Origin: an uncultured Pseudomonadota bacterium
Lineage (GTDB): Bacteria > SAR324 > NAC60-12
Assembly: GCA_913020725.1 (NCBI GenBank)
Contig: CAJWCD010000008.1
Location: 1-49,425 of the forward strand
Reading direction: 5' to 3'
Length of the DNA stretch: 49,425 nucleotides
Shown: in pieces, positions 1 through 49,425 of the stretch
Layout: every line of letters starts with the position of its first letter
Numbering within the stretch: position 1 is the stretch's first letter
Program-made: the position numbers and the translations under genes
The notes under the pieces: generated by a model
Database searches by the model: none
Seen by the model: the letters and a program-made list of their open reading frames with translations, nothing else
Told to the model about the DNA's origin: nothing

Positions 1-63
1 TTGCTCCACGCTCTGCTTACCCGTTATCTCAAACGCCGCACTCAAGTCTGGCGTACACGCTGA
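1..63 (+). CDS. 3' end of an unidentified CDS entering the window
   Basis: Frame 1 is open from base 1 (LLHALLTRYLKRRTQVWRTR) to TGA at 61-63; too short to assign. Confidence 0.3.
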   Translation: MLHALLTRYLKRRTQVWRTR

Positions 64-101
64 CGTAAAAAATGCTGAAAAAAGTGTTGAAATTTGACTT
101 T

Positions 102-180
102 TTGTAGGGCGAGTAAGCTGAGTGCATCGGTCATTTCTAAACGGTTAAAGGTTGATGCTCTTTTCTTATCCACCCTACAA
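102..180. repeat. GTAG-type REP-like imperfect palindrome
   Basis: TTGTAGGGCGAGTAAG...CTTATCCACCCTACAA outer inverted arms, inner AGTGCATC/GATGCTCT arms; intergenic. Confidence 0.55.
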
Positions 181-210
181 ATCTAACCCTTTTTAGTATA
201 AAATAATATC

Positions 211-858
211 ATGCCCATAGTAATCTTTGACCTGGATAAAACTTAATCACCGGCGACAGTGATTTCCTGTGGTAAGAATTCATCCATAAAGCTGAAATTG
301 TTGACACTAATTATCTAAAAAACAAATTATTTTTATGAACAATATGAAGCGGGGGAGCAGGATAACATTGTTTTTTTGAAGTTTTGTTTAGAGCCGCTTA
401 GACGCTATTCCAGAAGTAAGTTGGACGATTTTCATCAACAGTATATGAAACATAAAATTGAGCCGACCTTGATGGAAGAGTCTCAAAATACGGTGAATCG
501 ACACCAAGAAAATGACGATACTATTTTGGTGATAACTGCAACAAAATTTTTTGTTACCGCTCTTACTGTCAAAGCTCATGGAATCGAAAATTAGCTAGCC
601 ACAGAACCTGAAATTGTATCGAGTCGTTTTACTGGTAAATATTTGGGAACGCCGTGTTTTCAAGCAGGTAAAATTGACAACCTGCTGGCATGGCTTGGAA
701 AAAACGGCAAATCCTTAGACGGTTCAACTTTCTATTCCGATTCACACAACGACTTGCCGATGTTGAAATTAGTAGAGCATCCTGTGGCCGTCAATGCCGA
801 TCCGATTTTGAGAAAATATGCGCAGGGAAACAACTGGCAGATTTTGGATTGGATATAG
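211..858 (+). pseudogene. HAD-IB (SerB/HisN-like) phosphatase pseudogene
   Basis: ATG 211 gives MPIVIFDLDKT (motif I), then a frameshift to ITGDSDFLW*EF (TAA 273). Later fragments read LVITAT, HGIEN*LATEPE (TAG 592), TPCFQAGK and YSDSHNDLPML...PVAVNAD. Confidence 0.85.
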
Positions 859-913
859 AAATATTGCTGAGTATTATCTTCTTTCACAAAATCCTTTAAT
901 AAACGGCTAGTAA

Positions 914-2404
914 GTGTTTGATCCAACAGTTTTAATTTTTTTATCTAGTGGCCTTTTTCTGGGTTGGTCGTTGGGAGCCAATGATGCGGCCAATGTTTTC
1001 GGAACAGCCGTCGGTAGTCGGATGGTGCGTTTCACGACTGCGGCGGTAATTTGCGGAGTTTTCGTGATTCTTGGAGCATTTGTCAGCGGAACCGGTGCGG
1101 CACAAACTTTAGGGAAGCTCGGTGCGGTTAATGCGCTCGGAGGTTCTTTCATGGCGGCATTGGCCGCTGGATTGACCGTTTATTGGATGACCAAATTTGG
1201 TCTTCCCGTTTCCACCAGTCAAGCCATTATTGGTTCAATTATTGGTTGGAATTTGTTCAGCGATTCTTACACTGACCTTTCATCATTGCTCAAAATCCTG
1301 TCCACTTGGATCATTTGTCCGTTACTTTCTGCTGTTATTGCGGCTTTTTTGTTCACACTGGCAAAAGCCTTTGTACGCAATATCGGCATTGGGCTAGTCC
1401 GTTTGGATGGCTACACTAGATTAGCCTTGATTTTAGCAGGAGCATTCGGCGCGTACAGTTTAGGGGCTAATAATATTGCAAATGTGATGGGTGTTTTTGT
1501 ACCAGTGGCCCCGTTTCCGGAAATGCAATTAAGTCAGGGGTTCAGCATTTCTTCCGCACAACAATTATTTTTGATGGGTGGTTTGGCGATTGCGGTTGGA
1601 GTTTTTACCTATTCGAAACGCGTAATGATGACCGTCGGTTCAGAATTAATGACGCTCACGCCGTTAGCGGCATGGGTGGCAGTGATGGCGCATTCGATTG
1701 TGCTTTTTCTTTTTGCTTCGGAGCGTTTGGAGCAATTGTTAGCAAGCTTTTCGCTCCCGACGATTCCATTGGTTCCGGTTTCCAGTTCCCAAGCAGTGGT
1801 GGGAGCTGTGTTGGGCATCGGTCTGTTGCAAGGGGGGAAAGAAATTCAATGGCCACGTGTGTATAGCATTGTCAAAGGTTGGGCAATTACACCGGTGATC
1901 TCGTGCTTTCTTTGTTTTGTTGGATTGTATTTTTTACAAAACGTTTTTCAGCAAACCGTACAGCGCGAGTCACAATATGTGCTTTCCGCACAGGTTATCG
2001 AAAAAATTAAGAAAGAAGGAATGCAAACCGACGGTTTAGAAGAATTATCTGGAATCATTTTCAGAAATTCGGCAGAATTAATCCGGAAGATTGAAAGTAA
2101 AATAAAATTATCTGGAAAACAGGCTTTACAGATAATTGATTTTTCATTTAAAAATCGTCTCCTTGTGACTCAAGATTCCCTTAAAACTTTAGAAAAAACC
2201 AGTTTTTCTGCATCTCAATTTGAAGCTTTGCGTCGTTTAAGTGGACAGGCATTTAACCATGCTTGGCAACTTGGTGATGCTCTTGCAGAGATGAACAAAG
2301 AATGGCAATTGCGCGGGGGAGGTTTGAAAAATAAATTGCATGACCGTAAAATCAAACAAAAATTATCTTATTTAAACCGTACCTTTCATTGGAGAACGCC
2401 ATGA
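914..2404 (+). CDS. PiT family inorganic phosphate transporter with C-terminal extension
   Basis: Two PiT signatures, GANDAAN and GANNIAN; PVSTSQAIIG and PVSSSQAVVG; many TM segments. Confidence 0.92.
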   Translation: MFDPTVLIFLSSGLFLGWSLGANDAANVFGTAVGSRMVRFTTAAVICGVFVILGAFVSGTGAAQTLGKLGAVNALGGSFMAALAAGLTVYWMTKFGLPVSTSQAIIGSIIGWNLFSDSYTDLSSLLKILSTWIICPLLSAVIAAFLFTLAKAFVRNIGIGLVRLDGYTRLALILAGAFGAYSLGANNIANVMGVFVPVAPFPEMQLSQGFSISSAQQLFLMGGLAIAVGVFTYSKRVMMTVGSELMTLTPLAAWVAVMAHSIVLFLFASERLEQLLASFSLPTIPLVPVSSSQAVVGAVLGIGLLQGGKEIQWPRVYSIVKGWAITPVISCFLCFVGLYFLQNVFQQTVQRESQYVLSAQVIEKIKKEGMQTDGLEELSGIIFRNSAELIRKIESKIKLSGKQALQIIDFSFKNRLLVTQDSLKTLEKTSFSASQFEALRRLSGQAFNHAWQLGDALAEMNKEWQLRGGGLKNKLHDRKIKQKLSYLNRTFHWRTP

Positions 2405-3057
2405 AGCCTTTGATTCTGTTTTTCAAAAAACAAATTGCTGTTGAAGAAAAAATTCAACGAATGTTACGTTATTTACAAGACATGAATCATCTTTATCGAG
2501 AAGCCTATCAAACTTACCTCGAAGGAAATCATGAGAAATTTTTTCAGCAAAACAATGAACTTGGAAAAATTGAACATGATTTGGACGACATCGGACTTCA
2601 AATTCAGATGGCCTTGCTCCATGAATCATTGATGCCAGACTCTCGTGACGACCTGCTTTGGTTGCTGACTAAACTGGACAAAGTCCCCAGTCGCTTTAAA
2701 CATTCGCTGGCCGATCTTGCTTTGGAAAAGCCTGAAATTCCAGAAGATTTTCATGCGCCTCTCCGAAAAATGTTATTGTACACCCACAATGCCGTACAAG
2801 TCTTAGCCCATGCAACAGATGCGTTGTTTTCCGATTTGAGAGCCGTCCGACAACATGTGGAGGAAGTCGGCCGTCAGGAAAGTGAGGTTGATCAAGTTGA
2901 GCGTCAATTGTTGGAAATGGTTTTCAGCAATCAGGAACTTGAATTAGCGCGGCAGTATCAGTTGAAGGGTATCTTGAAAGCACTAGGTGGGGTCACTAAC
3001 CTTGCTGAAGACGTTGCAGATGCCGTCTTGATTCTGGCTACCAAACACACGGCTTGA
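2401..3057 (+). CDS. DUF47 / PhoU-like phosphate transport regulator
   Basis: ATGA overlap with PiT; IEHDLD, PDSRDDL, ESEVD and AEDVAD motifs; canonical PiT partner. Confidence 0.88.
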   Translation: MKPLILFFKKQIAVEEKIQRMLRYLQDMNHLYREAYQTYLEGNHEKFFQQNNELGKIEHDLDDIGLQIQMALLHESLMPDSRDDLLWLLTKLDKVPSRFKHSLADLALEKPEIPEDFHAPLRKMLLYTHNAVQVLAHATDALFSDLRAVRQHVEEVGRQESEVDQVERQLLEMVFSNQELELARQYQLKGILKALGGVTNLAEDVADAVLILATKHTA

Positions 3058-3121
3058 GACGGAACCGTCTTTCAAAGAAACTTTGAATTTTTTCCGTCAA
3101 TCTGGAGTTTACTATAACACA

Positions 3122-3270
3122 TTAAAACGGGTCCCCTACAAAAAAATGGTTTGCTCGCTGTCCTTGCTGAAACCACGGTCAATGCGGATGATAATGGTGT
3201 TGAAAACGTAATAGGTCCCCGTTCCATAAGAAGACTGTATGTTTTCCCAATCTGAATGGTATTGAGTAAA
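3122..3270 (-). pseudogene. Degraded C-terminal fragment of an Omp85/BamA-TamA-like beta-barrel gene
   Basis: Minus frame reads IQSSYGTGTYYVFNTIIIRIDRGFSKDSEQTI. Restoring one T in a T7 run gives FFVGDPF*, a typical barrel terminus. Confidence 0.4.
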
Positions 3271-3294
3271 CTACTGAAACCGCACACTCTCAAA

Positions 3295-3421
3295 GTTGCA
3301 CTTACGAATTGAACCCGCGAAGTGCGATAACATCTCGGAAGGGCATGACTAGGAAGAGTATCGCAAACACAACAATTCTTTTCAGATCTGTAGGATATTG
3401 CACTTATGAGTTAAATTCCCG
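3295..3421 (+). repeat. Two copies (3295-3319, 3397-3421) of a ~25-bp dispersed repeat
   Basis: GTTGCACTTACGAATTGAACCCGCG and ATTGCACTTATGAGTTAAATTCCCG; a third copy lies at 45764-45788. Confidence 0.6.
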
Positions 3422-3467
3422 GCCTATCGTGCCGAAACAATTCAGTGTTGATCCAGAAGAACAAAAT

Positions 3468-4430
3468 CTACCTCATTTCCTCCAAGCCTTTCGGCAATCC
3501 AAGGTCTCGTGTCAAGGGCATCTCCATCGTTCCAATCAGCAACGCCTTCGCGTCTAGGTCTTGCCCTGCGGTCGGCATCTGCTTGAGGGTGGAACGCTGC
3601 CCCACTTTCTGCCACACCCAGACGTATTCGGGGTCGTTCCGGAAATGGAGGATGCCTTTGCCACGGATCACCGCTGGAGGCAGCGATTTGTGCCAGTGTT
3701 CAAACGCCTCCTGCTCCAGTGTCCCATCACTCTGGAGCGCAATGCTGCGAAACGGCAGAGGGGCGTGATCCAGATGGTCATGCGGATGGCCTTTCTCCGG
3801 AGTGGGTGTGTTTTTTGAAAATGAGTTTACGTTTCCAAAAATCAACGCCGGAGGCACTTTCCCTCCAGAAGTTTTCAGTCGGAGAACGGACGGGGCAAGT
3901 TCGTCCAGCCAAGCCTCTAGTGCTGCAAGTTCCTCCTCACTGACGAGATCAGTCTTGTTGACGACTAGGAGTTCCGCCGTCCGTAACTGTTCGCAGACGA
4001 CACTGCCGACGTAGCGATCCACAGCACGATTCCGGACCTCTGCGGCATCAACCAGCACGACGATTCCGCTGGGATTCAGTTCCGGGTCGAGGCGGGCGAT
4101 GTCCATGATACGCTCTGGTTCCGAAACCCCGCTCGCCTCGACCACGATTTGATCGAACTCGTCAATGCGGTTGACGAGGTTGATCATGGTTTCGATGAAG
4201 GTGTTGGCAATGCTGCAACACACGCAACCGTTGGTAAGTGCAATCGTCTGCCCGTCATGTGAGGCAATCAGCGACTCGTCAATGTTGAGTTCGCCGAAGT
4301 CGTTCACCAAAATGGCGTAGCGGACTCCGGACGGTTCGGTGAGCAAATGGTTCAGAAGGGTAGTCTTCCCTGCACCGAGAAAGCCCCCGATTACGGTGAA
4401 GGGGACAGGAGGGGTGAAGGAGTTCGACAT
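3468..4430 (-). CDS. COG0523/CobW family metal-chaperone GTPase
   Basis: GFLGAGKTT, NDFGE, GCVCC, EASG and NKTD motifs; His patch HPHDHLDH; RGKG in the C-domain. Confidence 0.93.
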   Translation of the reverse strand: MSNSFTPPVPFTVIGGFLGAGKTTLLNHLLTEPSGVRYAILVNDFGELNIDESLIASHDGQTIALTNGCVCCSIANTFIETMINLVNRIDEFDQIVVEASGVSEPERIMDIARLDPELNPSGIVVLVDAAEVRNRAVDRYVGSVVCEQLRTAELLVVNKTDLVSEEELAALEAWLDELAPSVLRLKTSGGKVPPALIFGNVNSFSKNTPTPEKGHPHDHLDHAPLPFRSIALQSDGTLEQEAFEHWHKSLPPAVIRGKGILHFRNDPEYVWVWQKVGQRSTLKQMPTAGQDLDAKALLIGTMEMPLTRDLGLPKGLEEMR

Positions 4431-4448
4431 GTAATTATTCCCTCTGGT

Positions 4449-6080
4449 TCACACTGCAGGAAACGGTATTCCGCCGACCATTGTGCCCCAAACTCCAACA
4501 TCCTTCAGTTTGGTGGGATCAACCGCATAAGGGTCGTCATCCAAGACAGCGAAGTCGGCAAATTTTCCGGATTCGATGCTGCCGACGAGGTGGTCGAGCT
4601 TGAGCGTGTAGGCCGCGCCGATGGTGACGGCACGGAGCGCATCATCCACAGAAATTTTCTCAAACTCCCCAAGGGTACGACCAGACGCGGTTTTGCGGTT
4701 GACTGCGCACCACGCAGTAAAGAGTGGCCCCAACGGTGTGACAGGTGCATCGGAGTGAATCGCAAAGTTGACCCCTTGCCGTTTGGCGGTCGCTGTTGCA
4801 TCCATACGGGCGGCACGATCCGGTCCCATTGTTTGCTCAACGTGCTGATCTCCCCAATAGAAAATATGGTTGGCGAAAAGGTTGGCGCAAATACCCAGTT
4901 TGCCCATACGCCGAAAGTGCGCCTCTTCGGCCATCTGGCAGTGCTGCAAGGTGTGACGGTGATCTGCTCGCGGATTGCGCTTCAGCGCGGATTCGATAGC
5001 ACCGATGGTCACTTCTGTTGCTTCGTCACCGTTGGTGTGGATGTGCAGGTGCATGCCCTCGGCGTGGTAGGCGTCAATCATCTTTTCAAGGCTTTCCGGA
5101 GGAATGTACCACGCCCCCTCCGGACTGCCGTTGTAGTAGCCCGGCCACTTTAACCGTGCCGTAAAACCTTGAATCGAGCCATCCGAGATAATTTTGCAGA
5201 GACCGAAGTGAAGCTTGTCGGAATTACTCTGCTTCAATTCACGCACCTGGGCGATGCCCTCAGGAATCGGCAGTTCCTGAATACGCATGGCCGGAGCGAT
5301 ACGCAGGCGAAAGTCGTCCTCAGCCGTCACTTCGCAGTAGGCCTGAAGGGTTGCTTCGTCAAATCTTGCAGCCAAATCAGTGGCGGTGGTCACGCCTACA
5401 TTGCAGGCGGCAGCCGCGAAACGGCGCAGCCCTCGCGCATCCATTGAGCTGAAGAAGGGAGTCCCGGCGACTTTCTGGATCATGTAGTGAGTTGCCATTG
5501 AGATCAACTCGCCAGTGGGGTTGCCATCCTTGTCCTTGAAAACACCCTGCACTTCGGTTGAGGCGTCAATCCCGGCTCGTTCGAGAACGAGGCTGTTGAC
5601 GTTGATGAGGTGTCCGCTGGCGTGCATGATGATGATGATGCGGGTCGTAGAAACCGAATCCAAGTGCTTTGCGGTCATGCGCTCGGACTTGTAGTAGATC
5701 GGATCGAAACCCCAAGCAAACAGCGGATCGTCCGGATCGTCCATGCTCCTGTTCACTTCTCTGAGACGTTCCAGCGCCTCGTCCATGTTCTTGAGTTCGG
5801 CATACCAGTTTCCTTCCGGGTCGCGGCGTCGGAAGAACCCAAGGTAGGTGTGATCCCAAACTTGCCCCTCCGGAGCATGACAGTGTCCCTCAACAAACCC
5901 CGGCAATAGTACCTTGTCGGCAAAGCGTGTATCCAACTCGTACTCCCCCCAGCCTGCAAGCTGGTCGAGGCTCCCGACTCCAAGCACCCTGCCCTCGCGG
6001 ACGGCCACATGGGTCGCCTCCGGCAGGTAGGAGTTCATGGTGATGATCTTGCGGGCTGGATAAATCGTGGTCATGGGCAT
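4449..6080 (-). CDS. Amidohydrolase_3 (YtcJ-like) metal-dependent hydrolase
   Basis: LPGFVEGHCH, DGSIQG, HIHTNGD, HSDAPVTP and GSIESGKFADFAVL. Confidence 0.92.
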   Translation of the reverse strand: MPMTTIYPARKIITMNSYLPEATHVAVREGRVLGVGSLDQLAGWGEYELDTRFADKVLLPGFVEGHCHAPEGQVWDHTYLGFFRRRDPEGNWYAELKNMDEALERLREVNRSMDDPDDPLFAWGFDPIYYKSERMTAKHLDSVSTTRIIIIMHASGHLINVNSLVLERAGIDASTEVQGVFKDKDGNPTGELISMATHYMIQKVAGTPFFSSMDARGLRRFAAAACNVGVTTATDLAARFDEATLQAYCEVTAEDDFRLRIAPAMRIQELPIPEGIAQVRELKQSNSDKLHFGLCKIISDGSIQGFTARLKWPGYYNGSPEGAWYIPPESLEKMIDAYHAEGMHLHIHTNGDEATEVTIGAIESALKRNPRADHRHTLQHCQMAEEAHFRRMGKLGICANLFANHIFYWGDQHVEQTMGPDRAARMDATATAKRQGVNFAIHSDAPVTPLGPLFTAWCAVNRKTASGRTLGEFEKISVDDALRAVTIGAAYTLKLDHLVGSIESGKFADFAVLDDDPYAVDPTKLKDVGVWGTMVGGIPFPAV

Positions 6081-6314
6081 GGTTTCCTTTAAGGGATTGG
6101 GTGGTTTGGATCGAAATCAAACAGCATCCTAGCGGATTCTGGAGGGCTCCGCTAGGGGTTTGCTTGTGTCCCACGCGCCAGCAGAGCCGCTTCAACACAG
6201 GGGGTGTTTGCTTGAACATGGGCCTTGTCGCAATCATTATCGTTAGGCTCACGCTCTGAAACGGAGCGGCAACTGCTACCCAACGTCCACCGCAACCTCA
6301 GCCCAAAATCTGTC

Positions 6315-6505
6315 ATGCGAACCACCCTTGACCTTCCTGACGCCTTGGTGGAGAAGGCCATGCAAATCACCCGCATCAAGACCAAAAAGTAGCTCGTGAC
6401 TCGTGCGCTTGAGGAATTGATCAAACGAGAACGACTGACGGAGTTGAAGCAGTATCAGGGGAAGATTGACCTGAATATAGATTTAGATGTATTGAGGGGA
6501 CCGTG
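6315..6505 (+). pseudogene. vapB: VapB (DUF2191-type) antitoxin pseudogene
   Basis: MRTTLDLPDALVEKAMQITRIKTKK*LVTRALEELIKRE...GKIDLNIDLDVLR, with in-frame TAG at 6390-6392. Confidence 0.8.
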
Positions 6506-6690
6506 CGTGACGTTCTTGTCGATACGTCCATCTGGATCAGCTATTTCAGAAGTGGCAAAAGTTCTGGTGGTTTGAACCCCGCTCATTGAGGCCCGCCGGG
6601 TTGTCACCAATGATCTGATCCTCACAGAGTTGCTTCCTTTTCTGAGGGTCAAGGGGGAAACCAGACTCATTCGGAAAGCTTCTGCTGAGT
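6503..6690 (+). pseudogene. vapC: VapC PIN toxin pseudogene (frameshifted, truncated)
   Basis: GTG 6503 gives VLVDTSIWISYFR; frameshift at the C4 run 6577-6580, then LIEARRVVTNDLILTELLPFL; cut off at the lolE stop. Confidence 0.8.
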
Positions 6691-6691
6691 C

Positions 6692-7984
6692 CTACTCGTA
6701 CCGCAACGGGTCCACGGGATTGAGGCGGGCGGCTTTGGTGGAGGGGTAGAGGGTGACGAGGAAGCAGATCAGGAAGGAGCAGGTGGTCGTCAGTGCGACG
6801 TCCATCCAGTCAATCAGGATGGGGATGCGGTTGCCGCCCGGATAGACCCCGGCGGGGATTTCGATGAGGTCGTAGGTTTTCAGCACCCAGCAGATCGCCA
6901 AACCCAACCCGACCCCGCTGAGAGTGCCGAGCAGGCCGATCACGGTGCCCTGGAACATGAAGATGCGGCGGATGCCACCGTCGGTCGCGCCGAGGGATTT
7001 GAGGATGGCGATTTCGCGGGATTTCTCGACAACGAGCATGACGAGCGAACTGATGATGTTGAAGGCCGCGACCACGATGATCAGCGTGAGGATGAGGAAA
7101 AGTCCGATTTTTTCAAGCTTCATCACCTGAAAGAGGCTCTTGTTCTCGTCCGCCCAGTTGCTTACGAAGTGGTTCTGAATCTGTGCCTGAATTGTCTGCG
7201 CCACCTCCGGGGCAGATTCGGGATCCTCCACCCGGATGCCAATCCCGCTGACACGCGCCTTCATGCCGAAAATCTTACGCACCAGCCGATAGTCCGCAAA
7301 GGCCAGCACCTCGTCGTATCCGGAAATCCCGGACTCGAAGAGGCCGACAACCTCCAGTTTTTTGACTCGCGGAACATCGCCAATCGGAGTCATGCGCTGA
7401 GCGGAGGAGATCACTTGCACAGAATCTCCGACCGAAACCTCCATCTGCTGCGCCAGTGCGGCCCCAAGGATGATGCCGTCCCGGAGTTTGGCTGAGCGAG
7501 CGTCCGGATGGTCGAGTCGGCGCAGGATGCGCCGGGAGAGTGCGGCTTGCGCTTCCTGAGTTTCTGGAATGGGACCATAAATTTCCTCGCGCAGGAAGGA
7601 GGCGATGCGGGTGACGTTCGGCTCGCGTTCCGGGTCAATGCCGCGCAGCAACACGCCCTTGGGCTTGCGTCCACCCGTGAGCATCGCCTGCTTGTAAACG
7701 TAGGGAGCGACCGCGACGACCTCCGGAATCTCGGAGAGTTCCTGCTGGAGCTTTTCGTAATCCGAGATGCCCGCACTCCACGAGAAGACGGTGATGTGCG
7801 GGAGTGCCCCGGTGACGGCGTCCTGCAAATTGGTGCGAAAGCCGTTCATCACAGAGGTGGAGACGATGAGCGCGATCACGCCAAGCGCGATGCCAACAAT
7901 CGAAATCCAGGTGATGAGGGAGATGGAGCGGTCGCGCCGCCGGGAGAAGAGGTAGCGACGACCGATGTAGGTTTCGTAGCCCAT
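6692..7984 (-). CDS. lolE: Lipoprotein-releasing ABC permease LolC/E
   Basis: RYL...ISIVGIALGVIALIVSTSVMNGF; VAAFNIISSLVMLVVEKSREIAILKSLGA; PVDPLRYE. Confidence 0.93.
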   Translation of the reverse strand: MGYETYIGRRYLFSRRRDRSISLITWISIVGIALGVIALIVSTSVMNGFRTNLQDAVTGALPHITVFSWSAGISDYEKLQQELSEIPEVVAVAPYVYKQAMLTGGRKPKGVLLRGIDPEREPNVTRIASFLREEIYGPIPETQEAQAALSRRILRRLDHPDARSAKLRDGIILGAALAQQMEVSVGDSVQVISSAQRMTPIGDVPRVKKLEVVGLFESGISGYDEVLAFADYRLVRKIFGMKARVSGIGIRVEDPESAPEVAQTIQAQIQNHFVSNWADENKSLFQVMKLEKIGLFLILTLIIVVAAFNIISSLVMLVVEKSREIAILKSLGATDGGIRRIFMFQGTVIGLLGTLSGVGLGLAICWVLKTYDLIEIPAGVYPGGNRIPILIDWMDVALTTTCSFLICFLVTLYPSTKAARLNPVDPLRYE

Positions 7985-7987
7985 TAA

Positions 7988-8013
7988 ATTAGAGGTTTAG
8001 GCTGTAGGGGTTT
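7988..8013 (-). repeat. 26-bp element upstream of lolE start (copy 1)
   Basis: ATTAGAGGTTTAGGCTGTAGGGGTTT on +; 24/26 identical to 24505-24530. Confidence 0.8.
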
Positions 8014-8026
8014 CCTGACTCACCGT

Positions 8027-10660
8027 TCAGGTTGCGGCCAACTGTTCGCGGGCAATGTCCGGAGCTGCGGCCAGCGCGTCGGGCAGCTTGTTCAGTGCCT
8101 TTACCCCGGCTTGGGCGAAGTCCGCCTTGCCACCGCCGCGTCCGTTTGCAAGTGCGGCTACGGAGTTGACCAACTTGTTCGCCTGCAAACCTTTGCCGAC
8201 AAGGTCGTCCGTGACCACGCAGATCAGCGAACCCTTGCCGTCCAAATCAGCGGCAAGCCACGCGATTCCGGATTCCAACTGGTCACGGAGGGATTGCGCC
8301 AGCCCGCGTAAGGTTTGCATCGAATCGACCTCCACTTGTTTCGCCAGCACCCGGATGCCGCCGATGTCCTGCGCCTCGTTGACGAGTTCAGAGAGGTTGC
8401 CGAGTGCGGCCTGCTTGCGGATTTGCTGGAGTTCGCGCTCAAGCTGACGCTTTTCCTCCATGAGTTTTTCGACCATCCCCGCAAGCTTTTCGGTAGGGAC
8501 GTTGAGCAGATGCCGGAGTCCCTGCACGACCTGTCCTTCGCTCTGGGCGAGTGCTTCCGCGTGTTTTCCGGTCACGCCTGTGATGCGCCGCACTCCCGCT
8601 GCAATCGCGCTTTCAGAGGTGATGCGGAACTGGCCGATCTGTCCGGTCGCCGGAACATGACAGCCGCCGCAGAGTTCGCGGGAAAACTCGTCGACCTCGA
8701 TGACGCGCACGATGTCCCCGTATTTTTCGCCGAACATCGCCTTGATTCCGGAATCGATGGCATCCTGATAGCCGGTTTCAAAAATGTTCGAGGTGATGTT
8801 CTCGCGTATTTTCGTGTTGACGATGCGCTCGATTTCTAAAAGTTGCGCGTCCGTCACTTTGTCAAAATGCGTGAAATCGAAGCGCAAGTAGTCCGGATGC
8901 ACGATGGAGCCAGCCTGACTGACATGCGTTCCCAGCACCTGTTGCATCGCCCCGTACATCAAGTGTGTGGCAGTGTGGTTGTTGGTGGTATTGAGTCGGA
9001 ATTCGGGGTTGATGACCGCCTGCACCGGGGCGTCGCTGGGGGTGCCGCCGCCGGTGCAGGTGTGGACAATTGCGTCGCCTTGCTTCTGCACGTCAATGAC
9101 CGTCCAGACAGTCTCACCCTGCGTGATCGTGCCCTGATCAGCGACTTGTCCTCCGGATTCGGCGTAGAACGGGGTTTGGTCGAGAATGAGCTGCCAACGA
9201 CCTTTCTCGTCCTGTGCGGAACGCCGGATCACCGACTCCGTTTCAAAAACGCTGTAGCCCACGAACTTGGAATCCGGGCCTGCGGAAACAGCGCTCCAGT
9301 CGGTCAAGGTCATTTGGAATTTCCCGGCTTTGCGGGCACGGGTGCGCTGCTCTTCCATCAGCGTTTCAAAGCTGGGCTCGTCCACGGACAAGCCACGCTC
9401 CTCACACATCAGGCGGGTGAGGTCCACCGGAAACCCGTAGGTGTCATAGAGCTTGAAGGCATCGGCTCCGGAAAGCTGTTGGTCGGATGTGGTTTCCGGC
9501 TTAGCCACCATTTGTGCGAAGATTTCCAGTCCGCGATCCAGAGTTTGCCCGAAGCTGGTTTCTTCGGCTTCGATCACGCCCATGACGTGCCGCTGCTGCT
9601 GGACGATTTCTGGAAAGGCCGCGCCCATCACTTCGCCAAGCGTGGGGACGAGTTTGTGGATGAAGGGTTCGTGCATGCCCAACACGCGACCAAAGCGCGT
9701 GGCGCGGCGCAACATGCGGCGGATGACATAGCCCCGGCCCTCGTTGGACGGAATTGCGCCGTCAGCAATCGCAAAGCTCACCGCCCGCAAGTGATCGGCG
9801 ATCACGCGGTAAGCGACCATGACCTCGCCTCCGGTGTCGGCCTGCCCCGTGACTTCGGCGATCTTGGCCATGATCGGCGTGAAGAGGTCCGTATGGTAGT
9901 TGCCCTCAATTTTTTGCAAGACGCGGCAGACACGCTCTAGCCCCATGCCAGTGTCGACATGCTGTGCGGGCAACGGCTCAAGGTGACGATCCGGAAACCG
10001 CTGATACTGCATGAAGACGAGGTTCCACAACTCGACAAAGCGCCAGCAACCCTCGACGTTGACGGCGCACTCATGCTGTCCGGAAAGCGGACAAGTGCCT
10101 GCACCCAAGTCGATGTGCAATTCTGAGCAGGGACCACAAGGTCCGACTTCGCCCATCTCCCAGAAGTTGTCGTGCTTGTCGCAACGCAGCACCTGCTCCG
10201 GGTTGATTTCCGTGAGGTCGCGCCAAAGACTTTCGGCTTCCTCGTCTGGAGGCACACCATCGCCTCCCTCGAAGACGGTCGCCCAGAGCTTGTCCTTCGG
10301 CAGTCCCCAAACTCCGGTCATCAACTCCCACGCCCAAGTGATCGCGTCCTTCTTGAAGTAGTCTCCAAAGGACCAGTTGCCAAGCATTTCAAAGAAGGTG
10401 TGGTGGAAATTGTCGCGGCCCACATCCTCCAAGTCGTTGTGCTTGCCGCTGGCGCGGATGCACTTCTGCGAGTTCACCGCCCGCTTGTAGTCGCGTGTGC
10501 CTGTGCCGAGGAAAATGTCCTTGAACTGCGCCATCCCGGAATTGGTGAAAAGCAGGGTGGGATCGTCGTTGGGAACGGACGGGGCACTACGGACAAAGCG
10601 ATGCCCACGTTGTTCAAAGAACTCGATGAACTCTTGTCGGATTTGCTGCGAGGTGCGCAT
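8027..10660 (-). CDS. alaS: Alanine--tRNA ligase
   Basis: MRTSQQIRQEF start; DPTLLFTNSGM, HHTFFEMLGNWSFGDYFK, editing HTATH and ELCGGCH, GRGGG at the C-terminus. Confidence 0.99.
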   Translation of the reverse strand: MRTSQQIRQEFIEFFEQRGHRFVRSAPSVPNDDPTLLFTNSGMAQFKDIFLGTGTRDYKRAVNSQKCIRASGKHNDLEDVGRDNFHHTFFEMLGNWSFGDYFKKDAITWAWELMTGVWGLPKDKLWATVFEGGDGVPPDEEAESLWRDLTEINPEQVLRCDKHDNFWEMGEVGPCGPCSELHIDLGAGTCPLSGQHECAVNVEGCWRFVELWNLVFMQYQRFPDRHLEPLPAQHVDTGMGLERVCRVLQKIEGNYHTDLFTPIMAKIAEVTGQADTGGEVMVAYRVIADHLRAVSFAIADGAIPSNEGRGYVIRRMLRRATRFGRVLGMHEPFIHKLVPTLGEVMGAAFPEIVQQQRHVMGVIEAEETSFGQTLDRGLEIFAQMVAKPETTSDQQLSGADAFKLYDTYGFPVDLTRLMCEERGLSVDEPSFETLMEEQRTRARKAGKFQMTLTDWSAVSAGPDSKFVGYSVFETESVIRRSAQDEKGRWQLILDQTPFYAESGGQVADQGTITQGETVWTVIDVQKQGDAIVHTCTGGGTPSDAPVQAVINPEFRLNTTNNHTATHLMYGAMQQVLGTHVSQAGSIVHPDYLRFDFTHFDKVTDAQLLEIERIVNTKIRENITSNIFETGYQDAIDSGIKAMFGEKYGDIVRVIEVDEFSRELCGGCHVPATGQIGQFRITSESAIAAGVRRITGVTGKHAEALAQSEGQVVQGLRHLLNVPTEKLAGMVEKLMEEKRQLERELQQIRKQAALGNLSELVNEAQDIGGIRVLAKQVEVDSMQTLRGLAQSLRDQLESGIAWLAADLDGKGSLICVVTDDLVGKGLQANKLVNSVAALANGRGGGKADFAQAGVKALNKLPDALAAAPDIAREQLAAT

Positions 10661-10759
10661 GGTTCTCGGCGGCTGGAGTGTTTGGGCCAGGATTGGAAAT
10701 CCTGGCATGCAGAGGATGGGAGGGCCGACTCCGGGTGGATGGATGCCGACCCGACACGC

Positions 10760-11374
10760 TTAACCGCGCGCCATGAACTCGACCACAAGTTGGTCTTCCA
10801 CGAGGATCGGAACTTCCTCACGCTCCGGAATGCGTGCCAGCGAACCGGAAAGCTTCTTGGGGTCGCGCTGGATGTAGTCCAACTGTTGCTCGAAGAAGTT
10901 GAACCAGTTCTTGTAGTTCTCAATCTGCTGGCTCTTCTCGCGCAAGGTGATGACGTCGCCAACTCGGACCTCGAAGCTCGGCTTGTTGACCTTCTTGCCG
11001 TTGACCGTGAGGTGGCAGTGGACGACCATCTGCCGGGAGGCCCGCAATGTTCCGGCAAACCCAAGGCGGTACACGACGTTGTCCAGCCGCGTCTCCAGCG
11101 ACTGCACGAGCGCGATGTTGGTTGGGAGCTTGGAGCGCACCGCCTTTTTGTAATAGCGGCGTAGTTGCTTCGAACTCACCCCGTAGAAATACTTGAGCTT
11201 CTGAGTTTCTTGAAGCTGGAGGCCGAAGGGCTTAACTTTGCGGCGCATGTTGGCCCCGTGCTGTCCGGGACGGTTGGGGCGGCGGCTCAGTGTGAGTGCT
11301 GCGCTGGGGCTGCCGATCAGGTTCACCCCGAGGGCGCGACAGGTCTTGTGCTTGAGTGTGGATTTTCCTGGCAT
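10760..11374 (-). CDS. rpsD: 30S ribosomal protein S4
   Basis: QLQETQKLKYFYG, LETRLDNVVYRLGFA, RQMVVHCHLTVNGKKVNKPSF and LVVEFMAR. Confidence 0.97.
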   Translation of the reverse strand: MPGKSTLKHKTCRALGVNLIGSPSAALTLSRRPNRPGQHGANMRRKVKPFGLQLQETQKLKYFYGVSSKQLRRYYKKAVRSKLPTNIALVQSLETRLDNVVYRLGFAGTLRASRQMVVHCHLTVNGKKVNKPSFEVRVGDVITLREKSQQIENYKNWFNFFEQQLDYIQRDPKKLSGSLARIPEREEVPILVEDQLVVEFMARG

Positions 11375-11670
11375 TTTACCGTTTCCAATCAGATGGCATC
11401 TGCGAGGCTTGGAAGGTTACGAATACGGTTCCAGCACTGAGGTTTGTTCGCGAAGGCAGGATGCCATCCCGGAATCCGGGCTCGACTGCGACCTCGCGAA
11501 AGCAATGGCCGGAACCAAAACAAGTTAGTCTAGGGGAATTTGGCTCCGGAGTCAAAGCGAATCGATTTGTCGTGCTGAATCTACCAAGCGTTCTGCGAAT
11601 CCTTGCACCTGTAGGCTTCCGCAGTAAAGTGCTTCTGAGGATACTTCTTCATTTGCTGGTCAGAAAAAAG

Positions 11671-12807
11671 ATGCGCATCTATATTGTTGGCGGAGGGCCC
11701 GGAGGGTTGTACCTCGCACTGCTGCTCAAGCGCAGGCATCCGGATTGGCAGGTGCAAGTGTTTGAACAGAATCCTGCGGGCGCAACCTACGGTTGGGGCG
11801 TGGTGTTTTCCGGACGAGCACTGCGTTTTCTGGAAAATTCGGATCCGGTGTCTTCAGAGGATTTGCGGAAAAATCTGGAGGCGTGGGACGACCTCACGAT
11901 TGTGCATCGGGACGAAGCCATCCGTGTGGATGGCAGCGCCTTTTCCGGAATCGCACGGCTGACGCTGCTGCAAGTGCTGCAAGCCCACTGCCGGGAGGCC
12001 GGGGTGGAGTTGGTGTTCGGAAAGCGAATCGACGTTCCGGAATGTTTGGGCGACTGCGACCTGCTCGTTGGGGCAGACGGAGTCAACAGCAGAGTGCGTG
12101 AAACCCATGCAGAAGTGTTTCAACCCACGGTCACCACTTGCACAAACCGCTACATTTGGTACGGTACAACCCACGTTTTCGACACGCTCTCGCTCATTTT
12201 CCGGGAAAACACAGACGGCGTGTTTGTCGCGCACACCTATCGCTACAGCCCGACACACAGCACCTTCATTGTGGAGTGTGATGCCGAAACCTTTGAGCAG
12301 TCCGGGCTGGGGGAGGTGTCTGAGGCCGAGAGTCGGCGCTACTGCGAGGCCGTGTTTGCTCCGGACCTTGCAGGGAAGCCACTGCTTTCCAACCGCTCAC
12401 AGTGGTTGCAGTTTGGCGTCTTGCGTTGTAAAAACTGGCGAAATGGAAAAACCGTGTTGCTCGGAGACGCAGCCCGCACGGTTCATTTTTCCATCGGCTC
12501 CGGAACGCGCACCGCGCTGGAGGACGCGATCACACTGGCCACCGCGCTGGATAAATACGCCCCGGAGGTTGTTGCTGCACTGGAGGCTTATGAAGCCGAA
12601 CGGCGCCCGACGGCAGATCGGCTACTTGCTGTGGCACAGCGAAGTTTGGAGTGGTATGAACAGTTCCGAGAACACATGCGCCTCGACCCTTGGGCGTTTG
12701 TCCACTCCTACATGGTGCGCGGCGAACGGCTGGGCTTGGATGATCTCCGGAGACGCGCCCCACGCTTTGTAGAAAATTACGAGCAACACCACGGAACCTC
12801 TCCATGA
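11671..12807 (+). CDS. FAD-dependent monooxygenase (salicylyl-/anthraniloyl-CoA monooxygenase N-terminal-like)
   Basis: GGGPGGLY, TYGWGVVFS, GADGVNSRVR and LLGDAARTVHFSIGSGTRTALEDA; start placed at MRIYIVG. Confidence 0.88.
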   Translation: MRIYIVGGGPGGLYLALLLKRRHPDWQVQVFEQNPAGATYGWGVVFSGRALRFLENSDPVSSEDLRKNLEAWDDLTIVHRDEAIRVDGSAFSGIARLTLLQVLQAHCREAGVELVFGKRIDVPECLGDCDLLVGADGVNSRVRETHAEVFQPTVTTCTNRYIWYGTTHVFDTLSLIFRENTDGVFVAHTYRYSPTHSTFIVECDAETFEQSGLGEVSEAESRRYCEAVFAPDLAGKPLLSNRSQWLQFGVLRCKNWRNGKTVLLGDAARTVHFSIGSGTRTALEDAITLATALDKYAPEVVAALEAYEAERRPTADRLLAVAQRSLEWYEQFREHMRLDPWAFVHSYMVRGERLGLDDLRRRAPRFVENYEQHHGTSP

Positions 12808-12985
12808 GCGTCTTCCAGATTCAACTTGCAGGCATAACCTGCCCGACAATACCTCACCAAAAATGGTTCTGGACAGACGCAATTCTTATCAAGAATCACA
12901 ATCATATCGTGCTTTTAAGACAAGCACGGGCAGGATTTTGTGGGATTGCTGGAAAACAGAATCAGGCAGGGATGATTGCCTGGAG

Positions 12986-13732
12986 TCAAATGCAGCGGCC
13001 TCCGTCCACTTCGAGACAGGCACCCGTGATCATGTCCGCTTCGTCAGAACAGAGAAAGAGCGCAGCATTGGCCATGTCTTCCGGTTGACTCAGGCGGCCC
13101 CACGGAATACTTGAAACAAACTGGGCGCGTTTTTCCGGGGTGTCCTCTCCCATGAAGAGGTGAAGCATCCCGGTTTCTCCGGCAACGGGGTTGATCGCAC
13201 AAACGCGGATTTTGTGTGGGGCAAGTTCCACCGCCAGCGCTTTGGTTGCGGTGATCATCGCCCCCTTCGAGGTGTTGTACCAGACCAATCCCGGACGCGG
13301 ACGCACTCCTGCGGTGGAGGCCACATTGAGGATCATACCCCCACCCTGCGCTTTCATCTGTGGAATCGCGTGTTTTGCACCAAGATACACCGATTTCACA
13401 TTGACGGCAAAGATGCGGTCAAATTCGTCTTCGGACACCTCTGTTGCGGGTTTGTTGCGATGCGTGGTTCCAGCGTTGTTCACGAGGATGTCGAGCCGCC
13501 CCCAGTGGTTAACAGCAGCCTGAATCATCACCTCCACGTCCGCGTTTTGGCTGACGTCGGTAACGACGGCGACGGCGTTCTCACCTATTTCGGCGGCAAC
13601 AGCCTGTGCGGTATCAGCGTTGATGTCGGCCACAATGACCTGCGCACCTTCCTCTGCAAAGCGGATGGCGATGCCGCGTCCAAATCCGGAACCAGCTCCG
13701 GTGACGATGGTCACTTTACCTTTGAGTCTCAT
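12986..13732 (-). CDS. Classical SDR family oxidoreductase (FabG-like)
   Basis: TGAGSGFG, NNAG, YNTSK and VDGGRCI. Confidence 0.95.
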   Translation of the reverse strand: MRLKGKVTIVTGAGSGFGRGIAIRFAEEGAQVIVADINADTAQAVAAEIGENAVAVVTDVSQNADVEVMIQAAVNHWGRLDILVNNAGTTHRNKPATEVSEDEFDRIFAVNVKSVYLGAKHAIPQMKAQGGGMILNVASTAGVRPRPGLVWYNTSKGAMITATKALAVELAPHKIRVCAINPVAGETGMLHLFMGEDTPEKRAQFVSSIPWGRLSQPEDMANAALFLCSDEADMITGACLEVDGGRCI

Positions 13733-13733
13733 G

Positions 13734-15179
13734 TTATCCGTGATGAATTGCGATGGTTTTAGTGACGGAGAAGCCGTAGAGCGCCTCGAAGCCCTTCTCG
13801 CGTCCGTGTCCGCTGAGCTTGACTCCGCCGAAAGGAAGTTCGACTCCGCCTCCAGCTCCATAATTGTTGATGAACACTTGTCCAGATTTGAGGCGTTTGG
13901 CCATGCGGAATTGGCGGCTGCCGTCCTTGGTCCAGACTCCGGAAACAAGTCCAAACGCGGTGCCGTTCGCCAGTGCAACCGCTTCGTCCTCGTCCTGGAA
14001 GGGCAGGATTGCCAACACCGGCCCGAACAATTCTTTCTGTGCCACAGCATGATCGGCGGGCACATTGCCTAGCAAACACGGCGCAACATAGTTTCCTCCG
14101 GAAGGCGCGTCGTCCACAATACAGCCCTCGGCGACAAATTCCAGTCCATCCGCCCGCGCTTGTTTGAGGTAACGTTGCAGCCGCGATTTCTGCGCTTGGC
14201 TGACGAGAGGCCCGCAGTCGAGGTCTTGCAAGGCGGGTCCGCTTTGTAGCATCCGGAAGCGTGCGGCGATGCGCTCGGTTAGTTGTTCGCAGATGCAGTT
14301 TTCCACCAGCACTCGGCTGCCAGCAGAGCAGGTTTGTCCAGCGTTTTGAATCGCAGCGTTGACCAAGAAGGGCAGTGCCTTATCGAGATCGGCATCGGCG
14401 AAAACCACCTGCGGGGATTTGCCACCGAGTTCAAGCGTGACTGGAATCGCACGCTGGGCAGCGGCGGTTTGCACAAGCCCACCTACTTCTGGAGAACCTG
14501 TGAAGGAAAAATGCTGAATGCCCGGGTGGTGCAGCAGAGCAGTTCCGGCTTCTTTGCCAAGTCCGGGGACGATGTTCAAGGTCCCTGCTGGAAAGCCCGC
14601 TTCAACGGCAAGTTGTCCGAGGTAGAGTGCCGTTTGGGACGCTTCCTCTCCGGGCTTGAGGACACAGGCGTTGCCCATCGTCAGCGCTCCGCCGATAGTG
14701 CGTCCAATGATCTGCATCGGGTAGTTCCACGGGATGATGTGGCCGGTGACACCATGCGGTTCACGGATGGTCAGAACGGTGTAGCCCTCTAGATATGGAA
14801 TCGTCTCCCCGTGAACCTTGTCCGCTGCACCTCCGTAGAACTCGAAGTAGCGAGCGCACGCACGAGCGTCCACCCTCGCCTGTTTGAGTGGCTTCCCCAC
14901 ATCACGGGCTTCGAGTGCGGCGAGTTGGTCTTCGTGTTGACCGATGAGTTGTCCGAGTTTGGTGAGCAACCGTCCACGCTCCACGGCGGTCAGGCGCCCC
15001 CACTCTCCGTCCAATGCGGATTGCGCCGACTCGACGGCACGGTGGACATCGCCCGCAGTCCCACGGGCGATTTGATCAAACACCTCTCCGGTGCTGGGAT
15101 CAACGACAGGCAGCGTGGCTCCAGAGTCCGGAGTTTCCCACTCGTTTTGTATGAGAATTTTTCCTGAAAAAACGGTCAT
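13734..15179 (-). CDS. Aldehyde dehydrogenase
   Basis: IPWNYP, FTGS, LELGGKSP, NAGQTCSAG, ELFGPV and PFGGVKLSGHGRE. Confidence 0.96.
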   Translation of the reverse strand: MTVFSGKILIQNEWETPDSGATLPVVDPSTGEVFDQIARGTAGDVHRAVESAQSALDGEWGRLTAVERGRLLTKLGQLIGQHEDQLAALEARDVGKPLKQARVDARACARYFEFYGGAADKVHGETIPYLEGYTVLTIREPHGVTGHIIPWNYPMQIIGRTIGGALTMGNACVLKPGEEASQTALYLGQLAVEAGFPAGTLNIVPGLGKEAGTALLHHPGIQHFSFTGSPEVGGLVQTAAAQRAIPVTLELGGKSPQVVFADADLDKALPFLVNAAIQNAGQTCSAGSRVLVENCICEQLTERIAARFRMLQSGPALQDLDCGPLVSQAQKSRLQRYLKQARADGLEFVAEGCIVDDAPSGGNYVAPCLLGNVPADHAVAQKELFGPVLAILPFQDEDEAVALANGTAFGLVSGVWTKDGSRQFRMAKRLKSGQVFINNYGAGGGVELPFGGVKLSGHGREKGFEALYGFSVTKTIAIHHG

Positions 15180-15186
15180 GTGGTCT

Positions 15187-16065
15187 TTATTTTCGGAATG
15201 CTTCAAGCCGAGCCAGCAGGCTGGAGGTGTCCCAGCGGCTACCACCGAGTGCTTGCACTTCGGAGTAGAACTGATCCACCAGTGCGCTGACGGGCAGGTG
15301 GGCCTTGTTGTTGCGGGCTTCGGCAAGGGCGATGCCCAAATCCTTGCGCATCCAATCAACTGCGAATCCATGGTCGAACTTGCCTGCGTCCATCGTCTTG
15401 TAGCGGTTTTCCATCTGCCACGATTGCGCGGCGCCTTTCGAGATGGTTTCGATGACCATGTTCACATCGAGTCCGGCCGCTTTGGCAAAATGAATGCCCT
15501 CCGCAAGCCCTTGCACAAGTCCGGCGATGCAGATTTGGTTGACCATCTTGGTGAGTTGTCCGTATCCGGACGGACCCAGCAACTTCACCATGCGGGCGTA
15601 AGCGTCAATGATTGGTTCGGCTGCGCCAAAAGCGGACTCGTCGCCTCCGCACATGACGGTGAGGAGGCCATTCTCCGCTCCAGCTTGACCTCCGGAAATG
15701 GGCGCGTCAAGCAGTTGGAATCCTTGCTTCGTGGCTTCGGCAGCAAGCTCACGGGCGATGTTGGCGGAGGCGGTGGTGTGATCAACGAACACGCTTCCGG
15801 AGGCCATCGTCTGAAAGGCTCCTTGTGACCCAACCGTCACTTCCCGGAGATCATTGTCATTGCCCACGCAGGCCATCACAAAGCGTTGACCCTGCGCGGC
15901 TTCTGCCGGGGTTTTCCCAAAACTTCCACCATATTCCGCGACCCATTTTTCCGCTTTGGCGGTGGTGCGGTTGTACACCGTGACCGTGTGTCCTGCCTTG
16001 GCGAGGTGTCCGGCCATCGGGTAGCCCATCACGCCGAGTCCGAGGAACGCAATCTTTTCTCCCAT
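15187..16065 (-). CDS. 3-hydroxyisobutyrate dehydrogenase family NAD(P) oxidoreductase
   Basis: FLGLGVMGYPMA, DAPISGG, KMVNQ and KDLG. Confidence 0.93.
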   Translation of the reverse strand: MGEKIAFLGLGVMGYPMAGHLAKAGHTVTVYNRTTAKAEKWVAEYGGSFGKTPAEAAQGQRFVMACVGNDNDLREVTVGSQGAFQTMASGSVFVDHTTASANIARELAAEATKQGFQLLDAPISGGQAGAENGLLTVMCGGDESAFGAAEPIIDAYARMVKLLGPSGYGQLTKMVNQICIAGLVQGLAEGIHFAKAAGLDVNMVIETISKGAAQSWQMENRYKTMDAGKFDHGFAVDWMRKDLGIALAEARNNKAHLPVSALVDQFYSEVQALGGSRWDTSSLLARLEAFRK

Positions 16066-16284
16066 CTCAAAAATCCTGTGTGTGGTTTGCAAAACGCCAA
16101 GTTTAGCTTGCACGGAGGACATTACAAGCCAAGCCTGAGATTGCGGGGAAGGGAGCCTTTTGTAGAGGGATGTGCCAGAATGCTGGAATTGGCTGGAATT
16201 GGCTGGACTTTCGGGGCAGTTCGTTGCAATCTTGACCGTTTCATTGCCTTAATTCTTTAACTGAAAAATCCAGACAAACGGGTC

Positions 16285-17022
16285 ATGGGGCAGCAGGAAA
16301 GGGTGGCAGACGCGGTGATCGCCGCCGCCGGACAGGGAAAGCGCGTGGGGGCTAGGCGTAACAAGCTCCTGCTTGCTCTCGGGGACAGGAGCGTTTTGGA
16401 GCGCACCATTGAGGTGTTCCGGACGCATTCACGCATTCGTCGCATCTGGCTGGTGGTGTCACCACAGGATCGCGATGAGATCGAAACTCTAACGGCTGGA
16501 ATGGACATCACTCTTGTGAACGGAGGAATCCGGAGACAGGATTCGGTGCATTGTGCGCTCACGCAACTCCGTGAATCCGAGGCACCTACGCATGTGCTGA
16601 TTCAGGATGGCGCACGTCCCTTCACCACGCACGACTTGATTGACCGTATTCTCGATGCCTGTTTTGAGCATGGCGCCGCAATTCCGGGGGTGCCGTTGAC
16701 GGACACCATCCGACGGATCCGGGAAGGAACAACCGAAGTGATTGACCGCTCCAAACTGATCGCCGTGCAGACGCCGCAGGGTTTCCAACTGGACTGGCTC
16801 TGGAACGCTTCGCAGCAGGCGCAAGCACAGGACGGCTCCGTGACCGATGATGCCAGCCTGCTGGAAAACGCCGGGCATCGAGTTCACTGCGTTCCGGGAG
16901 ACCCCGACAACCGCAAGCTCACCATCCCAGAGGATTTCGAGTGGGCAAGGCGGCTTCTCGTCCAAGTCCATCCAGCAACGTTTTCCTCTCGTTCCGCACT
17001 CTCCATGCCGCTCCATGCCTGA
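16285..17022 (+). CDS. ispD: 2-C-methyl-D-erythritol 4-phosphate cytidylyltransferase
   Basis: AAAGQGKR, GGIRRQDSV, QDGARP, VQTPQGF, TDDASL and KLTIPED. Confidence 0.95.
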   Translation: MGQQERVADAVIAAAGQGKRVGARRNKLLLALGDRSVLERTIEVFRTHSRIRRIWLVVSPQDRDEIETLTAGMDITLVNGGIRRQDSVHCALTQLRESEAPTHVLIQDGARPFTTHDLIDRILDACFEHGAAIPGVPLTDTIRRIREGTTEVIDRSKLIAVQTPQGFQLDWLWNASQQAQAQDGSVTDDASLLENAGHRVHCVPGDPDNRKLTIPEDFEWARRLLVQVHPATFSSRSALSMPLHA

Positions 17023-19774
17023 TCGCTTTTTCGTACAACCGAATGGATTTTTCCTTTGGCAAAGGGGCGGGTGGGCAGGGCTACGGGCGTGGCTGCTCTG
17101 CTGTTGTTTCGTGCTGGCCTGCGGTCTCTTTCAGCCTGTCGAAAGCTGGGCAGCCAAAAAGAAAAAAGTCACGATCAACCTGCCCCAGACGCTGATCCTC
17201 AAGGAGTTCATCAAGATCATCGCCAACGAAACCGACACCGTTTTCGTGTACGAGGAGAAGAACCTCCGGGGGCAGATGTCCATCACCGCCCCGCCCAATT
17301 TCAAGATCACCTCTGAGGATGCCTTCTTCTTTTTCGAGAAAATTCTCCAGAAACAGGGCCTTGCGATGGTCCGGAGACAGGGCAGCAACGTTGTGGAGAT
17401 TTTGCCCTCCGGGGATGCAAGGTTTTCCCAACTGCCGATTTCCCGGGACGAGGATGGGCTGTTGCGGGAAACCACCCACGTCATGCGGCTGATCCGCATC
17501 AAGAATAGTGACCTCAAACGCATCCAGTCCACCATCCAGCCGATCTTTTCGAAGACGGGAGTGATGCTTGTTTACGACCCCTTGGATCTGCTGATCGTCA
17601 TTGACAGTGCGGCGAACATCAACCGGCTCGTGGAGATCATTGACGTGCTAGATGTCCCTGATCCGGATGGCTTGGAGCAGATCGTCACGGTTTACAAGTT
17701 GCGTCATAACAGCCCGGCAGAGATTCATAAGACGATCACGGAACTCTTCTCCAACCTGATTCGCAACGGACGCCCCTTACGCTACAAACTACTCATCGAG
17801 AACCGGCTCAACTCGCTCATCCTCATCGCCAACCGTGCCAATGGCAAGGAGATTCTCAGTTACATCAAGCAGTTGGATGTTCCGGTTCATGGGGCCACAC
17901 CGACCATCCACGAATTGCGTTACGGAGAGCCGGGAAAACTTGTCCCGCTGATCTCCCAGATTTTCCCGAAAACAGAATCCATCAAGCTCATCCCGTTCAC
18001 TCCGCTGAATGCGCTCATCATCCTTGCCAATCCAGTGACGACGCAGGAGATCATCGGACTCGTCAACCAGCTCGATCTCCCCCGGGGCAACTACCTAATC
18101 AAACTTCATCGACTGGAATACGCCTCTGCGAAAACACTGGCCCCACTGCTCTCCAGCATTTTTGCCGACCGCATTGTCGCGGGCAAGGGGGAAGGCAAAA
18201 CTGCCCCCGGAAGTCAGGTCAAGATCATCGCTGAGTCGCGTCTCAACGCGCTCATCATCATTGCGGATCGCCTCGCGACTGAGCGCGTCATCAAGCTAGC
18301 CAACCAGCTTGATGTGCCGCAGAGCGGAGGCGGGGAAATCCAAATCCAGTTGGAGCGATTGCGCTACACCTCTGCCAAGGTGATGGCTCCGTTGCTCTCG
18401 AAAATTTTCGCCGACCGTATCGTTGCAGGCAAGGGCGAGGGGCAGGCGACACAAAGCAGTCCCATCAAGATCATCGAGGAACCCCGGCTCAACGCGCTCA
18501 TCATCATTGCCGGACGGTTGGAGATGGGGCGCGTTCTGGAACTCGTCCAGCAATTAGATGTTTTTCAAGACACTGGGCGCATCCAGAGCAATTTCAAACT
18601 CTATCGGCTTGAATATGCCGTTGCCGAAGATCTCGCCAAACTACTCAAGGAAATGACCGGGCAGATCACTGAGGTTTCGCGCAACGAGCAGGAAGGGCAG
18701 GCCGCCCCGCCGGAGTCAACAAAACCCGCATCCGGGAAGTCCGAGATCACCATCAGCGCGGACGAAGCGACGAATTCCCTGCTCGTCTTCGCACCCGCCG
18801 ATACCTACCTCACACTTGACCAACTTGTCGAGGAACTGGACGTGCCCCGCATGCAGGTGTATGTCGAGGCGCTCGTGATGGAAGTGTCGCTCACCAAGAG
18901 CCTCGACCTTGGCGTCAAGTGGCGTGCAGCGGGCGTAACCTCCAGCGGAAAAATCATCTCCGGAGGGTGGGGATCAGGTGCCGGGCTTGATTCTGCTTCG
19001 ATTGGAACCAATGCAAACTCGGCAAACTTGGGGTATATGGGAGGCAACACCCTCAGCATTGGGGGGACCAGCTACACGAGTTTTGGTGCGTTCATCAGCG
19101 CAACGAAAACTGACACGGACGTGAACGTGCTGGCGAATCCACAGTTGCTGATGCTCAACAACGAGGAGGCGACGATCAACGTTTCCACGAACACACCCGT
19201 GGGGGTGAAGACCATCACGAACGCCAACAACACCCAGACCACGCAGTACGAGTTCAAGGATGTGGGGGTGAAACTCACCATTAAACCGCAAATCAGCGGG
19301 GAGGACAGCATCCGCTTGGAGATTGCTCAGGAATCGAGCAACATTGCGACCGAGCAAAAATTGAGCGCAGACAAGGCGATCATGACCTTCAAACGTGAAC
19401 TGAAAACCACGGTCGTGACCGGAAATGACGACATCGTGGTGTTGGGCGGCTTGATCAACGAAGGTGACACTCGCTCCGAATCGAAAATTCCGGGCTTTGG
19501 GGATTTGCCGTTGCTCGGTTGGTTGTTCCGGAGTAACACCGGAAAGTTCGAGAAAACCAACCTACTTATTTTCATCCGACCCACGATCATCCGCAATCGC
19601 GCAGATTTGGCACGGGTGACGGAGCGGGCACGGGTACGGTATGATGCCAGCCAAGGCCCGCAAAGCGTTTCCGGAACAGTCCGTGCAGACATGGGCCTGA
19701 AGGAACCCGAAAAGGAAACGCCCAGTGCCGGAGGGACTGAGGCCGAGGCAGCGGGCGCAACAGAGCAGCCCTGA
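17015..19774 (+). CDS. gspD: Type II secretion secretin with expanded N-domain array
   Basis: Signal peptide; repeated (RL)N.LI...QLDVP N-domains; QVYVEALVMEV, ANPQLLMLNNEEA and KIPGFGDLPLLGWLF...NLLIFIRPTII. Start uncertain. Confidence 0.92.
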   Translation: MPDRFFVQPNGFFLWQRGGWAGLRAWLLCCCFVLACGLFQPVESWAAKKKKVTINLPQTLILKEFIKIIANETDTVFVYEEKNLRGQMSITAPPNFKITSEDAFFFFEKILQKQGLAMVRRQGSNVVEILPSGDARFSQLPISRDEDGLLRETTHVMRLIRIKNSDLKRIQSTIQPIFSKTGVMLVYDPLDLLIVIDSAANINRLVEIIDVLDVPDPDGLEQIVTVYKLRHNSPAEIHKTITELFSNLIRNGRPLRYKLLIENRLNSLILIANRANGKEILSYIKQLDVPVHGATPTIHELRYGEPGKLVPLISQIFPKTESIKLIPFTPLNALIILANPVTTQEIIGLVNQLDLPRGNYLIKLHRLEYASAKTLAPLLSSIFADRIVAGKGEGKTAPGSQVKIIAESRLNALIIIADRLATERVIKLANQLDVPQSGGGEIQIQLERLRYTSAKVMAPLLSKIFADRIVAGKGEGQATQSSPIKIIEEPRLNALIIIAGRLEMGRVLELVQQLDVFQDTGRIQSNFKLYRLEYAVAEDLAKLLKEMTGQITEVSRNEQEGQAAPPESTKPASGKSEITISADEATNSLLVFAPADTYLTLDQLVEELDVPRMQVYVEALVMEVSLTKSLDLGVKWRAAGVTSSGKIISGGWGSGAGLDSASIGTNANSANLGYMGGNTLSIGGTSYTSFGAFISATKTDTDVNVLANPQLLMLNNEEATINVSTNTPVGVKTITNANNTQTTQYEFKDVGVKLTIKPQISGEDSIRLEIAQESSNIATEQKLSADKAIMTFKRELKTTVVTGNDDIVVLGGLINEGDTRSESKIPGFGDLPLLGWLFRSNTGKFEKTNLLIFIRPTIIRNRADLARVTERARVRYDASQGPQSVSGTVRADMGLKEPEKETPSAGGTEAEAAGATEQP

Positions 19775-19874
19775 TGAATTTTGACAAGAAAATCAAACAA
19801 ATCCAGAATGTTTTCCCTGTGCATTCCTATGCACACTTAGCCGCTGAAATACGAAACCTGAAATTGGGCAAGTT

Positions 19875-20756
19875 GTGCTGAAATTGGTTGAGAGCAATGC
19901 CGGGGCGGTTGCGCCCATGATTTCCGGAGACCGACAGCCCCCCGCGCTGTTTCCGAATCCAGCGAACCCATTGGAGGTCAAGCTGCCGATTTTCGAGGGG
20001 CCGCTGGATTTGCTGCTGCACCTGATCCGCAGGCATGAGGTCGCCGTGGCCGAGGTGAAGCTTTCCGAACTGACGGCATCCTACCTCGACTACCTCAACT
20101 GGATGGAGTCCATTGATCTCGACGTGGCCGGAGAGTATCTGGACATCGCGGCCACGCTCATTCTCATCAAGTCCCGTGAACTGCTGCCCAAGCCCCCTCC
20201 GGAGGAGTTTCTGGAAGATGAGAATCCGGAAGAACTGCTGCGTCAGCGCTTGCTGGAATACCAGAGTTTCAAGGAGGTGGCCTTTGCACTGGGAGATTTG
20301 GATGTGCTGGGTCGGGATGTGTTTTCACGTCCGGAGCAGGACACGGAATCCGGGAAGGTGGCCCCGCAGGAAGCATGGGAAGAAGTTTCGGTTTACAATC
20401 TGATGGAGGCGTTTCAGCGAGTGATGGAGCGTCGTCCCCGCATCACGACCCATGTCATCGAGCCGGAAACCCTGCGGCTGGAGGATCGCATCGGGCAACT
20501 CATCGAGCAGTTCCGTCGGCAGCCGCGTTGGCGCTTTGAAGAACTGCTGGACCTTGGCCAGCCCAAAGGCTGGGTGATCCTGACCTTCCTTGGGGTGCTG
20601 GAAATGGTGCGGATACGCATGATCCGAGTGGTGCAGGTGGAGGACTTCAGCGAAATCCATTGCCTCACCTGCGAGGAGTTCGAACAGCAAGTGCGGGTCT
20701 GGCTAGGCGTGGAGGACGATCTCACTTTTGTTGAGAACCGCAAACTCTCCGCATGA
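19875..20756 (+). CDS. scpA: Segregation and condensation protein A
   Basis: FEGPLDLLLHLI, AATLILIKSRELLP and TFLGVLEM; the start may be 19917. Confidence 0.95.
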   Translation: MLKLVESNAGAVAPMISGDRQPPALFPNPANPLEVKLPIFEGPLDLLLHLIRRHEVAVAEVKLSELTASYLDYLNWMESIDLDVAGEYLDIAATLILIKSRELLPKPPPEEFLEDENPEELLRQRLLEYQSFKEVAFALGDLDVLGRDVFSRPEQDTESGKVAPQEAWEEVSVYNLMEAFQRVMERRPRITTHVIEPETLRLEDRIGQLIEQFRRQPRWRFEELLDLGQPKGWVILTFLGVLEMVRIRMIRVVQVEDFSEIHCLTCEEFEQQVRVWLGVEDDLTFVENRKLSA

Positions 20757-21121
20757 GTTGGACAACGCATGAGCAAGCTCCTGCTTTGGGAACACCGCTG
20801 TGCCCGCTTGCCGAGGTTCCGGATGGTGAGGGCCGGGAGTTTACTTTTGGCGTGGAACCGTTTCCATTCCGAATATTCGTGGTGCGGCGCGAGTCGGAGG
20901 TTTGGGGCTACGTCAACTCCTGTCCGCATAACCGCACTCCGCTGAATTTTCATCCGGACAAGTTTGTGACTTACGACAAAACCCACATTCTCTGCTCCAC
21001 GCATTTCGCGCTCTTCGAGTACGATGACGGATTCTGCATCGCTGGTCCTTGTGCCGGACAAGCGCTGGAGTCGGTTCCGGTGGAGTTGCAGGAGGGCATG
21101 ATCTGGATTGCCGAGGAGTAG
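20753..21121 (+). CDS. Rieske 2Fe-2S ferredoxin-like protein
   Basis: NSCPH...CSTHFALF...GPC. Confidence 0.92.
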   Translation: MSWTTHEQAPALGTPLCPLAEVPDGEGREFTFGVEPFPFRIFVVRRESEVWGYVNSCPHNRTPLNFHPDKFVTYDKTHILCSTHFALFEYDDGFCIAGPCAGQALESVPVELQEGMIWIAEE

Positions 21122-21188
21122 CATGATTTGTGCATCATTTCGCAGGAGGCGAAAGACCTCTCACCATGAAAACCATCCGTCCATTCGC

Positions 21189-22460
21189 ATGCTCGTTTTG
21201 TTTCGTCCAGTAATCCTCTGCCTGCTCCTGCTGACCCTGCTTGCCGCGTTGCCAGCAGCAGCGCAACGGCGCACGGATTTCGAACTGGGTCAGCTTGTGC
21301 TTTCCCGCAACTGTCCGCTTCCGGACGGTCCCGATCTCACGCTCAAGTCGCCCGAGACGATCCTCAAGTCTGTGGAGAATCCGGACTGCCCTCGCTTCAA
21401 CTCAGTCCAACTCATTCAGGCGACGGTCACGAATCTTTCACCAGAGGTCCAGTCGGTTGGAATCGAGATTGTGGTCAAGCTGGACGGCGAGCAGCAGCGC
21501 AAGAAATCGCTGCGCAAGCATGTCATGCTCCCGCCCTTTGATTTGGCACGGATGCTTCACGACATCAAGCTCGACGAAGTTGGGGTGTACCGCATTAGCG
21601 TGAAGTTGTGGTCCGATAAATTCCGGCAGGTGCTGATGGAAACCAAACCGGGGGATGAGCGGCGTTTTTATATTGCCAGCGAGCAGGATATTGCGCTCGT
21701 CCGCGACGCAATGGGCAGTTCCACAGGCGGCGGTATCATGCGCAAGCTGGAGTTCGAACCGCCGGATTTACGCTGGGAATCGGCTCAGGTGATCCCCAAA
21801 CACATCCTGCGGGGCGAAACGATGCGTATGCGCCTCAACCTCATGAACGTGGGGGGCGATGTCATCCGGAACGTGCGCTCGAAAGTGGAGATCTTCAACA
21901 CCCGCCAGCCGCGTCGCCGCACTTTGGTGGCCACGCCCGTGACCCCGGTGATGGCGCCGGGCGAGGTGGTGACTTACGAACTGGAGTATGTGCTTCCGGA
22001 AGATCAGTTGCTCGGCACCTACCAGATTTCCGCAACCGCCGACCCGGACAATCTGCTGAAGGAGGTCAAGGAGAACAACAACGAGATCAAATCCGACGAT
22101 CTCAAGCTCAGCGACATCAAGCTGCTCCTGCCGCCAGAGAACTTCATGTTCGAGGAAAACGGACTCTTCCTCTTCCAGTGGGACAGCCTCGCCTACGGGG
22201 AGTTCAAGATTCAGGTGGGCGTGGACAAGAAATTCGAGGACGCCGGCGCCTACTTCGACCTGCCGCAGGGCGACCGCTGGATTGCCGACAAGGAACTCGT
22301 GCCGCTGTCCGGAGAATTGCCGGGCATGGCGATGGGGCTGATGGAATCGTTTGAGCGCAACAAGTTGCACTGGCGCGTCGTGGGACGACAGGCCAGTGGA
22401 CGGCAGGCGATTTCGGAAGTCCGTACCTTTACGGTCAAGCCCGCGAAGCCGGAAGGCTGA
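21189..22460 (+). CDS. Exported protein with CARDB-like Ig-fold domain
   Basis: Signal peptide (LPAAA-Q); PPDL...NVGG...ATADPDNLLKEVKENNN CARDB signature. Confidence 0.7.
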   Translation: MLVLFRPVILCLLLLTLLAALPAAAQRRTDFELGQLVLSRNCPLPDGPDLTLKSPETILKSVENPDCPRFNSVQLIQATVTNLSPEVQSVGIEIVVKLDGEQQRKKSLRKHVMLPPFDLARMLHDIKLDEVGVYRISVKLWSDKFRQVLMETKPGDERRFYIASEQDIALVRDAMGSSTGGGIMRKLEFEPPDLRWESAQVIPKHILRGETMRMRLNLMNVGGDVIRNVRSKVEIFNTRQPRRRTLVATPVTPVMAPGEVVTYELEYVLPEDQLLGTYQISATADPDNLLKEVKENNNEIKSDDLKLSDIKLLLPPENFMFEENGLFLFQWDSLAYGEFKIQVGVDKKFEDAGAYFDLPQGDRWIADKELVPLSGELPGMAMGLMESFERNKLHWRVVGRQASGRQAISEVRTFTVKPAKPEG

Positions 22461-23246
22461 TCAGCCCCGCGCTTCCGCCAGCTGCATCAGGTGGGTTCGG
22501 TACTGCTCCGCTCCGCCTTCCTCCCAACTCCGCAACAACGCTGATCCCACAATTGCCACCTCCACATGACCATGCAGCGTTTTAAGATGCTCGGGTTGTG
22601 ACAGTCCAAAACCGAGTCCGAGCGGCACGGAGGTGAATTTCCGGCAGCGTTGCAGGAATTTCGTCACACCCACATCCAGTGCTGTCGCTTTCCCCGTCAC
22701 GCCCTTGCGGGCCACGCAATAGACAAAACCGTTAGCGCGTTCGCAGATTTCCTGCAAACGCTCGTCTGTGCTGGTGGGGGTGCAGAGCATGATCGGGCTG
22801 AGGTGGTGCGCTGCGCTCGGTTCCCACAACTCGCCAAATTCCTCCACGGGCAAATCCGGGATGATGTAACCGCTACCGCCAGAAGCCCGCAGGCGTTCGC
22901 AAAATGCCGCGTAGCCCATCCGGAACGCGGTGTTGCAGTAGCCCATCATCAGCACTGGAAAATCGAAGGCGTCACTCGCCCGCTTCAGCAGCCCGAAGTA
23001 ATCCTGCCAGCGAATGCCGTTTCGGAGTGCTCCTTCGTTCGCCTTCACAAAAAGGGGGCCGTCGGCAATCGGTTCGCTGAAGGGCATCTGCAACTCGACC
23101 AAATCAACTCCGGCCTCCTGCATGATTTCCAGCATCTGCCAGCTTGCCTCAAGGGACGGATAGCCGACCACGGCGTGGGTCATCAGCAGCAGCTTGCGTT
23201 GCTGAAGTCGTTCTCGGATGTAGGTTTCTAATGAATCTGTCTGCAT
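22461..23246 (-). CDS. trpA: Tryptophan synthase alpha chain
   Basis: GYPS, ELQMPFSEPIADGP, IIPDLP, GVTG, GFG and IVGSA. Confidence 0.97.
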   Translation of the reverse strand: MQTDSLETYIRERLQQRKLLLMTHAVVGYPSLEASWQMLEIMQEAGVDLVELQMPFSEPIADGPLFVKANEGALRNGIRWQDYFGLLKRASDAFDFPVLMMGYCNTAFRMGYAAFCERLRASGGSGYIIPDLPVEEFGELWEPSAAHHLSPIMLCTPTSTDERLQEICERANGFVYCVARKGVTGKATALDVGVTKFLQRCRKFTSVPLGLGFGLSQPEHLKTLHGHVEVAIVGSALLRSWEEGGAEQYRTHLMQLAEARG

Positions 23247-23256
23247 AGCATCTTGT

Positions 23257-24501
23257 TCAAAGCTGTGCGGCTTTTTGTCGGATGAAGTCCCGCCATTTTT
23301 CGTCACCAATCGCTTCGGCGATGTTGAAGATGTCTTTGTCGCCGCGTCCGGAAAGGTTGAAAAGGATCGTCTCGCCCTTGCGAAAGTTTGAAGCTTCGGC
23401 AAGGATGGCGGCCAAGCCGTGGCTGCTTTCCAACGCCGGAATCAAGCCCTCCTTGCGGATCAGCAACTTGGTGGCATCCACCACCGCCTCGTCCGTGGCA
23501 GCGGTGAAGCGTATCCGCCCTTCATCGTAGAGGTAGCTGAGGATGGGGCTGATGCCGATGTAGTCGAGTCCGGCAGCAATCGAATGGGTGTGCTGCATCT
23601 GCCCTTCCTCATCTTGCAGGAAGTAGGTCTTGTAACCCTGCGCGATGCCCACTTGCCGAGCGGGAATCCGAGCTGCGTGCATCCCGGAATCCAAACCTTT
23701 GCCCCCCGCTTCCACACCAACCAATTCCACCTCCGGGTCGTCGACAAACGGGAGAAATATCCCCGACGCATTGGAGCCGCCACCCACGCAGGCGTAGATG
23801 CGATCCGGAAGCGCACCCCCTGTGATTTTTGGCACCTGCTCCCGTGCTTCATGTCCGATGATGGACTGGAAGTAGGACACCATTTCCGGAAAGGGGTGCG
23901 GGCCACAAACGGTGCCGAGGACATAGTGCGTGTCCTCCATGCTCTCCGCCCAGTCGCGCATTGCGGCATTGATTGCGTCTTTGAGAGTGGCTGTGCCCTC
24001 TGTGACCGGAATGACGGTTGTGCCCAGTTGTTCCATCCAGAAGACGTTGGGTCGTTGTCGTTCGACATCGAGTGCCCCCATGTAAACCGTGCAATCTAGT
24101 CCGAACTTCGCGGCCATGGTTGCGGTGGCCACCCCATGCTGCCCTGCACCGGTTTCCGCGATCACACGGGACTTGCCCATGCGCTTGACGAGTAGTCCCT
24201 GCCCCATCACATTGTTTGCCTTGTGAGCACCCGTCTGGTTGAGGTCTTCGCGCTTGCACAGCAACCGAAAATGCCCCCCCAGCATTTCCGCAATGTTGTC
24301 CAGCGGAGTGACGGGAGTGGGGCGGCAGGAGTAGCTTTGCATAATCTTGACGTAGCTCTCCCAGAATTCAGGATCGCGCTGGGCCTCCTTGAACGCTGTG
24401 ATCAGTTGGTCAAAGGTGGTCTTGAGAATTTCCGGGATGAACATGCCGCCGAAGGGGCCGTAATAGCCTTGGGCGGTAGGAGTCACAGAGGCACTCAACA
24501 T
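23257..24501 (-). CDS. trpB: Tryptophan synthase beta chain
   Basis: KREDLNQTGAHK, AETGAGQHG, CVGGGSNA, SIAAGLDY and NLSGRGDKD. Confidence 0.98.
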   Translation of the reverse strand: MLSASVTPTAQGYYGPFGGMFIPEILKTTFDQLITAFKEAQRDPEFWESYVKIMQSYSCRPTPVTPLDNIAEMLGGHFRLLCKREDLNQTGAHKANNVMGQGLLVKRMGKSRVIAETGAGQHGVATATMAAKFGLDCTVYMGALDVERQRPNVFWMEQLGTTVIPVTEGTATLKDAINAAMRDWAESMEDTHYVLGTVCGPHPFPEMVSYFQSIIGHEAREQVPKITGGALPDRIYACVGGGSNASGIFLPFVDDPEVELVGVEAGGKGLDSGMHAARIPARQVGIAQGYKTYFLQDEEGQMQHTHSIAAGLDYIGISPILSYLYDEGRIRFTAATDEAVVDATKLLIRKEGLIPALESSHGLAAILAEASNFRKGETILFNLSGRGDKDIFNIAEAIGDEKWRDFIRQKAAQL

Positions 24502-24504
24502 AGG

Positions 24505-24530
24505 ATTAGGGGTTTAGGCTGTAGAGGTTT
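24505..24530 (-). repeat. 26-bp element upstream of trpB start (copy 2)
   Basis: ATTAGGGGTTTAGGCTGTAGAGGTTT; 24/26 identical to 7988-8013, with the same 3-nt distance to ATG. Confidence 0.8.
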
Positions 24531-24561
24531 GGCTGTTCCAAATCGGACATGCAAAACGGAG

Positions 24562-25884
24562 TTAGCGGGAGGTTTTGAGCAGTTTGGCAATGTCCTTGTG
24601 CCCTTCGTTTTCAGCTTCATCAAAGGCGGTACGCCCGAAGCGGTCTTTGAGCGCGGGATCGGCGCCGCGCTGGAGCAGCAGTTCCACGGTCTCGGTGCGG
24701 CCTTCGCGAGACGCTTCGATGAGCGCCGTGCTATTGCTCTGGCTGGGCTGGTTGATGTTGGCCCCGTTGTCGAGCAGCATCTGCACGATTTCCATGCGCC
24801 CTTCATCGGCTGCGAGGATCAGCGCCGTGATCCCCTCGGCGTCTGCAGAATTGACGTTGGCTCCGTGCTGTTGGAGCAGGACAATCACGCGCACGCGGCC
24901 CTCAAGGGTGGCAAGCATCAAGGCGGTGATGCCCTGATTGTCTTGTGCGTTGATATCGGCTCCGACTTCGATCAAGCGCTTGACCACGCTGATGCGGCCA
25001 AAGGCGCTGGCCTCCATCAACGGGGTGCGTCCGGCATCATCTTGCTGATTGACCTCGGTTCCACTGTCGAGCAGGCGGTTGACGAGGCTCAGTCGCCCCT
25101 CGATGGCGGCGCTGACCAGCTCGGAGCCGGGCCAGTCATCTCCGGGCAAAAACGGATCATTCATGCCCACACCCTGCCGCTGGCTCCCAAAGGAGTTGGA
25201 GGTGATGGGGTTGAATTCCATGGGAACGCTTTCGGCCTCGGCCCCTTGGCGGATGAGGAAATTGACCACTTCTGTGTAGCCGTTGCTGGCGGCGGCTAGC
25301 ACGGGAGTGAAGCCTTCCTCACTTTCCTCGTTAAGCTGGCTCCCGGATTCCAAGAGCATCCGGACGATGCCCAAGTGTCCCTCAAAGGCGGCCATGATGA
25401 GGGCGGTTTCGCCATTGCGGTTGTGGCCCTTAACGCTGGCACCGTGCTGCAACAGGGTGCGGACTGTGGCGGATTGACCTTCCAGTGAAGCAAGGATCAG
25501 GGGAGTTGAGCCATCATCAAGTGAAGTTTCAAGACCAACTCCGCTGTCAAGCAGCAGCCGGATCATTTCGATGTCGCCTTGCCGAATCGCTAACGGAAGG
25601 GGGGCAATCCCAAGGTTGTCCTGCACTTCCGGGTCCGCCCCGGCGGCCAACAGCACTCGGGCGGTGACGAGATTCCCGTACAGCACTGAGTGCAGCAGGG
25701 CCGTGCGACCGTTTTCATCAGAGAGGTTAAGTGCGATTCCGGAAGCCAGTTCCTCCTGCATTTCCTCACCGGAGCCTTGCTGGGCGACTAGGTGCAGGTC
25801 GAGCAGTTTCTCGGCACTCAAAGTCCTAGGGAGGCCAAGCAAGCAGGCAATCCCAGCAAGCAGGCCGCACAAAATCTTCGTCAT
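24562..25884 (-). CDS. Exported ankyrin repeat protein
   Basis: Signal peptide plus roughly a dozen G.TAL..A...G...V..LL..GA repeats. Confidence 0.93.
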   Translation of the reverse strand: MTKILCGLLAGIACLLGLPRTLSAEKLLDLHLVAQQGSGEEMQEELASGIALNLSDENGRTALLHSVLYGNLVTARVLLAAGADPEVQDNLGIAPLPLAIRQGDIEMIRLLLDSGVGLETSLDDGSTPLILASLEGQSATVRTLLQHGASVKGHNRNGETALIMAAFEGHLGIVRMLLESGSQLNEESEEGFTPVLAAASNGYTEVVNFLIRQGAEAESVPMEFNPITSNSFGSQRQGVGMNDPFLPGDDWPGSELVSAAIEGRLSLVNRLLDSGTEVNQQDDAGRTPLMEASAFGRISVVKRLIEVGADINAQDNQGITALMLATLEGRVRVIVLLQQHGANVNSADAEGITALILAADEGRMEIVQMLLDNGANINQPSQSNSTALIEASREGRTETVELLLQRGADPALKDRFGRTAFDEAENEGHKDIAKLLKTSR

Positions 25885-27971
25885 ACCAAGGCTCCCGAAG
25901 GCTGCGACGCGAGGTGGGATTGCAGGGCGAAGCCGAGTCCGGTGACACGGACGGTCGGCTGTGCGACAGCGTTTTCAAACACGGACAATTCCCCCTGCAC
26001 GATCACTTGTCGGCGGGCGCGGGTGAGGGCGGTGTAGATCATTTCGCGGGTCAGCAACTGCTGCACTCGGCTCGTTCCGGAGGCTTCGATTTCGGTACGT
26101 TCTGGAAGCACTAGCGCAATCCCTTCATACTCGGATCCTTGACTCTTGTGCACGGTGATCGCGTAGGCGGGCTGAAGGTGGCGAAGACCATGATGATAGA
26201 GGGTCTGGTATCCGGCTTCAACCGGAAAAACCAGCCGAGGCTCCCGATTCCCGTTTTCTGGGTGGGTGAAGTTCAAGACCACACCCTGATCACCATTGTA
26301 AAGCTGATGTTCGTAAAGATTTTTTGTGACGATCACCGGGGTTCCCGCAGGCCAGTGTCCGGGCGGAGTTTCTGCTCCAGAAATGCTAGGCTTGTGCCCC
26401 AAGATACGCTGGTTGATCGCCGCTGCCCCCGTGGACAGCACTTGGGTGACACAGAGGATGCGCCGTCGGTTGAGGTGCCGGAACACTTGCCGCAACCGTT
26501 CCTGTTCGTCTTCCGGAAAATCTGGGTGGTAGTTGAAGTTCAGATTCTCCTGAAACTCGAATGAGTTCTGCACCTCCTCCCGCCACCAGGCGAGGAAATC
26601 GGTGAGCGGACAGGCTTCCGGGGCCAAGCGAGCCACACCGGAATCCGGCAGGGAGTTTGGATTTGCTGAGACGGGGAGCAGGTCGGCAAGCGTCGAACTC
26701 GCAGGCAGGGCCAGCACAGCAGCAGCGAGTTTCCGGATTTGTGTCCCGCCGGAATCTCCGGAGGCTTGCCGATAGCTCTGTTGCAGGCGAACCGCAGACC
26801 CCGGAGTTGACTGCGTCGCAGTCTCGCTGAAGGCCGCGTGGTGTGCGGGCACAAGTTTGCGCAACGCTGCTTGCTGTCCGCTGCTCAATCCGCCTTGCCC
26901 GGAAACCAAATCGGCCAAAACTGCTCCCGCACCAACCGAAGGAAGTTGATGCGCGTCCCCTAGCAGAATGAGCCGTGCGGGTGAAGGCTGGTAAGGCAAA
27001 CGCGAGTGGGTGGCTCGGAGCAGTTGCGCGAGCAGTGGCAGGTCGATCATCGAGGCTTCATCCACGACCACCACGTCATGGAGCAGGGGATTCAATTCAT
27101 GGGTGCGATACCGCCCCTGACGCGGGACGTATCCCAGCAGTCGATGCAGGGTTTGGGCTTGAGCGCCCACCGTAGCCAGTGCTTGTTCAACTTCAGGCAG
27201 GGGTGTACCCAAACTGCGCAATCCGGATTCTAGGGATTCCTGCAAGCGTCGGGCGGCACGACCTGTGGGAGCCGCGAGGGCAATGGACTGTGCCAGCCCC
27301 AACCGTTGCAGCACCCGGAGAATAGTGAGGACGATGGCGGTTTTTCCGGTGCCCGGACCTCCGGTGATGGTCAGCAGTGGGGAGATTAAAGCTTGCAGGA
27401 CAGCTCGCAATTGCGAGGAATCCAGTTGCAGCGGCTGTTCCCCAAAGCACAGTGGGTTGCGCTGCAACACCTGCTCCAGCACGGACTCGACTTTTTGCGG
27501 GGCAGGCAGGGTCAGTTGCATCGCCAACCGCTTCCGGATTTGTTGGGCGACCTGCTGCTCCAGTTGCCAGAGGTGTCGAGGTTGGATCAACCCGGAATCT
27601 GGATGCACGATCAAGGGGCGGTTTGCGTCTGCGTCGCCAAGCAATGGGGTCGCCTCCGAGGGGTCCGGAAGCACCACCCCCGTTTCGCCACGCTGAAGGG
27701 CGGCGGCCAGTTGGGACAACAGCAATGCTTGCTCGGCAGCGTGGCAACCATCCCCGGATTTTTCTGTAGCTGTGATCCAAGGTGCAAGGGATTGCGTCCA
27801 GTGCTGGTGTTCCTCGCCAAGTGGGGCACGTTCGGGGGCAAGCTCGGTTTGGAAGGGCAAACTGCCAACTTCCGGAGCAAGCGAATCCAGCAGTTCGGGG
27901 TGCGTTGCCAGCCACCGCTCCTTGGCGGTCCCGGAGGCAGACCAGTGGGATGATGAAGGGTTTGTGCTCAT
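25881..27971 (-). CDS. recD: RecD-family helicase (exodeoxyribonuclease V alpha)
   Basis: TGGPGTGKT, APTGRAA, TLHRLL, VDEASM, GDAHQLPSVGAG, YNGDQG, TVHKSQGSE and YTALTRAR; start uncertain. Confidence 0.93.
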   Translation of the reverse strand: MSTNPSSSHWSASGTAKERWLATHPELLDSLAPEVGSLPFQTELAPERAPLGEEHQHWTQSLAPWITATEKSGDGCHAAEQALLLSQLAAALQRGETGVVLPDPSEATPLLGDADANRPLIVHPDSGLIQPRHLWQLEQQVAQQIRKRLAMQLTLPAPQKVESVLEQVLQRNPLCFGEQPLQLDSSQLRAVLQALISPLLTITGGPGTGKTAIVLTILRVLQRLGLAQSIALAAPTGRAARRLQESLESGLRSLGTPLPEVEQALATVGAQAQTLHRLLGYVPRQGRYRTHELNPLLHDVVVVDEASMIDLPLLAQLLRATHSRLPYQPSPARLILLGDAHQLPSVGAGAVLADLVSGQGGLSSGQQAALRKLVPAHHAAFSETATQSTPGSAVRLQQSYRQASGDSGGTQIRKLAAAVLALPASSTLADLLPVSANPNSLPDSGVARLAPEACPLTDFLAWWREEVQNSFEFQENLNFNYHPDFPEDEQERLRQVFRHLNRRRILCVTQVLSTGAAAINQRILGHKPSISGAETPPGHWPAGTPVIVTKNLYEHQLYNGDQGVVLNFTHPENGNREPRLVFPVEAGYQTLYHHGLRHLQPAYAITVHKSQGSEYEGIALVLPERTEIEASGTSRVQQLLTREMIYTALTRARRQVIVQGELSVFENAVAQPTVRVTGLGFALQSHLASQPSGALV

Positions 27972-28382
27972 TGCGAAAGGGTGCAAGTAAAAGTAAGACT
28001 TTTGCTTAATCAGTCCGGTATGTGCTGCATCCAGTAGTTGGTCCAACGTTGATTTTTCCGGGCGACTCTGAGTGCGAGCATGGAGTTGGCATTCTCCAGT
28101 TTCCACCAAGCCCCCGGGATTTTGAGCCGTTTTTGAATGAGATGCCGATGTGAGCTTTCAATCAGTCCGGATCCAATGAGCAACTGCTTGGTAGGGGCAT
28201 ATCATTAAATGATATAGTGGTAGTAGCTACGAACATAATACCAATTTGTGATTCAAATGTGCCATTGTCATTGAAATCTCTTCGGCTTCGCTTGAGTGAT
28301 CCATGAATGTCAATGGAAGGTTTCTAATCGTAAACGGTATAAGCCGTCTGAACAAGGAATTCAGCAAGAAGCACACCAGTGG

Positions 28383-28398
28383 TGGAATCATACTTGCA
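28383..28398 (+). promoter_or_regulatory. Putative sigma54 (-24/-12) promoter
   Basis: TGGAATCATACTTGCA has exact TGG-N8-TTGCA spacing, ends 40 nt before ATG 28438, and lies in an AT-rich divergent intergenic region. Confidence 0.55.
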
Positions 28399-28437
28399 GA
28401 AGACTCTCCGAGACCTTTTGGCTTTTGTGAACCCTGC

Positions 28438-29535
28438 ATGACTTCCACCTTGCTTCGCTTCAGCAAACTACCCCTTGCACTCCTGACCCTATCCATCCTC
28501 CTCTTTGGAACGGTGGGTTGTTCCAGTTCTGACCCGGAACCTCCGGAGAAACCACAACGTTCCTCAAAGCGCATCTCCGAAAAACAGGCGGAGTCCGAGG
28601 AAGCCGAGGTGCAGGAACTTCAGTATTGGGGCGATCCCCACCTCACGCTGTTGGAGCAGATCATGCCTAAGCTGAAGCAGGAAACGGAGGGCTTGTTCGA
28701 CAAGGCCAACTCGGTGGCGATTTCCAGCATTTCTTACGGCGACAAGCTGCCGAACCACTTCCGGAAGGTGGCCACGGCCCGACTGCATCAGGTGCTGACG
28801 CGGTTGCCCAAGCTCAAGGTGAGCGTCTGCGAAGCCTGTAGCCAAATCCGCACACAGATTTCCGGAAGTTACCTCAAGATCACCCGTGGGATCGCGGATG
28901 ACGAATACCGCCGCGAAACCGCCCAGCAACTCAACGTCGAGGGCTTCATCGACATTGCGCTCTTCATGAGCGACCGACAGCTTTCCGTGTCACTCAATGC
29001 GTATGAGGCGCAAAAGGGCGAGATCATCTATTCCCGCATCGTCACCAGCGAACCGATGAAACGCGAGGAATACCTGCACGTCTATCTGGGCAAGATGACC
29101 CTGCCAATCAACGAACCCTCCCCCCGTTCAGGAAAAACCGTGCTCCATCAATCCATCATCTTGGGCGCAGAGCGGGTGGTGCGGCTCAATCAGGGCTGGA
29201 CTTCTGGAATCAGCGCTGCGTTTTTCAGCGATGACAACAGCAAGCTCACCGCTTCCGAAAAAGTCAGCGGCGGCACCAGCGGGGTGATGGTGGACGGCGT
29301 GGTGGGCTACGATGTGGTAGGCTTTGGCAGCAACCGAGGGGCGGTCACACTGAACCTCGGCTTGGGGATGATGATTGCCACCTCCATCAATTCGCCTCCA
29401 TATTTAAAAACCGGGGTGTCCGTCACAGTTGCAGAGCAACTGACGCTGGGCTACAACTACCTCCTCATGCTCACCAGTACCACTGCGCTCAAATTGCCCA
29501 GTGCTTCTTACTTTGCGGTCGGATGGAAATTCTGA
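28438..29535 (+). CDS. Outer-membrane lipoprotein; CsgG/FlgO-like alpha/beta domain plus probable C-terminal beta-barrel
   Basis: Lipobox TVG-C; VAISSI...AQQLNVEGFID...VSLNAYEAQKGEIIYS pattern; CEAC; ends YFAVGWKF. The fold call is inferred. Confidence 0.55.
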   Translation: MTSTLLRFSKLPLALLTLSILLFGTVGCSSSDPEPPEKPQRSSKRISEKQAESEEAEVQELQYWGDPHLTLLEQIMPKLKQETEGLFDKANSVAISSISYGDKLPNHFRKVATARLHQVLTRLPKLKVSVCEACSQIRTQISGSYLKITRGIADDEYRRETAQQLNVEGFIDIALFMSDRQLSVSLNAYEAQKGEIIYSRIVTSEPMKREEYLHVYLGKMTLPINEPSPRSGKTVLHQSIILGAERVVRLNQGWTSGISAAFFSDDNSKLTASEKVSGGTSGVMVDGVVGYDVVGFGSNRGAVTLNLGLGMMIATSINSPPYLKTGVSVTVAEQLTLGYNYLLMLTSTTALKLPSASYFAVGWKF

Positions 29536-29546
29536 AGGTAAAAGAA

Positions 29547-30959
29547 ATGCTCGAGTGCCGGAAGGTGCCGCGAGGGCGCTTGGCTCCCTCGCGGCAGCTT
29601 GCGGGCATGTTGGCGGTCCTCTGCATGATTCTGCTTTCCGGATGTGGGGACAAACAGACGGAACCACCGCAAGAGGAGGAAATTGCGGCCAAACCCGTCG
29701 TCAAGAAACTGCTCTTCACGCAACGCACCCAGGGCGGCAAGAACTCGATCGACGTCATCGAGGAAACAGAGGGGTACCGGCGCACCCTGCGGATTGTGCT
29801 GCAACGCGGCGACCTCAGTTCCAATCTGATCCACCCCATCGACAGTCCAAATTTCGTCATCGCCGTTCCGCTTCAGGACGCAACGAGCAAGCAGTTCAGC
29901 CTGCAAACGGCAGTTTATGAACTGCGACTCAAGGAGCATATTGATCAACTTCTGGCCCGCTACCTTGCTCCGGAGCGCTACAACGTTTCAGTGGTCGTGT
30001 CGTGGGACGAGAAGCTCTTGCAGGAGGTCCAGCTCAAGAGCCTACCGATTGACACTCCCGTGGACGCTCTCCCACTTCCAAAAATGCCGGAGGCCCAAAC
30101 TTCCGAAGAGGGCGAGGCGGGTGCCGAAAGAAATGCTGGAAACTTGCCTGTCACACTGGATGAACCCACGCCCACCCAGCGTGTGCGCAGCGTGAATCCA
30201 GACTCCAACTACGAACTCAAGTACGCCGTCGTTTCGGTCAAGGTGCAGGTGCTTTTGGACAACACGCTGCCGGGCAGTCAGGAGCAGTTCATCCAGCAAC
30301 TCATTCCGGTGCAAGAGTTCTACAACGCCCAGCGCGGCGATAGCGTAACGGTGCAGCGCACCTCATTTCCTAAACCCTTCTCTGACAGCGTGGCCCCCTA
30401 CGAGGAGCAGATCATCATGCGTAAGCTCACAGAATTGGTGCAGAAATATGTGTCGCCCAACGAGTTTGTCGTCAATGTCAAGTTCACGCTGATCGATACA
30501 GAATCAGCAACGGAGTCGTCGAGCAACATCAAGATGAACATCGACCTGCTGCTCGACGAGGTCGTGCTTCCAGACGTGGACACCTTCCTACAGGAGGCGA
30601 TCCCACTGGCCGTCAATTTCAACGCCGAACGCGGGGACACGCTCAACATCATCCGCAAGCGTTTCCCAGAACGAAACTTTGGTTCGGTTTCCTCTGAACA
30701 GGTTGCTGCACTCCGGGATTACAAGGACAAGATTCTGGAGGCGTTCCAGACCGGCGATTATGTGGGAGGCTTGGAATGGGCCGACAAGGGACTGCGCATC
30801 GCGGTGCGTCGCATGGACAAGGTATTTTTGATGAAGATGAAAGGCTCGCTCCACTTCCTGCTTGAGGAGAAGGATAAGGCGCTGGAGGTTTGGCAGCACG
30901 TCCAGCGGCTGGATCCGAGTGACGAGGAGGTGCGGCAGATGCTGGAGAACCTGCAATAA
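29547..30959 (+). CDS. Lipoprotein with two FliF-C (RBM3)-like domains and C-terminal TPR
   Basis: Lipobox LSG-C; YNAQRGDSVTVQRTSF and FNAERGDTLNIIRKRF resemble the FliF xRGDxxxV motif; ALEVWQHVQRLDP TPR. Confidence 0.65.
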   Translation: MLECRKVPRGRLAPSRQLAGMLAVLCMILLSGCGDKQTEPPQEEEIAAKPVVKKLLFTQRTQGGKNSIDVIEETEGYRRTLRIVLQRGDLSSNLIHPIDSPNFVIAVPLQDATSKQFSLQTAVYELRLKEHIDQLLARYLAPERYNVSVVVSWDEKLLQEVQLKSLPIDTPVDALPLPKMPEAQTSEEGEAGAERNAGNLPVTLDEPTPTQRVRSVNPDSNYELKYAVVSVKVQVLLDNTLPGSQEQFIQQLIPVQEFYNAQRGDSVTVQRTSFPKPFSDSVAPYEEQIIMRKLTELVQKYVSPNEFVVNVKFTLIDTESATESSSNIKMNIDLLLDEVVLPDVDTFLQEAIPLAVNFNAERGDTLNIIRKRFPERNFGSVSSEQVAALRDYKDKILEAFQTGDYVGGLEWADKGLRIAVRRMDKVFLMKMKGSLHFLLEEKDKALEVWQHVQRLDPSDEEVRQMLENLQ

Positions 30960-30966
30960 AGACAGA

Positions 30967-32169
30967 ATGCTTCGCGTTGCTTCGCGCCCTTCGTGGCTCA
31001 AAAAAGCACTTGTCTTGTCCGGGATTATCATGCTGACAGGCAGTGCCCCAGTGTGGTCGGCGGACACCCCACCTGCTCCGGAACCGGAAGCGGAGGTCGT
31101 GGATGACCCTTCCCCGCAAGCCGCCGAGCAAGCGGAGGGCAAGCGGCGTAGCCTTGAGGAATTGCTCGCGGTGCCGTTTCAGCAACTCAAGGAAATGCAG
31201 CAGGCGGAATATGGTGAGATCGAGCCGCTTCCGGGAGAGGACAACGCCACTGTCACCCGTTCCGAAGCTGGAGATATCCGACTCCCCCCTCCGCCGGAAC
31301 AGGGCAAGCACGAACGCGACCTAGAGCAGCAGCTTGACGTGATCCTCCGGGAGCAACTCCCAAGCGAATACGTCGGCGTCACCGTCAGCGTCAAGTACAC
31401 CCTCCAGACGATTCCGATTTCCAAGAGCAACAAACAGATTTCCAAGGTCAAGCTTCCGGGGTTTGAGAACAACGTCTGGGTGCCCACCGAGAAGAAACGT
31501 GTGGTAGGAATCATCAATCAGATTCAGACCTACACGACCATCTTTGTCGTGGTCAATCAACCCATCTCGCTCTTCAATGTGGAAGTGCTGCGGCAAGTGC
31601 TTTCGGATCGGGTGGAGGGCTTGAACCTGCGGGCACAGGATGTCCTCAAGGTCGTCTATGTGCCAACGTCCAAGCCTTCGGAAGCGCGGGTTGAGCGTTT
31701 GAGCAACGCCGCCGCCGAACACGAGGAGGCCAAACAGGCTGCAGAAGCCCAGCGGATTAAGCAAACTGCGGCTGCTGAAGAAGCAACCACAGAGGGTGAA
31801 ACCACAGAAAAGGCAGAAGCCGAAATCCCTGCGGCCAAAGCAGAAGCGGTTGCCGAGGCAGAACCAGAAGTGGAAAAACCCGAAATTCAGCCAGAGGACG
31901 TGGACATGCAGGCGCGGATGGAAACCACGCGCTATCTGTTGCAAGCCCGCGAAGCCTACTTCCAGAACGATTTCGACAGCGCCATTGATGACATCCGCAA
32001 AGCGCTGGAGATCAATCCCTACTCCTCGCAGGGCTACGAAATGCTCGGTTCGATCTACTATCGGCTCAACTGGACCAGCATGGCCGCAGAAAACTGGCAA
32101 CGCGCCTTAGAACTTGATCCAGAGAACAAAAATCTCCGCAAATACCTCAACAAACTGACACGACGATGA
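30967..32169 (+). CDS. Exported protein with FliF-RBM3-like domain, Ala/Glu linker and TPRs
   Basis: Signal peptide (VWS-A); ERDLEQQLDVIL...VTVSVKY...LPGF...IFVVVN...LRAQDVLKVV; KALEINP and RALELDPEN TPRs. Confidence 0.6.
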   Translation: MLRVASRPSWLKKALVLSGIIMLTGSAPVWSADTPPAPEPEAEVVDDPSPQAAEQAEGKRRSLEELLAVPFQQLKEMQQAEYGEIEPLPGEDNATVTRSEAGDIRLPPPPEQGKHERDLEQQLDVILREQLPSEYVGVTVSVKYTLQTIPISKSNKQISKVKLPGFENNVWVPTEKKRVVGIINQIQTYTTIFVVVNQPISLFNVEVLRQVLSDRVEGLNLRAQDVLKVVYVPTSKPSEARVERLSNAAAEHEEAKQAAEAQRIKQTAAAEEATTEGETTEKAEAEIPAAKAEAVAEAEPEVEKPEIQPEDVDMQARMETTRYLLQAREAYFQNDFDSAIDDIRKALEINPYSSQGYEMLGSIYYRLNWTSMAAENWQRALELDPENKNLRKYLNKLTRR

Positions 32170-34109
32170 TCCGACGAAACGCAATCGTTCTGGCAGGAGT
32201 GCTAGGGCTGCTCTGGGTCTGCTTGGTGCTGCCCAACATTTCCGGGGCACAGGAGCGGGTGAAGTCACTCACCATCCGACAGTTCGAGATTGAGGAAGCG
32301 ATCCGTAACGGTCTCAAGTATTACCTCGAACCCCGCGATTATGTGCTGCGTGTCAAGCTCACGGGCGAGCAACGTGTGGCTGGCGTTGAACACGAGGCGC
32401 TGCCTGGTTTTGGGCCAATGGTGAATCCTGCGCAAGCAAAGGGTGAGAAGTACTGGGAAATTCTGCGGATGCAGGTTGACCTTGTGATGCACAAGGAGGT
32501 TTCACCTTCGCTGAACACCTACATTTCTGAGATCGTTCCTATCCTCAGCGGACTCGATTACGAACGCGGCGACGAATTCAACTTTGTGCCGATCGTGCCA
32601 CAGGCATTGGAACCGCCTCCAGTCGCGCAAGCGCAAGCGGCACCGGCCACCATCGAAGCAGAAAAACCGGAACCCGAAAAACCAGCGGTGGTCGTGGCCA
32701 CTCTCCCCAAAGCCGACGAGCAAAAAGGCGAGCAACCCCAAGAGACGTCTAAAACCCAACCGGAACCTGTGGTCGACGGTCCGCCTCCAGGGTTGTGGGA
32801 AGCGATGACGTTGGTTGAGAAGGTGCTTGCGGTAGGATTGGCGTTGCTGCTGCTGCTGCTGCTCTTCGTCTTGTGGAAACTGAACCGAATGCAGTCTGCG
32901 GAACAACAAGGGCTGGCGAAGCTGCTCGCACAGCAGCAGCAGCTTGCACTTCCGGGAATGGGAGCGATGGCTTTGCCTTCCCCCCAACAGACGTTGGAGT
33001 CGGTGGAGGAATCTCGGAGGAAGTATTTGCAGACGCAGGAATCTCAGGTGCAGGAGGCGTTGCTGCAAGAGAGCAACGAGCGCATGGCGCAAGACATCGT
33101 CAAGCAACTTGTGGGACGGGATGATTGGAAGCAGGACTTGATTCAAGAGATGACCCGCGACAAGCAGTCAATGGAATCGCTCACCCAACTACTCGCGGTC
33201 ATTGGCCCGGAAACCACCCGGAGTCTGTTTGGTCGGGTGATGCCGCAAGACTCTTTTCTGGAACTCGAACAACTCGCCCGTGATGCAAAGGTTTCCACGG
33301 CAGAAGCAAACACGACACTCAAGAACGTCGCGATGTTTCTGCTCACCCGCAAACTGATTGCTCCGGAACAACCGACGACCAACCTCTTCGGCTTCCTTGA
33401 GGAGATGTCCACGGGGCAAGTGAGCTATCTCATCAACGATGAACCTTCGAAAATCAAGGCCATCGTCATCAGCCGACTCATCAGCGAACAGGCCGCAGAA
33501 ATCCTCCACAACATCTCCAAGGACGAGCGTACTCTGGTTGCCGTCGAATTGGGACGGCTCAGCGAACTACCCACCAAGCTCGTGGAGCAGGTGGCCTATA
33601 ATTTGGCGGACAAGGCACGGACAGTTCCGGACGAGAACTCGGTGTCGGTTGACGGCATCCGCTTTGTCGCGGACGTGCTGGGAGACGCCGACCCGACCAC
33701 CCGTGAGGAACTGCTCAACGGTTTGCGCGTTACCGATCAGAAGCTCAGCGAGGAAATCGAAAGCCGCTGCTTCATCTTCGACTCCATCCCTTTCGTACCC
33801 CGTGAGGTGCTGGTGGAGGTGGTCCGGAAGCTGCCGCCGGATGTGGTGGTGACGGCAATTTCCGGAGCCGACAAGTCCATTCAGGAAGCCGTGGTGTTGT
33901 GCTTCCCGGAGCAGACGCGCAAGGCGATCGTCTCTGCGCTCAAGGCCAAGAAACCATCTGCCGAGGAAATCCGCGAGGCCCGCCAGCAGTTCGTGAAGTC
34001 CATGCGCAGCATGTCTGATGCGAACAAGGTGGACCTCCGCGAAGTCAACTCCGCCTTCTCTCACCAAGAGAGTGCCCCCGCCCTCAGCTACGAGGAACAA
34101 CCCGCCTGA
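32166..34109 (+). CDS. FliF-like ring domain / TM helix / FliG(N-M-C) fusion protein
   Basis: Signal peptide; GLDYERGDEFNF; TM at ~32823-32876; FliG-like LLAVIGPE, FGFLEEM..INDEPSKIKAIVISRL..EQAAEIL, DGIRFVADVL, LSEEIESRCFIFDSI and EIREARQQFV. Confidence 0.8.
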   Translation: MIRRNAIVLAGVLGLLWVCLVLPNISGAQERVKSLTIRQFEIEEAIRNGLKYYLEPRDYVLRVKLTGEQRVAGVEHEALPGFGPMVNPAQAKGEKYWEILRMQVDLVMHKEVSPSLNTYISEIVPILSGLDYERGDEFNFVPIVPQALEPPPVAQAQAAPATIEAEKPEPEKPAVVVATLPKADEQKGEQPQETSKTQPEPVVDGPPPGLWEAMTLVEKVLAVGLALLLLLLLFVLWKLNRMQSAEQQGLAKLLAQQQQLALPGMGAMALPSPQQTLESVEESRRKYLQTQESQVQEALLQESNERMAQDIVKQLVGRDDWKQDLIQEMTRDKQSMESLTQLLAVIGPETTRSLFGRVMPQDSFLELEQLARDAKVSTAEANTTLKNVAMFLLTRKLIAPEQPTTNLFGFLEEMSTGQVSYLINDEPSKIKAIVISRLISEQAAEILHNISKDERTLVAVELGRLSELPTKLVEQVAYNLADKARTVPDENSVSVDGIRFVADVLGDADPTTREELLNGLRVTDQKLSEEIESRCFIFDSIPFVPREVLVEVVRKLPPDVVVTAISGADKSIQEAVVLCFPEQTRKAIVSALKAKKPSAEEIREARQQFVKSMRSMSDANKVDLREVNSAFSHQESAPALSYEEQPA

Positions 34110-34137
34110 GTTTTCCCTGCTAATCGCAGGGCAACTC
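34108..34137. terminator. Hairpin between convergent operons (probable terminator)
   Basis: GAGTT-TT-CCCTGC-TAATC-GCAGGG-C-AACTC stem-loop just after the stop codon. Confidence 0.5.
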
Positions 34138-34161
34138 CGTCCAATTTTACAACAGATTTTT

Positions 34162-34947
34162 TCAAAACAGTGTCATCTCCTCGTCCCGTAGGTCAGAGAT
34201 GAACATATGCCCGGGAGCGTGGGTGATGACAAGCGGCAGGGCTGCTGAAGTTGCTGCCAACGCAGAGGTAACTCCGCATGCCCAAAAGACAGGAATCTCG
34301 CCGGGGTGGAGAGTGACGGCATCCCCGAAATCCGGCTCGTCTAAATTGCGGATGCCAAGGATTTCCGGATCACCCCAGTGGATGGGAGCGCCGTGGGTGC
34401 GCTCGAAGCGCGTGGTGATCTGCGCGGCCCGCACCGCTTGTCCGGAGGTCATCGGGCGCATGCTGACGACCATCGGTGTGTGAAAGGGGCCAGCAGCAAC
34501 GCATGCGCGGTTGGTGATGTACATCGAAACGTTCTTGCCTTCCTCCATGTTCCGGATCGGCAATCCTGCCTCCAGCAGTGCGCGCTCAAACGAGAAGCTG
34601 CATCCGAGCAGAAAACTGACCATCTCCCCATTGCAGTACGCAGTTACGTCTTCCACTTCCTCCGTCAAAACTCCGTTTCTATAAATCCGGTAGCGCGGCA
34701 AGTCGGTGCGCAAATCCGCTCCGGGGGCAATGCTGGGTTCCACCATCCCCGGTTCCAACACATCTAGAATGGGACACGGTTTGGGGTTGCGCGTGCAGAA
34801 GAGCAGAAACTCAAACGCATGGCTTTTGGGGAGCATCACCAGATTCCCCTGCACAAAGCCCTTGGCGACTCCGGAAGTCAAGGTGGTCCAGGCACGGCTA
34901 CGAATCTGTGCTCGCAATTCGGTGAGGGACAGGGTTGTTTCAGACAT
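34162..34947 (-). CDS. DUF1445 / D-glutamate cyclase-like putative hydro-lyase
   Basis: RNPKPCP, DLRTDLPRY, FLLGCSFSFE, HGAPIH, PVFWACGVT and THAPGHM. Confidence 0.9.
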   Translation of the reverse strand: MSETTLSLTELRAQIRSRAWTTLTSGVAKGFVQGNLVMLPKSHAFEFLLFCTRNPKPCPILDVLEPGMVEPSIAPGADLRTDLPRYRIYRNGVLTEEVEDVTAYCNGEMVSFLLGCSFSFERALLEAGLPIRNMEEGKNVSMYITNRACVAAGPFHTPMVVSMRPMTSGQAVRAAQITTRFERTHGAPIHWGDPEILGIRNLDEPDFGDAVTLHPGEIPVFWACGVTSALAATSAALPLVITHAPGHMFISDLRDEEMTLF

Positions 34948-34978
34948 GGCAGTTTCTCAGGTGGTCAGAATCATAACC

Positions 34979-35380
34979 CTAGCCGGACTGTTCTGGAATT
35001 TCAATTTTGGCGGGCAAGTCATCGGCAGGCCACCACGGCAGGCGGGTGGAGGTCGAGACATGCCGGACGGGAGCAAACTGCTCCGGGTTTTGCAGAGTGG
35101 AGACGGTAAGATCGAGATCGTCCGGATGCTTGGTCGCGCAAAATGCGAGCGGCGAACCGCAAGTGCCGCAGAAGTAACGGGTGCCGTGATCCGAGGACTG
35201 AAATTTTTGAGGCGCGTCCCCGGTCCAGTGGCATTCATTGCGCGAGACGGTCATCCACGGAACAGCGGCGGTCTCCGATGCACGGCGGCACATCGTACAA
35301 TGGCACCAGACGATATCCTTGTTGAGTGAATCCACACGGTAGGTGGTTTTTCCGCAGAGGCAACTTCCAGTTTTGGTCAT
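34979..35380 (-). CDS. GFA/CENP-V family protein
   Basis: GSCLCG, CHCTMCRR and FCGTCGSPL. Confidence 0.92.
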   Translation of the reverse strand: MTKTGSCLCGKTTYRVDSLNKDIVWCHCTMCRRASETAAVPWMTVSRNECHWTGDAPQKFQSSDHGTRYFCGTCGSPLAFCATKHPDDLDLTVSTLQNPEQFAPVRHVSTSTRLPWWPADDLPAKIEIPEQSG

Positions 35381-38300
35381 TTGGATTTCTTGTCAGGGGT
35401 GCCGTAGCCGCCGCCGCCGGGTGTTTCGATGCGGAAGCGTTCTCCGGCTTCGGCGTGGATTTCGTTCTTGCCACCGAGGGAAAGCGTGGTGCCGTCCTTG
35501 CGCAGGAAAAGATTGCGCCCACAGGTTCCGGGTTCCCCTCCGTCAAGTCCGTAGGGCGCGTACACTCGGCGTTCGGAGAGGATCGCCGCATTGAGCGGTT
35601 CCAGAAACTCAACTTCCCGGACCAGTCCGTCGCCGCCTCGGAATTTTCCGTCACCACCCGTGCCTTGGCGGATGGAGAACTCGCGGAGCATCACGGGAAA
35701 GCGCCGCTCCAGAATTTCTGGATCGGTGATGCGCGTGTTGGTCATGTGGGTGTGGACTCCGGACTGCCCATGCCATGAGGCTCCAGCTCCCGCGCCTCCG
35801 CCGATGGTTTCGTAGTAGCCGAAGTGTTCGTTACCGAAGGTGAAGTTGTTGGTGCAACCCTGTGAGGCGGCACAGGCGTGAAAGGCACGGAGGATGACAT
35901 CGGTGACACGCTGCGAAGTGAGAACATTGCCGCCAACCACTGCCGCATGTTCCGAGGGTGAAAGCAGGGTGCCCTCCGGAACAATCACTTTGATGGGGTT
36001 CAGGCAACCTTGATTGAGCGGAATATCTTGTGGGATGAGGCAGCGCAGGCCGTAGAGGATTGCAGAATTCGTGACCGCCCGAGGCGCATTGAGATTGCCC
36101 CAAAGCTCCGGACCCGTGCCGGTGAAATCAAACACCGCGCTGCCATCCCGACGGTCAATGGTGATTTTCAGCACGATGGGGCTGCCGTCATCGAGAAAAT
36201 CCTGCGCCGAAAGTGAATCCACCTTCTTGAGCCCTTCGCGTTCCGACAAGTCCGTGAGCATCTGACGCACCGCTGCTTCCGCATTGGCCTGAATGTGCTG
36301 CATGTACGCCTGCACCACGTCGAGCGAGTAATGCTCCACCATCTCCAGCAAGAGATCAATGCCGCGTTGATTGGCAGCGACCTGCGCCTTGAGATCAGAG
36401 AGATTATCGGAAAGCTGTCGCGCTCCGCTCATGGACGCTTCGCCCGGACCTCGTGGCAGTGTGCCGGGTTCGAGCAGCAACTCGGTGATGCCCTCTTCGT
36501 TGAACACGCCGTTTTCCACGAGTTTGAAGCTCTTGATGCACACACCCTCTTCGAGGAGCTTGCGGGAGAACGGAGGCATGGAGCCGGGAGAAATACCACC
36601 GATGTCCGCATGATGCCCCCGACTGGCGATGAAAAAAATCGGGTGTCCGTCGCGCCACACTGGAGTGATGACCGTGATATCCGGAAGGTGGCTCCCCCCG
36701 GCAATGGGGTGGTTGGAAACCAGCACATCACCTTCCCGGAGTTGATTGCCCTGGAGTTCAATCTGCCGTCGCACAGCATCGCTCATGGCTCCAAGATGCA
36801 CGGGAACATGCGGAGCGTTAGCGACCAAACCTCCGGATTCGTCAAAAATCGCGCAGGAGAAATCGAGGCGTTCCTTGATGTTGGTCGAAATCGCGGTGCG
36901 CTGGAGCGTGCGGCCCATCTGCTCTGCGATGGACATGAAGAGGTTGCTGAAGATGGACAGCTGGATCGGGTCCGATTCGGTGCCGATCTCAAGTTGGGTT
37001 TTGGTTTCAACGGTGATGACGACATCGCCGAATTCAGTGATTTCAGCAAAGCATCCGGGTTCGATGAGGATCGTTGAGGTGTCCTGCATGAGAATCGCCG
37101 GGCCGTCGAGCCGTTGCCCAGCGCCGAGTTGATCGAGCAGGAAAATCGGCGTGTCGTGCCAGCCGCTCTCAAAGTAGCAACGAGTTTGGCTGTCGGGTTG
37201 CGGCGTTCCGGATTTGTTGGCAATCGGGAACTTTTGCAAGCTCGGAGAGTTAGCGGTCACCCGCACCCGCACGTCGTCCACCAAAATGTCGCGGTTGACG
37301 AGTTCAAAACCGAATTCGCGGCGGTAGATTTCCCGGAACGCTTGGCCGTAGTCCGGGAATGACCCTGCCGAAGATTGCAGTTCCGGGCTCGAATTGGCAA
37401 AGCCCAGACTGCAATTGGTTAGTTCTGCGTTGTAAGTTAACGACTCCGGTTCCGGAATCATCAATGCGGTGTCGGTACCCTGATAGCGCAGATTGAGGAA
37501 ACGTTTGCTCTCGATTTGGCTTTGAGGGTAACCCTGTTGAAGTAATGCGTTTGTGGCTACTGTGTTCAGCGAATTGAGTCGTGCCGATAATGTTGATTTG
37601 GTGTCGGCATCATAAACCAACGCGGCGGGTTCCTGCCGTTCCTCCACAATGTTGGCGAGTCCCATGCCGTAAGCCGAGAGGACGCCGGCGAAGCGATGGA
37701 TGAAGATGCGTGAGATGCCAAGTTCGCGGGCAATGGCGCAGGCGTGTTGGCCTCCGGCTCCGCCGAAACAGGCGAGGACATGTTCCTTAGTGTCGAACCC
37801 GCGCATCACAGAAATTTCACGGATGGGCCGCACCATCACTTCGTTGGCGACGCGGACGAAGCCTAACGCGACCTGCTCTGCACTCATTTCTGGAAGTCCG
37901 CGTTCACGGGAGTGAGCGTTGATTGTCGCAGTCAGTTTTGCAAAGGCACTGCGAGTGGCTTCGACATCAAGCGCTTGATCTTCGGTGGGGCCGAAGATTT
38001 TTGGAAAGTAGCCCGGATGCAATCGTCCGAGGATAAGATTGGCATCGGTGATGGCGAGGTGTCCGTGTTTGCGATAGCAGGCCGGGCCGGGGTGCGCCCC
38101 CGCCGATTCTGGACCGACCTCGAAGAGTCCATTCCGGAAGAAAAGTCGGGAACCACCACCTGCGGCCACGGTCTTGATGTGCATTTGCGGCGCTTGAATG
38201 CGAACTCCGGCGGTTTCGGTTTCGTGCGTCAGTTCGTAGTCAGTGCCGTAGCGCGACACATCAGTGGAGGTGCCGCCCATATCGAAACCGATAATCGGCA

Positions 38301-39252
38301 GTTGGCGGTTGAAGTTCTTAATTGACGTCGTCCGAGCGTACCCCACCACGCCGCCTGCAGGTCCGGAGAGGATCGCGTTGCTGCCCTTGAAGTGATCGGC
38401 GTCGGTGAGTCCGCCATCGGACTGCATGAACAAGAGTTGTGAGCTTTCCAGCCCGTCCGAAAATCCCGCCCGGAAGCTGTCGAGGTAGTTGCGGATGTGC
38501 GGGGTGAGGTAGGCGTCCACGGTTGTGGTATCGCCACGGGCGACCATCTTGACCATCGGCATGACCTCATGCGAAAGTGAAATCTGTGTGAAGCCGATCT
38601 CTCTGGCGAGTTCCCCAAGCCACTGTTCGTGGTCCGGAACCGCATAAGCGTGCGTGAAGACGACAGCAAGTGCGCGGATTCCGGAATCATAAACCTCCTG
38701 AAGTTTTGGACGAATCACATCCAAATCTGGTTTTGCCAAGACCACAAATTGCTCGCCTGTTGTTCCTTCAATGATTTCTAGCCTCGTGTCTTCGGCCTTC
38801 TCCCTATTACCTTCTGCCTCTTTTTTTTGCAGCAACCGCACACGTTCTTCGACTTCAATCACCTGCTCATAGAGCAAATCCAGTTTCCGGATTTCCAGAT
38901 CAAAGAGTTTGGGTCGAGTTTGGTTGCCAATCTGGAGCAAATCCCGGAAACCCTGCGTGATCACCAATGCCGTGCGTGCCCCCTTGCGTTCCAGCAAGGC
39001 GTTGGTGGCAACGGTCGTTCCCATGCGAATCCACTCGACTGCTGCGGCAGAAAAGCTCTCCTTCGGGAAGGCCTTTCCGGTGACTTCCTCCAAAATGCGA
39101 CGGATGCCCTCGCGGGGCGCGTCTGGGTAGTTCTGCGGGTCTTCAGAAAGCAGCTTGACCACCCGGAATTCCGGCTTGCCCGGAACCTCGGCATAAACAT
39201 CGGTGAAGGTTCCACCTCGGTCAATGGAGAAACGAAAGGTGGATTGGGTCAT
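35377..39252 (-). CDS. oplA: Fused ATP-dependent 5-oxoprolinase (hydantoinase A+B)
   Basis: [48 protein letters not shown] and ETPGGGGYG; 1291 aa. Confidence 0.93.
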
Positions 39253-39278
39253 GTTTGAAAACTTTGGATAGAACAGGT

Positions 39279-39599
39279 TCAGGGAATGTCAATTTCTTGG
39301 TATTTGGTCTCAGCAACCTGATTGATCGCTTTAGTGATCTCGTCCAATACACGCTGCATTCGAGGCCAAGAAATTGAAGTCAGCACGACGATGGAAATCT
39401 GACGATCGCTCAAGTTTTACTGGTATTGGAGATTTTGGTCTGTCGTGACCAACACGTCAAACCCCTCAGATTCTGCTGCGGTGAGCAAGTCTCCATTCGA
39501 CAGGGCATCCCACTGTTGCTCATAGGCTGTACTTACCTGATGTTCCAAGTGCTTCCTCAGTGGAACCGGAGTTCCCTGATCGAAGAGAATTTTCAGCAA
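39279..39599 (-). pseudogene. DUF5615 PIN-like toxin with nonsense mutation
   Basis: KILFDQG...NGDLL...FDVLVTTDQNLQYQ*NLSDRQISIVVL...EIDIP; in-frame TAA at 39417-39419. Confidence 0.85.
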
Positions 39600-39823
39600 G
39601 CGGTGCGAGGCTTCAGCAAGGCAACCTCATGTTCAAGAACAGACTCAATGAACTGTGGGGGAACTCCGGGAAACCACTCCAGAAAGTCCTCAACGCTTGC
39701 GCCGTCTCGAAGGTTTTCAAACAGTGCGCGAATGGGAATGCGAGTTGCGCGAAACACAAGTTCTCCGGAGCAGACATTGGGATGTTGCTCGACGGCGCTA
39801 CCGTCTTTCCAAAGCTCGTTTAG
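39593..39823 (-). pseudogene. DUF433 antitoxin lacking an in-frame start codon
   Basis: LWKDGSAVEQHPNVCSGELVFRATRIPIRALFENLRDGASVEDFLEWFPGV; no ATG/GTG/TTG between the upstream stop and the domain. Confidence 0.78.
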
Positions 39824-39847
39824 TGCATGATTTCATGTACGACAGAA

Positions 39848-40912
39848 TCAAAAATAAACCGTGAAGGCAACGTGCCCTTGGTGGAGCGCGGTCACTTCCG
39901 GAGAGATCTTGCGCAATTCCTTGAGGTTCTTGTCGTAGAGGGTGAAGCGACGGTCCATACTGTTTCCGGAACCCACCCCAAGGGTGATGTTTCCGAAGAG
40001 GTGGTAGTTGATGCGCAAGAGTTGCCGGAACTGTTCTGAGCGCAGCACTGTGCTGTTCCACGGATTTGATTGGCTTAAACGATAGTAGCTTGATTCCTTC
40101 TCCAATTCCAGCAAGAGCGACCAGCGGTGAGCGAAAAACGCGAACAGCGAGAACTTGCGAGGATAAATCAGTTCCAGCGCAATGTTGGAATTTGATGCCA
40201 GATCGTAGCTGAAGTAGGGATACACGGGCTGGTCGTAGTAGCCCGGAACGTGGATGAAACCGAGGGACCATGCGGAATTTGAGGAAATCGACTCAAACTG
40301 AGCAAGGGGAATCCAATCCCCCAACACGCCGAGAAACGCCTGCCGAAATGCTCCAATGCTGAGGCGGTTGCTGGATTTGCGGTTCAGCGTGAACAGCAGC
40401 GACATGAAGGTGTGGAAATCCGCCGAACTCACATCCTTCGTGTCAGAAGCCAGTGCAGACCCACCCCGGAGTTGCAGCCGGGTGCTGCCAATGCCCAGCG
40501 GCAAGTAGACAAACCAGCCGCGCTCCTGAAGTGTGGCCGGGAGGTCGGAGCCGGAGGCTGAAACTGTGAGATTGTCGGAAAGCGCTGAGGCCAGCGCGGT
40601 GTTGCCCTCGTAGCTGAGTAGGTTGAGATCGTCGTAGGCATAGAGGAAGTAGAGGTTGACAGACCTGCGGCGTGTGGTGAGTCCAAGGCGGCTGCCGTCA
40701 ATGGTCGTGCTGTTGTTGTCCCGTACCGTGGTGCTGGAGAGCGTTTCCTCCTCATAGGTCAACACCTCGTCCGGACGTGCGGAGCCGAGCTTGAGCAAGG
40801 CTTGGGCGGAAAGCGGAGAGGCCAGTCCGACACAGAGTGCAAGTGCGAGAACGAACCGAAAATCTCTCCTGCCCCCCCTTTGCGAAAGGGGGGAATGTTT
40901 CATCCAAGTCAT
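39848..40912 (-). CDS. Putative outer-membrane beta-barrel protein
   Basis: Signal peptide (LSA-Q), amphipathic strands and C-terminal VAFTVYF. Confidence 0.6.
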   Translation of the reverse strand: MTWMKHSPLSQRGGRRDFRFVLALALCVGLASPLSAQALLKLGSARPDEVLTYEEETLSSTTVRDNNSTTIDGSRLGLTTRRRSVNLYFLYAYDDLNLLSYEGNTALASALSDNLTVSASGSDLPATLQERGWFVYLPLGIGSTRLQLRGGSALASDTKDVSSADFHTFMSLLFTLNRKSSNRLSIGAFRQAFLGVLGDWIPLAQFESISSNSAWSLGFIHVPGYYDQPVYPYFSYDLASNSNIALELIYPRKFSLFAFFAHRWSLLLELEKESSYYRLSQSNPWNSTVLRSEQFRQLLRINYHLFGNITLGVGSGNSMDRRFTLYDKNLKELRKISPEVTALHQGHVAFTVYF

Positions 40913-41925
40913 GGTTTGGTTTTTCCGGATTTGGGTTCCGGTTCAGAGGAGGCAGGAGGTTTTGCTGCTGGCGCCGCAGGCGGAGTGCCCCAACGCCGCA
41001 CCGTGTCCCGGATGAGTTCGAGTTGCGCGAGGACGGATTCCTGCTGTTTGGCCGTGAGCCGCAGCCACGGTTCGGCGATGGCGTCTTGCAAGCTTTTGAG
41101 TCGCTGGCGCTGCTGGGGTTGCGCGTCGTTGGGCAGGCGCATCACCGCAGGGTGGAAATCTGGAAGTCGGCGTTTTAGTTCGGCAAGCTGGAGTTCGTGG
41201 AAGTTCCACTGAAACAGTGTGGCAATGCGGCGCAACAGGGCGGCATCCGGATTCGTCACGCCGCTTTCGAGGTCTGCCAGAAACTCCGGGCTGATTTCGA
41301 GCAGAATCGAAAGCCCGTCCAATGTTTGCCCCACCGCTTCACGCTGCTCCTGAATTCGTGTTCCCAGCGCAGGTCCGGGTGCAGGAGCCAGAGCCGTTTC
41401 TGTCGTTTCCGGAGGTGTGCTGTCGGTTGGCCTCTGGAACAACATGGCGGCGTTGCGGTTGATGAGTCGCTGCCGGACGTGACGGTAGTTCCAGTGGAAG
41501 AGCGAACAAATCTGCTGGAGCAGGTCGTCGCTCGGGGTGAGTCCTTGTTCAATCGAGAGGTAGAACTGCGAGTCGATGCCCAGCAGAGTGGCCACGCCTT
41601 CCGGAGACTGCCCCACCGTTTCCCGTGCTTCCCGCAACATCTCTGAGAATTTGGGTGGGAGGCCAGACTGTAGAAGTTTAGGCGGGGGGCTTGGAGCTTG
41701 GGACTCAGCGGGTTCTCCGGTGGATTGCAGAGCACTGCGCTTGGTGTCCTGAAAGTTCCACTCGAAGAGCGAGCAGAGCCGTTCAAGGACATCATCCGGA
41801 GGAATCCAGTCCTCCTCCAGTCGTGCATAGTCCTCCGGTGGCATTCCCAACAGCAACGCCAGTCCCTCCACGCTCTGGTTCACCGAGTTCCGGAATTCCC
41901 GGACCATCTCGTTCAGTTTCGCCAT
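40909..41925 (-). CDS. Protein with three tandem XRE-type HTH domains
   Basis: Three repeats of R..VGQS.EG.A.LLG......LE....P...LL..I..LF.WN. Confidence 0.82.
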   Translation of the reverse strand: MAKLNEMVREFRNSVNQSVEGLALLLGMPPEDYARLEEDWIPPDDVLERLCSLFEWNFQDTKRSALQSTGEPAESQAPSPPPKLLQSGLPPKFSEMLREARETVGQSPEGVATLLGIDSQFYLSIEQGLTPSDDLLQQICSLFHWNYRHVRQRLINRNAAMLFQRPTDSTPPETTETALAPAPGPALGTRIQEQREAVGQTLDGLSILLEISPEFLADLESGVTNPDAALLRRIATLFQWNFHELQLAELKRRLPDFHPAVMRLPNDAQPQQRQRLKSLQDAIAEPWLRLTAKQQESVLAQLELIRDTVRRWGTPPAAPAAKPPASSEPEPKSGKTKP

Positions 41926-42043
41926 CCCCGTTTTTGCTACGTTTTTCCCTCAAGTTTTCGGGCGTCCTGCCGATGTCAGAACTGGAACTATGTCCAATCA
42001 CTTCCCCGTCGGTTTGGGGAGCATGGAGTCGTGTGACCAAGAA

Positions 42044-43192
42044 ATGAGGCCAAAGCATATTCTGTTCCTTCTGCTCGGACTGCTAGGGTGGAGTGGTGCG
42101 ACCTTTGCGCGTACGCCAAACACCGGGCTGGGGCCGTTTGAAGTCAGGACGCACTACCCCCTGACGCACCAGTTCCTCGCCGTCCATCCGGAAAGCCCGG
42201 AAACCTTGCCCAGGGGCACGGCAAGACTTTCCTATGGCTACGCGACTGCCAACTCGTTCTACAACACGCAGGCGCCCAGCAAGCAGATCACCACGACCGA
42301 GTTCAAGCGAGGGTTGACGATTGCAGATTTCCTCGACGAGAACGGCAACACAGTGCGCGGCTTCAGCCTCTACCTTGATGTCGAAACCCAACGACATACG
42401 CTCGACTGGCGCTATGGCCTCACGAACTCGCTGGAGCTTTCGTTGCGGATGCCCTTCCTAACCTTTGACGGCGGCTTCATGGACCCCTACATCGAGAAGG
42501 TTCACGACATGATCGGGGTTTCCAATTCCTCTATTGGAGGCGGGTGGCGTGCCTACTCGCCCCGGAACACCTATGCCTTTTATGTGGTCAAGGACGGAGC
42601 GTTTCTTTACGCAAGCGAGGAAACCTTCACGCATGTCGCCGGAGAGCCTTCTGCCGGGTTGAAGTGGAATTTCATCAAAGGCGGGGAGTTGCTGCCCGCC
42701 ATCAGCCTCAAGCTGGAGTACAAGGTAGGCAACACGGATCGCACGGGGATCAAGCAGTTTATCCGCAGTGGTGGCAACGACTGGGGGCACTACCTGCTCT
42801 TCTCAAAAGGCTTCGGCAGTTGGCTGGCGTACTTCGGAGATGGCACCACCCGCATTGACAAAAACAACGGCCTTGCCAGTTCCCTCCGCCACCGCTTCAT
42901 CGCGTTGGAGCATCGCTGGAGCGAGGATTTTTCGCTGGTTTATCAGCAGATGTCACAAACGAGCGTCTTCCCCAAGACGAGTGCAACCCTGCGTGTACAG
43001 GAGGCCAATGTGGTGGGAGTGCAGCAGCAGCGCAACTTTGCGCTCACCATCCCCACCAGCGTGATTGCGATGGGGGCAAAAATGCGCTGGGGTACACAAC
43101 TGCACTGGGATGTGGGTTTCATTCAGGATTACAGCAACTTCCAGAATGAAACGGATTTCGTACTCTTCACCGAGTTGGGGTGGCAATGGTGA
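42044..43192 (+). CDS. DUF3187-like outer-membrane beta-barrel protein
   Basis: Signal peptide; GPFEVR..PL, LDVET, DGGFMDPYIEKVHDMIG and ETDF. Confidence 0.65.
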   Translation: MRPKHILFLLLGLLGWSGATFARTPNTGLGPFEVRTHYPLTHQFLAVHPESPETLPRGTARLSYGYATANSFYNTQAPSKQITTTEFKRGLTIADFLDENGNTVRGFSLYLDVETQRHTLDWRYGLTNSLELSLRMPFLTFDGGFMDPYIEKVHDMIGVSNSSIGGGWRAYSPRNTYAFYVVKDGAFLYASEETFTHVAGEPSAGLKWNFIKGGELLPAISLKLEYKVGNTDRTGIKQFIRSGGNDWGHYLLFSKGFGSWLAYFGDGTTRIDKNNGLASSLRHRFIALEHRWSEDFSLVYQQMSQTSVFPKTSATLRVQEANVVGVQQQRNFALTIPTSVIAMGAKMRWGTQLHWDVGFIQDYSNFQNETDFVLFTELGWQW

Positions 43193-43854
43193 GACGCATC
43201 GGCATGAAACTCGCGCTCCTCGCCGTGTTGGGAGGACTGGTGTTAGCAGCGGCGCCCTCGGCGTGGGCGATCAAGCAGACCTTCCTCTACTTTTCAGCCA
43301 CCTCCGGAATTCAGGACACCGCAAGGGTTGCCCCAGGCATTGGTAAGGGCGAAAGCTACCTCAGCACCATCGCGACCCGCAACGGCACTATGAAGGGCAG
43401 TCGTCAGGTGAAGCCTCTGCAAGTCCGTTTCGATTTCTATCACATCATGAACGGCTGGGCGGCAGGTTTTGGAATCGGCATGTCCACCTATGCCAACAAG
43501 CTGACCTTTGCCGATGGCTCCGAGGTGAGCATCAGTTCCCGTGCGCTCTACTACGGACTCACCTACCACCTGCGTATGGGCGGCATCTACCCCTACTTCG
43601 GCTTTGGCACCGGTAGCCACTACGCACAGGTGCAGGAGTTGGTCAAGATCAACAACGTCTGGTACGCCAGCACCTTCTTTGGGCAAGCTACCAGTCCCGT
43701 TTACTACAACCTTGGCGTGCGCATTCCTTTCGGATCGTGGGGGGTTTTCCTGAACCAACAAGCGACCTCCGCCCCGCTCCTCGCCCCCACCGAAGCAAAG
43801 GTTCTCGAACTCGGAGGCGTCTCCAGCCTGCTCGGATTGTATTGGGGATTTTGA
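43186..43854 (+). CDS. Small outer-membrane beta-barrel protein
   Basis: Signal peptide (AWA); YPYFGFGTG, YNLGVR and terminal GLYWGF. The start could be 43180, 43186 or 43204. Confidence 0.65.
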   Translation: MVRRIGMKLALLAVLGGLVLAAAPSAWAIKQTFLYFSATSGIQDTARVAPGIGKGESYLSTIATRNGTMKGSRQVKPLQVRFDFYHIMNGWAAGFGIGMSTYANKLTFADGSEVSISSRALYYGLTYHLRMGGIYPYFGFGTGSHYAQVQELVKINNVWYASTFFGQATSPVYYNLGVRIPFGSWGVFLNQQATSAPLLAPTEAKVLELGGVSSLLGLYWGF

Positions 43855-43855
43855 G

Positions 43856-44296
43856 TCAAACTCCGGTGCTGCCGAAGCCTCCGGAGCCGCGTTCTGTGGT
43901 TCCCAGCATTTCGACGATTTCGACGGTGCAAGGCTCCAGCCGCCGCACGAGCAGTTGGGCGATGCGCTGTCCAAGCAATTGCTCGGCGGCTTCGACACCA
44001 TCGCCCTTGCCGAGGTGACGGAAGGGCACGAAGATGCGGCCTCGGTAGTCCGGATCAATGACCCCGATGCTGTTGGCAAGCAGGAAATCCGTTTTGATGA
44101 TGCTGGAGCGGGGCACGATTTCAGTGTAGAATCCAGCACTCACCTGCACCGAAACTCCGGTGTCAAAGAAAAAGATGTCGTGGCGTTTTTGCTCAACCGA
44201 CATTGCCGTAAGGTCCAATCCGGCATCGGAAGCGTGTCCCCGCTGAGGGGTGGGCATTCCGGGATAGTGACACTGAATTTTGAGAACTGTGGACAT
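43856..44296 (-). CDS. dut: dUTP diphosphatase
   Basis: DAGLDL, PRSS, GVIDPDYRG, RIAQL and RGSGGFGSTG. Confidence 0.97.
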   Translation of the reverse strand: MSTVLKIQCHYPGMPTPQRGHASDAGLDLTAMSVEQKRHDIFFFDTGVSVQVSAGFYTEIVPRSSIIKTDFLLANSIGVIDPDYRGRIFVPFRHLGKGDGVEAAEQLLGQRIAQLLVRRLEPCTVEIVEMLGTTERGSGGFGSTGV

Positions 44297-44361
44297 TTCG
44301 TGTTTTGAGTGCAGTGTTCCCTTCGCACCCTAGCGGCTTTTGCTGAAACTGCAAGCATCCC

Positions 44362-45657
44362 ATGCTCCAAACTCCTGTTGAGACCGCCTTAGCCTTGGAA
44401 GCTGCTGGACGGTTCCGCTTGGCGACCGTTGTGCGACAACATGGGGGAACCACACTTGCCGATTATGCAAAATCCCTCTGGACGACGCCCCGTCATTTTC
44501 CTGAACTGGAGCCGGAATTGCTCGCAGCACTGACTGCGGAGTTCCGTCGTTTGAATGCAGAAGCGTCACAAGCTCAGGATTGGCTGGCCTCCTTGCAACG
44601 CACCCGAACCCTGCAAACCGCCACGCACCTCACAGCTTCGGAAGGGCCAACTTTTTTGGCACTGCACCGTTTGGCTCTCTCCGGACTGCCGCAGGGCGAG
44701 AGCTACTTGATCGGTGCGTATTCAGGGGTTCCCTTCGCCAATGCAGCATGGTCCGGATGCCTCAATCTGGATGGACGGTTTCCATTAGAAAATGTGGTTG
44801 CTCCGCAAGCTCCGGGATTTGCGGAGTTGCGCCGAGCCGACGCGGACCGTGCCCGCGACGGGGGCGAACGCCGCCTCTCGCTGATCTCCGGAAACTGGCG
44901 CGATGCGCGGGTGGGTGACTCACCGATTCCGGAAAAGCTCTCGTTGCTTTGGCCACACCTCACCGAGATCGTGCGTGGTTTGGCTCCGGAGCCTGTCTGT
45001 GGCGAGCCGTTTTCGACATGGGCGAATCGTTTTGCTGCGGAACAGATGCGTAAGTTGCATCCGGAAGCGGACCTTGTTTACTTCGAGCTCAACGAGGTCA
45101 TTCGCGAGTACCTGCTTGCCGTCTTGCCCAACCCGGACCATGCGCTGCACCGGATGCACTTTGACATGGAGTGTCGGGTGCGAGCAGAAAGAGCGTTTCC
45201 GGAAGTCCCGTGGTACACGATTCCAGCGGAACAGCAAGGCCGCAAGCGCATGGAAGTCCTACGTTGTGAGCAGGGAGAACTGCGGGGACGGACCGTGACG
45301 ATGCCCTTGACGCTTGCTGTGGTGCTGGAGGGCTTGCGGGCAAAAACACTGAGTCCGGCGCTGCTCCCGCTGTACACCGCGCTGGTGCCGTGCAACGGAC
45401 TCACCTGCTTCGGCAGTTTTGAACAGGTTGAGTATCTTGACAAGTACCGCAACGGGTGGGCTGCGTTGGAGTTGTTTGATCGGGAAAGGCTCGCCACAAT
45501 CCGCACCGCTGCCCTGACATGTGGACGTTGTCTCGACACCTCCGGGACTCCAGTGCATCCACTGGATTTGCTGCTTGATCGGGAAATCGAGCTGGCCCCC
45601 TTCAGCACCCTGCTGGAACTGATCATTCCGCTCTTGCCCCGGCTTGGCGTCCGCTGA
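44362..45657 (+). CDS. Hypothetical protein
   Basis: 431-aa ORF filling the gap, divergent from dut; no family recognised. Confidence 0.7.
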   Translation: MLQTPVETALALEAAGRFRLATVVRQHGGTTLADYAKSLWTTPRHFPELEPELLAALTAEFRRLNAEASQAQDWLASLQRTRTLQTATHLTASEGPTFLALHRLALSGLPQGESYLIGAYSGVPFANAAWSGCLNLDGRFPLENVVAPQAPGFAELRRADADRARDGGERRLSLISGNWRDARVGDSPIPEKLSLLWPHLTEIVRGLAPEPVCGEPFSTWANRFAAEQMRKLHPEADLVYFELNEVIREYLLAVLPNPDHALHRMHFDMECRVRAERAFPEVPWYTIPAEQQGRKRMEVLRCEQGELRGRTVTMPLTLAVVLEGLRAKTLSPALLPLYTALVPCNGLTCFGSFEQVEYLDKYRNGWAALELFDRERLATIRTAALTCGRCLDTSGTPVHPLDLLLDREIELAPFSTLLELIIPLLPRLGVR

Positions 45658-45745
45658 GAAAATGACATTGCTATCACAAAAAAGTCAAATCGAGTGGGTC
45701 AAATCTGGAACTGGACTTATGACATCAGATAGCATAAAAACAGCA

Positions 45746-45789
45746 CGCGGATTCAACCCGCCTGTTGCACTTACGAGTTGAATCCGCGT
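45746..45789. repeat. Palindrome containing third copy of the ~25-bp repeat
   Basis: ACGCGGATTCAAC...GTTGAATCCGCGT perfect 13-bp arms, between convergent genes. Confidence 0.7.
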
Positions 45790-45842
45790 ATACCGTTCAC
45801 CCCACCGACGGAGCGTTAGTGGGTGATTCCATAAGAGTCAGG

Positions 45843-47078
45843 TCACGCCCCGCGAAGCTGCCGACCGTGCTGGACGCGGGAAAGCTGGCGGACGAGGGTG
45901 CGCAAGCTGGCGACATTGTGGGCGGAGACCAGCAGATCAAGATGCGGTAGCGCAGCTTGCATTCCCCGGGTGGTTGGTTCGTAGCCGGGATTGCCCATCA
46001 GCGGGTTGAGCCAGAGCACGCTACGGGCGTGTTGCTTGAGGAAATGCATGCTTTCATCGAGTGCTTCGATGTCCCCCGTGTCCCAGCCGTCGCTGATGAC
46101 CAGCACCACCGTACCATGATCCACCAACGACAACCCATAGTGCTTTACGAAGGTCTGCAGTGATTCCCCAATCTTGGTGCCTCCGGACCAGTCCGGAACC
46201 GTAGCGGTGAGCCGATCCAGCGCTTCTTCCAGTTCTTCAGTTTGCAGCGTTTCGGTGACGCGACACAGCGAGGTGCTAAAAACGAAAGTTTCGATGCGAC
46301 GATAGACGCTCTGGAAAGCGTAGATGAACTGGATGAGGAAACGGCTGTAGAGGTCCATGGACTTGCTGACATCGCAGAGCAACACGAGTTTGAGCCGTTG
46401 CCGTTTGCGCTGTCGATGCGCAAGCTCAAGGATTTCCCCGCCTCGACGCAGAGAGTCACGCATGGTGCGCCGCAAATCCAGCGGGCCGCGCCGTCGCGAG
46501 CGCATGGTACGGCGGCTGAAACGCACGGCGAGCGCCTTGCCAATCTCGTGAATGAGCCGGGCGACCTCGTCCAAATCCTGCTCCTGGAAGCTGCTGAAAT
46601 CGCGTTCGGTCAAGACTTCGTAGGGGCTGTAGCCCGCTGCGTCCTGCTCGTCAGTGGCTTCCGAATCCGTGTCTTTCAACCAATCGCTGATGCTCACGAA
46701 CTGCTGCTGTTTTGGGCGGTCGTCAATGATCACCGTGTCCGGTTGACTTTCCTCTTCCCCGCGATTACTCAGCGATTCAGCATGGTCCCAAACATACCAG
46801 AAATGCCGAAAATGTTCGTCGAAAAGTTCTTGCTCCTTTTGGCTCTTAGCAAGGGTGATCCGCAGAGCCCAGAAAAAACTATCTTCGTCCGAGAGATCAA
46901 TCTGCTCCAGCCCACGCAGTGCGTCCATCTGCTCCATCACACTGACCCCGGAGCCGTGCTTGCGCAGGTGGCGGCAAAAACCCACGACATTTGCACTGAA
47001 TTCACGACGCAGCGCAAGGTCAGCAAACAGCCCTTCCGGAGGCGTTAGAGGGGAGGGTTCACGGGGTGAATCAGGCAT
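45843..47078 (-). CDS. CoxE-like VWA domain protein
   Basis: LDLRRTMR, CDVSKSM, WSGGTKIG, ISDGWD and WLNPL. Confidence 0.9.
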   Translation of the reverse strand: MPDSPREPSPLTPPEGLFADLALRREFSANVVGFCRHLRKHGSGVSVMEQMDALRGLEQIDLSDEDSFFWALRITLAKSQKEQELFDEHFRHFWYVWDHAESLSNRGEEESQPDTVIIDDRPKQQQFVSISDWLKDTDSEATDEQDAAGYSPYEVLTERDFSSFQEQDLDEVARLIHEIGKALAVRFSRRTMRSRRRGPLDLRRTMRDSLRRGGEILELAHRQRKRQRLKLVLLCDVSKSMDLYSRFLIQFIYAFQSVYRRIETFVFSTSLCRVTETLQTEELEEALDRLTATVPDWSGGTKIGESLQTFVKHYGLSLVDHGTVVLVISDGWDTGDIEALDESMHFLKQHARSVLWLNPLMGNPGYEPTTRGMQAALPHLDLLVSAHNVASLRTLVRQLSRVQHGRQLRGA

Positions 47079-47110
47079 GAGTGTTGCGGAACTTGTTCAA
47101 GAACGTTCAA

Positions 47111-47482
47111 TCAATCCAAAACTTGCGTGGCAAAATCGGCGGGGAGGGTGATTTCCAGCATTTCCAAATCGGAGGAATGTTCGATTTCGGCGTGATGAAT
47201 GCCCGGAGGTTGGTGGACGCAATCCCCGGTTTCGAGTCGGAAGCCCCCCTCGCCCTCATACTTGAAGACCACCCACCCCTTGAGGATATAGACCATCTGG
47301 AATTCGAGATCATGCCAGTGCGTTCCGGAGCCTTCCTGCTCGTTGCCCGGCAGTGCCCGGATGACATGCGCCCGCACCTTTCCGGAAGTCGCCTCAGCGA
47401 TGCCGAGATCGCGGTACTCGAAGAAACCGCGCAAGCCCCCGTCAAATGCAGTGTCGGCTTGGCGTGTGACCGTGAATTTCAT
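47111..47482 (-). CDS. Cupin domain protein
   Basis: YRDLG, HWHDLEFQ..YILKG and QPPGIHH. Confidence 0.88.
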   Translation of the reverse strand: MKFTVTRQADTAFDGGLRGFFEYRDLGIAEATSGKVRAHVIRALPGNEQEGSGTHWHDLEFQMVYILKGWVVFKYEGEGGFRLETGDCVHQPPGIHHAEIEHSSDLEMLEITLPADFATQVLD

Positions 47483-48883
47483 GAGAATGTCCTATGATTA
47501 GTTGAAATTTGAAACATGACCTCCTCTCCGGTATGTTGAAGCAGTTTTTCCGACATACCTCAATCCACCATCAAGGAGGTCTGATGAAGACAGTGAAAGA
47601 GAAGCGATCAAAAAGCAATGTGAAAGACCGAGTGGCCGCTTACACGGAGTTGGTCGGGGGCGACTGCGGGTTTGACAGCCGCTTGCTGCTGATTCAACAA
47701 TTGATTCCCATCGGGTTGATGGCTGTTGAAGAGGCGCTGCAAGAAGAAGTCAGCCGCATGGTCGGGGAACGCCACAGCCGGGAAGGGTCTCTGAACCGCT
47801 GGGGATCGAATCCGGGATCGGTGTTTCTGGGCAATCAAAAACTTTCCGTTCAGGTGCCTCGTGTCCGGGATACCGAGAGGAATCAGGAAATGGAACTGGC
47901 AAGTTACCGACAACTCCAATCGCCCAAAATCGTGGATGAGCGTGTGTTTGCCCAAGTCCTCAACGGGATCAGCACCAGAAAATATGAAATTGCCGTCGGG
48001 AAGGTCCCTGAGACCTTCGGGATCAGCAAGAGCAGTGTCTCACGCAAATTCATCGAAGCGTCCGCCCGGAAGCTCAAGGAACTGAGCAACCGCGACCTCG
48101 GCGGTGACGACATCGTTGCCGTTTTCATGGACGGCAAGAGCTTTGCCGAGAATGAGATGATCATTGCGCTGGGAGTCACGATGGAGGGGCGGAAGACGGT
48201 CTTGGGCATGGTGGAATCCCATACTGAGAATCACCGGGTTTGCAGGGAGTTTCTCCAGGGACTCAAGGATCGCGGACTGAGGGATGAACACAAACTCCTG
48301 TTCATCATCGACGGCGCCAAGGGGCTGCGCAAAGGGATTCAGGAGGTGTTTGGCAAGCAAGCCCTGATCCAAAGATGCCAGTGGCACAAGCGGGAAAACG
48401 TGACTGCCTATCTGCCCAAGTCTCAGCAGGGAAAATTTCGCAAAAAACTCCAAAAAGCCTATCAGCAGGACAGCTATAAATCGGCAAAGAAGACGCTCAT
48501 GGCCATCCGCAAGGAACTGAGTCTGCTCAACCAGTCTGCCGTCAACAGCCTCGATGAGGGTCTTGAGGAAACCCTCACGCTCCATCGGCTGAGGGTTTTT
48601 GATCACTTGGGAGTGAGTCTGAAAACAACCAATGCCATTGAATCGATCAACAGCCGCTTGGAGCACTATACGCATCGGGTCACCTGTTGGAAAAACTCCA
48701 GTCAGAGACAGCGATGGGTGGCAACAGCCTTGCTGGAAATTGAACCGAGCTTGAGAAAAATCAAGGGATACAAACATCTCCAAAAATTGCGCTCGGCTAT
48801 GAATGCCTGCGATCAACAACAAATGTTGGCCAATGCGGCCTAGAGGGGCATGTGAGAATTTCAACTAGAAAAGGGATTGACTC
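47483..48883 (+). mobile_element. IS256 family insertion sequence (1401 bp)
   Basis: IRL GAGAATGTCCTATGATTAGTTGAAATT and IRR (reverse complement) GAGTCAATCCCTTTTCTAGTTGAAATT are in register; encloses the transposase; no TSD seen. Confidence 0.88.
47584..48843 (+). CDS. IS256 (mutator-type) transposase
   Basis: AAGGAGGT RBS; VPRVR, GISTR, FMDG, IIDGAKGL, QRCQWH and TTNAIESIN. Confidence 0.95.
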   Translation: MKTVKEKRSKSNVKDRVAAYTELVGGDCGFDSRLLLIQQLIPIGLMAVEEALQEEVSRMVGERHSREGSLNRWGSNPGSVFLGNQKLSVQVPRVRDTERNQEMELASYRQLQSPKIVDERVFAQVLNGISTRKYEIAVGKVPETFGISKSSVSRKFIEASARKLKELSNRDLGGDDIVAVFMDGKSFAENEMIIALGVTMEGRKTVLGMVESHTENHRVCREFLQGLKDRGLRDEHKLLFIIDGAKGLRKGIQEVFGKQALIQRCQWHKRENVTAYLPKSQQGKFRKKLQKAYQQDSYKSAKKTLMAIRKELSLLNQSAVNSLDEGLEETLTLHRLRVFDHLGVSLKTTNAIESINSRLEHYTHRVTCWKNSSQRQRWVATALLEIEPSLRKIKGYKHLQKLRSAMNACDQQQMLANAA

Positions 48884-48896
48884 GGGATTTTGCATG

Positions 48897-49425
48897 TTAA
48901 ACGAAAGATTCGCTGCAAATAATTCGCGGCAGATCTTCGCTGTCGCGCTCGACCCGGTGGCGAAGCTGGAAGTCGTGTTCACTCATCCCGTGGTCGTGGT
49001 AGAGATCTGAGAGCATCCGCACGAGGTTCTTGCCGGTGATGCCGTTGCGACGGATGATGTTGAGCTGCTTCTTGATTGCAGCTGTGAGTGGCTGCTTGAA
49101 GGATTCCTCGAGGAGCGCGATCTGGCTCCGCAGGTCAGCGAATTCCTCCCCATCCAGAGCCGAGTAGGCGGCGCGCAGCTCGCGAAGGACGTAGGTCTGG
49201 CCCACCGTCAGCGACATGCTGAACTTCTGCTGGGCGGTCCGGTGGCGCACTTCGTCGGAAAAGCGCTTTAGGACGTTCATGATTTTCTGATTGTGCCCCT
49301 GAGACAGGGCTGCTGCGGGCTCGGTCTTCGAACACTTGATGCGGCCCAAAACTTTGGGGACATCACGGGAAACGACCTCTTCGTTCTCGTCCAAGGAAAA
49401 GAGCTGCTGATACTTTCCGGATTGG
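48897..49425 (-). CDS. C-terminus of a large protein, probably an SNF2-type helicase (partial)
   Basis: Open to the window edge; ends LPRIICSESFV, which recalls PLD/SNF2 helicase tails. No helicase motifs are visible inside the window. Confidence 0.4.
   Translation of the reverse strand, partial: QSGKYQQLFSLDENEEVVSRDVPKVLGRIKCSKTEPAAALSQGHNQKIMNVLKRFSDEVRHRTAQQKFSMSLTVGQTYVLRELRAAYSALDGEEFADLRSQIALLEESFKQPLTAAIKKQLNIIRRNGITGKNLVRMLSDLYHDHGMSEHDFQLRHRVERDSEDLPRIICSESFV

Follow-up and report, generated by a model that had tools for sequence, protein, structure and literature searches.

A FliF-FliG fusion operon and its cognate MotAB in SAR324 bacteria: a putative stand-alone ion-driven rotor

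What are FliG and the ring-forming part of FliF doing in a gene cluster that has no other flagellar genes around it? The question is raised by four genes, here called A to D (Table 1), in a 49,425-nucleotide stretch of SAR324 DNA (contig CAJWCD010000008.1; the window). An earlier note, made from the sequence alone, read them as a non-flagellar envelope machine built from FliF- and FliG-derived parts, and recorded that the window holds no fliM/N, fliE, export-gate, rod, hook or mot genes. Two scans of the window's open reading frames (32 and 11 ORFs) agreed, finding no flagellar or mot families, and the neighbours scanned included no linked export gate, rod, hook or FliM/N. Are these then simply the fliF and fliG of an otherwise complete flagellar gene set? 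They are not: besides the operon, the genome (G000) has a canonical fliF, two canonical fliG, FliM/N, rod/hook genes, its own motAB, 18 flagellin-domain matches and flhA, the one flhA/sctV-family gene present. Of 38 related loci, 27 keep the gene order and 11 are truncated at the edge of a contig; the structure model of D shows the RBM3 fold of FliF. Given this fold, the kept gene order and the separate flagellar set, the reading as a non-flagellar FliF/FliG-derived machine holds.

Table 1. Features of the operon, in window coordinates
Feature	Position	Strand	Remark
sigma54-type -24/-12 promoter motif	28383-28398	+	55 nt upstream of A start
gene A, 365 aa	28438-29535	+	
gene B, 470 aa	29547-30959	+	
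RBM3-like unit B1	29889-30374	+	about aa 115-276
RBM3-like unit B2, short insert	30387-30674	+	about aa 281-376
gene C, 400 aa	30967-32169	+	
gene D, 647 aa	32166-34109	+	
hairpin, possible terminator	34108-34137	+	between D and convergent downstream gene

The tight packing described in the earlier note (one strand, gaps of 11 and 7 nt, a final overlap of 4 nt) and the sigma54-like motif before the genes were both recovered. The same motif precedes A in 13 of the 16 loci that open with A, and motA in 11 of the 12 operons that open with motA, against a background of 38 in 2580 upstream regions; its position tracks whichever gene opens the operon. A single sigma54 gene is present in the genome, whose fliF is preceded by a similar motif. 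By eye, fliF and a probable FlhG-like gene are the only flagellar genes among the 38 with a loose motif, and so no regulon was drawn. The hairpin noted after D (-15.3 kcal/mol, z -3.8) lacks a U-run and was not among the terminator-scan predictions; the sigma70 and terminator scans performed at chance level. Metatranscriptome contigs from 4 of 23 listed runs cover the operon and its flanks alike.

D runs from a signal peptide through a FliF RBM3/short collar region (aa 30-146), a membrane helix from about aa 216 and a long helix to FliG N-like, M and C domains (aa 331-630). The FliG fusion, spotted beforehand, is clear from FliG_C (E 2.3e-16) and FliG_M (E 1e-9) matches, which fall under the TIGR00207 equivalog cut-off, and 288 residues of the model align to Salmonella FliG 2-327. 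The model also matches the FliF S-ring, both by VIA (Z 12.4, rmsd 3.6, 93 aligned) and by Foldseek. RBM3 follows directly on the signal peptide, without a YscJ_FliF match; the TM1-RBM1-RBM2 part of FliF, which houses the export gate, is absent. A likeness of the long helix to the FliF C-terminus was considered and dropped (hhalign prob 1.7%, not significant). The EHPQ motif of FliG binds FliM. It is present in 30 canonical FliG (shifted by one column in four) and lost in 35 D proteins, which retain just the Glu and have other residues in place of His and Gln.

The claim that three genes carry four FliF-RBM3-like units (two in B, one each in C and D) was borne out by hhalign profile comparison with 26 canonical SAR324 FliF RBM3 sequences, with C the weak case. 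E-values were 5.9e-7 for B1 (prob 92%), 3.5e-5 for B2, 8.3e-5 for D and 6.5e-4 for C (prob 27.5%); two control regions stayed below 1%, and all four units gave prob 1.3% or less against FliF RBM1/RBM2. Compared with the D unit, B2 reached prob 98% and the C unit 93.5%. The structure model covers the D unit, the B and C units being assigned from sequence profiles. B is a lipoprotein with an invariant lipobox Cys, an N-terminal beta domain, its two units and a C-terminal TPR; B1 has a match to Pfam YscJ_FliF_C under the cut-off (E 0.0011), and the matches of B in a search of solved-structure sequences were limited to TPRs and one weak match to FliF (E 0.036). Families f2, f3 and f7 have two separate genes where B is a fusion of the two, and in SAR324 the ring units per system vary from 3 to 5. 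C consists of a signal peptide, one divergent unit (about aa 108-236) whose insert carries an invariant LPG, a linker and C-terminal TPRs. Two genes had been said to end in TPRs; these are strong in C and weak in B (TPR_2 E 0.031). Complex prediction with four copies of the C unit (aa 106-238), run without folded controls, gave no ring model; its scores were 0.16 and 0.19, where the mark was 0.42.

A had been taken for a probable outer-membrane lipoprotein, and this did not stand up. A lipobox occurs in both A and B, its Cys being invariant in B only, and the model of A (pLDDT 77.8) includes a barrel. The protein is predicted to have a signal/lipobox, a periplasmic LpoB/TolB_N-like domain with a CxxC motif and a C-terminal 8-stranded outer-membrane beta-barrel. 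Foldseek matched the model to TolB, LpoB, OmpA and Ail, and VIA gave Z 15-17 for the barrel and 9.2 for LpoB; CsgG/FlgO are absent among the listed fold matches, and a search of solved-structure sequences with A gave no match. A is best regarded, on its model, as a predicted outer-membrane barrel protein. Its CxxC is kept in 32 of 32 SAR324 homologs and absent from all four Elusimicrobiota-like ones. A PorG/SprF-type disulfide was rejected for this motif because B, C and D lack a conserved periplasmic cysteine that could be the partner.

Does the operon have a stator? In many relatives motA and motB directly adjoin it, and among 88 SAR324 genomes A is found in 44, the cognate motA in 42 and both in 40. 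Two further A-positive genomes have a stator (G061, a contig-edge fragment, and G011, with its own linked motA), so that 42 of the 44 carry one. Among 34 high-quality genomes (35 by program count), 14 have A and motA, 20 have neither and none has one alone. Outside genera g1/g5/g12, 22 of the 25 genomes with A have it on one contig with the stator, no more than about 7 kb apart. In the present genome the pair lies on another contig (C1), and in this genome and its genera linkage was seen in 0 of 19; none of 16 unlinked stator genes is preceded by the sigma54 motif. By sequence the stator is of the flagellar type, not the ExbB/TolQ type: MotA matches MotP/PomA at E 1e-38 to 1e-28 versus 1e-4 for ExbB/TolQ, and MotB has a plug, an OmpA-like domain and a conserved Asp. 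An expanded cytoplasmic interface, plug, OmpA-like domain and Asp are given as flagellar-type features in the accessible text of PMC12505986. All 16 cognate MotA have the threonine triad, and a three-threonine site is taken as a Na+ determinant in the accessible text of PMC10374538. With its dedicated motA and motB the operon therefore appears to be a rotor-stator system.

The residues through which rotor and stator would engage are altered on both sides. We take the torque positions R281/D288/D289 of FliG and R90/E98 of MotA to map, at least approximately, onto these proteins. The acidic pair D288/D289 occurs in 0 of 35 D, and the net charge of the torque helix is +2.7 in D (n=35) versus -2.3 in canonical FliG (n=30). 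At the MotA interface the charge is -7.6 in the cognate proteins (n=16) versus -0.7 in canonical ones (n=25), the Arg being displaced by one position and the acidic residues retained. In SAR324 the two charges have thus changed reciprocally, in comparisons that include kin sequences and are not independent. There is no such swap in the wider D family (mean +0.06, n=107) or in C11-type (-1.2) and Elusimicrobiota-like (-1.5) MotA. Loss of the canonical torque residues could mean lost torque coupling.

We consider it probable that the operon and its cognate MotAB form a stand-alone, ion-driven (probably Na+) and non-switching rotor whose torque reaches the outer membrane by way of stacked rings. 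What is observed is the domain architecture, the order and co-occurrence of the genes, the common sigma54 motif and the residue changes; the steps that follow are inferred. D would assemble into a ring in the inner membrane, its RBM3 part making an S-ring on the outer side and its FliG part a ring on the inner side. MotA5B2 units, which MotB would tether to peptidoglycan through its OmpA-like domain, would pass Na+ and turn the FliG ring, in one direction and without CheY switching because the FliM motif is absent. Since RBM1/RBM2, export gate and rod are lacking, C and B would add their RBM3 units on top of D, making a hollow shaft or bearing that extends to the lipid anchor of B, and the TPRs would couple this stack to the periplasmic domain of A and so to mechanical work on outer-membrane proteins. 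The likeliest work, tentatively, is to move adhesins on the cell surface, whether for motility over surfaces or for attachment: large beta-sandwich surface proteins adjoin several loci, though the operon has no constant adhesin gene across the loci compared. Several points count against a motor: a wide ring would need to pass peptidoglycan, the stator is unlinked here, torque residues are lost, the C unit is weak and fliF has a similar sigma54 motif.

Could MotAB instead push D as ExbBD, TolQR or GldLM push their partners, and so power export, import or outer-membrane upkeep through a hollow RBM3 stack that has nothing to do with movement? This is rather unlikely. The TolB_N/LpoB-like domain of A would suit it, as would the extra, conserved predicted outer-membrane barrel gene after D in family f2 and the FecR-domain gene in the C11 paralog locus. 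So would the SpoIIIAG rings, which are of the RBM3 type, line a channel and match the D model at Z 6.9. However, the stator is of the wrong type, the loci compared contain no conserved ATPase, export gate or cargo gene, and an 8-stranded barrel is too narrow for protein passage.

That the module surrounds an ordinary flagellar basal body with further rings in the periplasm and another set of stators seems improbable. Among the A-positive genomes 43 of 44 also carry flhA, fliF has a similar sigma54 motif, and flagellar outer-ring proteins belong to the fold class of A's periplasmic domain; moreover, with the flagellar genes of this genome dispersed, the missing linkage says little. On the other hand, 31 flhA-positive SAR324 genomes lack the module, and D and the cognate MotA form lineages apart from the SAR324 flagellar FliG and MotA. 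One genome (G074, 90% complete) has the module and retains fliG and a FliF, while flagellin, flhA, rod/hook C-domain and flagellar motA were not found in it; with flhA in 43 of 44 carriers, independence within SAR324 hangs on this genome. Finally, a D-A-TPR-motA-motB core recurs in distant Elusimicrobiota-like metagenome loci; of 8 such loci, 6 have A after D and 3 extend as far as motA. Our genome profiling covers SAR324, and flagella-free carriers elsewhere come from one paper, which in its accessible part describes Elusimicrobiota as mostly without flagella yet with fliG and motAB (10.1101/2022.07.08.499144).

A sensor, in which ion flux or the occupancy of the stator signals mechanical load on the outer membrane and the rotor-stator pair does no useful work, is more doubtful still. 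Surface sensing involves flagellar stators, according to an excerpted literature listing, the FliM motif is lost and sigma54 control suits a conditional role, but the operon has no conserved signalling gene in the loci compared. A decaying relic of a second flagellar system, to which the lost rotor motifs and the patchy presence across SAR324 might point, is largely refuted by intact frames, gene order kept across four families, a conserved promoter and an architecture common to about 110 clusters (50% identity). Atlas clusters point towards carriers among Balneolota, Bacteroidota and Bdellovibrionota.

How does the putative rotor compare with known systems? It shares the RBM3 S-ring fold, membrane helix, FliG domains and flagellar-type stator with the flagellar motor core (FliF, FliG, MotA5B2/PomA5B2), but FliF and FliG form one natural chain here, TM1/RBM1/RBM2 and the FliM motif are gone, torque charges are altered, export gate, rod and hook are unlinked, and RBM3/TPR proteins and an outer-membrane barrel are added. 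The injectisome, likewise a flagellum-derived envelope machine with ring-building motifs, retained export and lost the motor, of which the present system, with rotor and stator kept and export lacking, is the mirror image. The D unit matches PrgK/EscJ (VIA Z 6.6-6.7) below RBM3, and the marks of non-flagellar type III secretion (SctJ-type RBM1-RBM2 ring, SctRSTUV gate, ATPase, linked secretin) were not found. SpoIIIAG/SpoIIIAH feeding-tube rings are also a stand-alone RBM3-type module off the flagellum; that system has neither FliG nor stator, and the host here is diderm. Myxococcus Agl-Glt and Zorya ZorAB are MotAB-family ion motors without a flagellum, Zorya being marked by ZorA together with ZorC/D/E. 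Models of ZorA and other defence proteins match neither MotA nor A to D (six proteins were searched, MotB matching generic ZorB models only), and the pairing of an ExbB/TolQ-type A subunit with an ExbD/TolR-type B subunit that marks Agl-Glt, Ton and Tol is absent; AglRS falls in a generic, TolQR-like clade in the accessible text of PMC12505986. In Type IX gliding the inner-membrane ion motor GldLM turns a lipid-anchored PorKN/GldKN ring that drags outer-membrane proteins (PMC12635249, accessible text). This system, with its 8-stranded PorG and adhesin carrier SprF, is a functional analogy. The driven ring here would sit in the inner membrane; A to D match no Gld/Por family and lack the partner cysteine for a barrel-to-ring disulfide.

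To our knowledge FliG has no job outside the flagellum. The literature searched contains no description of such a system (these MotA may be among the proteins tabulated in the stator survey), nor does the accessible text of PMC13277936 mention such FliF-FliG fusions. A motor of this kind is likely undescribed. Possibly it is a widespread second flagellar-type rotary motor, with a one-chain FliF-FliG, a charge-matched Na+ stator and a FliF-like ring stack that moves outer-membrane adhesins. Rotor genes without filaments (10.1101/2024.12.05.626484) and fliG with motAB in non-flagellated Elusimicrobiota (10.1101/2022.07.08.499144) have been noted, without explanation in the accessible parts of these papers; the module offers a concrete one, and it means that fliG/motAB annotations may falsely suggest swimming. 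If the motor reading is true, an abundant marine lineage and non-flagellated phyla would share a hitherto unknown surface-motility engine, and also an extant model of the motor module as it was either before it joined type III export or afterwards. In the SAR324 form the charge pair of rotor and stator appears to be orthogonal, and the same cell has a normal flagellum as well.

Genes A to D of the window, together with a stator encoded by cognate motA and motB genes, are a real, conserved and undescribed envelope module; we found no description of the operon or of its fusion in the literature, subscription-only papers aside. Re-analysis bore out the earlier note on the four genes and how they are spaced, and on the hairpin and promoter-like motif; no flagellar or stator family occurred among the window ORFs scanned, in agreement with its claim that such genes are absent there. 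Pfam found FliG_M and FliG_C in D, the last gene, as the proposed FliG fusion demands, and TPRs at the end of C; those ascribed to B were matched weakly. B also has a FliF_C match below threshold, and no Pfam family matched A.

RBM3 and FliG domains polymerise into rings, and the MotA5B2 stator turns FliG. In an AlphaFold model of D (mean pLDDT 75.7, pTM 0.33, 14 sequences) the periplasmic domain matches the FliF S-ring (Foldseek probability 1.0, E 1e-3), so that the predicted RBM3 fold is present; its VIA Z is 12.4 against the S-ring, 6.9 against SpoIIIAG and 6.7 against PrgK. In the cytoplasmic part, 288 residues of the model align to nearly all of Salmonella FliG. From these two matches, D is a FliF that lacks TM1, RBM1 and RBM2 and is fused to FliG. 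The four RBM3-like units proposed for B (two), C and D hold up, for their profiles match the RBM3 of canonical SAR324 FliF (E 5.9e-7 to 6.5e-4) and have no match to FliF RBM1/2; the C unit is the weakest FliF RBM3 match and matches the D unit at 93.5% (profile comparison). Among all ORFs of the genome of the window (G000), the profiles had significant matches only in B, C, D and a paralog on contig C11. The number of units per operon is three in family f2, four in f3 and the window, and apparently five in genome G007. Families f2, f3 and f7 have two separate genes in place of B, encoding a lipoprotein-TPR protein and an exported RBM3-TPR protein; by its sequence, the B fusion in the window is predicted to link ring units to a lipid anchor. 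The A model (AlphaFold, pLDDT 77.8) has a predicted LpoB/TolB_N-like domain and an 8-stranded OmpA-like barrel.

Neighbour scans placed motA and motB directly 3' of D or directly 5' of A in relatives. The G000 ortholog of this stator lies elsewhere, on contig C1; a separate motA of flagellar type is found together with two motB genes on C21. A search of 88 SAR324 genomes (thresholds E<1e-40 for A, E<1e-120 for cognate MotA) found A in 44, cognate MotA in 42 and both in 40. Beyond these 40, G061 has a contig-edge fragment and G011 a linked motA of its own; cognate MotA is missing from G023 and G054, which have A, and A is missing from G064 and G065 (about 50% complete), which have cognate MotA. 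Among the 25 carriers that do not belong to genera g1, g5 or g12, 22 have the stator linked to the operon; of the 19 carriers within these genera, none does. In a MotA tree, 23 module-type sequences stand apart from 25 flagellar ones (support 0.98). A sigma54 motif precedes motA in 11/12 motA-first operons and A in 13/16 A-first loci, ten of these 13 being close kin with an identical motif; it occurs in 38/2580 background regions and ahead of none of 16 unlinked motA genes.

The rotor-stator interface has also changed. D lacks the EHPQ motif, and its torque helix has lost the acidic pair and gained Arg plus Lys/Arg, with a net charge over 17 columns of +2.7 (range +1 to +5, n = 35) versus -2.3 in canonical FliG (n = 30). 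The matching region of cognate MotA, which retains both acidic contact positions and has its Arg shifted, carries -7.6 (n = 16) versus -0.7 in flagellar MotA (n = 25). We read D and cognate MotA as a putative co-changed pair, for which no cross-talk with the flagellar motor would be expected. The charge co-change is confined to a single lineage and absent from the wider family. Three threonines are described as a Na+ filter (PMC10374538); this triad is present in 16/16 cognate MotA and also in 25/25 flagellar MotA.

Could the operon simply be part of the flagellum? By export housing, switch motif, torque charges and linkage it falls outside it. Nor is it the sole fliF/fliG source, since G000 has one canonical fliF and two canonical fliG, as well as flhA and 18 flagellin-domain, 10 FliM/N-domain and four rod/hook C-domain matches. 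(The G000 flagellar genes are scattered, with only one fliF and one flhA, and both fliG are orphans; some relatives have up to four fliG.) flhA occurs in 76/88 genomes, 31 of them without the module, and in 43 of the 44 module carriers. The one carrier without an flhA match is G074 (completeness 90%, 310 contigs), whose operon is intact. Searches of G074 detected no flagellin (8 in its congener), flhA (1 in the congener), rod/hook domain (5) or flagellar motA (1). It retains fliG and a FliF without the collar. A 400-aa protein of G039 has a similar partial match. In a FliG M-C tree (FastTree), 151 fused proteins and 30 canonical FliG fall on opposite sides of a branch of length 1.05 (support 0.83); because the canonical FliG all come from SAR324 and the wide set was picked by likeness to D, this rules out recent local duplication and no more.

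A D profile search gave 160 clusters at E<=1e-30, the best 150 of which included 109 distant proteins of at least 520 aa. Most of the 109 have LPG and RGD motifs in common, as well as a membrane helix before the FliG part; one of ten looked up was named Elusimicrobiota. Atlas clusters offer leads in Bdellovibrionota, Balneolota, Bacteroidota, Cloacimonadota, Pseudomonadota and Elusimicrobiota. A metagenome scan with the Elusimicrobiota-like D group gave eight loci. A follows D in six, and in the three that are long enough a TPR gene and then motA come next; of the others, one is D alone and one is broken. The TPR protein of these loci has no RBM3 unit, so the stacked units were added in SAR324 to a core of five genes. 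A paper on Elusimicrobiota (10.1101/2022.07.08.499144) reports that fliG and motAB occur where structural flagellar genes are absent, and regards their function as unclear.

Sequences and models together predict that the module is a rotor-stator working like the flagellar motor core. D would form a one-way rotor, B and C would stack onto it in place of a rod, and A would be the outer-membrane end. What might such a machine move? Among systems that are known to work, the type IX ring offers the closest analogy; it is described as dragging outer-membrane proteins (PMC12635249), although it has no homology to the operon. Large carboxypeptidase-regulatory-like (beta-sandwich) proteins adjoin loci L036, L038, L048, L099, L104 and L105; neighbour scans found none adjoining the operon of the window. 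On the analogy and these neighbours we tentatively prefer movement of adhesins, with an energiser or transport role ranked next.

Contig C11 of G000 carries another module, which is more divergent. Its RBM3-TM-FliG-like gene encodes 579 aa, and its motB is long, with an insert that is Calx-beta in the homolog of G010; motA, a FecR-domain gene and genes for a probable outer-membrane barrel and for three large exported proteins make up the rest. This second module is partly conserved in G013, G006 and G010. The barrel found after D in f2 has three distant unlinked homologs in G000. Upstream of the promoter, contigs of two RNA-library runs match the window and then depart from it into other sequence, a pattern that suggests a short repeat.

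Positions of module-related and neighbouring features in SAR324 loci (L), contigs (C) and the window
Feature	Position	Remarks
Large secretin, 975 aa	window 16847-19774	six Secretin_N stretches; no other secretion genes recognised nearby
Match to RNA-library contigs	window 28190-28230	
Stator ortholog, G000	C1:85217-86824	MotA 61% identical
Second module, G000	L052:1-12531 (G000:C11)	
Predicted outer-membrane barrel directly after D in f2, conserved	L089:10523-11806, L079:10676-11920, L086:9118-10350	no Pfam family
Orphan, highly divergent D-like genes	L046:8641-10458, L047:7363-9153, L049:6961-8733	G057, G059, G006; A, B, C not adjoining
A-like genes adjoining 1400-1800 aa TPR/CARDB or carboxypeptidase-regulatory-like proteins	L102:8347-15037, L104:1516-12129, L048:903-8345	
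FliF of G074	L209:2418-3818 (G074:C26)	beta-collar lost in frame

Follow-up and report, generated by a model that had tools for sequence, protein, structure and literature searches.

A natural FliF-FliG fusion protein of SAR324 bacteria and its probable role as the rotor of a non-flagellar motor

Results

A natural FliF-FliG fusion in SAR324

The window analysed here is a stretch of 49,425 nucleotides from an uncultured SAR324 bacterium (NAC60-12; assembly GCA_913020725.1, contig CAJWCD010000008.1; "this genome", G000, below), and all features described lie on its + strand. The open reading frame at 32166..34109 encodes a protein of 647 amino acids that Pfam, Foldseek and hhalign identify as a fusion of FliF (RBM3 and TM2) to FliG, and which would be a rotor ring subunit. 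The protein begins with a probable cleavable signal peptide (residues 1-28; 32166..32249; by eye and from the structure model), which occupies the place of TM1, RBM1 and RBM2 of FliF; PF01514, which covers these three elements, is not matched by the fusion and has its sole match in this genome on C47. A hydrophobic N-terminus is common among the 103 full-length representatives of the fusion family. Next comes an RBM3-like periplasmic domain with a short beta-collar (residues 35-142; 32268..32591), recognised from model secondary structure, by Foldseek against FliF S-ring structures (E 7e-4 to 8e-3) and by the family profile, which matches residues 232-558 of Salmonella FliF (E 2.4e-11) and, weakly, SpoIIIAG (E 0.028); hhalign places the fusion on residues 374-471 of E. 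coli FliF with a probability of 94. At the collar tip lies an LPGF motif (32400..32411) that aligns to IPG of Vibrio FliF and is present in 91 of 98 family rows, with L79, P80 and G81 conserved in at least 90% of them; the LPGF loop is a candidate partner-binding loop. A Pro/Glu/Ala-rich linker (residues 144-207; 32595..32786), 64 residues long with 14 P and 9 E, and disordered as judged from composition and the structure model, leads to a single inner-membrane helix (approximately residues 217-239; 32814..32882), the equivalent of FliF TM2, which was assigned by eye, from alignments and from the structure model. The signal peptide, RBM3-like domain, linker and single transmembrane helix are as described in the original prediction.

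The FliG region (residues 334-625; 33165..34040) consists of the first half of FliG_N followed by FliG_M and FliG_C, and hhalign aligns it with residues 5-324 of E. coli FliG at a probability of 99.9. Pfam recognises FliG_M (residues 418-489; 38.9 bits, cut-off 25) and FliG_C (residues 520-623; 60.5 bits, cut-off 23.3), while FliG_N stays below the Pfam cut-off and approximately 27 FliG residues (~71-99, the second half of FliG_N) are absent; of the three FliG domains claimed originally, M and C stand and FliG_N is only partly present. The family is ~20% identical to flagellar FliG, a soluble protein of ~335 amino acids, and the fusion, with its transmembrane helix, scores 61.7 bits against TIGR00207 (flagellar FliG; cut-off 226.7), compared with 331 and 321 bits for the two free FliG proteins of this genome. 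The best PDB sequence match of the family profile is 8z4d, an engineered Vibrio FliF-FliG fusion, to which it aligns end to end (positions 17-587 of 597; E 1.9e-49). In the Foldseek ranking, which is the only source of fold evidence used, FliG structures take places 1-13 and FliF S-ring and MS-ring structures places 14-30. A single-sequence AlphaFold model of the fusion was set aside (pLDDT 42).

Phylogenetic analyses, unrooted and with a limited sample of free FliG, gave one branch separating 62 fusions from 26 free FliG rows (support 97); after removal of 30 long or redundant rows, the 38 remaining fusions again formed one branch apart from 20 free rows (100/100). An AU test rejected the grouping of the fusions with SAR324's own FliG (p 1.35e-4), and in no tree did the fusions nest within ordinary flagellar FliG. 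Together, these sequence comparisons support a natural FliF(RBM3+TM2)-FliG fusion that is separate from flagellar FliG, as originally proposed.

FliM-binding motif and torque helix

Motif positions were read from the alignment to E. coli FliG and agree with the earlier readings. EPSK (from E426; 33441..33452) is found where the FliM-binding EHPQ is expected, the hinge glycines G194-G195 correspond to D496-G497, and MFLF corresponds to C535-F-I-F. EHPQ is kept in 19 of 19 canonical FliG rows and is degenerate throughout the fusion family, where 3 of the 81 distant rows have the Q; given also the carriers that lack FliM (below), the fusion is probably not switched by FliM/CheY, in line with the original prediction.

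In the torque helix (residues 580-592; 33903..33941) R281 is replaced by Q583 and D288/D289 by S590/A591, the losses that had been noted before; with K264 replaced by S566 and R297 by S598, all five E. coli torque charges are replaced. E582 and R585 are each conserved in 16 of 17 SAR324-like rows. Within the SAR324 clade an acid at 288/289 occurs in 0 of 17 rows, and 7 of the 17 are basic at 281, compared with R/K at 281 in 78 and D/E at 289 in 39 of the 81 non-SAR324 representatives. Conserved charge on the torque helix, which the original prediction took as evidence against its own reading, is thus found at the level of the family and, on these alignments, torque-charge loss is a trait of SAR324 and not of the fusion family. 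The loss is also seen in SAR324 fusions with adjacent stator genes. Torque-helix charges matter in E. coli, as described in PMC6680979; in Vibrio, neutralisation of the equivalent charges is described as not abolishing motility (10.1101/2021.01.07.425829).

The operon and a conserved five-gene module

Three genes precede the fusion. The stop of the gene at 30967..32169 overlaps the start of the fusion, and its product is an exported protein that has a single RBM3-like domain (LPGF motif; hhalign 96.9% to RBM) and a C-terminal TPR (Pfam TPR; hhalign 98.6% to the TPR lipoprotein of the module described below). The gene at 29523..30959 encodes a lipoprotein composed of the N-domain of that TPR lipoprotein, two RBM3-like domains and a TPR (hhalign 96.7%, 98.7%, 98.4% and 97.3%); it matches an RBM profile built from non-SAR324 rows with E 4e-30, and Pfam YscJ_FliF_C below its cut-off (E 0.0014). 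The gene at 28303..29535 (probable start 28438) encodes a predicted outer-membrane protein with an LpoB/CsgG-like domain and a small beta-barrel, which the family profile identifies as a member of the conserved module. Atlas look-alikes at 0.91-0.94 carry LpoB, CsgG and OMP_b-brl, OMP_b-brl was matched weakly in 2 of 57 barrel-protein members, and a search for a PDB relative found none. The SAR324 operon thus has two added RBM3-TPR proteins.

The conserved module consists of the fusion, the barrel protein, the TPR lipoprotein, MotA and MotB. All five genes occur in order in 59 of 70 GTDB loci from Fibrobacterota, Balneolota, Rhodothermota and Bacteroidota, and in 59 of the 60 untruncated loci, i.e. 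those with at least 3.2 kb downstream. Both locus scans were seeded with one 11-row alignment, and the loci fetched are therefore biased to Fibrobacterota and Balneolota. Within the five genes no shaft, rod, bushing ring or filament is evident, and there is no FliM/N, export gate, hook or TonB/TolA-like tether gene. A promoter and terminator scan was at chance level, and metatranscriptome contigs from four runs that cover parts of the operon include its flanks and therefore give no sign of operon transcription or its level.

A Balneolaceae paralogue has, in place of the barrel gene, an usher-like gene that belongs to a pilus-like cluster. The label usher-like rests on size, gene order and the usual layout of such clusters; in this cluster, usher (PF00577) and PapD-like chaperone had no match in Pfam or PDB, and DUF4402 exceeded its cut-off in one of eight small proteins scanned and was weaker in four more.

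A dedicated MotA/MotB stator

A MotA/MotB pair adjoins the fusion in 14 of 20 SAR324 regions. Two of the other six stop at a contig edge, three come from genomes of the same family (in the two tested the orthologous pair lies at another place, and the third has the orthologous MotA) and one is of a divergent type; no MotAB lies within ~9 kb of the three divergent SAR324 fusions L079, L247 and L248. For the one exception among the 60 untruncated loci, a stand-alone MotA in that genome groups with the operon MotAs. The search of this genome for motA and fliM that had been proposed returned three FliM matches and an orthologous MotA/MotB pair on contig C1, unlinked from the operon. The C1 proteins are 61% and 59% identical to an operon-linked pair, versus 33% and 25-31% for the presumed flagellar set on C21, and C1 MotA groups with the operon MotAs (support 98); among the NCBIfam MotA, PomA and MotP models its best score is 132 bits versus 394 (MotP model), under all cut-offs.

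The C1 pair carries the marks of a flagellar-type (FIT) stator, i.e. the proton Asp, plug and OmpA-like domain of MotB, the latter two above Pfam cut-offs, and the prolines and rotor-facing Arg and acid of MotA; plug and OmpA domain are described as features of flagellar-type stators in PMC12505986. All 100 operon MotAs retain P173 and P222, and the MotB Asp motif is present in 99 of 113. Of the 13 SAR324 operon MotAs, 12 have the Arg and all have an Asp eight positions further on, the spacing of E. coli R90/E98, while the charges vary more in the MotAs of Fibrobacterota and Balneolota (54 of 79 with K/R at 90; 36 of 79 with D/E at 98).

Among 88 genomes of the phylum, 40 have both the fusion and this MotA, four only the fusion, three only the MotA and 41 neither, with cut-offs (E<1e-50, E<1e-75) placed at gaps in the results and with kin that are not independent. 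The seven discordant genomes are 51-89% complete, and 31 of the 41 genomes with neither have FlhA. The stator orthologue thus co-occurs with the fusion in 40 of 44 genomes, and its identity in the closest genera is 70-96%. The claim that the fusion is not driven by MotA is not supported by these data: the family is accompanied by a MotA/MotB pair of its own, and the stator of this genome keeps the functional residues. Distances between fusions and between their linked MotAs correlate (r 0.93, 78 pairs), as expected from shared ancestry, and are therefore not counted as co-evolution.

Carriers with and without a flagellum

Relatives of the fusion occur in several phyla. FlhA is present in 28 of 50 distant carriers, and in 21 of the 50 neither FlhA nor FliM is present. 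One carrier, G100, has no match to FlhA or FliM and yet has flagellin and FliG, which shows that absence calls can be artefacts; therefore, only genomes without FlhA, FliM, flagellin and free FliG were counted, which leaves 10 of 26 carriers, seven of them closed single-record chromosomes. This genome has FlhA, FliF, two FliG and 18 flagellin matches besides the FliM matches. Cultured carriers are Gracilimonas tropica DSM 19535, which has two such operons, and Balneola sp. EhC07; a table in PMC5167729 gives 'None' for G. tropica in the place where Balneola vulgaris has 'Flagella'. The protein was also found in Vibrio agarivorans and Vibrio sp. SCSIO 43136. A homolog search with one family alignment returned only 10 proteins, and a plasmid search returned no fusion, only three ordinary Curtobacterium FliG.

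Discussion

The relatives of the fusion adjoin their own MotA/MotB, some of them in genomes without a flagellum, and we therefore suggest that the module is likely an undescribed ion-driven rotary machine apart from the flagellum; a literature search found no description of it. Specifically, the fusion is probably the ring-forming rotor of a non-flagellar motor, turned via ion flow by the dedicated MotA/MotB and working without FliM/CheY switching. In this model, (i) RBM3 and FliG_M/FliG_C would assemble into a ring by polymerisation, as is the case for engineered FliF-FliG fusions, (ii) MotA5B2 units, anchored to the wall via the MotB OmpA domain, would engage the FliG_C torque helix, (iii) the ring would turn one way, because EHPQ is lost and there is no FliM partner, (iv) it would house no type III export gate, because RBM1 and RBM2 are absent, and (v) the TPR/barrel assembly would be gripped by the conserved LPG loop of the collar tip, where FliF has the loops that hold the flagellar rod, and this loop would transmit torque or force towards the outer membrane. 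The two extra RBM3-TPR proteins of SAR324 may lengthen or brace the periplasmic part.

The most likely output is not swimming but work done on a structure of the outer membrane or cell surface. That this work takes the form of a rotating barrel/TPR shaft is conceivable, although we lean against it. Slightly short of an even chance, in our estimate, is the wider proposal that at least five phyla possess a second minimal rotary engine, in which a one-gene FliF-FliG ring, turned one way by its own MotAB, spins the barrel and TPR proteins or, in Balneolaceae, an usher-anchored pilus. Gliding is not a favoured output; it is not reported for Balneolaeota in PMC5167729.

Alternatively, ring and stator may interact without continuous rotation, the ring serving in stator docking or gating, in Ton/Tol-like pulling on the barrel, or as a load or surface sensor. 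The lack of a rod, bushing ring and filament in the module would fit such a device, as would torque charges more variable than those of flagellar FliG, a carrier recorded without motility and the many non-rotating outer-membrane tasks powered by stator-family motors as described in PMC12204202. However, the complete FliG_C torque domain, in which nearly all distant rows have R/K at 281, and a flagellar-type MotB with plug and wall anchor fit a gear-driven ring, and no TonB/TolA-like tether is among the five genes; we consider this alternative unlikely.

A second alternative is the reading of the original prediction, restricted to this SAR324 lineage: the ring, uncoupled from its stator, could be a scaffold that polymerises and stays static, or a periplasmic conduit, which the two extra RBM3 proteins would help to build. 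RBM rings of the SpoIIIAG type, to which the family has its weak match, are static, and the replacement of all five torque charges, the location of the stator genes on another contig and the added RBM3-bearing proteins point in the same direction. Nevertheless, the stator orthologue is conserved and kept together with the fusion, its MotA retains both rotor-facing charges, the same charge loss is found where SAR324 stator genes adjoin the fusion, and Vibrio tolerates charge neutralisation (10.1101/2021.01.07.425829), which makes a static ring improbable. Finally, a role for the fusion as accessory or alternative rotor in the flagellum of this genome is very unlikely: the flagellar genes of this genome and the FlhA of many distant carriers would allow it, but ten carriers lack all four flagellar markers, 31 flagellated SAR324 genomes lack the fusion and its MotA, and the export-gate-binding RBM1/RBM2 are absent.

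The rotor-stator model can be set against known systems. With the flagellar motor core (FliF MS-ring, FliG, MotA5B2/PomA5B2) the fusion shares RBM3 and collar, TM2 and the FliG_N/M/C folds, with the Gly hinge and xFxF motif partly kept, and the partner stator shares P173/P222 and rotor-facing charges in MotA and plug, Asp and OmpA domain in MotB. It differs in that rotor and membrane ring are one polypeptide with a signal peptide for TM1-RBM1-RBM2, half of FliG_N deleted and EHPQ lost, and in that the module has outer-membrane barrel and TPR proteins instead of FliM/N, export gate, rod, hook and filament. The engineered Vibrio FliFG (PDB 8Z4D/8Z4G) is described as forming 34/35-mer rings (PMC11481574), and, as cited in PMC4768692, assembly and rotation persist in Salmonella FliF-FliG fusion mutants; these fusions keep RBM1/RBM2 and work inside the flagellum, whereas the present family is natural and widespread. 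The Chlamydiaceae protein, too, joins FliF to FliG naturally and in a bacterium without a flagellum but, as described in PMC4768692 (Bergeron 2016), has ~330 amino acids, two transmembrane helices, no RBM3 and only FliG_M without a torque domain; in the SAR324 protein both RBM3 and the torque domain are retained, and a stator of its own goes with it. ExbBD-TonB, TolQRA, AglRQS, ZorAB and SiiAB resemble the module as 5:2 ion motors working for the outer membrane, yet in the account of PMC12204202 a FliF/FliG ring is described for none of them, and the stator of the module is of the flagellar type and not ExbD/TolR-like.

FliG and its coupling to MotA are regarded as flagellum-specific. A conserved five-gene module in which nothing but the torque-making core is retained, and which survives in flagellum-free genomes, would constitute a new use of this engine, and would make it testable whether rotor and stator can work without export apparatus and switch, and whether rotation is older than the flagellum or was taken from it. 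The five genes are few enough for laboratory expression, and the SAR324 form provides a natural test of how far torque-helix charges can go. The fusion branch lies apart from all sampled flagellar FliG, so the module may serve as a living model for a flagellar motor that has no type III export apparatus. The operon MotAs of SAR324 and of the FCB phyla do not form one group, and the stator may therefore have been recruited more than once; there may also be a link to Bdellovibrio motAB2.

The fusion gene and its family

The fusion gene (32166-34109, + strand) closes a compact row of four plus-strand genes that starts at position 28303 of the window, and Pfam places FliG_M and FliG_C in it above cut-off. 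Its alignment-based AlphaFold model (mean pLDDT 85.4) matches FliG and FliF S-rings in Foldseek. A family profile of 98 relatives aligns over positions 17-587 of 597 to an engineered FliF-FliG fusion of Vibrio (8z4d; E 1.9e-49) and also matches residues 232-558 of Salmonella FliF (E 2.4e-11). The FliG part comprises residues 334-625 and lacks about 27 residues of FliG_N.

A SAR324 cluster bacterium carries the nearest relative with a name. Among 50%-identity representatives, 334 matched at E<=1e-10; among the best 150 of these, 103 are at least 520 aa long, and 101 of the 103 have a hydrophobic segment over our threshold, mostly single and near residue 200-300. Vibrio agarivorans and Vibrio sp. 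SCSIO 43136 are among the named members. A GTDB scan seeded from one sub-clade yielded 70 loci titled Fibrobacterota, Balneolaceae, Rhodothermia and Bacteroidota, together with one unclassified and one labelled Bifidobacteriales; the Balneolaceae isolates among them are Gracilimonas tropica DSM 19535 and Balneola sp. EhC07. In unrooted FliG M-C trees with few free FliG sampled, a single branch splits 62 fusions from 26 other rows (SH-aLRT 97), and after removal of 30 long or redundant rows a single branch splits 38 fusions from 20 other rows (100/100). A grouping of the SAR324 fusions with the FliG of the source genome, G000, was rejected (p 1.35e-4).

Three SAR324 genomes carry a long-branch fusion type (loci L079, L247 and L248) that has neither MotAB nor a gene recognisable as the barrel gene within some 9 kb. 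In locus L246 (7-1371; G010:C213) an adenylate/guanylate cyclase domain and FliG_M/FliG_C share one 454-aa ORF; FliG domains may have a signalling use here.

A dedicated stator

The module comes with a stator of its own. In 59 of the 70 GTDB loci, the set of fusion, barrel protein, TPR lipoprotein, MotA and MotB is complete and in this order. Ten of the others stop short of 3.2 kb downstream, and the remaining one (L200) has no adjacent MotAB; its genome encodes a stand-alone MotA that groups with the operon MotAs. The order is kept where room allows in the 52 metagenome loci, the exceptions being five that extend over 5 kb downstream and lack MotAB. Of 20 fetched SAR324 regions, 14 have MotA and MotB next to the operon, and G000 has an orthologous pair on contig C1 (85859-86824 and 85214-85849; 61% and 59% identity to an operon-linked pair) that also groups with the operon MotAs. 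Across 88 genomes of the phylum, 40 carry both the fusion and the linked-type MotA, 4 only the fusion and 3 only the MotA; the other 41 carry neither, and FlhA is present in 31 of them. The MotA partner keeps P173, P222 and an Arg followed at a spacing of eight residues by an Asp, the MotB partner a plug, the Asp motif and an OmpA domain; judged by these features, the stator looks functional.

The two middle genes of the SAR324 operon add three more RBM3-like domains and TPRs akin to those of the TPR lipoprotein, whose N-domain heads the gene at 29523. The first gene (28303) resembles LpoB/CsgG-plus-barrel proteins; no solved structural relative was found in the PDB. It has a lipobox-like Cys after the signal (28438-28521); most relatives have an Ala-Gln cleavage site. 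In its closest ESM Atlas clusters, Myxococcota, Bdellovibrionota and Balneolota are the most frequent phyla, and thus the module may reach predatory bacteria.

G000 has a second, more divergent module copy (C11:5990-12531, - strand). Its fusion-like gene codes for 579 aa and matches the family profile at E 4e-12; alongside it are MotA, a MotB of 522 aa, a barrel-like gene of 418 aa and an exported protein of 349 aa. MotAs orthologous to this copy occur in many same-family genomes. A variant operon (L078; G045:C11) has a 746-aa fusion, a 449-aa MotB and a 715-aa gene, with a 1410-aa carboxypeptidase-regulatory-like repeat protein upstream.

Proposed mechanism and alternatives

At the collar tip, 91 of the 98 fusions carry an LPG motif that aligns with IPG of Vibrio FliF. 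In the accessible part of one study (10.64898/2025.12.04.692373), FliF loops rising from the collar bind the rod and so transmit torque. We suggest that probably (i) a dedicated MotA5B2 stator would turn a putative FliF-FliG ring in one direction, and (ii) the ring would work on an outer-membrane barrel/TPR assembly. The LPG motif may be a collar loop of the rod-gripping type that binds TPR/barrel proteins. A non-rotating ring serving as transducer or sensor would share the coupling to the stator, and we judge it unlikely.

All motif changes claimed in the original prediction proved correct when the fusion was set against real E. coli FliG, and across the family only the Glu of EHPQ, the FliM-binding motif of FliG, is retained. 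The claimed loss of the torque-helix charges is a true trait of the SAR324 clade but was over-read: position 281 is R or K in 78 of 81 non-SAR324 representatives (position 289 is D or E in 39) and basic in 7 of 17 SAR324-like rows, none of which has either acid. E582 and R585 are each retained in 16 of the 17. A static scaffold in this lineage, as first proposed from the degenerate motifs, has to be set beside the MotA/MotB genes of the same clade, and we give it little credence.

G000 is a flagellated genome, but FlhA and FliM are both absent from 21 of 50 distant fusion carriers, and flagellin and free FliG also from 10 of 26 searched further; given these carriers, the fusion is probably independent of the flagellum, and a flagellar accessory is highly improbable. 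In those 10, seven of them single-record chromosomes, FliG_C matches fall only in frames of about 610-650 aa. The flagellar genes of G000 are scattered (C5:35132-36145, C4:4109-5119, C111, C20, C18, C47, C45): fliG is present in two near-identical copies, fliM gave three matches, of which the one at C18:23764 is divergent, and there are ten matches to the FliM/FliN C-domain and 18 to flagellin.

No description of the module was found in the full-text literature covered, in which few subscription papers are included. Among published natural fusions the closest is Chlamydia FliF-FliG_M, which has neither RBM3 nor torque domain, according to the portion of PMC4768692 available.

A paralogue cluster in Balneolaceae

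A second fusion paralogue occurs at 25 Balneolaceae loci (L235-L241, L243, L244, L277-L292). At 24 of these the barrel gene is replaced by one that codes for about 1000 aa (at one locus 1533) and lies directly before the fusion; 15 of the 24 were outside the set used for building profiles, and the 25th locus is truncated where its contig begins. Pilin-like and chaperone-like genes lie in the same cluster at 23 loci. The run leads from DUF4402-like genes through a chaperone-like gene and a usher-like gene with a TPR end straight into the fusion, followed by TPR lipoprotein, MotA and MotB, usually with SPOR domains. The C-terminal TPR of the large protein matches the TPR lipoprotein with E-values of roughly 1e-24 to 1e-27; of the unrelated TPRs in G000, the best reaches 4e-8. 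Usher and chaperone are names that we infer; neither found a confirming match in Pfam or the PDB. The cluster is a clue to the output of the module, and pilus-like cluster genes of this kind are absent from G000. G. tropica has both operons; in the part of PMC5167729 available, it is tabulated as 'None' where B. vulgaris has 'Flagella', in a column whose head lies outside that part, and gliding is not reported for its phylum.

The window also encodes a 975-aa secretin (16847-19774, + strand) with six Secretin_N repeats, which does not lie within a type II secretion cluster.
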